Below are positions 1 through 64,000 of a DNA stretch of 64,000 nucleotides, one piece after another (the stretch's first letter is position 1; each line of letters opens with the position of its first letter). The stretch is from contig NC_085846.1 in NCBI RefSeq assembly GCF_035594765.1, forward strand, positions 101,481,190 through 101,545,189. The letters are read 5' to 3'. The notes under the pieces were generated by a model, which was not told the origin of the DNA, did no database searches, and was given only the letters and a program-made list of their open reading frames with translations. Position numbers and translations under genes: made by a program. Source of the stretch: Anolis carolinensis (Eukaryota).

Positions 1-1149
1 GAACAATATTCTGGGAGGTTAAATTCAGGTATAGATGAGCAGCAACAGAAAGTTTAGCTAGAGAGATCTCTCCCTGCCTCATACTGAGTCTAGAAACTAT
101 CCAAAGCCACTTCAGCCCCACTTTCTTTCACAAGTTGTTTGACATGGTCCTTGCAAGCTCCTTCCAATCCCAGGGGTTTTAAAATAATGCCTTTCAGGTT
201 TTTGGTCTCATTCTCTGCTCCATGGAAACTCTCTGCTCTACAATTCCCTTTTTTAATTATCAAGTTCTAGTCTATGGAATCCTAGGATTTGTAGTTTAGG
301 AAACAACATTTTTTACTCGCAACCAGAGAATTCTAGAACCCCCCAACTGCAAACCCTACGAAATTGCTCTAGACGTTAAGTGGAATTATGTAATGTGAAA
401 GGACCCCAAGGCTACAATGACTGAATATGCAAAAGAGGAGAAGAGCATTTTTGCACCTTTCTTCATTGTGTGAATGAGAAGAGCTCAACATGGGTTGCTT
501 GCATAACAGGCTATGATTGCTTCACCGCACAGCTATTAAAAGCGCACAAGCATTGCTCTCTTTCTCATGCATCCATTCCAGGTGATTTGGTGGCTCTAAA
601 GTTTCAGGATTAATTGACAGACTCTTTGCCTTGCAATAACCAGCAGCAAAGGAAGTGAGGTCCAGAAATGCTAGCCAGAAACTAAGTGCCTGGCTGAGAA
701 GTCAGGAAAAAAATCCTTTCCAAAAAGAACTAGAGAAAGTCAGAGCTCCACATAATGCTTCAAGTGAAAAGAATGAGGCAGTTTTTCTCAACCTGATCCC
801 CTGCAGATATATAGGGCTGAAACACGTGTTATCTCTTGCAAGCACAACATCAAGCAATGCTGTTTGTTTGTGAATGATGAATGTAGTCTAAAACATTTGG
901 CAGACACATATTTGGGAAGGACCTGGCAAGGCATGGAGCAAAGCTTATTCTCCACTTCTAGTTGTTTTTCTGTCTTAAAATGCATCTACTGGTCCTGAAA
1001 AAGACAGAAAAGGCAAACGTGTGTGCCATTAGGAGGAAAAAATGGGGAATGTGTCTGTGACGCAGCCCCCACAACCCCTGGCAATTGCTGGATGTTGTTC
1101 TGTAGTATCTCTAAAATTCATAAGTATAAACCATAACATGGGAAACGTG

Positions 1150-1555
1150 GGAAACTAACACCTCATTATCTTTATTTGGAGGAACAAACCCAATTATTCC
1201 TCTGTTGTCCCACGTTTTCAGGTGCAATTAAATGTCCCAGTTTTTCTCCTTTCCCCTTTGTCTTCTGCTTACTTTAACTGGCAAAAAGTGAGTTCTAAGT
1301 ACCAAAAATAGTTTGCATTCAATGAACTCAGAAAGAGGAGAGGAGGAGGCAGAATCTTGTAGACTCATGCAAATGCAAACCATTGCAGCCTTTTTTTTTT
1401 AGGTGTGTTCTTCCAAGTTAGTAACACTTGTCATGTCAACCTGACTGCAATGTTTGCCAAATAAAGCAGACACTTTTATTTGACAAACAGGTTCTATCCC
1501 ACCCAGCAGCTAATATATATTCCAGTTTTCACCTTTAAACAGTTTGAGGGTATGG
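1150..1555. mobile_element. Old decayed non-autonomous DNA transposon; related copies ~7125-7475 and ~10405-10740
   Basis: Copies share 'tcccac..ttcagctg..ttaaa' and an end like 'gttttcatctg..aaat....gagggtatg'; too decayed for TSDs. Confidence 0.45.
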
Positions 1556-1979
1556 AACCTGCTTATCAAATACAAGTTTCGATTTTCCCAGTTCCTGCTG
1601 TGACAAGCCATGGCTTATCTCTCGAAGGAAGAACGGTGTCTCTGTAGTAGCAGGGCAAACCCCAAGCAATACATTCAGTCATGGATATAGACTGCCTCCT
1701 ACTGACCATGCAAAAAATATCCACACCACTGGAGACAGAAATCTCAGGACAGGTAAGTCCCAGTTTCCCAAGTTCACATTTTGCACTTTGGTTTTATTTT
1801 GCTGTTTATCATGAGCCAGCAGGTGCATGTCTCAGCATACCATATGTAAAAAAAAAAAGGCAGAGAACACTTCTCCTACAGCTAACCTTCTGATCATCTT
1901 CCTATCTAGAAATATTGTGGTGACCGGCCCATAAGGGACAATTGGGACATGTGTAAGGAGATGTTAAAATATTAAATCT

Positions 1980-2160
1980 TGTTGCTATATGCCTTCCAAT
2001 CGCATGGTGACCTTATGCCAAACCTATAACAAGGTTTGCTCGGTAAGATTTGTTCAGAGGAAGGTTGCCATTGCCTTCCTATGTGGTGGAGAGAGTATGA
2101 CTTTCCCAAGGTCACACGGTAGAGGGAGAATTCATGCTTAAACTTGAGTCCCATCTCCAG
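1980..2160 (-). mobile_element. CORE/MIR-like tRNA SINE with RTE-like tail; relatives ~2825-3030, ~14755-14830 (+), ~23460-23600, ~44320-44500
   Basis: 'aagatttgttcagaggaaggttgccattgccttcct..gagagagtatgactttcccaaggtcac' recurs in the listed copies. Confidence 0.65.
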
Positions 2161-2271
2161 GATCTATCTTAGCATTCCAGACTGTGAAAAAATATTTATG
2201 GTCCCAAGCATTTTGGATAAAGGATACTCAACCTGAGTTTATAGTACATCTGGACTAGTTGTAAGGCAGAG

Positions 2272-2675
2272 TCATAGCATCATAGTTGGAAAAGACTACA
2301 AGGGCAATCCAGTCCAACCCCCTGCCATGCACAATCAAAGCATTCCTGACAGATGCTTTGGCTATCCACCCTCTGGTTAAAAACCTTGAGATAAGGAGAT
2401 TCCACCACGCTGAGAGGCAGCATATCCCAATGCAGAACAGCTCTTACCGTCCTTCCTAATGTTTAGGTGGCATCACTTTTCCTGCAGTGTGAATCCATTG
2501 CTCCATGTCTCCAGAGCAGCACAAAACACCTTGTCCCCTTCTTGATGTGACATCCTTCCAAATATTTAAACATGGCTATCATGTCCCCTCTCCGCCTTTT
2601 TTCTCTCTCCAAGCTAAACATACCCAGCTCCCTAAGCCGTTCCTCATAGGGCTTGGCTTCCAAACCTTTGATCAG
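2272..2675 (-). mobile_element. CR1 LINE 3' fragment
   Basis: ORF 2463-2705 encodes [35 protein letters not shown] (CR1 ORF2 C-terminus); tail-like 'catagcatcatag' at left. Confidence 0.9.
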
Positions 2676-2689
2676 TGCCTGCTGGTCCT

Positions 2690-2750
2690 TGGTTGCCCTC
2701 TCCAAGTATCAACTGGAGCTGCCCCTACTTAGCTTCCAAGATCAGATATG
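2690..2750 (-). mobile_element. 5S rRNA-derived fragment (decayed SINE3 head)
   Basis: 'ccaagtatcaactggagctgcccctacttagcttccaagatcaga' resembles the reverse complement of the 5S internal control region. Confidence 0.6.
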
Positions 2751-3081
2751 TAGACACTTAATTGGAAGAGGCCTTCAGAAGAAAGAAGCCTTCTGAAGAC
2801 AATCTCCAAGGAGGGATTGTGTGTTTGTGTAGCTGTCCACCTTCATTTCCAGTTTATGGTGATTCTGAGTCAACTGTATCATTGCATTTTCTTTGCAAGA
2901 TTTGTTCAAAGGGAGTTTCCCATTGCCTTCTTCCAGGCTTGAGAGAGTGTGACTGGTCTAGGTACACTCAATGTGTTTACATGACTGAGTAAAGAGTCAA
3001 ATCCTGGTATCCTAATTCAGCAATATTATCATTATGTCATGTTGTCCCTTGAGAAGAAGACTGCCCTCAATAAAAAAAAGC

Positions 3082-3122
<41 letters not shown>
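3082..3122. repeat. (TTG)n microsatellite
   Basis: About 13 perfect units. Confidence 0.98.
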
Positions 3123-3957
3123 ATGCCACATGATACTATGTCAATGCTTGTTATACAAAACTATCATTCCCATCTCTCTACTAAAATAATGATTTTTCTT
3201 TCTGTCTCCTATGAAAACAAGCATCGGACAACACCATATGCCTTGCGTGCAAATGTTTTTGGAAGGAAATATCCTAAATGGGTGGTGCTTCCAAGCAGAG
3301 AGGACATGACCTGGGATTATTTGCTCACTTCAGATACTTGCTTTTCTCTCCACTCCGGGTCAGAGAGTCATATTTGGCTAAACTCTGTCTAAACAAAGAT
3401 TAAAGAGAACATAAATAGTGCGGCTTAGCTTTATCGTCCACTGACAACATAACTGCATAGATAACAGGGACTCTATAAAATGGTCGATTCCTGGGGAGGT
3501 TTATAAAAGATGCAACCCAGGCACAGATAGGGCAAGCCAGCAGGGAAAGAACTTTCCCTTTCAAAGAGCCTCCATAATGCTAATTAAAATCGTATTATCA
3601 ATACACCATCCAGTGAAAGAGACAACATAAGCAGATCTGGTTTTAATCTGAGACTGAGCGTATATAGAACAACATGGTTTCAAGCCTAGTGAAATTGTAT
3701 TTTTGGTCTCAAAATTAGTGAATATGATAGAGGAGGAAGACATGAAAGTTCAGGGGTTGTTTATTATACTGCATATTATCATTATTATTACAAGCAAGTC
3801 CGCTTCTGTGGAGAGAGAGTAATTACGCCATGTAATTTTTGCAACACTCTTTAAGGTAAGCCAGGTGGAGAAAGAACAACTTGTCCATTCTGGTCTGTGG
3901 AAATCTCATGGCTGAGATAAAGCATGACTTGATGTGTTCCAATGATAGGGGATGCTA

Positions 3958-4168
3958 GATGCATCTACACTGTAGAATGAATGCAGTTTGACACCACTTT
4001 AATAGCTATGGCCCAGTGCTATGGAATTGTGACAGTTGTAGTTTGACGAGTTATTTAGCCTTCACTGCCAAAGTTATTTAGCCTTCTCTGCCAAACTACG
4101 AATCCCAGGATCCCATACTATTGAACCATAAGAGTTAAAGTGGTCTCAAATTACATCAATTCTACACA
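3958..4168. mobile_element. Palindromic Harbinger/PIF-type MITE (family H1) with an internal 23-bp tandem duplication
   Basis: Arms 'gatgcatctacactgtagaatgaatgcagtttgacacc' / 'tacatcaattctacac'; 'agttatttagccttc(a/t)ctgccaa' occurs twice. Confidence 0.8.
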
Positions 4169-4782
4169 TTGTATTGTATTTAGGTTTTGCTTAGATGTTG
4201 CTTGGTATCCTAATGACAGCCTGGCTCTACAAGATTTTCCCTATATATCTTGTCCTTTGAGATGGGAATCATGCAACCTTTTTGATAGTGTTGGACTAGT
4301 ATTTCCAGTCCTCTGGCCAGCTGGAGGTTCGAGAAAGTGCAATTCAACTCATATGAAGAACTACAAAATTTCCATGCCTGGTGTAGGAGCAGGGTTAGGG
4401 TGTTTATATAGAAGATAATATTACATTACAAATATAGAACTTATATTTCTATTATTTTATACTATATTATATACCATTCTATCCTTTTTACGTGTCACTG
4501 TAGATTATAGACATCTGTGTATTTAGTTACTAGCCTATTCTCAACCATGTCCTAAACTATAGTTAATTCTAAGTACAGTTCTTGGTGTATGGATAATATG
4601 TAATCATGGCTAAAAATAGAAATAGTTTTCTGATTTTATTTATAGGTTGATTGATTGATTGATTGCTTTTATCAAAGGAGGCACACAAATCCAAAGCACA
4701 TACACATGAGTGATTATGATTTACCATTAGGTATGATGATCCAGGTCACTGTGACTCACAAGCAATCTTTGTGACAGTCTTG

Positions 4783-4878
4783 AGGTGGATCTACACTGAC
4801 CATATAATGCAGTTTAACTGCATGATATGGGTCTACACTGACCATATAATGCAGATTCAAACTGCATTATATGGCAAT
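4783..4878. mobile_element. Partial Harbinger-type MITE (family H2); fuller copy at ~46500-46654
   Basis: Repeated 'ctacactgaccatataatgcag' and inverted 'ctgcattatatgg'; the 46.5-kb copy ends 'cagtgtaaattcagcc|tta'. Confidence 0.7.
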
Positions 4879-4960
4879 CTTCAGATTTTGTAATTCAAAG
4901 CAGGATCCCCCACCCCATTAAAAACAGGGGGGTGATTGCAATAGAAGAAAGGCTTTGCAA

Positions 4961-4977
4961 TAGCACCATCTACTGGA
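4961..4977 (-). promoter_or_regulatory. Candidate CTCF core site
   Basis: Minus strand reads TCCAGTAGATGGTGCTA, close to CCASYAGRKGGCRS (one mismatch, T for C); motif match only. Confidence 0.45.
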
Positions 4978-5626
4978 TGGACAATAGAAATGCTTAAATA
5001 TAATCTCCCAGTGCTGATAATAGCAGAGCTGCTATAAAAGTTCCTTTCCTCCCCATACAAATTCCTCTTGTTGTTGTGTGTGTTCTACTCCATATTTGGG
5101 CTGCAGAAAAATCCCTTTACAGAATAATAGAAAGAGTAGAGGAGGCACAATGGCAAAGTCATGAGATTTCTGCATTCCTCGCTACCTGCCATTACCTGGT
5201 AACTTTCATTTATTCTAGAAGAGCCCTCTTGTTGGGAAACTAGGCTGGGCAATAACAGGAACTGGTCTGATTCCACAAGTTACAAATGTTGCTGTGAACA
5301 AATAAAAGCTTCTTTGTTTCTTGCCCTCAGCTGAGTCTCTTTAAGATGCTGCCAAGGTAGCAATTAAAAGCAGCTGGAGGTATCTGGAGAGCCCAGACTT
5401 TGTTATATAATACACATCAAATGGTAAAAAAAAAAAGGAAAAACCTGGACCAGGCAAGGTACCGATGAAATCCAATCTCTATAAGGTATCTATACATGTG
5501 GGATATGCTTTAGCATGTAGAGGTGCACAAGGCATTGAGAATTCCCTACTAGAGAGCTTCTCTCATTGCACACAAAATGATAAACCATGAATGTTGCTAA
5601 GGCACTTAAAATTGAATTGTAGTGCT

Positions 5627-6195
5627 ATCATAGAATCATAGAGTTGGAAGAGATCTCGTGGGCCATCCAGACCAACCCCATTCTGCCAAGAAGCAAGAAA
5701 ATCGCATTCAAAGCATCCCCAACAGATGGCCATCCAGGCTCTGCTTAAAAGCCTCCAAAGAAGGAGCCTCCACCGCACTCCGGGGCAGAGAGTTCCACTG
5801 CTGAACAGCTCTCACAGTGAGGAAGTTCTTCCTGATGTTCAGGTGGAATCTCCTTTCCTGCAGTTTGAAGCCATTTTTCTGCGACCTAGTCTCCAGGGCA
5901 GCAGAAAACAAGCTTGCTTCCTCTTCCCTATGATGTCCCCTCACATATTTATACATAGCCATCATGTCTCCTCTCAGCCTCCTCTTCTGCAGGCTAAACA
6001 TGCCCAGCTCTTTAAGCCGCTCCTCATTGGGTTTGTTCTCCAGGCCCTTGATCATTTTAGTCACCCTCCTCTGGACACATTCCAGCCTGTCAATATCTCA
6101 CTTCAATTGCGGTGCACAGAATAGGACACTGCATTCCAGGTGTGGTCTGACCAAGGCAGAATAGAGGGGTAGCATGAACTTCCCTGGATCATGGA
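5627..6195 (-). mobile_element. CR1 LINE, 5'-truncated, relatively young
   Basis: ORF 5708-6064 encodes MIKGLENKPNEERLKELGMFSLQKRRLRGDM..FHLNIRKNFLTVRAVQQWNSLP; (ATTCTATG)n tail seen as 'atcatagaatcatag'. Confidence 0.95.
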
Positions 6196-7767
6196 TCTGA
6201 AGATGCCTATAAGATGTTTTGGTGGGCTGTTCTGCTTTGATCTTTGTGATGCTTTTGCATTGTAGCTCCCATAATCTTTCAGCAACGGCTATTTTATCTG
6301 GGGCTGATGGGAGGTGAACTGCAGTGACCTTTGGAAGACCAGAATTATATTGTACTGGTTTGTTTATACTTGTTTTATTGTTATCGATACTGAGTCAAAG
6401 TGACTCCTTTGAGAAGTTCCCTTTCCTGCTGTACCATGAGGCAGTGCAGTGCTCTCCAAATTATTTGGACTATATGTTCCATCATATCAAACCAGTGACC
6501 ATGATCATGGTGGCTTGTGGAAGATATAGTTCAAAATGTTTGGAAGACAATATGTTGCCTAGTGAATGGTTAAAATAACACTAACTGGGTTGGTTTTATT
6601 AGGACTCCAAGAACAGAGGCTTAACAATCCATCTGGGAACAGAGCCAGACTCACAATGAGGCTTGCATTAAACAATGGCTTTGGAAACATGTAGAGTCCA
6701 GCAGAGCTTATTCCCAGGATTTGAACCTTAATTCGTGCTGCAAGATTGAGTCTACTGTTCTTGCCATAAAGATTCCTTCTCCAAGCAAGACAGGGCTAGT
6801 GCTGTGGGCCATTAAGAACTGCAGGAGTAGTACTTGTAACATCGAGGAGTCCAGCACTGGCAAGAGATTGGAGAAGGCTAGACATTCCTTGCGGTCCCTT
6901 TCAGCTCCGTATTTCTGGCACTGCTTGCCCTAACTTTGAATGAACCACATATTTCCTGTTGCAAACAGCAAGATTTAATAAGCAGTTGTAATAAACCTCC
7001 ATTCAGCCAGGATGTTGTCATTAATATGGCCTTTCCTTCCCAGTGTTTGAATTATGGGAGAAAACACAAGGGTCCTTTATGAAATCCCATCCTCACTTCC
7101 ATTTTGGTTAAATAATGTTTTCTCTTCCAAACCCATAGAGACTTTCCCAACCTCATAGAAATCTCATACTTTTGGATTTGGCAGCGACAGTCCCTCATTC
7201 ATCCTCTCTCATCCCACTTCATCAGCTGCTTTTAAAAATGCCCTTCCTCCAGCCTTCCCCATTTGTGCTCAACATTTGCTGCAAAGTTCAGAGTAGTTTG
7301 CACTCAGTTTACTCCCCTTCCCAGTAGGTGCAGGGAGGGAGATGTAAACTACTGCAGCCTTTCCGAGCTTGTGCATTCTTCCACATTAATAACGTTTGTC
7401 ATCTTGACCACACTCTGGTGTCGCTTGCCCACATCTATCCTAGTTTTCATCTGTGCAATGCTGGCTGGAATATAATCTGAGTAATATCTCGTTGCTTTGA
7501 AAACTTCTACTGAAAATGCATATCCTTCATTTTCAAAGCCTGCGAGAACATATGGATCTTCAGACAATCTTGGATCACAACATCCATGAATCCTAACCAA
7601 CCATGGTGCATGATGAGCTCTACAGTCCAACATCAGCTGGAAGGCCACAAGTTCCCTGTCCCTGCTAGACACACTGAACCCTCTTATTTAGGAGTATGCT
7701 GATACACTGTAATGTTAGAAATACATATATGAATGTTACCTTCAAATCTGGAAAACATCATTTCATG

Positions 7768-8169
7768 TAGTGGCCGTGGTGCCACAATGAGTTAAACCGC
7801 TGAGCTGCTGAACTTGCTGACCAGAAGGTTGGCGGTTCAAATCTGCGGGATGGGGTGAGCTCCCACTGTTAGCCCCAGCTTTTGCCAAACTAGCAGTTCA
7901 AAAACATGCAAATGTGAGTAGATCAATAGGTACTGCTTCTGCAGGAAGGCAACGGTGCTCCATGCAGTCATGATGGCCACATGACCTTGGAGGTGTCTAC
8001 AGACAACACAGGCTCTTCCGCTTAGAAATGGAGATGAGCACCAACCCCCAGAGCCAGAAGGGGAAGACTTTACCTTTATCTGTGTTATGGTTGTTTCTAG
8101 GTATTGCCTTTGTGTTTGTGTATGCTGGAATCTGCCCCTGGGGAGATAGGGAGGAATACAAATAAATAA

Positions 8170-8222
<53 letters not shown>
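7768..8222 (+). mobile_element. Sauria-type SINE followed by an L2-like 3' tail and (ATT)n
   Basis: tRNA-like head with B box 'ggttcaaatc'; body 'gtgagtagatcaataggtac..ggagatgagcacc'; 'ctttaccttt' end; then 'gcccctggggagatagggaggaatacaaataaa' and (TTA)n at ~8171-8222. Confidence 0.9.
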
Positions 8223-8223
<1 letters not shown>

Positions 8224-8703
8224 GCTAAGATAGAACTCAGTGTTCCATGAAATGATACAGTCCTCCAATAGACCCTGGAGATTTCACTTCTCAATTCTGT
8301 ATTAGTCTGTTTCCTTATATATTGGTTTTGATGGTCCTTCTGTCTCATTTTAAGAAAGAGGTTAATTGCTATGCTCTAGATTTAGAGTTGACAACTGATC
8401 AGAATGTGGTCTTTGATCCAAAGGAATCTTAAGATTACTTAATGATAATTTTGTATCTTTTATGGCAGCTAATTTTTGAAAGAAGACCTATCGATACACC
8501 TATAACTTCAAAATGTTTCAAAGGATAAGCCATCAAACTTCTTAGTCCACACTCCAGTTCAAGGAATGAGGCTATTTCATAAAAATTAAGGCTTGGGGTG
8601 GTGAAAAAGCAGAGAGTGGAGATCGAGATACATTTTGGGGTGCAAGGACCTTTTGTTTCTGCAATTTGGAGTCAGTTGTCTTGCCTAGAACATACTGTGT
8701 ATA

Positions 8704-8913
8704 CAGGCAGTCCCCAAGTTCAAAATCCAGCAATCACAGGGACAGAAAGTGAGGTGAAATCTTCTGATCAGGGGCACAGACAGCAAAACAAACACCACTG
8801 GGATGTTAACCCTTCCTTATGCTATCCAAAGTTAATACATATACACATACACACACAACTTACATACAAGTTCAACTTTAGAACAAACTTCTTCTTAACA
8901 TGGGGACTGCCAG
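8704..8913. mobile_element. Tc1/mariner (Tigger-like) MITE
   Basis: TA|caggcagtccccaagtt ... aacatggggactgccag|TA: inverted termini with a TA TSD. Confidence 0.85.
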
Positions 8914-9574
8914 TATATTTTATGTATTTAATTTATTTATATGCCATGTTTCTACTGGATTAGGACCCATGGTGGCTCACAGAAGAATAAACTAAAACGA
9001 CACAATTCTAAAACACAATAAAATATCATTTAATTTGGAACATACTTTATAAAGTGCCACACGTCTTTAGAAGAGCTTAGGAAATGTTGATCTACAGATG
9101 TTTTCACACTGCAAGTTATACCACTGTAATTCCACTTTAATGATCAAGGCTACTCTTTATGGATTTGTAGTCTGGTGATGACGCACTAGAACACACTGGC
9201 AAAGAATTAAGTACTATTCCCTAAAATGCCTGTCCAGGGATTCCATATGATGAAACCACAGCAATTAATAGATGAATCATAGTGTTAAAATTGTGTGATG
9301 CTGATAAGGCCATATCGTTTCCAGAACCTCCAGCCAAAATGACATCAAGTTGTGGTAAATCAGGGTCAGCTTTGGTTGACCATTATGTTGTTTGTGGAAT
9401 AAAAGCATTTAAACTGGTTTTGCCCCTGACTCTGCTCCCAGCTGGATTGTTACGCTCTTGGAAAACTACGGTTCCCAGGATTCCATAGCATTGAACCATG
9501 GCAGTTAAGGTGTTGTCAAACTGCATTAATTCTACAGTGTAGGTGTGTCCTCATGAGATTCCAGAGGGAAATGA

Positions 9575-9576
<2 letters not shown>

Positions 9577-9629
<53 letters not shown>
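9577..9629. repeat. Compound (CA)n(TA)n microsatellite
   Basis: Directly visible. Confidence 0.97.
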
Positions 9630-10775
9630 TTCAATTGATTCATTGTTCTGGTAGTTTTAGTACTAAAAAGTGGTTTCTACAGACTCTGGTCTCCAGTGCT
9701 TTGTGTTACAAAATAATAGAACTCCCAAGTAAAGCTTCCCAGCGAACATCTCACCATTCAGGTTCAGAAGTGAAGGCAACACAACACAAGCTGCCTGTGC
9801 TCCTTGCTGTCTTCCACTCCTTCCTTTGGATTTGCCCCCCACTGTGTACATCGCAGGAAGAGTGAAGATGAATACCACGCTGAGCTCACCTCTCAAAAAC
9901 AAGCTCTTTAAGAAAAACCCTCTAACACCAATAAATCTCTGTTTAATGAAACAGGCCTCTCTATTGGTTTTCCAAGCTGAAGCTGAGCTGGGCCAGCTGC
10001 TGTTTGGCTGTGGCCAACAACAATAAGTGGGGGCTAATCGTTGTCGTGAGAATATCGGGGGAGTTTTTAGGAAAGGCTGGGGGTCCGTCTTCCACCCTCT
10101 CACATCTGCATTGGATTACAAGCTGATCCAGATCGTTTTGCTAAGATCAGCAGTGTTCTCGGGTGTCTTTATTTTATTAAACAAGAAACCACTAATTTAT
10201 TTTCTTGGACTTCAGTGTAAATAGATTTGAAATCTCCAATGTGAAATGCTCCGTGTTCTCCCCTGCCTGTCTCCCCCCCCAATAAGTTTCCTCCCACTTT
10301 AAGTCATATTATATGTTTTGAAATTAATCTCTTAAATTAGTCTTTGAATACATCAAGTGCATCTTCTAGTTCCTTCTTGAATAGCAATGGCACAAACAGG
10401 AATATCATGTATTCCAACTGTTCCAGTTTAGCATGGACAGTACTGATTAATTATCTGCTGTCCCACTTTTTCAGCTGTTTTTAAAATTGCCCGGTTTCTT
10501 GTTCTTCCTCCTGCTCTCCCCCGTTGTCATTAGGTTGATGCAAAGGAAGGGGAGGAGGAGGAGTTTTTCCCATCCCATTAGGATCAGGCAAAAGCCTCTC
10601 CTAGCTTATCTGTCCTTCCTCATTCATGATGTTTGCCATCTTGACCATGCTTTGACATTGCTTGACAAGTGAAAGTATAGTCAAGATGACAAACTTCCAT
10701 GTCCCAATTTTCATCTGCAAAATATCTGATGATATAGAATATGAATTTGTGCCCAAGTGCTGGAGTCTCTCAACC

Positions 10776-10910
10776 CAATGGTTCTCAACCTGGGGTCCTT
10801 AGATGTTTTTGGCTTTCAACTCCCAGAAATCCTAACAGCTGGTAAACCAGCTGGGATTTCTGGGAGTTGTAGGCCAAAAACATCTTGGGACCCCAGGTTG
10901 AGAACCACTA
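10776..10910. mobile_element. ~135-bp palindromic hAT MITE (family C1)
   Basis: caatggttctcaacctggggtc ... gaccccaggttgagaaccacta; same family as 19499, 26768 and 54714. Confidence 0.9.
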
Positions 10911-11697
10911 CCTTAAGCAATATCTTGGAAGAGAGTTTGAGGTTGTGGTCCCAAAAGGAATATTTCTAGGTTCTCTTTTCAGCCTTTGTGCTTGAAGAGT
11001 GAGATATAAATAAGTTCTAGTTGTACAGGATGCCATTCTAAAGCTAAGGTTAGTCCTTGACATCTAGTTTTGAAATATGTAACAGAAGAGGGAATACTTT
11101 TTTATTACTTTTGACTGCAGCTGCAGAGTATATTAAATGGGTAGGCAGAAGAGGTTTGGGAAGACGACTTAATTCCAGAGAAGCTTATGAGGAATGCTCA
11201 GAGAGATTACTGCTAAAATGCTCATGAGCAATTATGGAAAATATTGAGTAAATTGTTAAGCGGCCCAGCTGTATTCCTAAGAAGATGGCTAGCAGGTGGT
11301 AGTATCAGTATAATGCTCAACCTATTATGGGTCACTTTGATACCAGGAAGCAACCTTTTCTAACTTCTAAGGAATTCAACCTGGGAACACGTGAAGCGAA
11401 TGCTATTTCGATTTGCAACATAAATGTACACCCCAAGCAGAAAACCGATCTCTCTCGCTTTCTCAATGGAAAAGCATTTTGGAGGATGTAAATGAGGTGA
11501 AAGTTCCTGTATTTTGGAGTGTTTCTCCATTCGTGATAAAGTGTTTGGTTCTGAGCACTACAGTTCAGTAAGCTTGCCAGCAACTGGCAAGAAAACTTTG
11601 GTGATGTCAACAATGAGGTAAGAGTGGAGAAATGAGATATGTTGGTCCTAGGGTAAATATATAACAGTTTTCATATATTTAAAAGGGGGAGAACAAA

Positions 11698-12600
11698 TGA
11701 ATCACAGACTCTTAGAACAGTCCTGAAAGATGCCCATTCAACATCTGTTGCAAGACCTCAAAAATGAGTCCATCACCCGTCTAGGCAGTTTATGTTAGAT
11801 GTATGTGCTAAAGTTGTAAAAGGGCTCGGCCGTTTGACCAGAGACAAATTAATTCATTTGAAAGAGTTTAGACTTCCTTTAGCATAACATTGGCAGAGTA
11901 AAACACAACGGAATGAGCCGAGGTATAAAAGATGTAGGATAGCTTGTTTTGTAAAGAAATACAGGTAGAGTTAAGCTTATCTAAATGGTTGATCCCCCTT
12001 TAAGCACCCCCTTTAAGCATGTACGCAAAGGAATATATTCTCAGTACACCAGAAACAAAATACTCCACATCAAACTGGTTGATGTAATTAAAAGTTTATC
12101 GTACTCACAAAAGATTTGTGTAAAAGGGATCACACAGGTACAGAATAACTTCATTGTAGAATATCAAAACATATAGTCCAAAGGGTAGATGGTAAAGGAT
12201 AGATTTCTTAGCCTGAGCATTGACCTAAGGAAACAGGCCTATGCTGCATGCAAGCTACATAGCTGGAATGGATGACGATCACTTAAAGACGTCTTCTTCA
12301 AAGGACCACAAGGACAACAGAAGGACGTGACTAGCAAAACTACTACATTTCTAAAAGATGCTCGAAACCCCATGCAAATGTTAATTGAGGGTACCATAAA
12401 ACTGACAGGAAGGAAGGGAGGTAAGACAGAAACATGGAGACAAACCATTTTAATGTGCATGCAAAGATTGTTAGTTTCCCAACAGTTTATTCCACTGTCA
12501 ATCAGTTCTTATGATAAAGACATTCTTCCTAATGTTCAAGTGAAACCTCTTTTTATCATTTAAATACAGTGGTGTTCAGTCTAGTCTCTGAAGGAACAGA
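11698..12600 (-). mobile_element. Old CR1 3' fragment split by the LTR at 11793-12484
   Basis: Rejoined flanks 'ctaggcagttta|ttccactgtcaatcagttctt..ttcttcctaatgttcaagtgaaacctc' are colinear with the CR1 at ~5780-5860. Confidence 0.75.
11793..12484 (-). mobile_element. Solo LTR (692 bp), probably Gypsy or BEL type
   Basis: TGTTAG...CCAACA termini; perfect 5-bp TSD gttta (11788-11792, 12485-12489); no ORF; orientation tentatively from minus-strand 'gtgagtacgataaac' polyA-like signal. Confidence 0.85.
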
Positions 12601-13182
12601 AATTTTGGGAATCTCTGAACTGTTAGACTCAAAGTAACCCTCTCTTGGGGCGATTCCACTTAAAATATAGCAGAGTGCTAGAAACACACTTCATAACCAG
12701 CAGAAACTTACATGTGTTGAGCTATGATAAGCTTCTATATTTTGGGATGACACAGGATTGCAGAGCCCAAATATGAGATCGAAAGTATTTATCAAAGTAA
12801 AAGAACTACATTCTGGATAGGAAAGTTCTTGGAGCTAATTAGCTTACTAAGCTAATCTAAAGAAGGTAAAAAGGTAAAGTATCAAAAATATCCATACAGC
12901 TACATCTTGCCTTGAGAAAGGCAAGATGTGTCCTCACTGAAAGAGACAAAGGCAGAAGGAAGAAGCAATGGAGGCTGACCACATGGACAGAGCCTAGGGG
13001 CAACCAAAATACCTTTAGAGAGGAAATTACCTCATCCCTCAAGAGATTACATTGCTACATCAACAAAGGGGGAGGAGATAGTGCCAAACAAGAAGAGAAG
13101 AAACAGAAATCCCCTTTTGGAAAGGCATGCACAGGAATGTATGGAAAGGAATCCCTCATTCTAATCTTATTTTCAATTTATT

Positions 13183-13620
13183 GTTAACTCTAGCGGACAA
13201 TGATCAGTGTCCTTCCTTGGTAGTATATTAATCTTATTTATTTTTGTGGATAGTGTTTTGGTTGACCAAATCATATCAATTCTGGACCAATTGTTATGCC
13301 TGCTTGACATATATAGTCCTTTTCTGTCCCATGGTACAGTCTCCATATATCTACTAAATTGTATTCTTTCTTTAAATTTATAAAGCTTTGGGGTAATTGA
13401 CCTAGGTTTTCCTGGCCTTTCTTCTTACTCTGTGTTTGTCTACCAATTTTATTGTCTATCACTCCATTAAAATCTCCTAAGAGTATAAGGTCATCAAATT
13501 AGGTCATCAAATTCTCCAATTAGTTCCTTCAATTACTTTACAAATTTGCCTTTGATCCGTTTGGTGAATATATATTACAAATTAGTAGTCTATGTCCTCC
13601 TAATCTTATTTTCTAGTGTA
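13183..13620 (-). mobile_element. L1-clade ORF2 APE endonuclease fragment
   Basis: Minus strand encodes LLIVNIYSPNGSK, LILLGDFNGVIDNKI, YNLVDIWRLYHGTEKDY, WSRIDMIW and KINILPRKDTDHCPL across frameshifts. Confidence 0.9.
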
Positions 13621-16059
13621 GGTACTCATTGGGGGCTGGAGACTTGAATAGTCCATGGATGAAACCCAACAAGAAACAAGCCCACTTCATCTTCTATTGG
13701 GAAGGGCAAGATTCCTCACTTTAAAGCACCTGAAAAAGTAGGATGGCAGAGGATTAAAGGGGTCCCTGCCAAATTGGAGGGTGCAAAAACAAGGTTTGGT
13801 AAAATGTGTGACATATACCTGCAGTTTGCATGTGCCTGGTTTAATTGGATATCTTCCGGCTGGGGCTAGTTGGTTAGTATCATAAGTTTGTTCTCCTTTT
13901 AGGAATGTATGTATGTGTGCATAAAATAAAACAGTCTTCTGGTAACACAGATAATTCCACATATTGAAAAAACAGATCATTGTTTAGATCTTGGATGCCT
14001 CCCTGTTCAGTGTATAATTCCTTTTGAGCAAGTATTCTGTAACACAATCTCTGCCTTTCAGCATGAACTGGTATGTGTATGCTATTATGTTAATAGCAGA
14101 AATAAGGTAATAAGAAAATATAACCCACAGGAAGAACAACTAGAAATATCACAATGGACTTAAGGAGGCCCTTCTCTCAGCACTTTGAGAAAAGACTGGT
14201 TAAAAAAATTTGTTTTATGTCTGGCAGAAGTGACCATCTCTAACATTTGATGATTTCCAAGAGATGAACCATGTAAACATTGTATCATGCTTTCTTGTTT
14301 CCATAAAAGCAGATTCACCCCCCTGGGAAATGTTCTTCCACATATGAGGGGTATTTTGTTTTTAACGGAGACGTGGTTCAAGTCCAATTTCTGTCTTCTC
14401 TTTGTTGGCAGCTTCCCATGTTTTTCTGGCAGCAAAGAAATGCCATGCACAAAGTGATCTGCAAGCCCACAAGTCTGAGAACTTTTGTTTATTTTGGACC
14501 TCTGGAGTCAATTAAGTTTTCTTTTCTTCGGTGTTATGGAATCTGGGTTTCGTGGAAAGAAGTCCAATTGTTGCATGTCTGAGTTTTAGTTAAACAGACC
14601 CAAGCTCCCATAGAGGGTTAGCTGGCTTTGAATACCAGAGATCTAGATCCAAGTTCTAGGGATTTTCTCTTTTTCCTCACTCGTCAGTGAGATCCTTTCC
14701 AAGGAGGCTTAGGTGTGCCTTCTTGTAGTTTGTTTTGAAGGCAGATAGAAACAGCCTGCATGGTATAGTGGTCTGAGTGTTGGGCTATGACTCTGGAGAC
14801 AAACTCATCCTCAAATTGCACTGAAACATATGCCAATGGTAATATCAAACTTAGATCCAATGACAACAGGCATGAAAGTCAAGGACTACTTGAACTGCCT
14901 CAGTGGCTTTACTGTCACTTACTTAGCAATAGAGAGAGCAAATGTGACCTAGAGCTACAATGACCACCATTAATATCCCCAGATTTTGTTTGGGAGCATG
15001 TTTGCATCCATGTAAATGAAAGACTGCACAGTGAGTTCCTGAAAGAGTCTTACTATGAAAGCCCAATGAATATGTTATTGTTATTATTGTTACAGTTCAA
15101 GGCAGTATAATTTGAAAATAGTATGAATCGTCATGAATGTGGATCAAGCCCTTCCGTGTCCAAAAGGAGCTGTCATTTCAAATGATGCTGATCATGTACT
15201 ATTTAATGTTTACTATTAAAATAGTGGTTTCTTTATCTGGCTTTCAATCTTGTGATGCTGTGGTCTATTTGAAAAATGCAAAACATCCTTAAAAGCTTAT
15301 TAATTGTGCCTTGTCCTCTTTCTGTCTCTCTCTTTCCCCCTCTGCATACTGCAGGGTTGAATCCTCTTTTTTGCCTGGCAGGCGACTTGGAATCCATTCA
15401 TGGGTTAGCAATTTAAAATAAAAGGGGCCATTGTAGCATGAATCATACACAGTGGATTATCAGACTGGAGACCAACTGAAGTTCAGCAATTTAAGGTCAT
15501 AAAGTTCATAAGACTGGTAAAACTTTTCCCAAGTCTCTGCTTTTGCTCAAATATACATTGATGCATGAGTAAATTAACAAAGAATTAAGGGCTTCTTCTG
15601 ACCTATTCCAAGGGTAAAGGCAGCCAGTTCACACATTCCTTTTCAAATAACACACAAATCATTTGTAGATTTCATGACAGCAAGGTATAGCAATAGTCAT
15701 TGCCTAATGAATACAAATGGTTTTATACTGTTTCAGAGTTGACAAGGGGCCCAAAGTGATTCTACCATAATGACTAAAGAATAACTAAAAGTAATTAAAA
15801 CTATTAGATTAAAAAAATAAAACACTAAAAGCCAAGTACAGTTCTCATTGCCATCCCAAACACATCCCAAATTGATAGAATTACACAATGAAGATGATGT
15901 CACTGAGAAGGCTTAGTAACATGCTGATGGTTGGCTACGTTGGTTGGTTGATTCTAAGAGCTGCACTTTCAGAAAGTCATTTTCCATACCTTGGCTTCCA
16001 CATCTGTTGAGTCTTGGGAAAGTACCACATGGACTCTAAAGATTGTCTCAACTCATGAA

Positions 16060-16725
16060 TATGGTCCTATGGAATGAGATGTTCTTTCAGATATCTGTCC
16101 ATATGTTATTTAGGTCTTTATAGGTGGACACCAGTGCTAAAACTAAGCCGTTAAAGTAGATAGAAATCAGTGCAACTGATCAAAGGATAACATGCAATAG
16201 TGAGGAAAAGCATGCAATAGTTTTAAAAAGCATGCGATAGTGAGGAAACTGGCTATATTTTGCATTACATGCAGTTATTTTTTAAAAGAGCAGTCCCGTG
16301 CATAGTGCATTCCAGTGATCTATTCAGGGAGTAGAGTGAAACAGAGATAATATTGTAAGCAGAGCCACCTTTTCTAGGAAAGGATACAGCCAGCCCACTA
16401 GATAACATTGGACAAAGTCACTCTTGACTACAGAAGCCACCTGAATATTAATGACTCCCTGTGAAGAAACCTGATCCTTCAGAGGAAGTGCAACACCATA
16501 AAGAACCAATTATATTACCAAGTTTTTGGTTATGTTGCCTACAGCTTATCAGCAGTACTGCTCTTCAGTCTTGTTAACCCATATCCAGGCCATCATTGCA
16601 GCAAGGCAATGATTCAGAATTGCCACAGTTTTCTTGGGAGTCTTTGAAAAAATAGAGATTGAGCTGTGTGTCATCTATATATTGATCAGATCCAAGTCCC
16701 GGACAATTGCTTCCAGACCATGAAA
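16060..16725 (-). mobile_element. L2-clade RT-region fragment, decayed
   Basis: 'gagctgtgtgtcatctatatattg' reads QYIDDTQL (YADD motif); ORF 16324-16509 has GVALPLKDQVSSQGV. Confidence 0.75.
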
Positions 16726-17269
16726 GATAAAATAGGGTTCAGGGCCCTTCACAGGCAACAACAAAAAAATTAGACTTGGCTATAATCCTCCAATTCCACT
16801 TTTGGGCTGTTCAATCAGGTCGGTCTTCCACACTTCCACACACTGGTGGCCTTGTTCAGCAGGCTTTAGCATTGGGCTTCGTAAGATTCCCCTTATGAGG
16901 AAACTGTGATGTTCTTTGTGTTCTGATTGAGAAAAGAGATATAATAGACATGCTGTTCTCTGGAGCAGTATTAATTTACTTGGGTCACTTAATCTATACA
17001 TTGTGGTCTGCTATTAAACTCATACCAGATGAGTTTTTGGTTTATACCAAAGACTCATCTAGACCAGCATTCTGTTCTCATGCCTGGAGGTGAACACAGA
17101 ACATTGATAAACAGAATATGAGGACAATAGAGCCCACTCATACTCCTCAACAACTGATATATAGAAGTATAGTTGGATCAGAATTTGGAATCATGACCTT
17201 TTGGGACAACAACTTCAGACTAGTCAGCTTTTGTTGGTACAAGAAAAGGGTCTAGAAAATATCATTAAA

Positions 17270-17545
17270 CAGTTCCTAAGGTCCTCTCAATGTTTAGGTA
17301 GAACTTATTTTCCTATAGTTTGAATCCATTGGTCCATGCCCCAGTCTCTGGAGCAGCAGGAAACAAGCAGGATCCATCATCTTTATCACATACCTTCAAA
17401 TATTCAAACATGGCTAGCATGTTCTTAACCTTCTCTTCTCCAGGCTAAACATATCCATCTCCCTGAACTTCTTCTCATAGGGCATGGCTTCCAGACCTTT
17501 TACCATTTTAGTTACCTTCTGCTGGACACATTCCAGCTTATTAAT
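17270..17545 (-). mobile_element. CR1 fragment
   Basis: ORF 17414-17671 ends KLECVQQKVTKMVKGLEAMPYEKKFREMDMFSLEKRRLR. Confidence 0.9.
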
Positions 17546-19212
17546 GCAGATAATTGGATTCTGTTTGCTATAGCCTAATTTCATTTCATTAAGACTTTGC
17601 ACATGCTTTCCCTGTGATTTTTCCATTACAAAGATTGGTAGAGAGCAGGGAAATCTTAAGGTCTTATACATCAGGACTGGACATTGAATTAGCCTTAAAT
17701 GTGGCCTTTTGTCAATCTTCTATGTGAGAAGTGGTGTTATAAAACATCTTATAAATCCATGTTGCTTGGATTTAAAAGAGTCTATACTGTGCAGAGAGCA
17801 GTAGGTGCTTCAATGCATGTCTTTGTTTTGCAAAGTGCCTCCTCACCTTGCTTCATTCTTCCTGCGGTGGAGGGCAATGTTGTCATTACCCACATGATGT
17901 GATGATAGCAGAAGCAGATGTTCATGTTTGTCTGTTATTTTTGCTAATCTCCGCTTAAGTGGCCTCTCTGTCTCAGTCTGTCACTTTCACTCTCTCACAC
18001 TCTCTCTCCTTTCTCCTTCTTGCTTTTCTCCTATCTTCTCCCTCAAGAGGAAGGATAAGGAGGCATGGAGCGTGAGACTCTGCAGAGGCAGACATGGGAC
18101 AAGGTGGGGGAGAAAGAGAGATGGGAAGAGAGGAAGTCCTTCCTGAAGTGGATTTAAGGCTTCCTCTAATGGATTAGCTTAAATGAAATGTCCTGGAGTG
18201 TGTGCAAAAGGAAACCTTATGCAGATCTCAGAGGAAGTGACTATACAGAAAAGGAGAGAAATTGGCACAAATCTCAGATTAGTCACAAATATTTCACATC
18301 CTATCTCCAGAAGGGTATTTTTTATACAATCAGCTTTCTTTATTCATATGGTGAAGTTGATTCTTTGTATTTGAAAGAACCAATATCTCTGACACTCCAA
18401 ATCATAGGAAAGGGAATATACCAAAAACACTTTTAACTATGAGAGATATGAAGTCTACTTGTAACAATTATTCTGATATTCCTTTTGCCACTTGATGGCC
18501 TTTATTAGAAATGCCACTTGGTTAATCAAAGGTCCTGCGGTGTTTGCATCATTTCCCACCAAAGCGAATCACTCTTGACTTTCTGGAGAACATACTCAGA
18601 GCTCTCCATCAGCCCCTCTTCAAATAAGAAGAAAGGTCAGGCTGATTCATAGTGGACCATCCATGGATGAGGTGGACATCTCCCTCAGAACATGCTGCTA
18701 ATGGTTAATATAACTTCTAGGCTGACAGATGATCTTAAAAGGTCATCAGCAATGCAGTTTCACATCACTTATTTTCAAATGCTCTCTGGTTATTGCCTTC
18801 GAGAGCCAACAATGTGAAAATGAGATGTTGACAAACATTAAATGTCAGTGCCCAAAGCAAAGCACTACATTTATTGGGGTTATTACAAGCTTGTTTGTTT
18901 GATTTGTGCTTTATCCCAAAAGGGGACACAAAGCAACTCAAAGTTGAAAGTTGGAGGCCTATTAAAGTAATCTGGTTTTCCTACCCATACCGTCTTTCCT
19001 CACAAACTCTTTGAGTCAGATTTAAATAGCATATGTACAGCTTTGTCCTTTTCCCCCTTCAAATATTTCAGTTCCAGTCTCTTTGTACATATGGCTTACT
19101 GACAGTCTCACTGCATCATGCGCTTTCTTGTAAACCTTCAATAGTTGCAACACAAATTTATCTATCTACTCAATTTATTCAGTGAGGCTCACTCTCAAAT
19201 AAGTATACATTA

Positions 19213-19458
19213 GGAGCCCCCGATGGTGCAATGGATTAAACCCTTGTGCTGGCTAAACTGCTGACTGAAAGATCGGTGGTTCAAATCTGGGGAGTGGGGT
19301 GAGTTCCCGTCTGTCAGCTCTAGTTTCCCATGTGAGGACATGAAAGAAGCCTCCCATAGGATGGTAAAAACATCCAGTCATCCCCTGGGCAACATCCTTA
19401 CAGATGGCCACTTTTCTCACACCAGAAGCAACTTGCAGTTTCTCAAGTCACTCCTGAC
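19213..19458 (+). mobile_element. tRNA-derived SINE with a Sauria-like head but a different body/tail; 3' part also at ~62460-62601 (-)
   Basis: Head 'ggtgcaatggattaaacc..ggttcaaatc..ggggtgagttcccg'; body 'gaagcctcccataggatggtaaaa'; end 'acttgcagtttctcaagtcactcctgac'. Confidence 0.85.
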
Positions 19459-19464
19459 TCTAGA

Positions 19465-19822
19465 ACACCAGAAAACAAGCTTGTTCCACCTTCTATATCA
19501 GTGGTTCTCAACTTGTGGGTCCCCAGATGTTTCGGCCTACAACTCCCAGAAGTCTCAGCCAGTTTACCAGCTGTTAAGAGTTCTGGGAGTAGTAGGCCAA
19601 AACATCTGGGGACCCACAAGTTGAGAATCAGTGTTCAATATGATATCCCTTCAAATATTTAAAGATAATGATCATGTCACCTTGCATTCTTCTCCAAGCT
19701 CAACATATCCAACTCCCTAAATTATTCCTCATAAGGTTTGCTTTCCAAACATTTGATCATCTTGGCTCCCCTTCTCCTGACATATTCTATGTTGTCAATA
19801 TCCTTCTTGAACTGTGTTACCT
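19465..19822 (-). mobile_element. CR1 fragment interrupted by a hAT MITE
   Basis: 'gaaaacaagcttgttccaccttctatat|gatatcccttcaaatattt..tcttctccaagctcaacatatcc' is colinear with the other CR1 copies. Confidence 0.8.
19499..19633. mobile_element. hAT MITE, family C1
   Basis: cagtggttctcaac ... gttgagaatcagtg; 8-bp TSD ttctatat/ttcaatat (7/8). Confidence 0.92.
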
Positions 19823-22800
19823 AAAAAAAAATCATAACATGCCCTGAATAGTTGCTATTTTCAAAACTTCCTTAACCAGAACAGCATTTTTGATTGACTG
19901 ATTGATTGCTTTATACAACATCAAGGACTGGAAGTTTTTGATTTTTCCAAACAGGTGCAGCAAGAGATGGTACTGAGAGTTTTAACATACTGTACTTACA
20001 AAGTCCCTGGTGGAACTATAGAAATGTAAACTGCTTTTTTATTATAAATCCGTCTCCCTCCCTCTCTGTATTCCAACTAGTTTTACTGGGGTTGTAACTT
20101 CATAATTGTTCAGGGTCTTTTATTGTTTCCCAGTGTTTTTCTTACATTATAGATAGTTCAGTTCCTGGAGGGCTAACACCGCTTCATACACCGAGTTATC
20201 CTCTTGCTGGCCTCCACTGTGTATGAGTCAGCTGGAGATTTTAATATCAGGATTCTAGCCAATAAATAGAACTACCTATTCTGCCCATAAGATAAGTAAC
20301 AAGGCAATTGTGAGGATGGAGGAAGAAGACCCTGTATTTTGCTCCGCACTGATTTCTGCATCATGCTGAGTTAGTTGCTTTTGCTATACAATGACAGTCA
20401 AGATGTCAAACAAAATGCAAAACACACAAAGAGAGGATAAAGTGTCTGAAACATTTCAGAGTACAAAAAAGACTGAAGGTGGCAGGACACGTGATGAAAA
20501 TATATAAATGTGTTGGGTTTCATCCCTGAACTGCACAAGTCTCTTGTGTCATCAAGTTTCCAGTCCTCAATGTGGCCATTCGTAATTTTTCAGTCTTCTG
20601 CTTTTCTTTTGCCTTTCTTTTGCACATTTTGCCTTTCTCTAGACAAAATATAGTTGCATTGACTTTTTTTTACTCTTTTACCTCCTTTAGAAGGTGAGAC
20701 TTAGTAAGCTAGATAGCTCCAAGACCTTTTCTATCAACAATGTATTTCTTTTATCTCAATAAATATTTTTGAAGCTAAAGTTCTGACTCTGCAATCCTAA
20801 GCCATCCAGAAAAATAGAAGCTTGTCCTAGCTCACTACATATAAGTTTAACACACTGAGGGTTATTTGGAGTCTTAACAGCTCCGATTCCCCAAGAAAAT
20901 TATGTTCAGTGCAGAAATGTTGCATGAAGAATTGTGTTTTCCTGATAATGCTAGCTATGAGGGGCATCCAATGACATTGAGTGGCAGTAGGTTTAGAACA
21001 GGCAAAAAAATGGTAAGCCAGGGCAGAGCGTTTTCCAACCAGAAAAACTAACCCAATCCTGAACTGTTCCTCAGTGGTCCATTGGCCTCTCCCACTTCTG
21101 TCTCAGAGCAATGGTTGGAGATTAACAAACATATTAATGTTTGCACTAAAATGAACAAAAGGAGTTCAAAGGAGTGTTTAACAAAAGGGGCTCTGTTTTG
21201 CAGACAGAATGGCTCACATAGGACAAGACCTCTGGTTGGATTTGTAGGGGTTTTCTTTTAATAAAACTTGTCATACCAGCTAGCCAATGCACTTGGTCAA
21301 ATGGACAAAATATAGCCACACCAATCCTTTGTGGTGAAATGTAGCTCTCAGGACTCTTGCCAAATAGGAGTCTTTGTTCCTGGGGGGGAAAGCATTCCCC
21401 TTCTTGATATATCTGGTGATAACCACTAAGGTGAAGAAGGGATTAGAACAATTCGTGTAGGATTAAGACTACCAGTGTCTATTGGCTACAAGAGTTAAGG
21501 AGAACTTCCAGGATCTATGTCTTAGAATATCAATTGCTGGCAAGTGGCAGCAACGACCAACCCAGCCTTACTGGTAGGTAGAGTGAAGACCTTATCTCAA
21601 GCGTGACATGAAAGCAGAGATAGTGGTTGTTAGGTATTGGATTTTACTTTGACTTCCAGGATGGGAAAAGCATGCCTTCCTTTATCTAAAGATCTCAAAG
21701 CAGCATAAAGTACAATCCACTTAGAACAGTCTCAAAATATAAGAATAATCTTAAAAGACTGGAAGCATATTAAACTATTTAACACTTAAAATAAAAAGTT
21801 TAAGATCACAGAATCATAGAGACTCTATGATTCCTACCCCCTGCCATGCAAGAAAAGCACATGACTTAAAACATTTAAAATATCAGGCAAACAATAGTGT
21901 TTAGCTCATAAACTACTGTGAAATGTGTTTTGGTTGCTTAATAAGCCTTCATTATTGTTTCTCTAAGCCGTTCCCCAAGTTTGTTTTCTCAGCAAACTTT
22001 TTCTTTCCAGTCCATGAGAAATTTGCTATAAATCTATCTATTGTTGAGTGGGAGTAACAGCACTATAAAAATGGGGGGGGGGGATGAGAAAAGAGCTTCT
22101 TTCTATGGTAGTACTCATCGAGTAGAAACTCTGGTGTCAGCTATGTCTTATGAAGATATATCCTGCATGTTAAAAATCACATTCTGTAATGATTGTGCTT
22201 TAAATAAAGTGAGATGAAAGACCCAATAAATGACTTTCACTTTAAGGGTATACCATTTCCCTCACGGAGATCTCACGTGTGATTTGCAACAATCATATGT
22301 TCAACGGCATATTACAAGAGAAAGCCTATAGTTGACAAAATCAACGCAAAAACATTCACTTGGGACAAGAGGGGCCCATCTGGAAAGAATTAGGGCTGTA
22401 AAATTTCCCTTTAAGTGCTGGTTGCTAAAGTTAAAAACCAGCCACCCAGAAATGATAGCACTTGGAACAGCTCCATATTTTTTTCATTAAATACTACTTA
22501 AAGAGATTTACATTTTCTTCCTTCGGCTGATGTTGCATTGTTTCCCTTGTCTTACCTGATTGTTCCACAAAATCAGCACAAATGGAGAGACTAGCTGCCC
22601 CTTCATCAGCTCTTATCAAACTACAAGCTGTCTGCAAAATCCATGCATTATTTTCCAACATTAATGGCTTATCGGTAGCATATGCAATGCAGCTGCAGCT
22701 ACATAAGTGATATATTTAGAGGTGCAAGATAAATAGCAGATATTGATGGAGAAATACAGAAGCAAAATAGCATGTAAAACCTTAAAGAGAGACCGTCCAA

Positions 22801-24769
22801 AGGTAGGACTGTATCTCTTTCTGTCTGCCTGTCTGCTTTTTCACATATGGAAGGGCAAATTAACATTTGATCACATCTTCTTAACCTGTTCTCAACTGTT
22901 GCCTACACCATAGCTTGGAGCATGTATTTTTGTAGGCTATGCTGACTGGGGGATTCTGAGAGTTGTAGTGTAAATTGTAACTTTCTTCAACTCTAAGAAA
23001 CTGCAGATAAGATGATGATGTTGATCCTCCTGGACTCTACAACTTCAGAGTGAAGGTGGAAGAGTTTCACAACTGAATCTTCTTTTAATATTGTTCTATG
23101 GACCCTCGAAGACAATCCAGAGGAATCTATGTTTTTGCAAATCTCCCTTTCCATGGATGGAGAAGGGGGTCTCCACAATGGAAAGAAGTCCTACCCTTTG
23201 AATACGCAATCATCTGAGCTTCAATAGAGTGACACCATAGAATTGAACATCTAAGGGGGCCGTTAGAGAAAAACAACAATAGCTCCATATATGGTTTATT
23301 TTTCTCCAGTGCATGTCAGGAGAAGTGTTCTAGCTGAGGATGGCCGCAGTTGTAATTCAACATATTCTGGGAATCCTTATCATACAGGTATTCCAGTCAA
23401 ATAACTGAAGTACAAAACCCAAGGCAGACCTATTTGCTCAAGGTATACAAGATTCTCCTCTTCCTCTTCCCTTCATAGTGACCGCAACTCTACAAGGTTG
23501 CTGTGAGAGAGTGTATATCACAAAATCACCTAGTCAATTTCATGCCTCAATGGGGATTTGAATCTGGATCTTCCAAGTCCCGGTTCCCCTTGTAACTACT
23601 ACTGAAAGCCCTGAACACTGTTGATACATTTCACCAAAATATTAGTTAAACTACATTTTAGCAAGGGCTCTCTCAAATGTGTCTTTTCTATCTAGCCTGG
23701 AATGGAGCCCAAAGATTTCCAGGGCAGCAGGGCTGACTCCTAGTTTTGGCTTGAACCCGAGAAGCTCTCAATTAGTGAGAAATGAATCCAGTTCAATGGA
23801 CTCATTTATTGCTACAGTCTCTTTGAATGCAACCAAATGGCAGCGTGGTAGCCATTCTGGTTACGATTATTTATCTGTTGCGGGCATGGTTGGGTGAGCC
23901 AGGGGAATCTAATTAGATGGGAAAATATTACCAATCATTGTCTCTCCCTGTTGAACATGTGTTTGCCTGTAACGTGAAGAACATAATAGGTCACATGGTT
24001 ATTTGCGAACAACAAAATATCCCACAAGGGCACTCCGAAATGAAAATTGAAAGCACATGTGGTAGAGAACAAAAATTAATATAAATACATTCCATACTGT
24101 TGAGTTTTATTTTAAAGCCAAGCCTTGTCTGATTTCCCTAATAACATAATATGTCTCAGCTTTCCAAAAAACTTGTTTCTGTTCCCTAGTTTGCATTTTC
24201 TCACTCTCCACAGAAAAGTGGTAGGATATTGACTGGCATCTGACACATGATGTAGCAAAGAGATATGTGGATAATCTCATAAGGTTTTCATCAAGCTTTT
24301 TCTGGCTGTTTCATGCAGTTCAATCTTATGATACACTTGACAACCCAGTAACTGGACTAATACACCTATATGACTGTCTTCCACAGTCTGGACTACAACC
24401 CCAGACAGACAGACATCTGTCATTATGATACATTACAGCACACAACAGCTATAGACTTTACCAGTTTACTATCATATTAAAAGGAGTGCTCATGAAAAGA
24501 TGCGTGCTCTTGTAATTGGTGACTTCAATATCAATGTGACAATGGATCCATTCTGGGTTTTAATCTGAACCTTTAAACAGGTGTCCAAAGGGCTGACTCC
24601 TATCCCTCAAATATTTCCAGTATCTTAGGTAGATCTTCTAAAATTCATGCTAAAGCCCAGAGCAAATTCATCACCCCACTGACAAGGAACCTGACATCTG
24701 TGTTGGACCCTTGCCATTAGGAGTGGAGTGTGACACGTGTTTGTGTAGTACTGGAGGACATGGCATTGT

Positions 24770-24995
24770 TGGTAACTGCTGTCAAGTTGACTTTGACTCA
24801 TAGTGACACCTCACCCTGACATCAACAAGTCTGTTCAGGTCTTGCAGACTCAGAACTCTGGTTTCCTTGATTGAATTTATCCATCTGAGATGTGGTCTTC
24901 CTCTTTTCCTATTAACTTCTATCTTACCAGGCAAGTTCTGATTCATGTCTTCTCATGAAATGGCTGAAGTACAGCATTGTTAGCACAATCATCTT
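24770..24995 (-). mobile_element. RTE-clade LINE 3' end
   Basis: Reverse complement encodes KRGRPHLRWINSIKE, typical of the RTE ORF C-terminus. Confidence 0.75.
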
Positions 24996-25804
24996 AGGAC
25001 CTCATCCCATGAGAGAGGGGGAGTGAGAGGAATCATCTTCTTTACCATAGCATTTTATTCCAGTCCGTTGATAAGAAAAATGCATAATATATTCACTCCA
25101 TCATACGCAATGTACTTTTGTCCATTTCTACACTAATCTTCTGTATTCTGAGCTATCACATGGGTGAGTGTAGACCCCACCCATACCACTTTCCTTTAGG
25201 TGGAACCTCGAAATTGCGGAAGTCCTAAATTTAGGTCTAAAAAGGGGGGAAATATAGCTACAGCAAACTGGTAATATATCACAATTGTGCAATACCTGAT
25301 GAATAAACTATGTTAAAAATCACCATAAAAGTTATGAAAGAGGATTGATGATGAGAAAAGAAACATTGAGGCACATTTCAAGATCGCCCACAGGAACACC
25401 CACATTCAATGTCACTACAATGATGTAACCCGGGGAATCTGACAGTTCCCATCCTACTTTAAAATAATCACCTTTAATCATTTCTGTACCAATCAGAAGC
25501 CCTGAAGATAATTGCTCTCCAAAAAATCTCCATTTCTGCATACAATAAAAGCAGTTTAAAGACAGAGTCTCACAGGGAACCACCAGAAGTAGTCTTGCAT
25601 TGCATAACAGGCTTCGTGGGACTTTGCCTTTCAACTATTTTTAAAGTGTGTAGAAACTGGGGGGATCCTGTGTCTCATGAGGTCCTTAGCTTCTAGGAGG
25701 AGTTCAGGCATCTCTTTCTCCTTCTGAAAACATTTCCAAAAATGAACAGTCCCTCATTAGCTCAAAAGACCAGGACCAGCCCTACCATTAGACAGAGTGA
25801 GGTC

Positions 25805-25935
25805 AGTTGCTTGTCAAAGTAAGGTGACCCCATGAATTTCATAGGGTTTTCTTAGGCAAGAGATATTCAAAGGTGGTTTTGTCAGCTCCTTCCTCATAAA
25901 TATAGCCTACAGCACCTGATATTCAAGGGCAGCTC
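25805..25935 (-). mobile_element. 5S-derived SINE, partial
   Basis: 'gcctacagcacctgatattc' (reverse complement of the 5S 3' end) joined to the same tail as at 43888. Confidence 0.7.
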
Positions 25936-26189
25936 ATGCAAAATATATTACTGTAGTCTAATTGGGAGGTTACCAGAGCATAAACTATTGTGGTTGTATC
26001 ATCTCTGTCCAGGAATATCTGTAGCAAACGCTCCAAATGAGCCTTCAGTTATAAAGATGGATTTAAGAGTATTCCCAAGTTATGCACCTGCTCCTTCAGA
26101 GGAGTCTGGTCCCATCCAAGATTAAACAATCCAGTCCTCAAGAAGAACAATTTATCCACAGAGCCTCCATCTTATCAGAATCATCTGAA

Positions 26190-26430
26190 AGTAGACAAAA
26201 GAAGCTTTTCCTGCAGTCTCATAATACAAGAAACAGAAGTCATCCATGGAATCTGTATGGTGGGAGATTCAGGACAGATGGGGTGAAAAGAGCACTTCTT
26301 CACACAGGCCATAATTAAACAGTGGAATTTACTGCCTCAAGAGGGAGTGAGAGTTGCCAACTGGGACAGCTTTAAATGGGGAGTGGATAAATTCATGGCC
26401 CTTGGGGTCATCCGTGGCTATTAATCAGGA
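26190..26430 (+). mobile_element. Older CR1 subfamily 3' end; similar remnant at ~20940-21010
   Basis: 'catccatggaatctgtatggtgggagattcaggacaga..cacttcttcacacag..aattaaacagtggaatttactgcc'. Confidence 0.7.
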
Positions 26431-26767
26431 TGACTTGACATCACCTCCAGAATCAGAGAGAGCATGCCGGTCTCCGTGTATTTCATTTGCTGGGAAATGA
26501 GAGCCGGAAGCTGCAAGCACAGTCATGGCACAAGGAGTGCATCTACACTATGCAATGCCGTTTGACACCTCTTTAAATACCATGGCTCAATGCTATGGAA
26601 TCATGAAAGTTGTAGTTGTATATCAGCATTCTCCACCATATCTTTCTCATGTGTAATTCTACAACTCCCATCATCAACTATTATGCTGGTGAGGACATAA
26701 CTGCATTTGAAATCAGGTCTGCAACCAACCATCATATGCCCTTTTTCGTAACAGATATCACCTAGAG

Positions 26768-26901
26768 CAGTGGTTCTCAACCTGGGGTCCCCAGATGTTT
26801 TTGGCCTCCAACTCCCAGAAATCCCAGCCAGTTTACCAGCTGTTAGGATTTCTGGAAATGGAAGGCCAAAAGCATCTGGGGACCCCAGTTGAGAACCACT
26901 G
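26768..26901. mobile_element. hAT MITE, family C1, intact
   Basis: TIRs cagtggttctcaac / gttgagaaccactg; perfect 8-bp TSD acctagag (26760-26767, 26902-26909). Confidence 0.97.
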
Positions 26902-27471
26902 ACCTAGAGATATGCACATACATTGATTCCCAGTGCTTGGATGTAACTAGTTAAAAATGAGTTACTTTTGAAAAATCCCTTTTTGTAGTATCTAAATCAT
27001 AGCTACCATAATTTATATTATTGGCTGCAACATATTGAAGAATGACCAATCTTTTGCAGTATATGTATAACTGAAAGAAGCCAGTAGAGCTTTAAAAGTG
27101 TGCATCAGTAGTTTTGTGCATTTTGCTTGGCAAATAGCGGCATCATTCTTGTATGGATTTTGTTTTTTAGTTTGGAGCCTTACTACTTAGGTTTGTTTTG
27201 AACAGCAAGTCAACAGCGTGTAGTTTTCTTCTCATGGTTTTTGTAAAATACCAGAAAAACCCAAATTGTACTGCAGCTGAACACCACCAGCAGGCGGAGC
27301 TCTTTTCATGCTGCTTCAGTAAGCATGGCTTTCATAGACTCCTTTCTGTGCCATTTGCATTAAAGGATAGCACCAGAGACAGTTTTATAATATTGCTTAG
27401 GACTGTCATTATGTCTCCATGTTGTATTACTCCAAGGTAGTTCCTGCACTGTATTTGGAAGTGAAGAAAAG

Positions 27472-27680
27472 ACACTATACCCCTGTATCCACAGGGCTGG
27501 TATGCACAGTTTAATTTACCTACATCTAAAAAAAAAATTGAAGTCTCTAGGCATTTCCTAGATCTTCCAGCATGATTTCATGGTATGTTTTGTTCAATAG
27601 AGTTCACTATTACTTGTGGTTTCACATATCCATGCAAAGTCCTGGGGTATATCCACCGTGGATACAGGGGTCATACTGTA
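27472..27680. mobile_element. Decayed Tc1/mariner-type MITE; relatives ~46027-46230, ~54585-54713, ~55633-55961
   Basis: Inverted 'acccctgtatccac' / 'gtggatacaggggt'; ends 'actgTA'; shared 'ctag.tcctccag' motifs. Confidence 0.7.
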
Positions 27681-28589
27681 AAAAGCTTCTGTAAAGGCTC
27701 CAAATTAAGAGTTCATAACACTGCTAAGATTAGAATATCAGGCTTTCCCATTCGTTGTCCATGCTTTTAATCAACCTAGTAGTAACCTCCTAGTGTTTGG
27801 GACTTTAACTCCCCTTAGCCCCAGCCAGCATGGGAAATGCCAGTCATGATGATCTTACAGTCCTAAAGACCTGGAGCACATCAGGTCGAGAAAAGTTCAT
27901 TTCTCATTTTACTTCTTTTGTAGCATTATTTGTTTATTTTTAAAATCTCTAAGAAAATGCCAGACAGTTCTGGAGACACTGACATGTTTTAAAATGAATA
28001 CTAGTTGTACCTTGCATTCCTGCATTTTTCCTTTCTGCCAAAATATGTGCCTGAATAAAACAAAGGGATCGTTGTTAGTAGTTGCAGAAGTCAACATACA
28101 CAACAGTTGGACATTCTCCAGAGCCAGAAAAAGTCAACATTATAGGGTTTGTAGTTCCAAAAAGCATTATCTTCCCCAGTCCCTGGCGCTGATCTTTTTT
28201 ACCTAGGCAAATACTATTATTAGATAAAGTGAAACAATTGCCTCAGGGGGAGATTTGTAGCATCAAGAAATGGCAGCAAACTTATTTAATTTCTTATTTT
28301 TGTATTTTTACTCCCTGGAAGGGAGCCCTATGGCATTTTCAAGGCAATGTCAAAATAACCTGTCCTTGGTTGCTATCCGTCCTGAATGATGGAGAAGTTC
28401 CATTGGTGATCTGCCTCTGGCAGCAAAGTGTCTTCAGTCATCCCTGTCTATAATGCTGCCTGGATCTTTTGCTTTCTTGATGCAATTGTTCGTTTTATGG
28501 AGGCAATAAGTCATTTTGTGCCAGCAGAAAGGGACTCACTGGCTGCCAATCCAGTCTTTTACATAGCAGACAATGTCCCAAAAGCCCAC

Positions 28590-29143
28590 CATCTAATGGT
28601 CCAACAGACGGCAGCCAGATTGCTCACCAGAGCGGTGTACAGGGAGCACACTACTCCCCTGTTACGTCAGCTCCATGGCTGCCAGTCTGCTACCGAGCAC
28701 AATTCAAAGTGCTGGCTTTATCCCATAAAGCCCTAAACGGTTCTGCATGATTGGTGAGGATGAGAGACAGGGCCTTCTCAGTGGTGGTCCTTCGTCTATG
28801 GATTTCCCTCCCCATTGAAATCAGGTGAGCTCCCTCCCTCATGTCTTTCAGGAAGAAAATTAAGATGTGGCTGTGGGACAAAGCATTCAACCAGTAAATA
28901 GTGAAGTTAGGATAACGGACAAATGGAATTGACTATTTGACAGGCCTTGGACTACAATCTGGATTATGTGATTTTAACTGATGTTTTTAATAATTAATGT
29001 TAATTGTATGGTTTTAATTGTATTTGTTTATTTTGTATTTATATGTATTGGCATCGAATTGCTGCCTGCAGTAAGGTCACCCTAAATCTCCTTCCAGGGT
29101 GAGAAGGATGGGATACAAATATGTGAAATAACTAAATAATAAA
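28590..29143 (+). mobile_element. L2 LINE 3' end with an internal deletion
   Basis: Encodes VQQTAARLLTRAVYREHTTPLLRQLH, YRAQFKVLALSHKALNG and DRAFSVVVLRLWISLP; AT-rich 3' UTR and tail. Confidence 0.92.
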
Positions 29144-29159
29144 TCTATTTGCTGTCTAA

Positions 29160-29379
29160 GGGGACAGCTACACTGTGGATTAATGCAGATTGATTCAACT
29201 TTAATTGCTGTGGCTCAATGCTATGGGATCCTGGGAGTTGTGATATTATAGGGTCTTAGCTTTCTCTGCCAAATAGTATTGATACATTACCAAACTACAA
29301 CTCCTGGGATTCCATAGCATCGAGTCATGACAGTTAAAGTGGTGTCAAACTGCATTGATTCTACAATGTAGATGTACCC
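29160..29379. mobile_element. Harbinger MITE, family H1
   Basis: TAA|gggg..ctacactgtggattaatgcag ... ctgcattgattctacaatgtagatgtaccc|TAT. Confidence 0.85.
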
Positions 29380-32020
29380 TATGTTGGAATGCATATATAA
29401 GTTCCACAGGCCGGTTCTTATTAATGGATGCATTTTGAAGATTAACTTTATGGCTTCTGTCAGGGTTGCTTTGTTCATTGGCCAACCTTGGTCTATAGCC
29501 TGGCAACTGAGAACATCTACTCTGGAGTGAGAGACACATCTCCCTTGGGATGTGAGACCTTGCTGCAATTTCCCAAATTCTAGTCTTCTGGGTGTTTTGG
29601 ACTCCAGCTCCCAACATCCCTGATCACTGGCCAGGGCAGCTGATCCTTCTGGGAGTTGAAGCCCAAAACACCTGGGAGACTAGAGTATGGGAATCATTGT
29701 TTTATATTGTATAGGTAAATGGACAGGTCAAAGATCAAGGCACAAGCCAATAGGCTTGCCAAGGTTTCATGTTACAGCGCCTGGGAACCAGTGAAGAATA
29801 TTTGTTATTAGTTACGATGATCAACACTGGGAGCTATATTCAGCCACGTTGGGGGTGGGAGATGGAGCAGAAGGGCGAGAATAGCAGGGCTCTGCTATAT
29901 TTCAAAGCCCATTAGCAAGCCAGGCAACCTGTTAGACTTGGGGGAAGGTACAGCAGCCAAGAATAGTCAGTTTTATTAGGCTGTGTTTTGCAGTTGTCAG
30001 GGCTGCCCAGAAATGTCTTGTCACTGGGATCAGAACAAGCAAATAGTGCTGCCCACCCCATAACCAGCAGAGCTGCTGAAAGGCAGAAGATCCCATGAAC
30101 AATTATCATTGTCCCTTAATTACAATAAGAATTAGTATAATGTTTACTAGTGTTGCCCTTTCCTGATAAATAAAATCTTCTGCCTAAGGTTATTCCCTCA
30201 CTCTACCCAATGGTGCGCTCATGTAAACTGGAGGCCTTTTGCATTGACCTAAACTGCATTAATTCTACAGTGCAGATGCATCCTTGGTGAGGTGAAATGG
30301 TTGCCTAGAAGAACTTTTTCCATGGTGTGGCCCCATTTTTATAATAGCAATGTTGTTGAAAGGCCAGGTTGAAACTTTCACATTTAACAAAGCCGTTGAA
30401 CTGTCTTTTTGCTGTTTCTATTCATCTTTGTTTTTAATCTGGTGCTTTATTGTCTGCTGTTGTTTTTTGGAATCCATGTAATGTGTTTTTCCCTTTTTAA
30501 TTAGTCTGTGGTAGCTTATTTTTGTGGCCATATGTCTCTTTGGGCCCATTTGCAGAAGAATGATTCATGAATGCTAGTAATTAATAAATTAATTAATATG
30601 GTTTGCCTCAAAACAACAGCTGTCACTGACTAAGGCATAAAATGAAAATGCCAGAAGGATAAATATGCTGATAGGAACACAAACCAGTCCTGCTGTAACT
30701 GCTAGAGTAACTGCTAGAGCAGTTAAGTTCAAAAAGACTTATTCTGATCCATCTTACATCATAAAGCCCAGTTACACAAGCAGCCCAGCTTACAACAATA
30801 TATCTATGTCTATAACTATGTCTATATCTGAGACCACAGATCCAGCTCATGGCATTTTGCTGCCTGAGTCAAAGGAGAAGATGACACACTCCTCCATTAT
30901 GGACATTATCACACAATATGTGTGTTGTATGATTGCACTGGCTAAGTTTCATGTCTGATCTTTCCTTATCACACTCTCTTATTGTTACATTGCATTTTTA
31001 TTGTTAATTGGATCGTATCTGTTTATTGATGGCTTCTATATTGCTGCTGTTCAACTATTGTTTCGGGTGCTACCTTTTCATTCAGCTGCAGTTCCAATAT
31101 CCCGACAGCCATGGGGTCCAAATAGCTGTGGTTTTCCTCTTCTCCTCTTTTCGCTCCTTTTCTGGTGTCCAGACAAAGGAGACATAATGGTGTACAGGAA
31201 CAATGTTGCTCTTACTCCATTTGCTGATAGAAACATGTGTAAAAAGAGGGGGACAAGTGAAGCAATACAGAAGATTGATTGATGACATCACCATCACCAA
31301 AGCTGCACCTTAATCATACTGAAGGTATGATGTGAAAGTGATTGTTTCCATACTGGTATGTTTCCATTTGCTTAAGCAACACGGTTGTTCCAAGGCAACA
31401 GACTTTTGTGATAAAGCCCTACATTCATACCTGGACTAGAAGATGTATTTTAGGTCCTCCATCACACTGGAGAGCTGCAGGATTCACAAAGGGATTCAAG
31501 AGACAGGCTGTGTGGACACACCCATAGCTCTCTCCTCCAAAAGAGAGAAATGGCCTATTAGCATAGGAAAAACATCTGGGAGGCTGCCAGTTATGCTTCC
31601 CAGAATTTGCTGTCTGAAGCAGAAGCCCCTTCTGTCTGTTGTTAGCAGGCATGGGCCAACTTTGGCCCTCCAGGAGTCTTGGACTTCAACTCCCACAATT
31701 TCTTACAGCTGGCAAACTGGCTGGGATTTCTGGGAGTTGAAGTCCAAAACATCTGGAGGATAGAAGTTTACCAATGTCTGTGTTAGACTGGCTTCTGTGA
31801 TGCAACAAAATGCAAATGAAGTAAAACTGGGATGTCTGATATTTGACTTTTGCCTCATTCAAGTGCCTCTATCTCACTTTCAACCAACCTCAGTCTCCCC
31901 ATCTGCGATGCAGATAATAATAATAATAATAATACTCTGCAGCGTGGTTATAAGATTTACAGTTAGGGAAGGCATGGGGCATGCTTTGAAAACTTGGAAG
32001 CACTATACCGGACAGACTAA

Positions 32021-32168
32021 GGTCGTTTCTACGCTGCCATATAAAATCCAGATTATCTGCTTTGAACTAGATTATATGGTAGTGTAGAGTAAATTAATCC
32101 AATTCAAATCAGATAATGTGGATTTTCTGCTTTGATAATCTGAATTATCTGGCAGTGTAGAAGGGGCC
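32021..32168. mobile_element. Harbinger-type MITE (family H3)
   Basis: TAA|ggtcgtttctacgctgcca ... tggcagtgtagaaggggcc|TGA; internal cagattat/ataatctg repeats. Confidence 0.8.
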
Positions 32169-33204
32169 TGAGTCTCCAACCTTCAGGTTAGATGTGGCTC
32201 ATGGATGCTCCCTAACTGGTTTACCACCTTCCTCTGTTGTGATGGCCTTTCTATGATTGGAGATTTTGTAAAGGAGTATTTAAATGCCCAGAAGCCAATA
32301 TGTGGAATTGCAATCCATTTTGCAGCTTGGTGAACTGCAGCAATTGAACTAAGTTCTGATATGCAATACGGGATGTGGTTGTCCTGGAGGTTCTTAGTGA
32401 GTAGACATGTGTAAAATAGAGTCATGCTTTGCTTGGTGGGAAATTGTCCCAGTTGGTAAGAACTCTATCTGGCCCTGCCAACTTTGTTTCTGCCCTCTGT
32501 TCTGTGCCCTTAGCCCCACCTGGCTCTCTATGACACTTTCCAAATTGAAATTCAGTCGACAGACTGGAAAGGAGTGCCCATTGGTAATCATTGCAGCATT
32601 AACAATATTCAAATAACCTTGGATCGAAGAGCAATATGTGCCATTCTTGGAAATCTTGTGGTCACCATGCAGGTTTCCAGTGAAAAGCACAAAAAACATT
32701 CTTCTATTGAGATCACTGGGATCTTAAAATGTTTACTCTGGCTGGATGGTGTCCTGCATCTTTGGGTACTGGTTTGGAAATAAGCTTTCCAACATGAATG
32801 CTTTTCTTTCTAGTTTGGCTTCAGCGATGATTGCTAGAGGGAAGTCAGTATACTCGTGTGTGCCAGTGCAAGAGGGATTTTGTTCTCAAGGCCACTTTGG
32901 ATGTTGTTCAGCATATCGCAAGGGATTTCAGCAGTGGGCCGGAAAAGCAAAGCAACCAAAAATGAACATACTTGACTGAAAAGATAGTACTGCTTGTGCA
33001 ATTAACCGCTATATAAAATGTTGTGTTTGGTAACTTGCAATAGGCACACCCAAAGCAATTAGCTGGTGAGCAGAGTGGCATTGTGCTTGACCTGCATTTG
33101 TGCCAGGCAGGATGTCTGATGGCTGGAGTGCTTATGAACAGATTTCTGAGACTTGCCAAAATGCCAGATTATCTTGCTGAATAGCTGCAGGCTCAATGAG
33201 CTTG

Positions 33205-33637
33205 CACTTCATACTAGACCAAAAAAATAGAAGTGAACAAGAGTTAGCCTTTTGAGTATTTGTAGAGGTGTGCCACATAATGAGTCTAGCCACCACTTCA
33301 CACGGGCATCTTTGCTCTGTTTTTCCGCTTTGTTGCACGGCAAAAACAACCTGCCATGCGCCATCACACGATGCACGGCAGGCCCCACCCGCATTCCTCC
33401 CAAAGTGGTGTGGAAATGCCAAAAGGTGCTTCCTCCACCATTATGATGAGGGAAAGAGCATTGCCGTGTGCTGCTGCCCTTCCTCCCATCTGATGGGGAC
33501 AGGGACAGGGTGCTGATGCTCCTTATGCTGTCCTCACCATGTGACAGCGAGGGGGGAGGGCACATGGGCCGCCACAAGCCACCCCACAGGCCTTCCCTTT
33601 CGCTGGCAAGGCCCAAAAGGGTCATGTGAAGAGGTCC
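33205..33637. mobile_element. Decayed GC-richer MITE, probably Harbinger; similar ends at ~24996 and ~63945-63962
   Basis: Ends 'catgtgaagaggtcc|tag'; compare 'tta|ggacctcatcccatg' and 'cacatgatgaggtc'. Confidence 0.45.
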
Positions 33638-34137
33638 TAGGTCAAAAGTGGAGAAACTACAGCCATCTAGATTTTCATGGAATGTAACTTCAAGCATTAT
33701 TTGGCATTGACAACACTGAATAGGCCTGTTAGGAGCTACAATGCAACAGTCTCCGGACCGCATAATACCACTTTTCATCTAGGTCAGTATTTCTAAAACT
33801 TTAGCCCTTCTGATGGCCTTAAATTCCCAGGAAACTGATATAGCTTGAGCAATGGTCAGGATTTCAAGGAGATGAAGTACACTACATTGGAGGACCTAAG
33901 AGTAAGAATTACTGGTCTAGGCAGATTCATAGATATGATTGAATGGGAAAGGGTTGTGTTAATGGCACTTGCCACCCTTCTAAGCAGAATTTAGCAGTAG
34001 CTAATTACAAAGAAAAAAGAGCTGGGAAAGAAATGTAGAACCTTTAAGACTATGGACTTTATCACATGAAGTTAATAAAATGCAATTACAGCAGGTTAAA
34101 AGTTTCTTTGACATCATGTCTCCCCTGTAGTTGCATT

Positions 34138-34412
34138 CAGGCCTGTAGCGAGGGGGGGGGGGTTTATGGGTTCAAACCCCCCCGCAATTTTTTTCAGGTT
34201 AAAAAAAACCCCTGGTTTACTCATGAATTTTAACTGGTTGACCAAATCCCCATGCTAAGTCTATGAGACGTAAAACATTAAGAGTCCCTCCAGGCACTAT
34301 CTCAAGCAGATATTGACAGGTCTGGACCCAGGGGGCGGTTGGGTCAGGGGTTCAACCCCCCCCCCCCAATTTTCAAAACCCCTCCCGAAATTTTTTTCTG
34401 GCTATGGCCCTG
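34138..34412. mobile_element. 275-bp hAT non-autonomous element with CAGG-type termini
   Basis: caggcctgtagc ... gctatggccctg; perfect 8-bp TSD gttgcatt (34130-34137, 34413-34420). Confidence 0.93.
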
Positions 34413-36751
34413 GTTGCATTGCACATCAATCGTGCTTGAATGGCCTCTTTTTATTGGTGGGAGAGATCTGTCGATGAATCCAATATCATTGTCATCCCAC
34501 CATTATTATTTTTTGCATTGATTTCCTTTTGCTACACTCCGGATATTGCAAAGAATAAAACATGCATACGTGTTTTAGTTGGAAATTTATCCTTTGTATC
34601 TATTGTGTATGGTGGCAGGATGATAGGCTATAGCAGAGGTACACAGGCTAGGAAAAGTTGAGATTTGGGAAAGAGGACTATAATTTTTGGCATGCCATCT
34701 TTGCAGTTCTAAAGACTATGGTTTTTTTTAAAAAAAAAATAACTTTCCAAAGTTCAGCCTAAGTATGACTGTGCCACTGACAGGCCCACCAACCTCATGG
34801 TTGCTCTCCCAATGTGCCACATCTTTTGCTACCTGTGCCCCTGGCATCATTGTGCTAGATCCTTGCCACCATTGAGCACCCCATCTTCAAGGTTTCCTCC
34901 ATCAGTAACCCCTGAATCTAAGAGTCCTGAAAACAGCCTTCCATGGCAGTTGAATCCCTCAGGACTCCCTGACCATGCCAAAGTTCGCTCTGCTTGTTGT
35001 CAGGAAGATGAAACTCCAGCCAGCTGTGGAGGAAATCAGAGTTTACATTCTTTAGGATGTCAGTTAACACCAATGTGCACATTTCCTGCCAAACTCCCCC
35101 TGAAGATTAGAAAAGCTTCAGCAAAAGGCTGAGCAGATTTCATTTAGCACTATTTAATTTGGGGAAGGTTTTTTCTCTGTTTCTCTCCACCGCTATGGAA
35201 AAGAAATGCAGACTGGTGAGAGAAGGAATAATTGAAACAGTGTGTTATTATAAAACTCCCCAAATGCCCCTGCTAAGGATCTAAATAGCGCCAGAAAGAA
35301 GATTCCTCCCTGCCCCTACCCACAACTCACACTTACAATTGTGACAGTGTCATGCTGGCATTTTACTACAGTGTACCTTTTTCTTGTGAATATGAACAAA
35401 AGCAGTGTGTTTCTGAACCTCTCCTGTGTGCATTTGACCATCTTGTTTGAAAACTGATATTTCTTTAAAGTCTACCTTAAATGACAAGAATAACACACAC
35501 ATGCAAACATGCCCATCCATCATTTCTTAGAAGAGGCAAAGAATGGGGGTTCCCTTTCCCCTTGTGCCCAGCCCAGGGGTTAGCTTGACATCTGGCTAAG
35601 ACAGGGAAATAGACCACATGCTTTATTATAACTCTTTGGTCCATCAACGGAGTTATTCAATGTGGAGTTATTCAATCAAGCTGTGGGCAGGAATGGGTTG
35701 CAGAGGACCTTTGAGCTTCAGAAACATCTTTTGCCCTGCCTGACAGCTGGAATTTGAACTGTTTTCCCAGCTGCTTTGAGGACTGCTGCTATCTCCAGCA
35801 CCAGCTGTTCAGAAATCTTCATTCATGCCACAAAAAAGGCTGGGATTTGGTGGTATAATAGAACCTGTGCCTTCATTTATCTGAATTGGTTTGTGGTGAT
35901 CCCAAGGAGAGATGGAAGCCCAGTTTAAAATTCATACTTGCTGTGGCTCTGACATACATGAGATGTGGGTGAAAAAGAATCCAGTCACCCAGGAGATTCC
36001 AGTATTCCAAATAAGGATCACAGTGGTTTTGCTGAACCACATCAAAACTATATCTTCTAGATTCTAAACTCTTAAAGAGAAACTTGGGGTTTTAAAGAAA
36101 GCTGGCATTGCTATGGAACTTAGAAGTCCAGTTGAGCTGACGGACATATTTCACCCAACCAGCAGGGTAAAGCAGCCACCTCAAGCAGCCAATTATGGCC
36201 TAAATCCTAATCCTACTCTTTCTATAGATAGAGATATATAATTTGTCCCAACCGGAGTCTACTCACTGAATCAATGAAACTTGCCTATGTGTTACCTTTC
36301 CATCCAATAGTTTATTCAATGACTCTATAGCTGATACATGAAAGAGCACCAAGTGCTTAGTTATTTTATTGGTGATATACTTTTGCTGATCAGAATAGGA
36401 AGAGATCCTGGTTGGTTTTTACTGCCCTATATGCCAATATAACTTGGCTGACTTTGGGTGATGTCCACCTTGACTTCAGAATGGTGGGGAGCAAAATCTG
36501 CTGTTCTCCCTCAGGCAACAAAATATCTTAGGCCGACACCAACAGCTCTCAGATGGCTTTAAGACATGGCTTTCAAGCCTTATCTGCATTAGCCATGCTA
36601 CCACTGAGTTATGGTCACAATATCACAACACCACACTGTCTATTCTTTCTTCCCTTTTTTTGTCCCAGGTTTTACATACCACAGTTTCACTGGCAATCAA
36701 ACAGATGCTACAGTTGGTGGCATTACTTTAGCCTGAAAGCTATAGTGCTGA

Positions 36752-37053
36752 TTGAGACTAAGTTTGAGCCAAAGTTTGACAAATTATCAGCATATGCAAT
36801 AGCAAAATCACATTAATTGTTCAAAAGCATGTCAAATGCAAACTTTTACCTTCAATAAAAAGTTGTTTGTATCATTAAAAGATCTGTTACTGCGATTTTC
36901 TTTTAAGACAAAAGATGTTAGTGTAGGAGGGTCTTTTTTCTAAACTAAAACCTTAGTATTGAGGTTAAATTGCTGTATTGGCACTTTGCGATAAATAAGT
37001 GGGTTTTAGGTTGCAGTTTGGGCACTCAGTCTGTAAAAAGTTCGCCATTGCTG
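36752..37053 (+). mobile_element. 3' end of a hAT transposon: transposase C-terminus, 3' UTR and right TIR
   Basis: TKFEPKFDKLSA..KSH* at 36816, then aataaa; terminus 'aagttcgccattgctg' (about the reverse complement of CAGTGATGGCGAACCT) followed by gtctaggc. Confidence 0.7.
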
Positions 37054-37304
37054 GTCTAGGCTGTTCCAAAGGTTGAAGCTTGCCTTACAGCTTCATAAAT
37101 CCCAATTGTCAAAACCCAGCCATTTGTTAGGCTCCTTGAGAGATCAAAAGGAAAATGAGATTTTACAGAGCTCAAATTCCTTGAATTTTTGGAAGTTTTT
37201 TTGATTAATCATGAGTTGCTCTGGCAGCCTTCTCAAATGTTCTCCAGCCCTCATTTAATCACTTCTGAGCAAAAATGCTGACTAGACCTGATGGCAGCTG
37301 TCGC

Positions 37305-37495
37305 ACATGATCCTGATGGTAAGAGCTGTTCAGTGGTGGAATATCCTGCTTTGGAGTGTGATAGAGGCGACTTCTCTGGAGGTTTTAAACAGCGGCTGCA
37401 TGATCATTTGTCAGGAGTGTTTTGAATGTGCATTCTTGCATCACAGAGGATTGGACTGGATGGCTCTTCTGGTCTCTTCAAATTTTATGATACCA
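37305..37495 (+). mobile_element. CR1 3' end; a more decayed copy at ~50765-50955
   Basis: LMVRAVQWWNILLWSVIEATSLEV followed by a UTR matching the reverse complement of ~5630-5730. Confidence 0.85.
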
Positions 37496-37557
37496 TAGAA
37501 ATCAATGCAGAAGAATGGGGCTATACTTGTCTAGGTTGAGTGGGCCCTGTAATCTAA

Positions 37558-37768
37558 GGATGAATCTATGCCATAGAATTAATGCTGTTTGACACCATCT
37601 TTATTGCCATGCTCAGTTCTATGCAATCTTCACAGGTGTAGTTTGGTGAGAGAAACACCAGTACTTTCACACAGAAGGTTAAAGAATTTGCAAAACTACA
37701 TCTCCCATGATTCCATAGTATTGGGTCACTGTGTCAAACAGCATTAATTCTACAATGTAGATGCACCC
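37558..37768. mobile_element. Harbinger MITE, family H1
   Basis: TAA|ggatgaatcta ... tacaatgtagatgcaccc|TTA. Confidence 0.85.
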
Positions 37769-38824
37769 TTAGTGATACATTCATTTACCAGTTAAATCTT
37801 AACTTCATATTATATTCCTTGCCAATTAAACTGTAAATATCACTTTGCATTCCTATATTTGTATCCACTCATACTTTAAATTCTACTTCTTAGTCCTAAA
37901 CAAGTACTGAATTTATATTACACATCACACTTTGCTCATAAACTTACTATTTTAACTCCCTGTCAGGCTAGCTAGAGTACTTTAAAATCTTTTCATGACC
38001 GTTTATGCTGTTCTAATTCATGTGAAGTCATGGATTCAACATATCCTATGGCCTGTGTCATATTTAAAACAAGTTCCTGAAATTTAGGCCTCATGGGTAT
38101 CATTACATTTGCTCAGGCAGAGGCTAAGGGGGATGATTGACAGTGGCCTTGAATCAGGTTTGGATTGGCTTCATACAAATGTGTACATTAGGGAGATCAC
38201 AATCATAACCAAAAAATGTTTCACTGGCAAATATGTTTCTCATAGGGAATTCCTGTTATTGGATGGAAAGACGGTCTTACAGTTTAAGCCGATCACTGCC
38301 GATGAGCTAAAAAGTTCCATTTGCTTTGCTTGTTGTCATCCATGTTACCTTGAAATATTTTTGGTTCCCCTGGACACAGCATGACTCCTTGCTACACATA
38401 TGGCAATTGTGAAATATCTATTTAAACAAAATTACCATTTATTTGAGATGTTCTGTTTGTGTCTACTCAAAAGACAGCAAAGTTCAGTTCAATGGGGTTA
38501 CTTCCAACTTTTGTACAAAAATAGTTGCTTTCTTCTATAACAGCTCTCTGGATCCCTCAGTGACCACAATGACTGAGAGATTAGTCACTAATTACTCCAA
38601 AAAATTTTTTTTCTCAAATCTGTTTCCAGCTATGAGTTATGTTGTTTTTTTTTATTCACCAGCAAGAAAGCTACTAGGGACCTTTCCTTAATATTTTTAT
38701 TCAATGAAATGGTTTAATTGCTGCACATTAAGGTTTCAAATCTTGAGTTAAGTCTTGATGGTCTGCAGCAACAAAATATATTTCAAGACGAATTGTGGTT
38801 TCAAAAGTTAAGAACTGGCACCAC

Positions 38825-39332
38825 TAGGCTTGTGCATTTTGGCTGAATCTTGATCCATTTCTGCTATCTGAATTTGGGGGGGGGGGGAGCAGTTTGCGTT
38901 TTTGTGTGCCTCCCAAAAATGGGTGGCCAGCTGAATAGCTGTTTTTGGTCCACAGCCAAAAAATGCAGCTAGATCCAGCCCATTGGTGGCAATGGGAGGG
39001 GCTTCACGGGCTCACCTTCCCATCATTTTCAGGGCTATTGGGATGAAAATAGCGACACTTGGAGAACACATCTACCACTGCTGGCCCATCAAGTTCTTCT
39101 ATTCCAATTGGCCCAACAAGCAAGGCTCACAGGGAAACCCTGTACGAGCATGTAGCAACCTCTCTATGCATAGCATGCTCCCAAATAGAAGGGAAGTAGC
39201 CACGCCCGGCAACCACGTGGTCCATTTTGGACAAAAAACATGGCAGCTGTGCTTTTACCATTACAGCCATCCAGCTGAAGAAGCTGAAGAAGCCGAAAGC
39301 AAATGGCCAAAATGAATCTATGCACAAGTCTA
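38825..39332. mobile_element. 508-bp non-autonomous DNA transposon, superfamily uncertain
   Basis: TIRs taggcttgtgcat / atgcacaagtcta (12/13); flanked by ccac on both sides (4 bp). Confidence 0.75.
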
Positions 39333-41026
39333 CCACTTGATACAGGTGGTATTACTAAGGCATGATACCAACTATGTCATGCCTTAATGCTCTCTAATGC
39401 ATCCTGCATGCTGGAGAAAAGGACCCATCAAGTCATATAGAGATAGCCTAAGCAGGAATGAGCTCTGGACAATGATATTGCTTGTGACTCATACCAACAC
39501 AATGGGAGCATGACAAAAACAAATACAGGGCCACAAGAGTTTCAGGGCTTGGGACCAGAAAATAATTTGATCAAGTGGAACATATGAGATCATTGCCCTG
39601 AGACTGTCACTCATATTGCTCCAAATATTAAATCCATATTCTCCTCCTTCGTTCAGAGCCTAGATATAGAAAGACACATTTGCCAGAGGCAAGAGATTGT
39701 TTTGTTAATCATTTTATAACAGTGAAAAGGTGAAAAGGTATCTCTACATAAGCACTACTACTTTGAACTGTCCTGCCATGGATTGCACTGTTTCAGAGTT
39801 ATTATTAGCTATCCCATGCTCTCTCCCCTCCTTTGCTCTAGGCTACTTGCATCTATTGTTTTTCTTTCCAGTCTGCTAATTATACCTATTTTGGCAAACG
39901 ACCATGTGTGACATCAAACTCAATGTGATGTAGATCCAAGCTAAATCAAATATAATCTGTGGCTGCAAAAGACAGCCAAGCGAGCAGTGATACCAGCTTT
40001 TCCAGGGCATCACGTAAGCCCCTGCAGACATCCCGTGTTCAATGAAAGGGAGAAGTGGCATGACCCTCACCTCTCAGCATAACCCTCTGGGCTGGGGAAC
40101 CATTGGAACTGCAGTCCAGTGCACGTTTAAAAAGGATTAACTCAATAGGCAATTTTCTCTGTGCTGGGATAAATGATATTCATGCTAACACAGCAGCACA
40201 TAGTTGTTATTTATTTCATCAACACAGGTTTCTTTATTCATCTTTGTTTAAAAAATTCTGTTCCATTTTGGATTGTATGAAATTTCACATTGAAATGTCC
40301 CATGGAGATTACATTCTATTAACATTAATACAATAGTTAACTGTTTTAAAAACCATGCAACACAAAATGGGGAAACGGATGTCCAACAGTCAGATTAAAA
40401 GATTTTTCAAACTGAAGTACACTTCAGCTACAGGAGGGGACGTGGTGAGTTATACAGATTCAAATGAGTTCTTGAGGAGGAGGTGGTCATAACCTGTGGC
40501 CAAAATTCCTTTTTAATTACATGTTACTACAGTATTGTAGTATGTATTATTTCTACTTTTTTTGAGCTGCAGGAGGGGAGCTTTGTTGACAAGTGGCCAG
40601 GTTGACATTCCTAAAAATAAAAGGGATTTCATATGCCTCTGTGTTCATGATTATCAAGCAGAACCATATCTGTGTGTACATTTTAGTTTCTGCCTTCTTT
40701 AATTGTTAGTGGACAAACATGAAACAGAGCAGCATCTAAGGTGGCAGTTCAGACCCCTCTGCTTTCAACATTCTTCAGTGGAGGATATTATCCCATTGGT
40801 TGAAACCATGTGTTATTGGAGTCTTAAGTCTATGAAATCAGAAATTCTCCCTTTTGTCCACAGAATGGTCGGGTGTAGCTCAGTTTCACTGTCAGCAACT
40901 GAAAAAGGAAGATGCTGAAACCTTTTGCTTATTTTATATTTATATTATAATTTTGTTTCTTGGTTATATATACAGTTGGTACCTGCTGGTAAATATGGAA
41001 TGGTAAAGTCAATGTTTGCTTTTGGG

Positions 41027-41029
<3 letters not shown>

Positions 41030-41070
<41 letters not shown>
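41030..41070. repeat. (TG)n(TA)n microsatellite
   Basis: Directly visible; the adjacent SINE sits in the TA tract. Confidence 0.95.
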
Positions 41071-41390
41071 GGTAAAGGTTTCCCCTGACGTTAAGTCCAG
41101 TCATGTCTGACTCTGGGGGTTGGTGCTCATCTCCTTTTCTAAGCCGAAGAGCCGGTGTTGTCCGTAGACACCTCCAAGGTCATGTGGCCAGCATGACTAT
41201 ATGGAACGCCGTTACCTTCTTGCCAGAGCAGTACCTATTGATCTACTCATATTGGCATGTTTTCAAACTGCTAGGTTGGCAGAAGCTGGAGCTAACAGTG
41301 GTCGCTCCCGCTGCTCCCGGGGTTTGAACCTGGGACCTTTCAGTCTGCAAGTTCAGCAGCTCAGCGCTTTAACACACTGAGCCACCGGGG
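41071..41390 (-). mobile_element. Sauria-type SINE, near full length
   Basis: Reverse-complement match to 7768-8075; starts with the 'ggtaaaggtttcccctgacgttaag' tail. Confidence 0.95.
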
Positions 41391-41490
41391 TTTATATATA
41401 TATAATCTCCAATATTTTCAAACCATGGGTGACAAATCCATAGATGCAGAATTCATGGATACAGAGAGACAACTAGGTGTCTGTGTGTGT

Positions 41491-42640
41491 GTATCCCTTA
41501 TTCATAATGACTGGGACCAGAAATGTTTTGGATTTTGATTTTTTTTTTCAGATAATGTGTTATCGAGGTGANNNNNNNNNNNNNNNNNNNNNNNNNNNNN
41601 NNNNNNNNNNNNNNNNNNNNNNNNNNNNNNNNNNNNNNNNNNNNNNNNNNNNNNNNNNNNNNNNNNNNNNNNNNNNNNNNNNNNNNNNNNNNNNNNNNNN
41701 NNNNTCATGGCTCATAGTGGGTTGCAACTTTGCTAAAACACACTATCATCTAAAAACATTATGTAAAATACACATATAAAAACATATTTCCACAAAATAC
41801 ATATTAAAATACACAGAGCAATGATTAAACATAAGATGCAAGTTTAAAATTCGTGATTAAAACTGGCTGGGTAGGCCTGCTGGAAGAGATAGGCGTTCAA
41901 ATTTGTTTTAAATTCTGACAGCTCATCTAGCTGTTGGAGCTCTTCCAGTTTGTCAGTCCACAGTCATGGGGCGTCTGATGAATGGGCCCTCTGGACAAAG
42001 ATTAGAGATCTCGTCATGCTTACCTAAATCAGCATCCTAGGATGCTTCCGTGCCATCTTCAGGATGGTGCCCCACACCAGACATCACATGATATTGTGTT
42101 ACTTCTGGTGGAGACTCTGTTCTCAACTGGCGTAGAAGCATCATTGGCTAAACATGGAAGGTTTCCTGTGTTGTGCTGTCTCCAATGGAGCTAATGGGGA
42201 GCCTCTCCACAAGGGCGATGCTATCCCTATGGGGTAGGGAAAGGGTCACTTAGAGGGAGCAGAGCGAGAGATGACAAATTCACCCCACTGCCCTCCTCGT
42301 TTGTTGCAGAGGCCACGTGAAGTGGAACACTTCGCCTGGCCTTTCTGATGCAGCCTTAAATACAGTAAACACAGGATGTGAGTTTAAAATTTATAGTTAC
42401 AATTGAATGGGTAGGCCTGCTGGAAGAGATAGGTCTTCAGTTGTGATTTAAATTCCGACAGCTCATTTATACACATGGCCTAAAGTCAATTGTATACGCA
42501 ATAATTTTAAAAAATATTGTGCATGAATCAGTTTGTGTAAACTGAACAAACAGAAAGCAAAGGTGTCACTGTTTCAGCCACTCTTGTGAACAATTTTGAA
42601 TTTTGGAGGATTTTGGAATTCTGGGTGAGGGTTGCTCATC
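41491..42640. mobile_element. Tigger4/MER46-like MITE halves separated by a gap and nested L2 3' fragments (~41705-41995, ~42375-42468)
   Basis: Left 'gtatcccttattcataatgactgggaccagaaatgttttggattt'; right 'ttttggaattctgggtgagggttgctca'; 'gggtaggcctgctggaagagatagg' occurs twice inside. Confidence 0.6.
41572..41704. other. Assembly gap (133 N)
   Basis: Run of n. Confidence 1.
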
Positions 42641-43887
42641 GAACTTCCTCTTTTTTATGTTACTTTTCTGAATCAAGAAAAAGCTACGGTTCTCTTCCTT
42701 TCTTTTCAACCATCCTTTTGATATTTTTTGTGGCTCCTTAACAAAAAGCCTTGTTTGTTCAACTGATGGGCAGATCTTTACACTGTCAGCTTGTTCATTA
42801 GCTGATGGAAATATCTCCCATACAGCCAAACTGATACTTTCTTGCTCTGAGATTAAGACGACTCCATTCATTGGCAGAGTGACTAGTCTGCAGACAAATC
42901 ATGTTGCAGTGCTGTTGAAACTTAAAGTTATTTGCTATCCATTCTCTAACTCTAATGGACTCAGTTACATTTTCATAGCCATGTTTCTGCAGCTCCCCAC
43001 AGTGCCTTAAGCAATAGAAATTCTTTTGCTGAAACAAGGGCTTTCCTTTCAAAGGGAGGGGGGTGTGGATGGAAAAGCAGTTCTTCTTAAATCATTTGCT
43101 TGATGCAAGACAGATTTTGTGTCGACTTGGCAAATTCAGAGAGAGAGGAGCGAAGATGAAAGAGATGACAGACATGTCAACGTTCTGGAGACTCCCCACC
43201 TCTCTTGCCAAATGGTTTGAAATCGGCAGCCATGCTGCTGCGGGATGGAGATAATAGGAGGAAAATCTGTAAGATAACATCTGCTCAAGTGTCAGAATTC
43301 ATTAATGGGAAGAAGAGGGGAAAACTGCAGGCGTGCACTGGGGTCGTTCAAAAATCTGCCATTCTAAGCAAAATGTGGAACTCGAGATCATATTGTTATT
43401 ATTATTTCCCCCCTTGGATGCAATGGCGCCCAACACATCAAACAGATTCTGGACCAGCTTCAAAAGCGTCGGAAAAAGCTGACATGGATCTTGTTACTGG
43501 GATCTTGTCTGCTCTGTGCTCACAAATTGCATTGCAAATGCAATAAAAGCTAGAAAGGCTGGATAAAGGTGATGGTTTGGGATGGTGATGTCATCTATAA
43601 AGTCAACAAATGTGGCGGCAAGGCTATACAGATTGCTTTTACAGCGTGCTTGAGCTGATCCAATACCAGATGTGCACACCTGGGGGCCTATGGTTTTGAA
43701 GCAGAGGGAAAAGGAGAATAATTGACAATATAAATTGATATGCACTCATAAAATGTCTTCCCTAGGCAGAATGGCCAAATATAAATGATCTGCAAAAGAA
43801 GCTTGCTTCATTCCAAGCCATGAAATGAATCTTATACATAACCTGTGTGCAAGAGGCAGAGTGTGGAAAATAAACTTTTGGGGACTG

Positions 43888-44080
43888 TATGTTGCCGGTT
43901 GGCCTATGGTGACCCCACAAATTTAACGGGGTTTGCTTGTGTAAGTATTCCTCAGAGGTTGTTTGCCATTGTCTTCCTATAGCATCTGGTGTTTCATGGT
44001 GGTCCATCATCTAAGTACTATCCAGACCTGATCCCTTTCATCTTCCAAGTTCAGATGGCTATCTGGTGCATTCAGAGGTA
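43888..44080 (-). mobile_element. 5S rRNA-derived SINE (SINE3) with RTE-like tail
   Basis: ~43976-44080 aligns by eye with most of the 5S reverse complement (cctatagcatctggtgtttc..catctaagtactatccagacctgatcc..cttccaagttcaga..gcattcagaggt). Confidence 0.8.
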
Positions 44081-44707
44081 CATCCACACGGTAGAAGTAA
44101 ATACAGTTTGATACTGCTTTAACAGCCATGACTCATTACTATGGAATTGTGAATGTTTTAGTTTTGCAAGTTCTTTAACCTTCTGTGTTAAAGAGTGCTG
44201 ATGCTTCACCAAATGGCAACTCCTAAGATTCCATAGCATTGAACCTTTGCAGTTAAAATGGTGTCAAACTGGGTTCATTTTACAGTTTAGAGTGCGCTCT
44301 CAGACTCTAAATATAGCTGTTATTGTCCTTCTGTGTTTTCAAGTTGATTCTGACCTATGGCACCACTCTCCTAGTAATTTCCTGGCAAGATCTACTCAGA
44401 GGAGACCTTCCATTGCTGAACTCCAAGGCATGACTCACCCAAAGTCAACGGACAGGTTTCCATGACTGAATATGGAGTTGAACTCTAGCCTCCTGGAGAC
44501 CTGGAATGCATCTACACTGCAGGATTAATGCAATTTAACACCATTTAAATACCATGTCTCAGTGCTATAGAATCATAGGAGTAGTAGTTTTCAAAGGTCT
44601 TTAGCCTCCTTTGCCAAAAAAAAGTCCTGGTTCCTCTCCAAATTGTAAATCCATAGAATTGAACCATGGTGTTAAACAGCATTAATTCTATGGTATAGCT
44701 GTACCCC
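44077..44707. mobile_element. Two H1 MITEs (~44077-44295, ~44503-44707) flanking a CORE-SINE remnant
   Basis: Arms match the other H1 copies; the second ends 'gctgtaccc'. Confidence 0.75.
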
Positions 44708-45937
44708 TGTGCTTACACCACAACTCCCATAATCTCAGGCCAATGTGGCTATACTTGTCTGGATATTCTGATCACTGTTGTATAAAATGTAACTCTTTAA
44801 AGCATGATCTTCAAAACAAAAAGAGTTTGGATATGTTGTGAGTGGCAACTGCACCTACCTAAACTGGGAAAACTGAAGCATACCACAGAGGAGTTAACCA
44901 AACTTTAAAAAAAAATCCAGAATGATACATGTGTTTTATTCTGGTTTTTTATACATAATGCTATATGTCTGCTCTGTTTTTATAATTCAGTTTTATTGGG
45001 CATCATATTGGGGCCCTAGGTCAAAATAAAAGCTACGTATATATAAATACATCTTTTGTCTGAGAGCATGTGATGCCACAAAACGATAGATCAGAGTTGG
45101 GGACAATTGTTCTATCTGAACATTTAAGTCATATGTTTGCCTTGTTCTAGCAATATTCCTACAACTTAGGAAAAATAAGGGGATAGGGTGTCGAGGCTAT
45201 GTTTGCCCCATGGAAATTATTGCTTGGTGTCTACACTTATTTGGCTTGAATGCTCTTGCTTTCCCTTGGGTCTCTTGTTTTACTCAGCAGGGTACCGTCT
45301 GCCCTTCACAGAACCAAGACTGGGCAATACATTTTTCTGCCATAGTAGATGGCTATTTACAAAAGGTGCCATAAATTTCAGGGCATTATAGGAAATCATT
45401 AGGAAAGAGATGCATGAACTCTTAATCTTCTTTGACTTCTCCCAGGGTTGCTGTAGGCTTAGCTCTTTATCCATGCCAGCTTCAATGGCCACCAACTGTG
45501 AGTGGAATTTCTCTGCTGCAACACAGTGACTCCATTTAAAGCGGGTCACGGGATATAATGTTTCACAGAATTTGCAGACTAAGCAGTTTTTAAAAAATAT
45601 TTCAGGGCATGGAAAAGTTTGAGCCAGCCCTGTCATTGGAGCATGGAAGCTCTTCCAAAGACCAGCTGCAACTGAGCCATCTCTGCTCTCATGGACCAAA
45701 AGACATCAACCCTCACTGGCTTTCAAAAAATTAATCTAGCACGGAACATAACTAACCTAAATCTCCCTTCCAGAATCTATGGTTAGGCCTAAAAGATGTT
45801 TATGACATTCTGATCCTACTTGGCTGCTGATAAAATGATGAGTTTGGGAACATTATTTTTCATATAGCATCTTCCAGAATCCCCCAGTCAATATGGCTGA
45901 GGGATTGGAGTACTTATTTCCCCCCAAAATATACATG

Positions 45938-45996
45938 CCCCCCCCCCCCCAAATTCAGATAGCAGAAATGGATCAAGATTCAGCCAAAATGCACAA
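45938..45996 (-). repeat. Inverted copy of 38830-38887
   Basis: C13-aaattcagatagcagaaatggatcaagattcagccaaaatgcacaa is the exact reverse complement of the donor (G12 there). Confidence 0.97.
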
Positions 45997-47145
45997 ATGA
46001 CATAAAGCCTCAGACAGAGGAAAAGTACAGTTAGCCCTCTGCAATGGAGGATTTCACTTTTGTGGATATTTTATTATTTACATATTTGATCAACATGATC
46101 TCAAGGTTCTCCAGCATGGCTTTATGGTCGACTTTCAGTAGACATGAACTATGGAGTTGAGCTGGAAGATCTTTAAATTCCTATAGATTCTCCAGAACAA
46201 TTATATTGTCAGGACCTAGAGTGTTTTTATTAACTTCTTTTTCATTTTCATGTGCATCCTGCACTGCTAACATCAGCAAATGTAGATCCAACCATTGAGT
46301 ATGAGAATGGATGCTTTGGTGTCTAGGGCACTCCAGGCAAATTGATAAGCCAGAATACTTGAGAACATGGCTATCTTCGCTGCCCAATTGCTCACAATGC
46401 CAGCAGAAGTGGCTAAACAATCCAGGGACCTCCTGTCTGTGATTTTTTTTCATATCGACAACCCCATCCATCTCTCTGGCTTGTCTCTCTCCTAGCAAGC
46501 TTTACACTGCCATATAATACACTTTAGAACTGCATTATATGGTCAGTATGGACCTCTATAATGCCATTTAACTGCATTGAACTGTGTTATATGGGTCTTC
46601 ACTTACCATATAATGCAGTTTCAAGCTGCATTGCATGGCAGTGTAAATTCAGCCTTAGTCCAGGGCCTGAGAATCAGCTGGATGGCAAATCATACTAGCT
46701 GCAGTTCATAAAGTTCACCACAGGGAGCAGCACCACAAAAGAAAAGAGCTTTTTTGACCTCGAAGGACTCTTTTGCACTATACACAAATAGCACTGTCAT
46801 TCCACCCTAACTGCTGTGGCAACAGCCTATGGAATTCTGGGGTTCACAGTTAAGGAGAGAGCTTTGGAATTCTTTAGCATTTCACCAAACTATAATAACC
46901 AGGATTTCATGGGATCCAGCCATAGCAGTTAAAGAGGAATCCTTGAACTGTAGTCATCCGTGGAGCTTGGTAGATAAATATAGTTTCTGGTTGCTTGAGA
47001 ATTACTATTAAAATTGTCCTAACAAATGGTATATCCCATACTATTCTATACCATAAACACTGTATTGACTTGATATTAATATTGAAATACAATATTAAAA
47101 GCAAACTAAGACAAGTATAGACAAACCTAATATAACCCAGTTTTA

Positions 47146-47475
47146 GTAAAAGTAAAAGTTTCCCCTGATGTTAAGTCCAGTCATGTCCGACTCTTGGGGT
47201 TGGTGCTCATCTCCATTTCTAAGCCGAAGAGCTGGCGTTGTCTGTAGACACCTCCAAGGTCATGTGGTCGGCATGACTGCATGGAACGCCTTTACCTTCC
47301 TGCCGTAGCGATACCTATTGATCTATTCACATTTGCATATTTTCGGACTGCTAGGTTGGCAGAAGCTGGAGCTAACAGCGGGTGCTCATGCAGCTCCCCG
47401 GATTTGAACCTGGGACCTTTCGGTCTGCAAGTTAAGCAGCTCAGCGCTTTAACACACTGAGCCACCAGAGGCTCC
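47146..47475 (-). mobile_element. Sauria-type SINE, full length
   Basis: Highly similar to 41071-41390; gtttta lies on both sides (possible TSD). Confidence 0.95.
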
Positions 47476-47626
47476 TGTTTTACTGTGTTATAAAAACAGA
47501 TTTGTGAATGTAGGATGTGTTAGTTCTTCAATTTTTTGCCAGTTGCTTGAGAGCTCTAGTTGCTTGAGTTCCAGTTAATTGAGAGTCTACTGTAGTGGAT
47601 TCCTCTTGATGCTTGATTGCTTAAAC

Positions 47627-47940
47627 CAGTGGTTCTCAACCTGTGGGCTGCAGCCCACTGGTGGGCCACAAGACCTAAAATAAGGTCCATGAGATATGCA
47701 GGGAAAATCAACTCTAAATTATTAAATATTGTTTTTTGTGGGCGAGCAGATGGCAACTACTGGATGGCATATGTTTGGTATCAGAAACTAGAGCTGATGT
47801 GGCTTTCTAAATCAGCACCCCAAATAACCAAACCGAATCTAAAGTTCACCAAAAACTGTTTCGTAACCCTTTTGGTACTAATGTTGGAGAGTGGGCTCTG
47901 GTCAAATGGTCCCTGGTCAAAATAAGGTTGGGAACCACTG
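47627..47940. mobile_element. 314-bp hAT (Charlie/Buster-like) non-autonomous element
   Basis: cagtggttctcaacct ... aggttgggaaccactg; TSD gcttaaac/gcttaagc (7/8). Confidence 0.93.
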
Positions 47941-50900
47941 GCTTAAGCCCATTTAACAAGGCACAGCTGAGTACCTAAATCATAGAGCAAAATGGATCCA
48001 TGCGGAAAAAAAATTCTTTCTTTCGATGGCTTACCTTCCTACAGTCTTTCACCCTAAACTCAATTTTCTTCATTGGGATCTGATAGCAGAAATGACCATG
48101 GCATGGGAGAAAGGGAGCATTGTTGTATAACTCACACAAAGGTTATGAGTAACCAGCTTCTCTTAGATTGGGATGGGCAACTGCTGAGGATTCAGGGATA
48201 TTTTTCTGATCTAAGACCTAAAAGTTGGCGTTTTGGACTACCAAAAATAGCAAAGCATCCACTCACACACACCCCTCCCTAAATGCACACACATTCAAAC
48301 CAGAACCAGAATACTGGGGTTTTGTGTATTAAACATGGAGGAATGCAGTGCATCCCCTTTTATAATCAGTCTAGAAAGTCTGAAGAGATTATACCAAACC
48401 CTGGGGACTGGATATAGCCCTAAGGCTGTATTTTGTCCACACTTTTCTCAGACACATTTTGTCTTAGCTCTTTTTCTTGGAAAAAAATCTATCCCATTTT
48501 AAACACTCCTCCCAGTAAATGTAATCTTGTGCAGCAAGAGCCTCAAACTCAGAGCTGGCCTATTTTTGGTTACTACATGCCAAAATTGGGCAGAGACCCT
48601 TCCATGTCCAGGATCAATATTAACATTGTGTTCGCTAAATCTCTGGTGCCGTTTCTCCACCCATCTATGTGCAGTTAGACCCTTTCTATAAAAACATAGC
48701 TGGAAAACCCACCTGCCATAATCAAGACATCTTAAACCCATTTTGCCTGCCAATATTCCTCTCCAGAAGTAATGCATATGGAAATGTAACCTTCCCAAGA
48801 AATGTCTTGTTTCCCTAATGTCCTGCTCCTCCCTTCCTTCTCAATCAGTGTTTGGCTGAAACTAGAGTAGGGGAATATACTGGCATATGTTTTTTGTCAG
48901 AGCAACATTTTAAAACAGTGTTACAGTTCCTAGAAAAGAGAAATCTTAGAACAATTGCTTCAGAAGTTTGCACCCTTTGTGATACAAACATGTATTGTGT
49001 ATTGGGATAGCTTTCAACTGAGCTCTCTTCCTCAACCCTTATTTCTTTATATTTTCAGACATCTTCAAAGAGAAAAGAGGCTGAAGCTTTCTACAAATAG
49101 TTATTTGCCAACCTGTGTATTGCTTGTAACTCATGGGTTGCTACATAACTCAAGAATGAACCACAGAAAGGGTGTTCTCTGCTAGAGATATGGAGTGCAA
49201 GTTGTGCTATGGATGCAGTGTGGCTTTTGTGGAAAATGAACATTAATCATGTCCAGTTGGGTTGTACAGTGTTAGCATTCCATAGCAAGGTGATATTATA
49301 TAACCAGTGTGTAACTCCACATGAGTAACAGCTTTTCCATGCAGGAACTCTGCTGTATTTGTTTGTTTAATGTTTAAAAGTGCAATGTGGTCCTGCTCCC
49401 AGGAAATACAATCCATATCTTTTAGGACCAAAGAACAATGAAAGAAGCTTCTCTGAAGGAATCGTCATCTAATGGTAAATCCCATGCTTCGTATGAAAGA
49501 GGACTCTAGTTTCCTCCCTTGATAAAATCGGAGCAGAAGGCAATGGGACTCTCCACTGGCCAAGTTGAGGTGCATACTGGCCAAAACTGGTCAAATTATT
49601 TTGTGCTCAAGGCACAGAATCCGACCTCTTGTTCTTCCAATTTTTTGCCAATAAAAAAAGAAAATAACCATTTTATTAATGACTTTCTGGCCTAGCATGA
49701 TATCCAAACTCAGGCATCCATTGTGCATGAAATGGGAAACAGAAAAACTGTTCTCCACAAATGGTAGGAACTTCATAGTAGGAAGGAGTAAACATGGAAA
49801 TCAAGTGACTCTAGAACAAGCCCATGTGACTGAAGGAGAGACTATATTTTGTATATATAGGTGAATGGGTTGATTTCCCGCCATGCAACACTCACATGAT
49901 TTGAAACTGCTTTTCTGCAGCTGTCTAGTTAGTCTCAAAACATCTTTATTGAACAAGAAAGGGACGCCACACTTGAATTAATGTTTCCTGAATAAAGTAA
50001 TTGGGGATGGGTGAGTCTTAGATATTCATATTTCAGTGTTTTCACATTTATAGCCAAAGACAGGTGTAAAATTACAGCAACAAGGCCATAACTCATACAG
50101 CCAGTACAAGTGCCAATAAAATGTCTCTTTTTTTTTTTTACAACATTAGGGCTCTGCCCAGACACATAGTTTGAAAGAAATATGTTGTAAAAATTCATCT
50201 GTTCAAAAGAATGCTGATAGGGGTGACACTGTTTTTAGTATCACTTTGGTTAAAATATTTTCCCCATCATATCCTTATGTCCCCCTCAGATTTATGGGAT
50301 GAAACAAGTCTGTGTTGCTGTATATTGCCTGCAGGCATCACAAATCTTACCATGCTAAACTAAACAAGCCTGGAAAACTGGGTGTTCATAAATGCTAACC
50401 ATTTATGGTATCCAGATGGGAAAAGCACTGAGCAAACCCAGCACAAGGGAGCACCCATGTAAAAATAACCAGCAATGCTATGGCAGTGGCAACGAGTCAA
50501 ACTACACAGGGTGCCGTCCCATTTTGCAAAAGAGGAGACTGCTGTGTGTCCCTTGGCAGGCAGAAGAACCTTAAACACAAAGCAAGTAGTTTACAGCTTT
50601 TGGTCTTTATCTAAAGCAAAGCATTAAGCTCTGGAGCAGAATGAGTCACCACCAATGGTATCTCGGATAAGTGTGGAGTTTAACCTCTCTGAGCTTGCAC
50701 CACACTCCCAGGTGGGGTATATTTGTGCAGGATTTTCCTCTAAAGCTAGACAGGCACCACTAGTATAGTTAATTCTGGAGTTTAGCAGTGGAATGAACTA
50801 CCTTGGGAGGTGATGGATTTTCTCACTAGAGGTTTTTAAACTGGAGTTGGAGGACCATTTGTGAAGGACACTTTAGCTATGGATTCTTGTATTGATGGAG

Positions 50901-51303
50901 GAGCTAGACATGATGATCCTTGGGCACCCCCGGGCAACTACCATTCTGTGATCTAATGGTATTCACTGGGCCAACTCCCTCCTATCTGCAGAATTGTAAT
51001 CCAGCACTCCCAGAAGTCATTGGGTTTGAGGAAAGTACACAGGTATCATTGCCAGAATCTTCCTCACAAAGATATGAATTCCATGCATCCCGATGAAGAA
51101 CCCCTTGGCCCTATAGATGCCTTGGACTTCAGTTCCAATGTTGTCTTACTGAAGGGCCAATGTTTGTCCTGTCTTATAAGACTGACCCTTCCTGGAGCTT
51201 TTGGCAATTTCCTACAAAAACCTATTATGGTTCTTGACTCTGATTTAGCAGAACACCAGCATGAACACGGTGTGAAATAGGTGAGAGATAATGTATATGC
51301 CAA

Positions 51304-51515
51304 TTGTTGTTGTCAACCTTTAAGTCATTTCCAACACATGGCAAACCCTAAGGCGAACCCTAAGACAACAGGGTTGTCTTGACAAGATTTGTTTAGAAGA
51401 CACTATGACTTGCCCAGTGGGTTTCATGGCTGAGCATGGATTCAAATCTTGAAACTCTCAAAACTATGGCTCTCTAGAGTCATAGTCCAACACTCAAATC
51501 ACTACACCATGCTTG
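51304..51515 (-). mobile_element. CORE/MIR-like SINE, most complete copy in the window
   Basis: Tail 'gttgttgtcaacctttaagtcatttcc', core 'tgacttgcccagtgggtttcatggctgag', head 'tagtccaacactcaaatcactacacc'. Confidence 0.75.
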
Positions 51516-52235
51516 CCCACCCAAAAAAAACCCCTCCATATATCAAGTTTATTTACTTTGTTCTTGCTCTATCATAAAACCTAATCAGTATAGGTAAGTG
51601 CAATAAAATTCAGTGTATAACAAGTACATTGGAGTAATATAATATCAATATATTTGGACTACAAAAAACTGATTCTAGTCACTCCCTAAAATTCAGTTCA
51701 TTTTGTCTGGTTTCTTCACCCTTTTCACATAGTAGTTGCATAATGCAACTCTGGTCATCCTATTGGGGTTACACAGTACTATCTCCCATGGGGAAATTTA
51801 TTTCGAAGAGTTGAATCACTTCACCACAGTGCTTTTGAAAGAGAGTGGGGCAGAGGATTGCCAAATTGTGAAATCCGCAGAAACAATTAAACAATTAAAT
51901 CACAGTCTCCATGATCCAGCATTGTGGGGGCAGATTATACATATTGCATCATGTTGGATTGGAATGTTCTTCTTCTTGCTACAACTTCAATAGTCAGATA
52001 TCTCACCAAATAGACTACCACTCATCAACACAAATGCCTCAGCATACTTTCTAAGAGTTCAGGTGTTTTTGCTCTAGCAAATCATAGTGGGTAAACTTTT
52101 GACAAGACTTTCACAATTTCTACATAACTGCGCCTCTATTCTATATTGGGAACACTCTGTATTATCTCTCCCAGAGAAAATGTCTCACCTCAAAGCATTT
52201 TAAAAAGAGGATAAAACCTGGAGCTGAGTCACTTG

Positions 52236-52560
52236 ATCATAGAATTATAGACTCGGAAGAGACAAGGACCATCTAATCCAAACCTCTTCCAGGCAGGAAT
52301 ACACAATCAAATCACTTCTGACAGATGACCATCCAGCCTATGTTTAAAAGCCTCCAGAGAAGGAAATTCCACCACACTCCCAAGCAGTGTCTTCCAATGT
52401 TGAACAGTTATAACTATCAGGAAGTTCTTCCTAATATTTATTTATTATTTATTATTCACGATATTTCTATCCCGCCTTTCTCAACCCCAAAGGGGACTCA
52501 AGGCGGCCTTACATATCAGCAGCTATTCGATGCCTAAAAAACAATACAAATTTAAATATT
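52236..52560 (-). mobile_element. CR1 3' fragment (to ~52435) abutting an L2-type 3' tail (~52436-52560)
   Basis: 'atcatagaattatagactcggaag..gaagttcttcctaat' then 'tttattattc..atcccgcctttctc..ggggactcaaggcggc'. Confidence 0.8.
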
Positions 52561-52786
52561 CAGTTTGTCATAAAGCTAGTTCTGTCTGATGCTTATAAGC
52601 AACTGCAAATGAGCAATAACTGAAAGGTTAGTTTTAAAGTGATACCAAGCACTGCACACTTCTTCTAACATTTGTTTTGGAATATCACACCTTACATGCT
52701 TCTTAATACACAGAGCACATGTGAATATGTCTTTTGACTTGCATGACCAACCTATACGAGTATTAAGTATTGCAAACATGCCCACA

Positions 52787-54023
52787 CAGGGCCGGCCGGA
52801 GATATTTTTTAATGGGAAGCGGGGGTGCTGAAAAGCGCCCCCGCCACCGGCCCCGCCTCCCGCGCCCTGGCCCCGCCTCCCACGCTGCGTGGGAGGCGGG
52901 GCCAGGGCGATTAGTGAGGGGGGCGGGGCCACAGTTGCCCCCCCCCCAGCGTGCCCTGGCCCCGCCTCCCACGCAGCGTGGGAGGCGGGGCCAGGGCACG
53001 CTGGGCGGGGGGGCGGGGCCAGAGTTGGCCCCGCCTCCCACGCTACTCCCGCTTGCCCGTCTGGCCTTTCCTAGCAGGCCAGAAAGCAGCGGAGGTCCCT
53101 CCAGGCCGCGATTGCGGCCTGGAGGGACCTCCGCTGCTTTCTGGCCTGCTAGGAAAGGCCAGACGGGCGAGCGGGAGTAGCGGAGGCGGAGCCAGCTCTG
53201 ACGCTGCTCCCCCCCCCGCCCAGCGTGCCTTGGCCCTGCTAGAGTGTTGCTAGAGTGGTGCCTTGGCCCTGCCAGGGACCTCCGCTGCTTTCTGGCCTGC
53301 TAGGAAGGCCAGACGGGCGAGCGGGAGTAGCGTGGAGTAGCGTGGGAGTAGCATGGGAGGCGGAGCCAGCTCTGACGCCGCTCCCCCCCCGCCCAGCGTG
53401 CCTTGGCCCTGCCTCCCACGCAGCGTGGGAGGCGGGGCCAAGGCACGCTGGGCGGGGGGGGAGCGGCGTCAGAGCTGGCTCCGCCTCCCACGCTACTCCC
53501 GCTCGCCCGTCTGGCCTTCCTAGCAGGCCAGAAAGCAGCGGAGGTCCCTCCAGGCCGCAATCGCGGCCTGGAGGGACCTCCGCTGCTTTCTGGCCTGCTA
53601 GGAAGGCCAGACGGGCGAGCGGGAGTAGCGTGGGAGGCGGAGCCAGCTCTGACGCCGCTCCCCCCCCGCCCAGCGTGCCTTGGCCCTGCCTCCCACGCAG
53701 CGTGGGAGGCGGGGCCAGGGCACGCTGGGCGGGGGGGGCGGCGCCAGAGCTGGCCCCGCCTCCCACGCTACTCCTGCTCGCCCGTCTGGCCTTTTCTAGC
53801 TGGCCAGACTGCAGCGGAGGTCCCTGTAGGCCGCGATTGCGGCCTGCAGGGACCTCCGCTGCAGTCTGGCCAGCTAGAAAAGGCCAGACGGGCCAGGGCG
53901 CACTGGGCGGGAGGCGGGGCACCGTCAGGGCGGTGCCCCGCCTCCCGCCCAGCCTGACGGCGCCCCCCCGGGCCTGCGCCCGAGGCGGCGGCGTCAGGGG
54001 CCTCAATAGTGGGGCCGGCCCTG
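52787..54023. mobile_element. GC/CpG-rich non-autonomous hAT element (1237 bp) with an internal palindrome array
   Basis: Perfect 11-bp TIR CAGGGCCGGCC; perfect 8-bp TSD tgcccaca (52779-52786, 54024-54031). Confidence 0.95.
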
Positions 54024-54713
54024 TGCCCACATCATTATAAAGCGTTTAGATGTATCCTATGTGATTATCATTGTGCAGACAGAGAATGTTTTCTTTTGCT
54101 GACACCATGATTTCCTCTCTTAGAATTTCTGTTTAAAAAACATTTCCACATTTTAAAATATGCCAGGTCAGCATGCATACAGGATGGTTTTTCAGAGCTA
54201 GATTGGACAGAGGGAAAATATTGGCCACACTTGGAAGGAACTCTGATGTTTCCATGCAAAGATACAAGTTTTTTCTTGTCTTAAAGGAATTCCCTTGAGC
54301 GAAGGAAAAATCAAAGATGAACAGAGAGATCCTGCAATGGAGCCAGGGCAGTGGGACTCTGTGATTACAGATATAAACAAATAGTGCCATTGGTTAGCAT
54401 TTCCATGGCACTTTATAGATAGTAAAGCCTGTAGATGCTCATTTATTTCTTGCAAAAAATCCGCCCCATTCTTTAGACAAATTTGTGGCATGGCCAGTCT
54501 GTATATTGATTTCATTCTCATACTGTACAAAGAGTATCATTTAGAAAGCGAATTCAGAAGGAAGGAGTGCAAAAATTGGAAAAATAAATATCCATGGGGG
54601 ATACGTTGCAAGACTTCATTAAACTCTGGTTAATGATGAATCCTGTTAAACAAATTATTTGTGATGGAAGCATACCACAGAGTTGTGCTGGAGGACTTGG
54701 AAAATGCCTAGAT

Positions 54714-54982
54714 CAGTGGTTCTCACCCTGTGGGTCCCCAGGTGTTTTGGCCTATAACTCCCAGAAATCCTAGCCAGTTTACCAGCTGTTAGGGTTTCTG
54801 GGAGTTGAAGACCAAAATATCTGAGGACCCACAGGTTGAGAACCACCAGCTTAGAAAGAACCTTTGGTCCTCCAGGTGTTTTGGACTTCAACTCCCAGAA
54901 ATTCCAGCCAGTTTACCAGCTGTTAAGAATTGTGGGAGCTGAAGTCCAAAACATTTGGAGGGCCAAAGGTTGGGAACCACTG
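54714..54982. mobile_element. C1 hAT MITE (54714-54848) plus a left-truncated sister MITE (~54859-54982)
   Basis: TSD gcctagat/gcttagaa (6/8); the second ends aggttgggaaccactg; another partial sister at ~31655-31770. Confidence 0.88.
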
Positions 54983-55961
54983 TTCTAGGGCATCAGGCAG
55001 TTGCTTAACTGTGGAATAATTTTAAGTGTGTTGTTGTTTGAGACATACTATAACTTAATATGGGGGCAAGGAACCAATAATTCATTGCAATGAGTAGGAA
55101 AGAGATTTGAGAACATTATGAAAAAAAACTTGATAATTGAAACCAGGCCAGTGCATAGCTGCAGGAATATAATTTATGCCAAAAAGGGCATATTAAAACT
55201 GCCACATCTCAGTTGTAGGAAAGAGCAAAGAGCAGTTTAAGAGATACCTGAAGGACTTTAATGAACACAGACACACGCATCTTCCCCACCATATCTTTTT
55301 TCCAATTGTTTTCCAAAATTAATGTAGCAAATAGCATCCAATGGGGAACTAGGGATTGGAACTGTGACACAGAGAGAAGAGAAAGAAACCCCCTTCCCCG
55401 TGACATCGCTGTGATATACAACAGGGTCACAAAGCAAGCATTTCCACTCCTGAAACTGGAACAGAGCAGAGGAGAACATGGCCAAGATGATATTTTAAAA
55501 TAGTGGGGTATAAAATTCTATTGAAGTTAAATGAGGCAATACAATTGGTTCAATGTAAATAGTAATTATGGGAAAAGTGTTTTTCATTGCACTTGAGGTA
55601 GCTTCATGTGGCCCAGGACAAACTATATGGAATACAGTTGTCCATCCACATCTACAGTTTTGACTCTTGCAGATTTGTTTATTTGCAGATTTGATTGAAA
55701 ATGTTCTAGATCCTCCAGTATGACCCTATGGTCAATTTCCTCAGGTCATGATGGGGGACATGGAAATTGGTAGAGAGAACACCTCTCTAGGAATCTCTAG
55801 ATCCTCCAATGCAATTTCTAGCAGAAGTTGCCCATAAAGTCATGCTGGAAGATCTAGAAATTCCTAAAGAAGTTTTCAAGTAAAAATGAATAGCAATTCC
55901 TTTATTTTTCACTTTCATGGAGGACTTGTGCCCCTAACCCCCAGTGAATATAGAGTGCTGA

Positions 55962-56558
55962 CAGGGCCGGCCCAAGAAAATTTTAAATATTAAGCGGGGG
56001 GGAAATTGCACACACAAACCGCCCCGCTCTGCGGGAGGTGTGGCCAGACCTGGCCCCGCCTCCCGTGCCCTGGCCCCGCCTCCTGCGTTGCTCGCCCTGT
56101 CCCCGCCTCTCGCGCAGCGTGGGAGGCGGGGCCAGGGTGCGCGGTCGGGAGGCGGGGCTCCGCCCAGACGGGGCCCCACCTCCCGCCCCGTGTGCCTTGG
56201 CCCAGGCCAGCCAGCCAGGAAGCGGCGGGAGTCTCTTCAGACTGCAGCGATCGCGGCCTGGAGGGACCTCCGCTGCAGTCTGGCCAGCTGGAAAAGGCCA
56301 GACGGGCGAGGGTGAGCAGCGCGGGAGGCGGGGCCAGGGGCAAACCCTGGCCCCGCCTCCCGCGCTGCTCACCCTGACCCCGCCTCTCGCACAGCGTGAG
56401 AGGTGGGGCCAGGGCACGCGGGGCGGGAGGCGGGGCTCCGCCCAGACAAGGCCCCGCCTCCCGCCCTGCGCGCCCTTGCCCAGCTGGCCTCCACGGCGCC
56501 CCCGGGACCATGCACCCGAAGCGGGCGCTTCAGTGGCCTCCGCGTTGGGCCGGCCCTG
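55962..56558. mobile_element. GC/CpG-rich non-autonomous hAT element (597 bp), related to 52787-54023
   Basis: Perfect 14-bp TIR CAGGGCCGGCCCAA; perfect TSD agtgctga (55954-55961, 56559-56566). Confidence 0.95.
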
Positions 56559-57270
56559 AGTGCTGATTATACAAAACTTTCTCTTCCAAAAGAGTGGGGA
56601 GTTCAGGTAGAACAGCAGAACTTTATCATCATTGCCCACTACCCACCATGTGCCATGTTTGGTGACCACCTCACTTTGCCCAAATAGCAGGGCCAATCCC
56701 ATATCTTTTTGTGTCCTTATAACCCTTTGTCCCATATTTGTTTTACTAGTAGCTTTATTTTCCTTATTTTTCTGTGAGGATTATGCCCAAGAGCTTTGTT
56801 TATGTCTCAGAAGTGGTGCAAATGATTAAGTGTTGGGTAAACACAGTTATCTCTGAAATGTATAAATAGAGATGTGTATCTTCTAGCTTTTGCATTCCAT
56901 TAACTGAAGACATGGGTTTACTTATGAGCTCCAACCCGTGTGTACAACCTTATTAGGGAAGGCAGGCAGGCTGGAGCTGCCATGTGCTCAGGATTTCATC
57001 AGTACTTTAGAACTGTTTGTCTGGAAAGCAGACTTAAAAAAAAAATATTGTGTCGTGCTCTTAAAGCAGGATTTGTGGAGAATAATGCTTTCAAGATCCA
57101 GTAACACCTGGAATAATAGGATCTGAAAGAACATTCTGGGCCTGCAATTATTTTATTAAAAGCAGTAGCAGACTTCCACTTCGTTCTTTGGGGAAAAAAA
57201 TCAGAAACATTATTCCCAGAAACTCCCTTCGTGAAATGCATGTTGAGGTTCTTTCACATTTATTGACAAG

Positions 57271-58830
57271 TTTATTTATTTATTGCATCAGAAGCAAATT
57301 GAAAATACATTTATAATACATAAAAAACCACAAGCAAAGTTAAAAACTTGGCGTTATGCTAAATTTCCTTTGACCAGAAACTTGCCACTTCGATTGCCTC
57401 TAATGTCGCAGTAAGAAGGCCCTCCTTTGTGCACTGGCAGGGCTCAGACTGCATTGTAGTAAGTGGTCTGTGCTTTGCTCTTCTCCACACTCACATGCCG
57501 TGGACTCCACTTGGTAGCCCGATTTCTTAAAACTGGCTCTGTATCTTGTGGTATCAAAGTGGAATCTGTTCAGCACCTTCCAAGTTGCCCAGTCTTCTGT
57601 GTGCCCAGGAGGGAGTTTCTCATTCAGTATCAGCCACTGATTGAGGTTCTAAGTTTTAGCCTGCCACTTTTGGGCTCTCGCTTGCTGAGGTGTTGCTGTG
57701 AGCATCTCTGTAGATCTTAGGAAACTATATCTTGATTTAAGTCATTGGCATGCTGGCTGATATCCGAACAGAGGATGGGCCAGAGATGTCAATGCCTTGG
57801 TCCTTTCGTTACAGGCTGCTGCTTCCCAATGGATGTCAAGTGATGCAATATCAGCTGAACAGTATAATTTATCCAGTGGTGTAGGGCATAGACATCCTGT
57901 GATAATGGGGCATGTCTCATTAAGAGGCACATCCACTGTTTTAATGTGGTGAGATGTATTCTACACATGAGCATGCATATTTAGCATAGAGTTGTGCCAG
58001 CCAGCTTTCATGTTATATTCTTCCTAGCATCCACCTTTTGCTTGATAGTCAAGCAGTGCTTCTTGTAAGTCAGAGCACAGTCCAGAGTGACTCCCAGGTA
58101 TTTTGGTGTGCTGCAATGCTCCAGTGGGATTCCTTCCCAGGTGATCCTCACGGCTTGAGATGCTTGTCTGTTCTTAAGATGAAAAGCAAACATCTGCAGT
58201 TTAGATGCATTAGGAATCAGCTGGTTTTCCCTGTAATAGGAAGTAAGCACCTAAAGCTTCAGATAGCTTCTGTTCAACCATTTCAAAGCTTCCTGCTTGG
58301 GCGGTGATGGCACGATCATCAGCATAGATGGAACTCTCTGTCTTTTCTGGCAGTGGCTAATCATTTGTGTAAATGTTGAACACTGATGGAGCAAGCACAC
58401 TCCCCTGTGGCAGGCTGTTCTTCTGTCTCCGCCATCTACTTCTCTGACCCTGGCACTCAACAAAAAAGCTCCTGTTTTGTGGCAGATTTCCCACAAAGCA
58501 GATAATGTGATCATCCTTTCTGATATTATAAATTTTTCACAGAAGGAGGTGATTATTTACAATATCATAAGCTGCTGACAGGTCTCTGAAGACAGCTCCT
58601 GTAAAGACAGTGCCTTTCAAAACCATCTTCTAGGTGCTGTCAGTGTCAATATTTGTGGTGTGCAGCTTTTCCCTTTCCTGAAGCCAGCTTAATGTGGAAT
58701 CATAAATGGGTTAATTTTTTCCCATAATTCTATGCAAAAGAAGTCTCTCCAGATCTTTATAAAAATGGCACAACAAGGAGATTGGTCTATAGCTTTTTGG
58801 ATCATTACAGTCTTTGCCTGGTTTCAAAAT
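57271..58830 (-). mobile_element. Vingi/Ingi-type non-LTR retrotransposon, 5'-truncated, disrupted RT
   Basis: LKPGKDCNDPKSYRPISLLCH, LPQGSVLAPSVFNIYTND, IYADDRAITAQ and FHLKNRQA..WEGIPLEHCSTPKYLGVTLD; (TAAA)n tail. Confidence 0.88.
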
Positions 58831-59408
58831 TGAGAGCCATTTCCAATTCAGTAGATGTAAAAGGTCCATAAAGGTTATTGTTCTCATTATCTAGTTGTCT
58901 GACTATTGGTTTCCTTCCTAGTTTGGAGGCAAGTAGAAGTTGGGGAAAAGAACAAAAGACATCTTGTTGTAACCATCCTCCGGAAAGCCATGGCTAAAAA
59001 CTTTGCTTGTGCATAATAATGGACAATGGCTGCTGTGGTTAGAGATAATCATTAAGGGGCAAAGACACCAGTGGCTTGGAGAAATAACTAAAAGCTTCAT
59101 TATATTTGAATAAAGCCTTTAGTTCTAGGAAAATAAAGTAACATGGTGTTAATCTAATCTAGCTTCATTCTAGGGAAGAGTTGAGAGAGGACTGGTAGGA
59201 AGAGAAGAACTAGAGAAACATCCCTAAGAATATTGGTTTACATCACAGAGAAGAGAGGACACTTTGGGTCATTTGGACTATCTCATCCTATTACTGTTTT
59301 CCTCTCTGAGGCATTCTTGACCCTTCACTGCTTAACATTATTGCTTTTCTAAGACATCAGACCATTTAGTGTTGTGCTGTCTCTTAAAGACTAGTTCTGG
59401 ATGACTAA

Positions 59409-59609
59409 GGGTACACTATAGAATTAATACAGTTTGATGCCACTTTAACTGCCATGGAAGCATGATATTTGTAGTTTGGAGGCACCGGCATTCTTTCTCA
59501 GAGAAGACAAAAGATCTTGTAAAACTACAAATCCCATGATGACATAGTGTTGAGTCATGGCAGTTAAAGTGTGATCAAACTGCATTAATTCTACAGTGTA
59601 GGTGCACCC
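59409..59609. mobile_element. Harbinger MITE, family H1
   Basis: TAA|gggtacac ... ctacagtgtaggtgcaccc|TGA. Confidence 0.85.
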
Positions 59610-60774
59610 TGAAGAAGCAATGTTACATGAGCGAATTTATTGGTGAGCCTCATTGTATCCAATGACCTTACTTCTGCATAGACACAAAAAGTTCGACTCT
59701 GTATAATGGGCTCTCAGTATTCACCAGGGACCAAAATCCATGGGTGCTGAAGTGACTTCTTGGATGCAGAATCATGCAACTGTATTTCTAAAGAAGGATT
59801 TCTAACATCTTGCTTGTCCAGTTCCAACTTCCAGCTTGACCCAGGAAATTCAAAGCAAAGATTCCCACAAATAAATCTGACTATTCGAAATCCTCTGGAG
59901 AAGGACAGCCCACCAGCATTTTAGAGAATGGGTTCTCCTCTCAAGAAGTTTCTTCGAAGATTCAATCAAAATCAATCCTCCTTTGACTTTTGCTGATTAG
60001 ATCTGGTTTTATTCTCCAGACAACAGAGAACAAGTCTTTATTATCTTCTGGAAGCAGTCCTTTGGAAATTGGAAGTCTGGTGTCATATCCTATTTCAACC
60101 TTCTCTAAACATATCCTAATCAACCAACCTTCTCTCAGAGGGCTATTTTTCTGTTCTCCTGGTTATCTTCTGAATATATCCCAGTATGTCACCACTCCTG
60201 AGCAGCCAAAACTTGTGTCTTTTATAATGATTCTTCTTGCCTTGCACTCCTCTCTGGGGTTGAATTTCAAGCATTTTGCTCTGAGGCCTTGCTGCTGTCA
60301 TCTGGTCCTGGTCACTGTCAAAAACAGGATGCTTGGTGAGATGGGATTTCAGCTTGCTCTTTTCTTCTAAATACTAAACCTCTATGTGCATCATTCATTC
60401 TGCTTAGGGATGGCCAGGAAATCCATGAAGATAAACGAAAGCAGGCTTTGTATCTTTTCATGCAGTGCTTAAGATTTTCCTTACTATTTGTTTAAACTAA
60501 AACAGTGGCTTTTAAAGTGTGATTCAAGAGGCTTCAGAGGAAATACTATAGCACTATAAATAGAGTACTATGCCAGAAGAATAGAGTGCTCAACACCGTC
60601 TCACTGAGATGAATATGTTCTGGATCTCGGTACCCTTCTCACTGCTTTTCATGAACTGGACATGCATCCCCAAAATAAACAAGATTTATTTCTGCCATTT
60701 TGAAATTGTTTGATGACTTCGGAAAGGTTTGACACTTATAGGTCTAAAATGTTCCTGGTTACATCCAACACACT

Positions 60775-60884
60775 GCATGTATTTTATTGTGTATTGCTGG
60801 GCTTGGTCCCCATGTGAGCCGCCCCAAGTCCCTTCGGTGAGATGGGGCGGAATATAAGAAAAAAGTTATTATTATATTATTATA
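60775..60884 (+). mobile_element. L2-type 3' tail fragment
   Basis: 'gtgagccgccccaagtcccttcggtgagatggggcggaatataag' stem-loop followed by a (TTA)-rich tail. Confidence 0.75.
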
Positions 60885-61284
60885 TGAGGAGATGTCTGCT
60901 CATACTGCCAGGTTGCTCCCTCTTCTCTTCCTTCCTGGGCTCACCTCAAATCTGCTCTGCTAGCTCTGGCAGCCCTTAAAAGCAGAGTTGCAGGATTGGA
61001 GGCTGTAAGTGGAAAGAGGACTGTACTCTGCCAAATGTGTCCATTCTGCCACCTGATCACCATCTTTGAATGCTTACAACCCTCAGACTGGGATCCTGGT
61101 GACTTATACTAGAGTAAATTACATTTACCTCATCATAGGAGCAGAACAGCAGAGGTGTGGTGACAGCAAAAAAACTTAAAACCATCTCGCCAACTTCCAA
61201 ATAACCCAAGACCTCCTTGGGCAGCTTTAGTTCCAGCTTCTGAATAATCATAGACAGAAAGCTGTTTTTATAATAACCAAAGCT

Positions 61285-61502
61285 GGTTCTACACTGTAGA
61301 ATTAATCCAGTTCGACACCACTTTAACTGCCCTGTCTCGATACTATGGAATCATAGGAGTTGCAGTTGAGTGAGGCACTGGCCCTCTTTGGCAGAGAAAG
61401 CTATTCTAGACCCATACAACTGCAGTTCCCATGATTCCATAGCATTGAAGCATGTCAGTTGAGTGATGTCAAACTGCATTAATTCTACAGTGTAGAGGCA
61501 CC
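61285..61502. mobile_element. Harbinger MITE, family H1
   Basis: tctacactgtagaattaat ... attaattctacagtgtaga perfect arms. Confidence 0.88.
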
Positions 61503-64000
61503 TGAATAGATTGTAAAAGGCATCTATTCTAGAGTACGTTTGCCTTCACTTGGTCTGACTGAGGAAGGTTATCTCTCTAGATATAAATATTTAGATTTAT
61601 GAAGTCAAAACATAATTCTCCGTTCTTTCATTGGCATGTAGGACTGCATTTATTCATTTCCCCCATTACCTATCACCTCTCTTTCTCCACTTTTTCAAAA
61701 TATTTTCAGGTTTTATGTTTTTTGGCATTTTATCCAGATACGGATTTGAATGAGGGAAGCTCTCTGACCACAGTTGGATGCGGAGTGGGAAAGGGGAGAG
61801 CCGAATGTTTGAATTCTTTCCTGTAAAAGCAAGTCCCTGCCTCTTGATTCTGGTGGTTTGACAAATGTGGAGTCAAAAAGCACACCAGACAAAAGTAAAC
61901 CTTGGCAGCCTATCAAAAGCAGAAGGTGTAGGCTAAAGATAACTAGCAAGCAAAGCAAAAGGCACTTGTTTTACTGAAATGAGTAAACCTCTCTGGGAAA
62001 GGCAGTATGGCAAGAACAGAAGCAGAAAAGGTATCAATTGGACATTCAATATTCCAATGAAGGACCTTTAAGTAGCAAAAGGACATCACCAAGGAATGGA
62101 ATAATGAGAAGTCTAAATATGGTGTGTGTATTTAAATTTAAAAATTCAGTGTAAATTGAACTCTTTTATTGGCCATTCAGCCAAAACATGGGAGAAACAG
62201 TAATGCATAATGCCTGCCTGCATTCAAAGTCTTGATTGTTAAGGGCAAATTATGACAAACCATAGTTTGGTGGATTTGAATATAATGACAAACCCTTGAA
62301 TCCCTTAGTAATCTTTGGTTTAAATCCAAGGAAGCCTGCTAGTCTACTCAATTGGGACTAACACTGGATTTAAGGCATCTGTTCTTATTTTCCTTCACAT
62401 GTAGGGTAAGAAGATGCAAATGTCAACGTCCCAGGCTCACAGCTACTTATCTTAGGGTTTTGTGTGTGTGCGTGTCAAGAGTGACTTGAGAAACTGCAAG
62501 TCGCTTATGGTGTGAGAGAATTGACCGTCTGCAAGGACATTGCCCAGGGGACGTCCAGATATTGATGTTTTACCATCCTTGTGGGAGGCTTCTCTCATGT
62601 CCTATATCTAAGGTAGCAAAAAAGTATGGCTTCCTAAGGCAAACTTATCATAGGATTTCCTTCACCATTTGAACAATTACTAACAAACATGTGAACAACA
62701 TGAAAGGTAAATAAGAGATAGAAAAAGATGATGAAGCTTTATAATAGAACATCTTTGACTTTTTCTTCATTATTACACACAGTTCTTGTAAGCCAAGTGG
62801 AAGGGAAATTATCGGTTTTTCAGAAACCCACTCCAAATACTAGAATCTGATCCCAATAAAGTGTTGAGAATGCTTTTAAAGCTATTATTATTCATTCCTT
62901 TTGAAATGATGCATGATTAAATTAGGTTTTGATGAAATAGTCTCACATTTGAAAGGAATATGGGTTGAAACTCTTGTGGGAGCATGCCTGCTTTTTATAG
63001 GGCTGTAAAAATTGGTTCCTTTCCATCTTAAATTTGGCCAGCTTCATGGAGTAATCTGACATTCCATGGTCCAGATTACCAGAAAATCCACTTCCATTTT
63101 CAAAGCTATTAAAGGCATTTTTCTCTTGGGCCGATCAAGTTGCCGCAAACAGAATGCCAATTTTACAGATTAAAACTTCAGCCAAGCTCAGGGGCGAGAG
63201 CGCTTGAGGGGAGATTTAATTCTGAAGTATTCATGTTAATTTCAAATTGAAAAGCTAATGAACCAATTAAAAGTGGCCCCTAGATCTGCTTGTGGAATAG
63301 AGATTGTAATAACACATTCTTCATTGATTCAGAAAGCATCCGGGAGATGGGGTAAATATAGACTATCTACTTGATTTATTGAGGTTACTGTGAGCTCTCA
63401 GCTGAAGCTGGTATAATGCACAAAAATTTGAATACTTTTCATAACATTTGGCAACACTGACACACATACCTAGAAAATCCCAATTCAACAAGACTGAGTT
63501 GGGGGCAGGTTTACTAGACTGGAATCCCATTTACACTACACAATTATAGCACTACATTATGGCCCTCATATCTGTGGGCCATATATGCCAAGGCTCTCCG
63601 TGGATACCTGGACCCATAGATGAAACTGAACTCTCTATTTTGACTATACTTGGGTCCGAAGCATACCACAGAATTGCACAGGATCTTATCACATTAACAT
63701 CAAGATTTGCCACATATCATGACAAATCCATGAGGCCCTGACAGGAGGCATGGAGAACCCTTTCCCCCATGTCCCACATTGCCCAATTTATCTTTGGTCC
63801 CATCCCACGGGAGGAAACGTCCACCACGCAGCTTCCCCCCATTGTTGCAAATACAAAACAGAGCCCTGCCAGAAGTAGATGCATGTCATGTAATGGGCTC
63901 TGTGGGGAAAGAGGAGAGGAAGCGGCATACAACAAGCAAATTAGCCCACATGATGAGGTCACTAGAGAGGCCCACAAATATATCCAAGGAGTAATCTGTT

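What the first reader, a model, noticed from the sequence alone, without database searches (positions are those of the whole stretch)
53055..53892. Private variants mirrored in both arms of each hairpin (concerted correction)
Seen: the three B hairpins differ from each other but are each internally symmetric. B1 has cctttcctagcagg/cctgctaggaaagg with aaagcagc/gctgcttt. B2 carries the same 1-bp deletion in both arms (ccttcctag/ctaggaagg). B3 has ccttttctagctgg/ccagctagaaaagg with actgcagc/gctgcagt, and its right arm closely matches the sister element at ~56265-56306. Template-switch correction of quasi-palindromes is an established mechanism. Inference: arms are homogenised against each other, which could also slow CpG decay.
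Basis: partly seen in the sequence, partly recalled or inferred. Interest (0 to 1): 0.7.

Follow-up and report, generated by a model that had tools for sequence, protein, structure and literature searches.

The report
Inherited hairpin variants in lizard transposon
The mirror-image changes in these DNA hairpins are inherited variants of a jumping-gene family with over 1,600 copies, new mutations are almost never mirrored, and the symmetry likely comes from rare backwards-copying accidents rather than continual repair.

Summary
The three hairpins and their mirrored motifs are real. They lie inside a 1,237-bp non-autonomous hAT-type element (52787-54023, 8-bp target duplication, at least 1,620 copies, absent from one other individual's allele). 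The variants are not private: every arm is a family allele, and B2's deletion occurs at 108 places, nearly always on one arm. Across 399 hairpins from 176 copies, 0 of 47 rare variants are mirrored, and no arm is closer to its partner than to another copy's arm. B3's own mismatch is mirrored in 0 of 93 hairpins genome-wide. CpG decay is the same in arms and ends (0.80% vs 0.72%, P=0.78). Ongoing correction is therefore not supported. Mirror copying does happen, but rarely and in long tracts: old subfamily markers sit on both arms, whole lopsided hairpins are copied backwards, and three copies hold inverted copies of their own flanking DNA. B3's symmetry is likely ancestral; B2's likely came from one such inverted copy. 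The mechanism (template switching) is known. The scan described similar hAT hairpin arrays elsewhere in this genome.

The parts
52787..54023 (+). Non-autonomous hAT-type element, 1,237 bp, interior almost wholly hairpins
   Evidence: 11-bp TIRs and identical 8-bp flanking duplication; empty allele in run X2, filled junctions in X15 and X18; 88% of bases paired in DNA fold
52779..52786 (+). Left target-site duplication
   Evidence: identical to 54024-54031
54024..54031 (+). Right target-site duplication
   Evidence: one copy remains in the empty allele
52787..52797 (+). 5' terminal inverted repeat
   Evidence: first 16 nt occur 1,620 times in G000
54013..54023 (-). 3' terminal inverted repeat
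52863..53012 (.). A-type hairpins A1 (52863-52909) and A2 (52938-53012)
53041..53182 (.). Hairpin B1: common family allele a1 on both arms, loop GATT; outer marker at 53054 unmirrored
53234..53273 (.). Repair scar: deletion joining an A arm to a B arm, with a short filler and a repeated 15-mer
   Evidence: unique in G000 (1 match); not covered by contigs of 4 other runs, so unconfirmed outside the assembly
53274..53359 (.). Partial third arm carrying the same 1-bp deletion, followed by a slipped 11-mer (3.5 copies) with an unmirrored CpG change at 53353
   Evidence: 100% direct match to 53572-53633 and inverted match to 53488-53549
53344..53500 (.). Hairpin A3 with extended arms
53383..53738 (.). 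Hairpin B2 and its 176-nt extended palindrome: deletion allele a6 on both arms (53508-53558, 53563-53613), loop AATC; includes A4 (53660-53738)
53780..53893 (.). Terminal hairpin B3: alleles a15 and a8, one T:G mismatch 7 nt from the loop
53903..53952 (.). Subterminal hairpin C
   Evidence: centre found in 152 of 206 elements
55962..56558 (+). Sister element of the same TIR group with its own 8-bp duplication; one full B arm (56253-56304) and a perfect GATC centre

Best explanation
The three hairpins are built from arm alleles inherited in a young, high-copy non-autonomous hAT family, and their mirror symmetry likely arose by rare long-tract template switches that copy a block backwards, then spread by transposition, not by routine mismatch correction. 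Shown: arm alleles are shared across copies; lopsided arm pairs persist in dozens of copies; units are gained, lost and inverted as whole blocks; inverted copying has happened in place, because it carried host flank into the element. Inferred: hairpins stall or break replication or gap repair and the nascent strand re-primes on a nearby arm (MMBIR/FoSTeS-like); a switch in a founder copy fixes a marker on both arms of a whole subfamily. For this copy: B3's symmetric motifs are likely the ancestral state; B2's left arm is likely an inverted copy of a deletion-bearing right arm, perhaps made in the event that left the scar; B1 is simply the commonest allele of its lineage on both sides, possibly joined by a deletion between direct repeats.
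For: Alleles shared: 854 arms, 169 sequences, the window's a1, a6, a15, a8 in 31, 33, 12, 16 elements. Persistent lopsided pairs: a5>a3 46, a0<a7 41, a2<a4 24, a6>a2 22, a10>a9 17; a7, a9, a10 never paired with themselves. Identical arms 65 of 369 vs 66-67 by within-element shuffling; internal hairpins 47 of 233 vs 66-72. Rare variants: 0 of 47 mirrored, 7 repeated in same orientation. Alignment-free: 10 of 567 private clusters mirrored (4 elements), 28 direct (9 elements). Genome-wide B3 marker: 0 of 93 mirrored, 0 loop flips (95% upper bound 3.2%). Marker split: older markers both:one arm 236:6, 126:15, 121:7, 108:13; younger 0:82, 0:40, 1:41, 2:69, 6:68. Whole-hairpin inversions with asymmetry kept (a2<a4 vs a4>a2; a9<a10 in L283). 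Flank-tagged events: L244, 104 nt of flank plus about 260 nt of 5' end at 100%; L205, 3' end plus 5 nt of its duplication; L288, 222 nt of flank. The a8|a8 subfamily is the most diverged (0.6-0.8% vs 0.15-0.17% for this copy's group).
Against: All three hairpins of this copy are more symmetric than those of its closest relatives, where B1 is usually a19|a1 and B3 a15|a9 (11 vs 4). All four combinations of those two sites occur, so some events recurred. A few cases fit local arm-to-arm copying: a5|a5 (1 of 47 terminal hairpins), a4|a4, a14|a14, one private mirrored change (L094), 2 of 24 loop-only flips in a6|a2, and 11 a0|a0 hairpins with a perfect GATC centre. 'Old' and 'young' for markers is inferred from subfamily spread, not dated. 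The family is so young (about 0.25% private change) that slow correction would leave few marks. Reversion to the partner's allele is invisible in the 93-hairpin census.
Confidence: 0.8

Rival explanations
1. Classic quasi-palindrome correction: each hairpin is continually homogenised arm to arm, mirroring private variants and slowing CpG loss.
For: This copy's three hairpins are near-perfect; old markers are mirrored; a handful of single-hairpin conversions and loop flips exist; the mechanism is documented (PMC5453318 passages; PMC8604942 abstract).
Against: 0 of 47 rare variants mirrored; 0 of 93 at a site 7 nt from the loop; partner never nearest; CpG transitions 33 of 4,116 in arms vs 22 of 3,064 in ends, P=0.78, non-CpG 0.24% vs 0.25%. 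The GATT/AATC loop itself is likely an unrepaired CpG decay of GATC and stands in 366 of 399 hairpins.
Confidence: 0.08
2. The symmetric combinations in this copy come mainly from exchange between different family members (inter-element recombination or template jumps during gap repair), not from copying within the element.
For: All four a19/a1 x a8/a9 combinations exist; 5' and 3' end types are mixed among copies; frequent inter-element recombination is reported for anole hATs (PMC3014272 abstract and passages).
Against: Exchange between elements in the same orientation cannot put a right-arm allele on a left arm unless a donor already has it; flank-tagged events are self-copying; B2's left side matches this element's own downstream block over 176 nt.
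Confidence: 0.07
3. Selection keeps the arms matched because perfect hairpins or their repeated motifs help transposition.
For: Median 64% of bases in hairpins across 86 position-sampled elements; old markers mirrored.
Against: Lopsided founders amplified well (46 and 41 hairpins); elements with the same ends carry unrelated hairpins or none; lengths range 188 to about 2,000 bp.
Confidence: 0.04
4. Assembly or polishing artefact that equalised the arms.
For: The unique scar was not covered by contigs of four runs, two of which carry the insertion.
Against: The same assembly resolves identical lopsided pairs at dozens of loci; both junctions are matched by independent runs; this copy keeps several mismatches.
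Confidence: 0.02

Closest known systems
Orphan non-autonomous hAT-N6/N7/N8_AC of Anolis carolinensis (PMC3014272; abstract, Table 1 and passages seen, supplements not read)
   Same: 8-bp duplication, short TIR of nearly the same sequence, no coding capacity, no matching autonomous element found, young and high-copy
   Different: TIR differs at position 4 (G here, A in Table 1); none of the six 'CAGGG' strings in that text is this TIR; the text has no mention of palindromes, hairpins or tandem repeats
Quasi-palindrome template switching (Ripley model; four-point model, PMC5453318 passages; PMC8604942 abstract)
   Same: Backwards copying between inverted arms gives mirrored changes and spacer inversion
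   Different: Here short local correction and loop-only flips are rare; the visible events are blocks of hundreds of bases, sometimes running into host flank
Galileo / Foldback-type elements of Drosophila (PMC3573991 passages) and FoSTeST Pack-TIRs (PMC8277862 passages)
   Same: Internally repetitive inverted structure, expansion and contraction of units, recruitment of new sequence by inverted duplication, template switching in or near TIR elements
   Different: Those are P-family or long-TIR elements; this one has 11-bp hAT-type TIRs and an interior of alternating local hairpins, not two long terminal arms

Membership tests
hAT superfamily, non-autonomous | 8-bp target-site duplication | tested here: met
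   window; exact in 199 of 206 complete elements
hAT superfamily, non-autonomous | Short terminal inverted repeats | tested here: met
   11 bp
hAT superfamily, non-autonomous | Mobile, dispersed, polymorphic | tested here: met
   1,620 5' ends; empty allele in X2
hAT superfamily, non-autonomous | No transposase gene | tested here: met
   no tblastn hit of one genome hAT transposase in the window or 251 loci; ORFs are GC-rich palindrome read-through
hAT superfamily, non-autonomous | Autonomous partner with the same TIR | tested here: inconclusive
   none of the top 30 hAT-domain loci has the TIR within 1.5 kb; only 150 of 1,206 candidates were scored
hAT-N6/N7/N8_AC | TIR sequence as in Table 1 of PMC3014272 | tested here: not met
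   one fixed difference at position 4
hAT-N6/N7/N8_AC | Internal sequence similarity to the consensus | not testable with these tools
   no Repbase or Dfam consensus available
Ongoing quasi-palindrome correction | New variants mirrored or erased on the partner arm | tested here: not met
   0 of 47; 0 of 93; 10 of 567 clusters, mostly from block copies
Ongoing quasi-palindrome correction | Arms cluster by hairpin | tested here: not met
   0 of 798 arms nearer their partner; the 52-column tree is mostly unresolved and adds little
Ongoing quasi-palindrome correction | Spacer (loop) inversion between fixed arms | tested here: inconclusive
   2 of 24 in a6|a2; 0 of 41 in a0|a7; 0 of 93 in B3 type
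Ongoing quasi-palindrome correction | Slower mutation or CpG loss in arms | tested here: not met
   P=0.78 (CpG) and P=0.74 (non-CpG)
Long-tract inverted template switching (MMBIR/FoSTeS-like) | Inverted copy of nearby sequence inserted in place, little or no microhomology | tested here: met
   L244, L205, L288
Long-tract inverted template switching (MMBIR/FoSTeS-like) | Dependence on fork stalling or a given polymerase | not testable with these tools
   needs experiments

The most novel reading that the evidence does not exclude
This hAT family is a germline 'palindrome factory': its hairpin interiors trigger backwards copying so often that about 2 in 100 inserted copies have already pulled their own host flank inside in inverted form, and subfamilies with the same ends have built unrelated nested palindromes. 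It would give some 1,600 dated, polymorphic natural replicates for measuring the rate and tract length of inverted template switching, against point mutation, in a vertebrate germline.
Probability: 0.45. Interest if true: 0.55.

Novelty: new member of a known kind. Interest (0 to 1): 0.3.

Why it matters
The family gives a usable negative: long, GC-rich, near-perfect hairpins in a vertebrate are not kept matched copy by copy and are not shielded from CpG decay. It also warns that mirrored differences seen in one copy can be inherited founder events. Because insertions are young and polymorphic, the family could yield a direct rate for fold-back rearrangement.

Tried and rejected
Search for an autonomous partner: hAT dimerisation domain search and TIR scan, nothing linked. 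Rfam scan of 52700-56700: no match. ORFs in the element: palindrome artefacts. Tree of 29 arm alleles: 20 of 26 inner branches open, not used as evidence. Laying four runs on the scar: no cover at 53244-53271; short-read contigs often drop GC-rich palindromes, so no conclusion. Symmetric loops as proof of fold-back: AATT is also a plain CpG transition, and GATC is likely the ancestral centre (older subfamilies and the sister element), so only the 11 a0|a0 GATC hairpins are suggestive. Earlier findings by sequence: unrelated. Literature: seven searches listed no paper on this family's hairpin interior; subscription journals, Repbase and Dfam were not searchable, and supplements of PMC3014272 were not read and may hold the consensus.

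Full report
What is there. The finding lies inside a GC-rich element at 52787-54023 with 11-bp terminal inverted repeats and an identical 8-bp duplication on both sides; a second element with the same TIR and its own duplication lies at 55962-56558. The first 16 nt occur 1,620 times in G000. A contig of run X2 joins 52778 directly to 54024, the empty allele, while X15 and X18 run from both flanks into the element. It is a young, polymorphic, non-autonomous hAT-type insertion. The host looks like an anole lizard: the TIR is one base from hAT-N6/7/8_AC and a nearby 134-nt repeat resembles hAT-N1_AC in Table 1 of PMC3014272.

The observation. The three B hairpins and the quoted motifs are present. 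They are not fully symmetric: B3 keeps a T:G mismatch 7 nt from the loop and B1 one at 53054. The B2 deletion is also on a third, partial arm.

Sample. I collected 219 5' ends, of which 206 gave complete elements and 13 were dropped; 199 have exact duplications. Of the 206, 86 were taken by position alone, 62 by this copy's 3' end, and the rest by B1, B2 or B3 similarity (groups overlap). 176 elements have B arms, giving 399 complete hairpins.

The variants are not private. The window's four arm alleles occur in 31, 33, 12 and 16 elements. The B2 deletion has 108 exact matches; among the 100 listed only one pair lies in the same hairpin.

Arms are identical in 70 of 399 hairpins, and in 14 of 100 in the position sample. 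Shuffling arms within elements gives as many identical pairs as observed (65 vs 66-67) and more for internal hairpins (47 vs 66-72). Summed arm distance over all hairpins is below the shuffle (882 vs about 1,140), but this reflects terminal versus internal types and vanishes for internal hairpins. Of 47 variants found in at most three elements none is mirrored; 7 are repeated, all in the same orientation. No arm of 798 is closer to its partner than to an arm of another element. An alignment-free count finds 10 of 567 private clusters mirrored, in 4 elements, against 28 repeated directly; this copy's six private clusters are all unmirrored. Genome-wide, the B3 mismatch is mirrored in 0 of 93 hairpins and all 93 keep the same loop direction. 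In 138 elements of six subfamilies (34 unassigned left out), CpG transitions are 33 of 4,116 in arms and 22 of 3,064 in the ends (P=0.78); non-CpG rates are also equal.

What does happen. Lopsided pairs are inherited whole (a5>a3 46 times, a0<a7 41, a6>a2 22) and are inverted whole, loop included. Markers split in two: widespread ones are on both arms (236:6, 126:15, 121:7), narrower ones on one (0:82, 0:40, 2:69). This fits rare symmetrising events in founders that are then multiplied by transposition (inference). Direct proof of backwards copying in place comes from copies holding their own flank: L244 has 104 nt of upstream flank plus about 260 nt of its 5' end inverted inside it at 100% identity, private changes included; L205 has its 3' end plus 5 nt of its duplication. 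Both are among the 86 position-sampled elements. L288, picked for an opposite-strand pair and so not part of a rate, mirrors 222 nt of flank; L285 repeats 394 nt of flank directly. No control family was measured.

This copy. B3: the subfamily with symmetric a8|a8 ends is the most diverged and the sister arm is close to a8, so the order a8|a8, a15|a8, a15|a9, a10|a9 is the likely one and asymmetry has grown with time. B2: relatives carry the deletion on a right arm just before the terminal hairpin; here that block is present directly twice and once inverted, beside a scar unique in the genome, which suggests one complex repair event. B1: relatives usually have a19|a1; this copy and L012 have a1|a1 with the a19-linked outer marker (2 of 13's tally), by conversion from the partner, by a deletion between direct repeats, or by a transition.

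Against my reading. This copy is more symmetric than its relatives at all three hairpins. A few local conversions and loop flips exist, about 2-3% of hairpins. The family is young, so the tests bound the rate of correction and do not exclude it. The scar could not be confirmed in other runs.

Comparison. The mechanism class is known (PMC5453318 passages; PMC8604942 abstract; PMC3573991 and PMC8277862 passages). PMC3014272 (abstract, passages, Table 1) describes the nearest families and inter-element recombination but not hairpins. Seven searches listed no description of this interior. Earlier scan notes describe similar arrays in this genome; I could not check that they are the same family. 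Verdict: real hairpins, inherited variants, rare block-wise mirror copying, no continual correction and no CpG protection.

Noticed in passing
L244 (G000:C1:81587605 onward), L205, L288: Elements that hold or end in an inverted copy of their own terminus plus host flank (104, 5 and 222 nt): fold-back copying after insertion.
   Followed up: yes
L091, L213, L231 and others: Elements with the same 5' end carry unrelated hairpin units, with near-perfect palindromes up to 248 nt long in L231 and longer nested ones; the family seems to build new palindromes repeatedly.
   Followed up: partly
L210 (G000:C1:49982612-49985615): Two neighbouring elements each lack a matching duplication but share one 8-mer in inverted arrangement; possibly an inversion by alternative transposition.
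   Followed up: no
L285 (G000:C4:192892400-192896600): Direct duplication of part of an element together with 394 nt of flank.
   Followed up: partly
window 54727-54980: Two 134-nt units resembling hAT-N1_AC by their terminal sequence.
   Followed up: no
G000, many places (L252-L281): A very abundant hAT transposase with open frames of 830-842 aa and near-identical domain scores in most of 150 scored places: a recently active family, not linked to this TIR.
   Followed up: partly
window 10779-10907 and 19505-19627: Two other imperfect 56-60 nt inverted repeats.
   Followed up: no
family-wide: CpG transitions are only about three times the non-CpG rate in both arms and ends, lower than I recall for fully methylated vertebrate repeats.
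   Followed up: no
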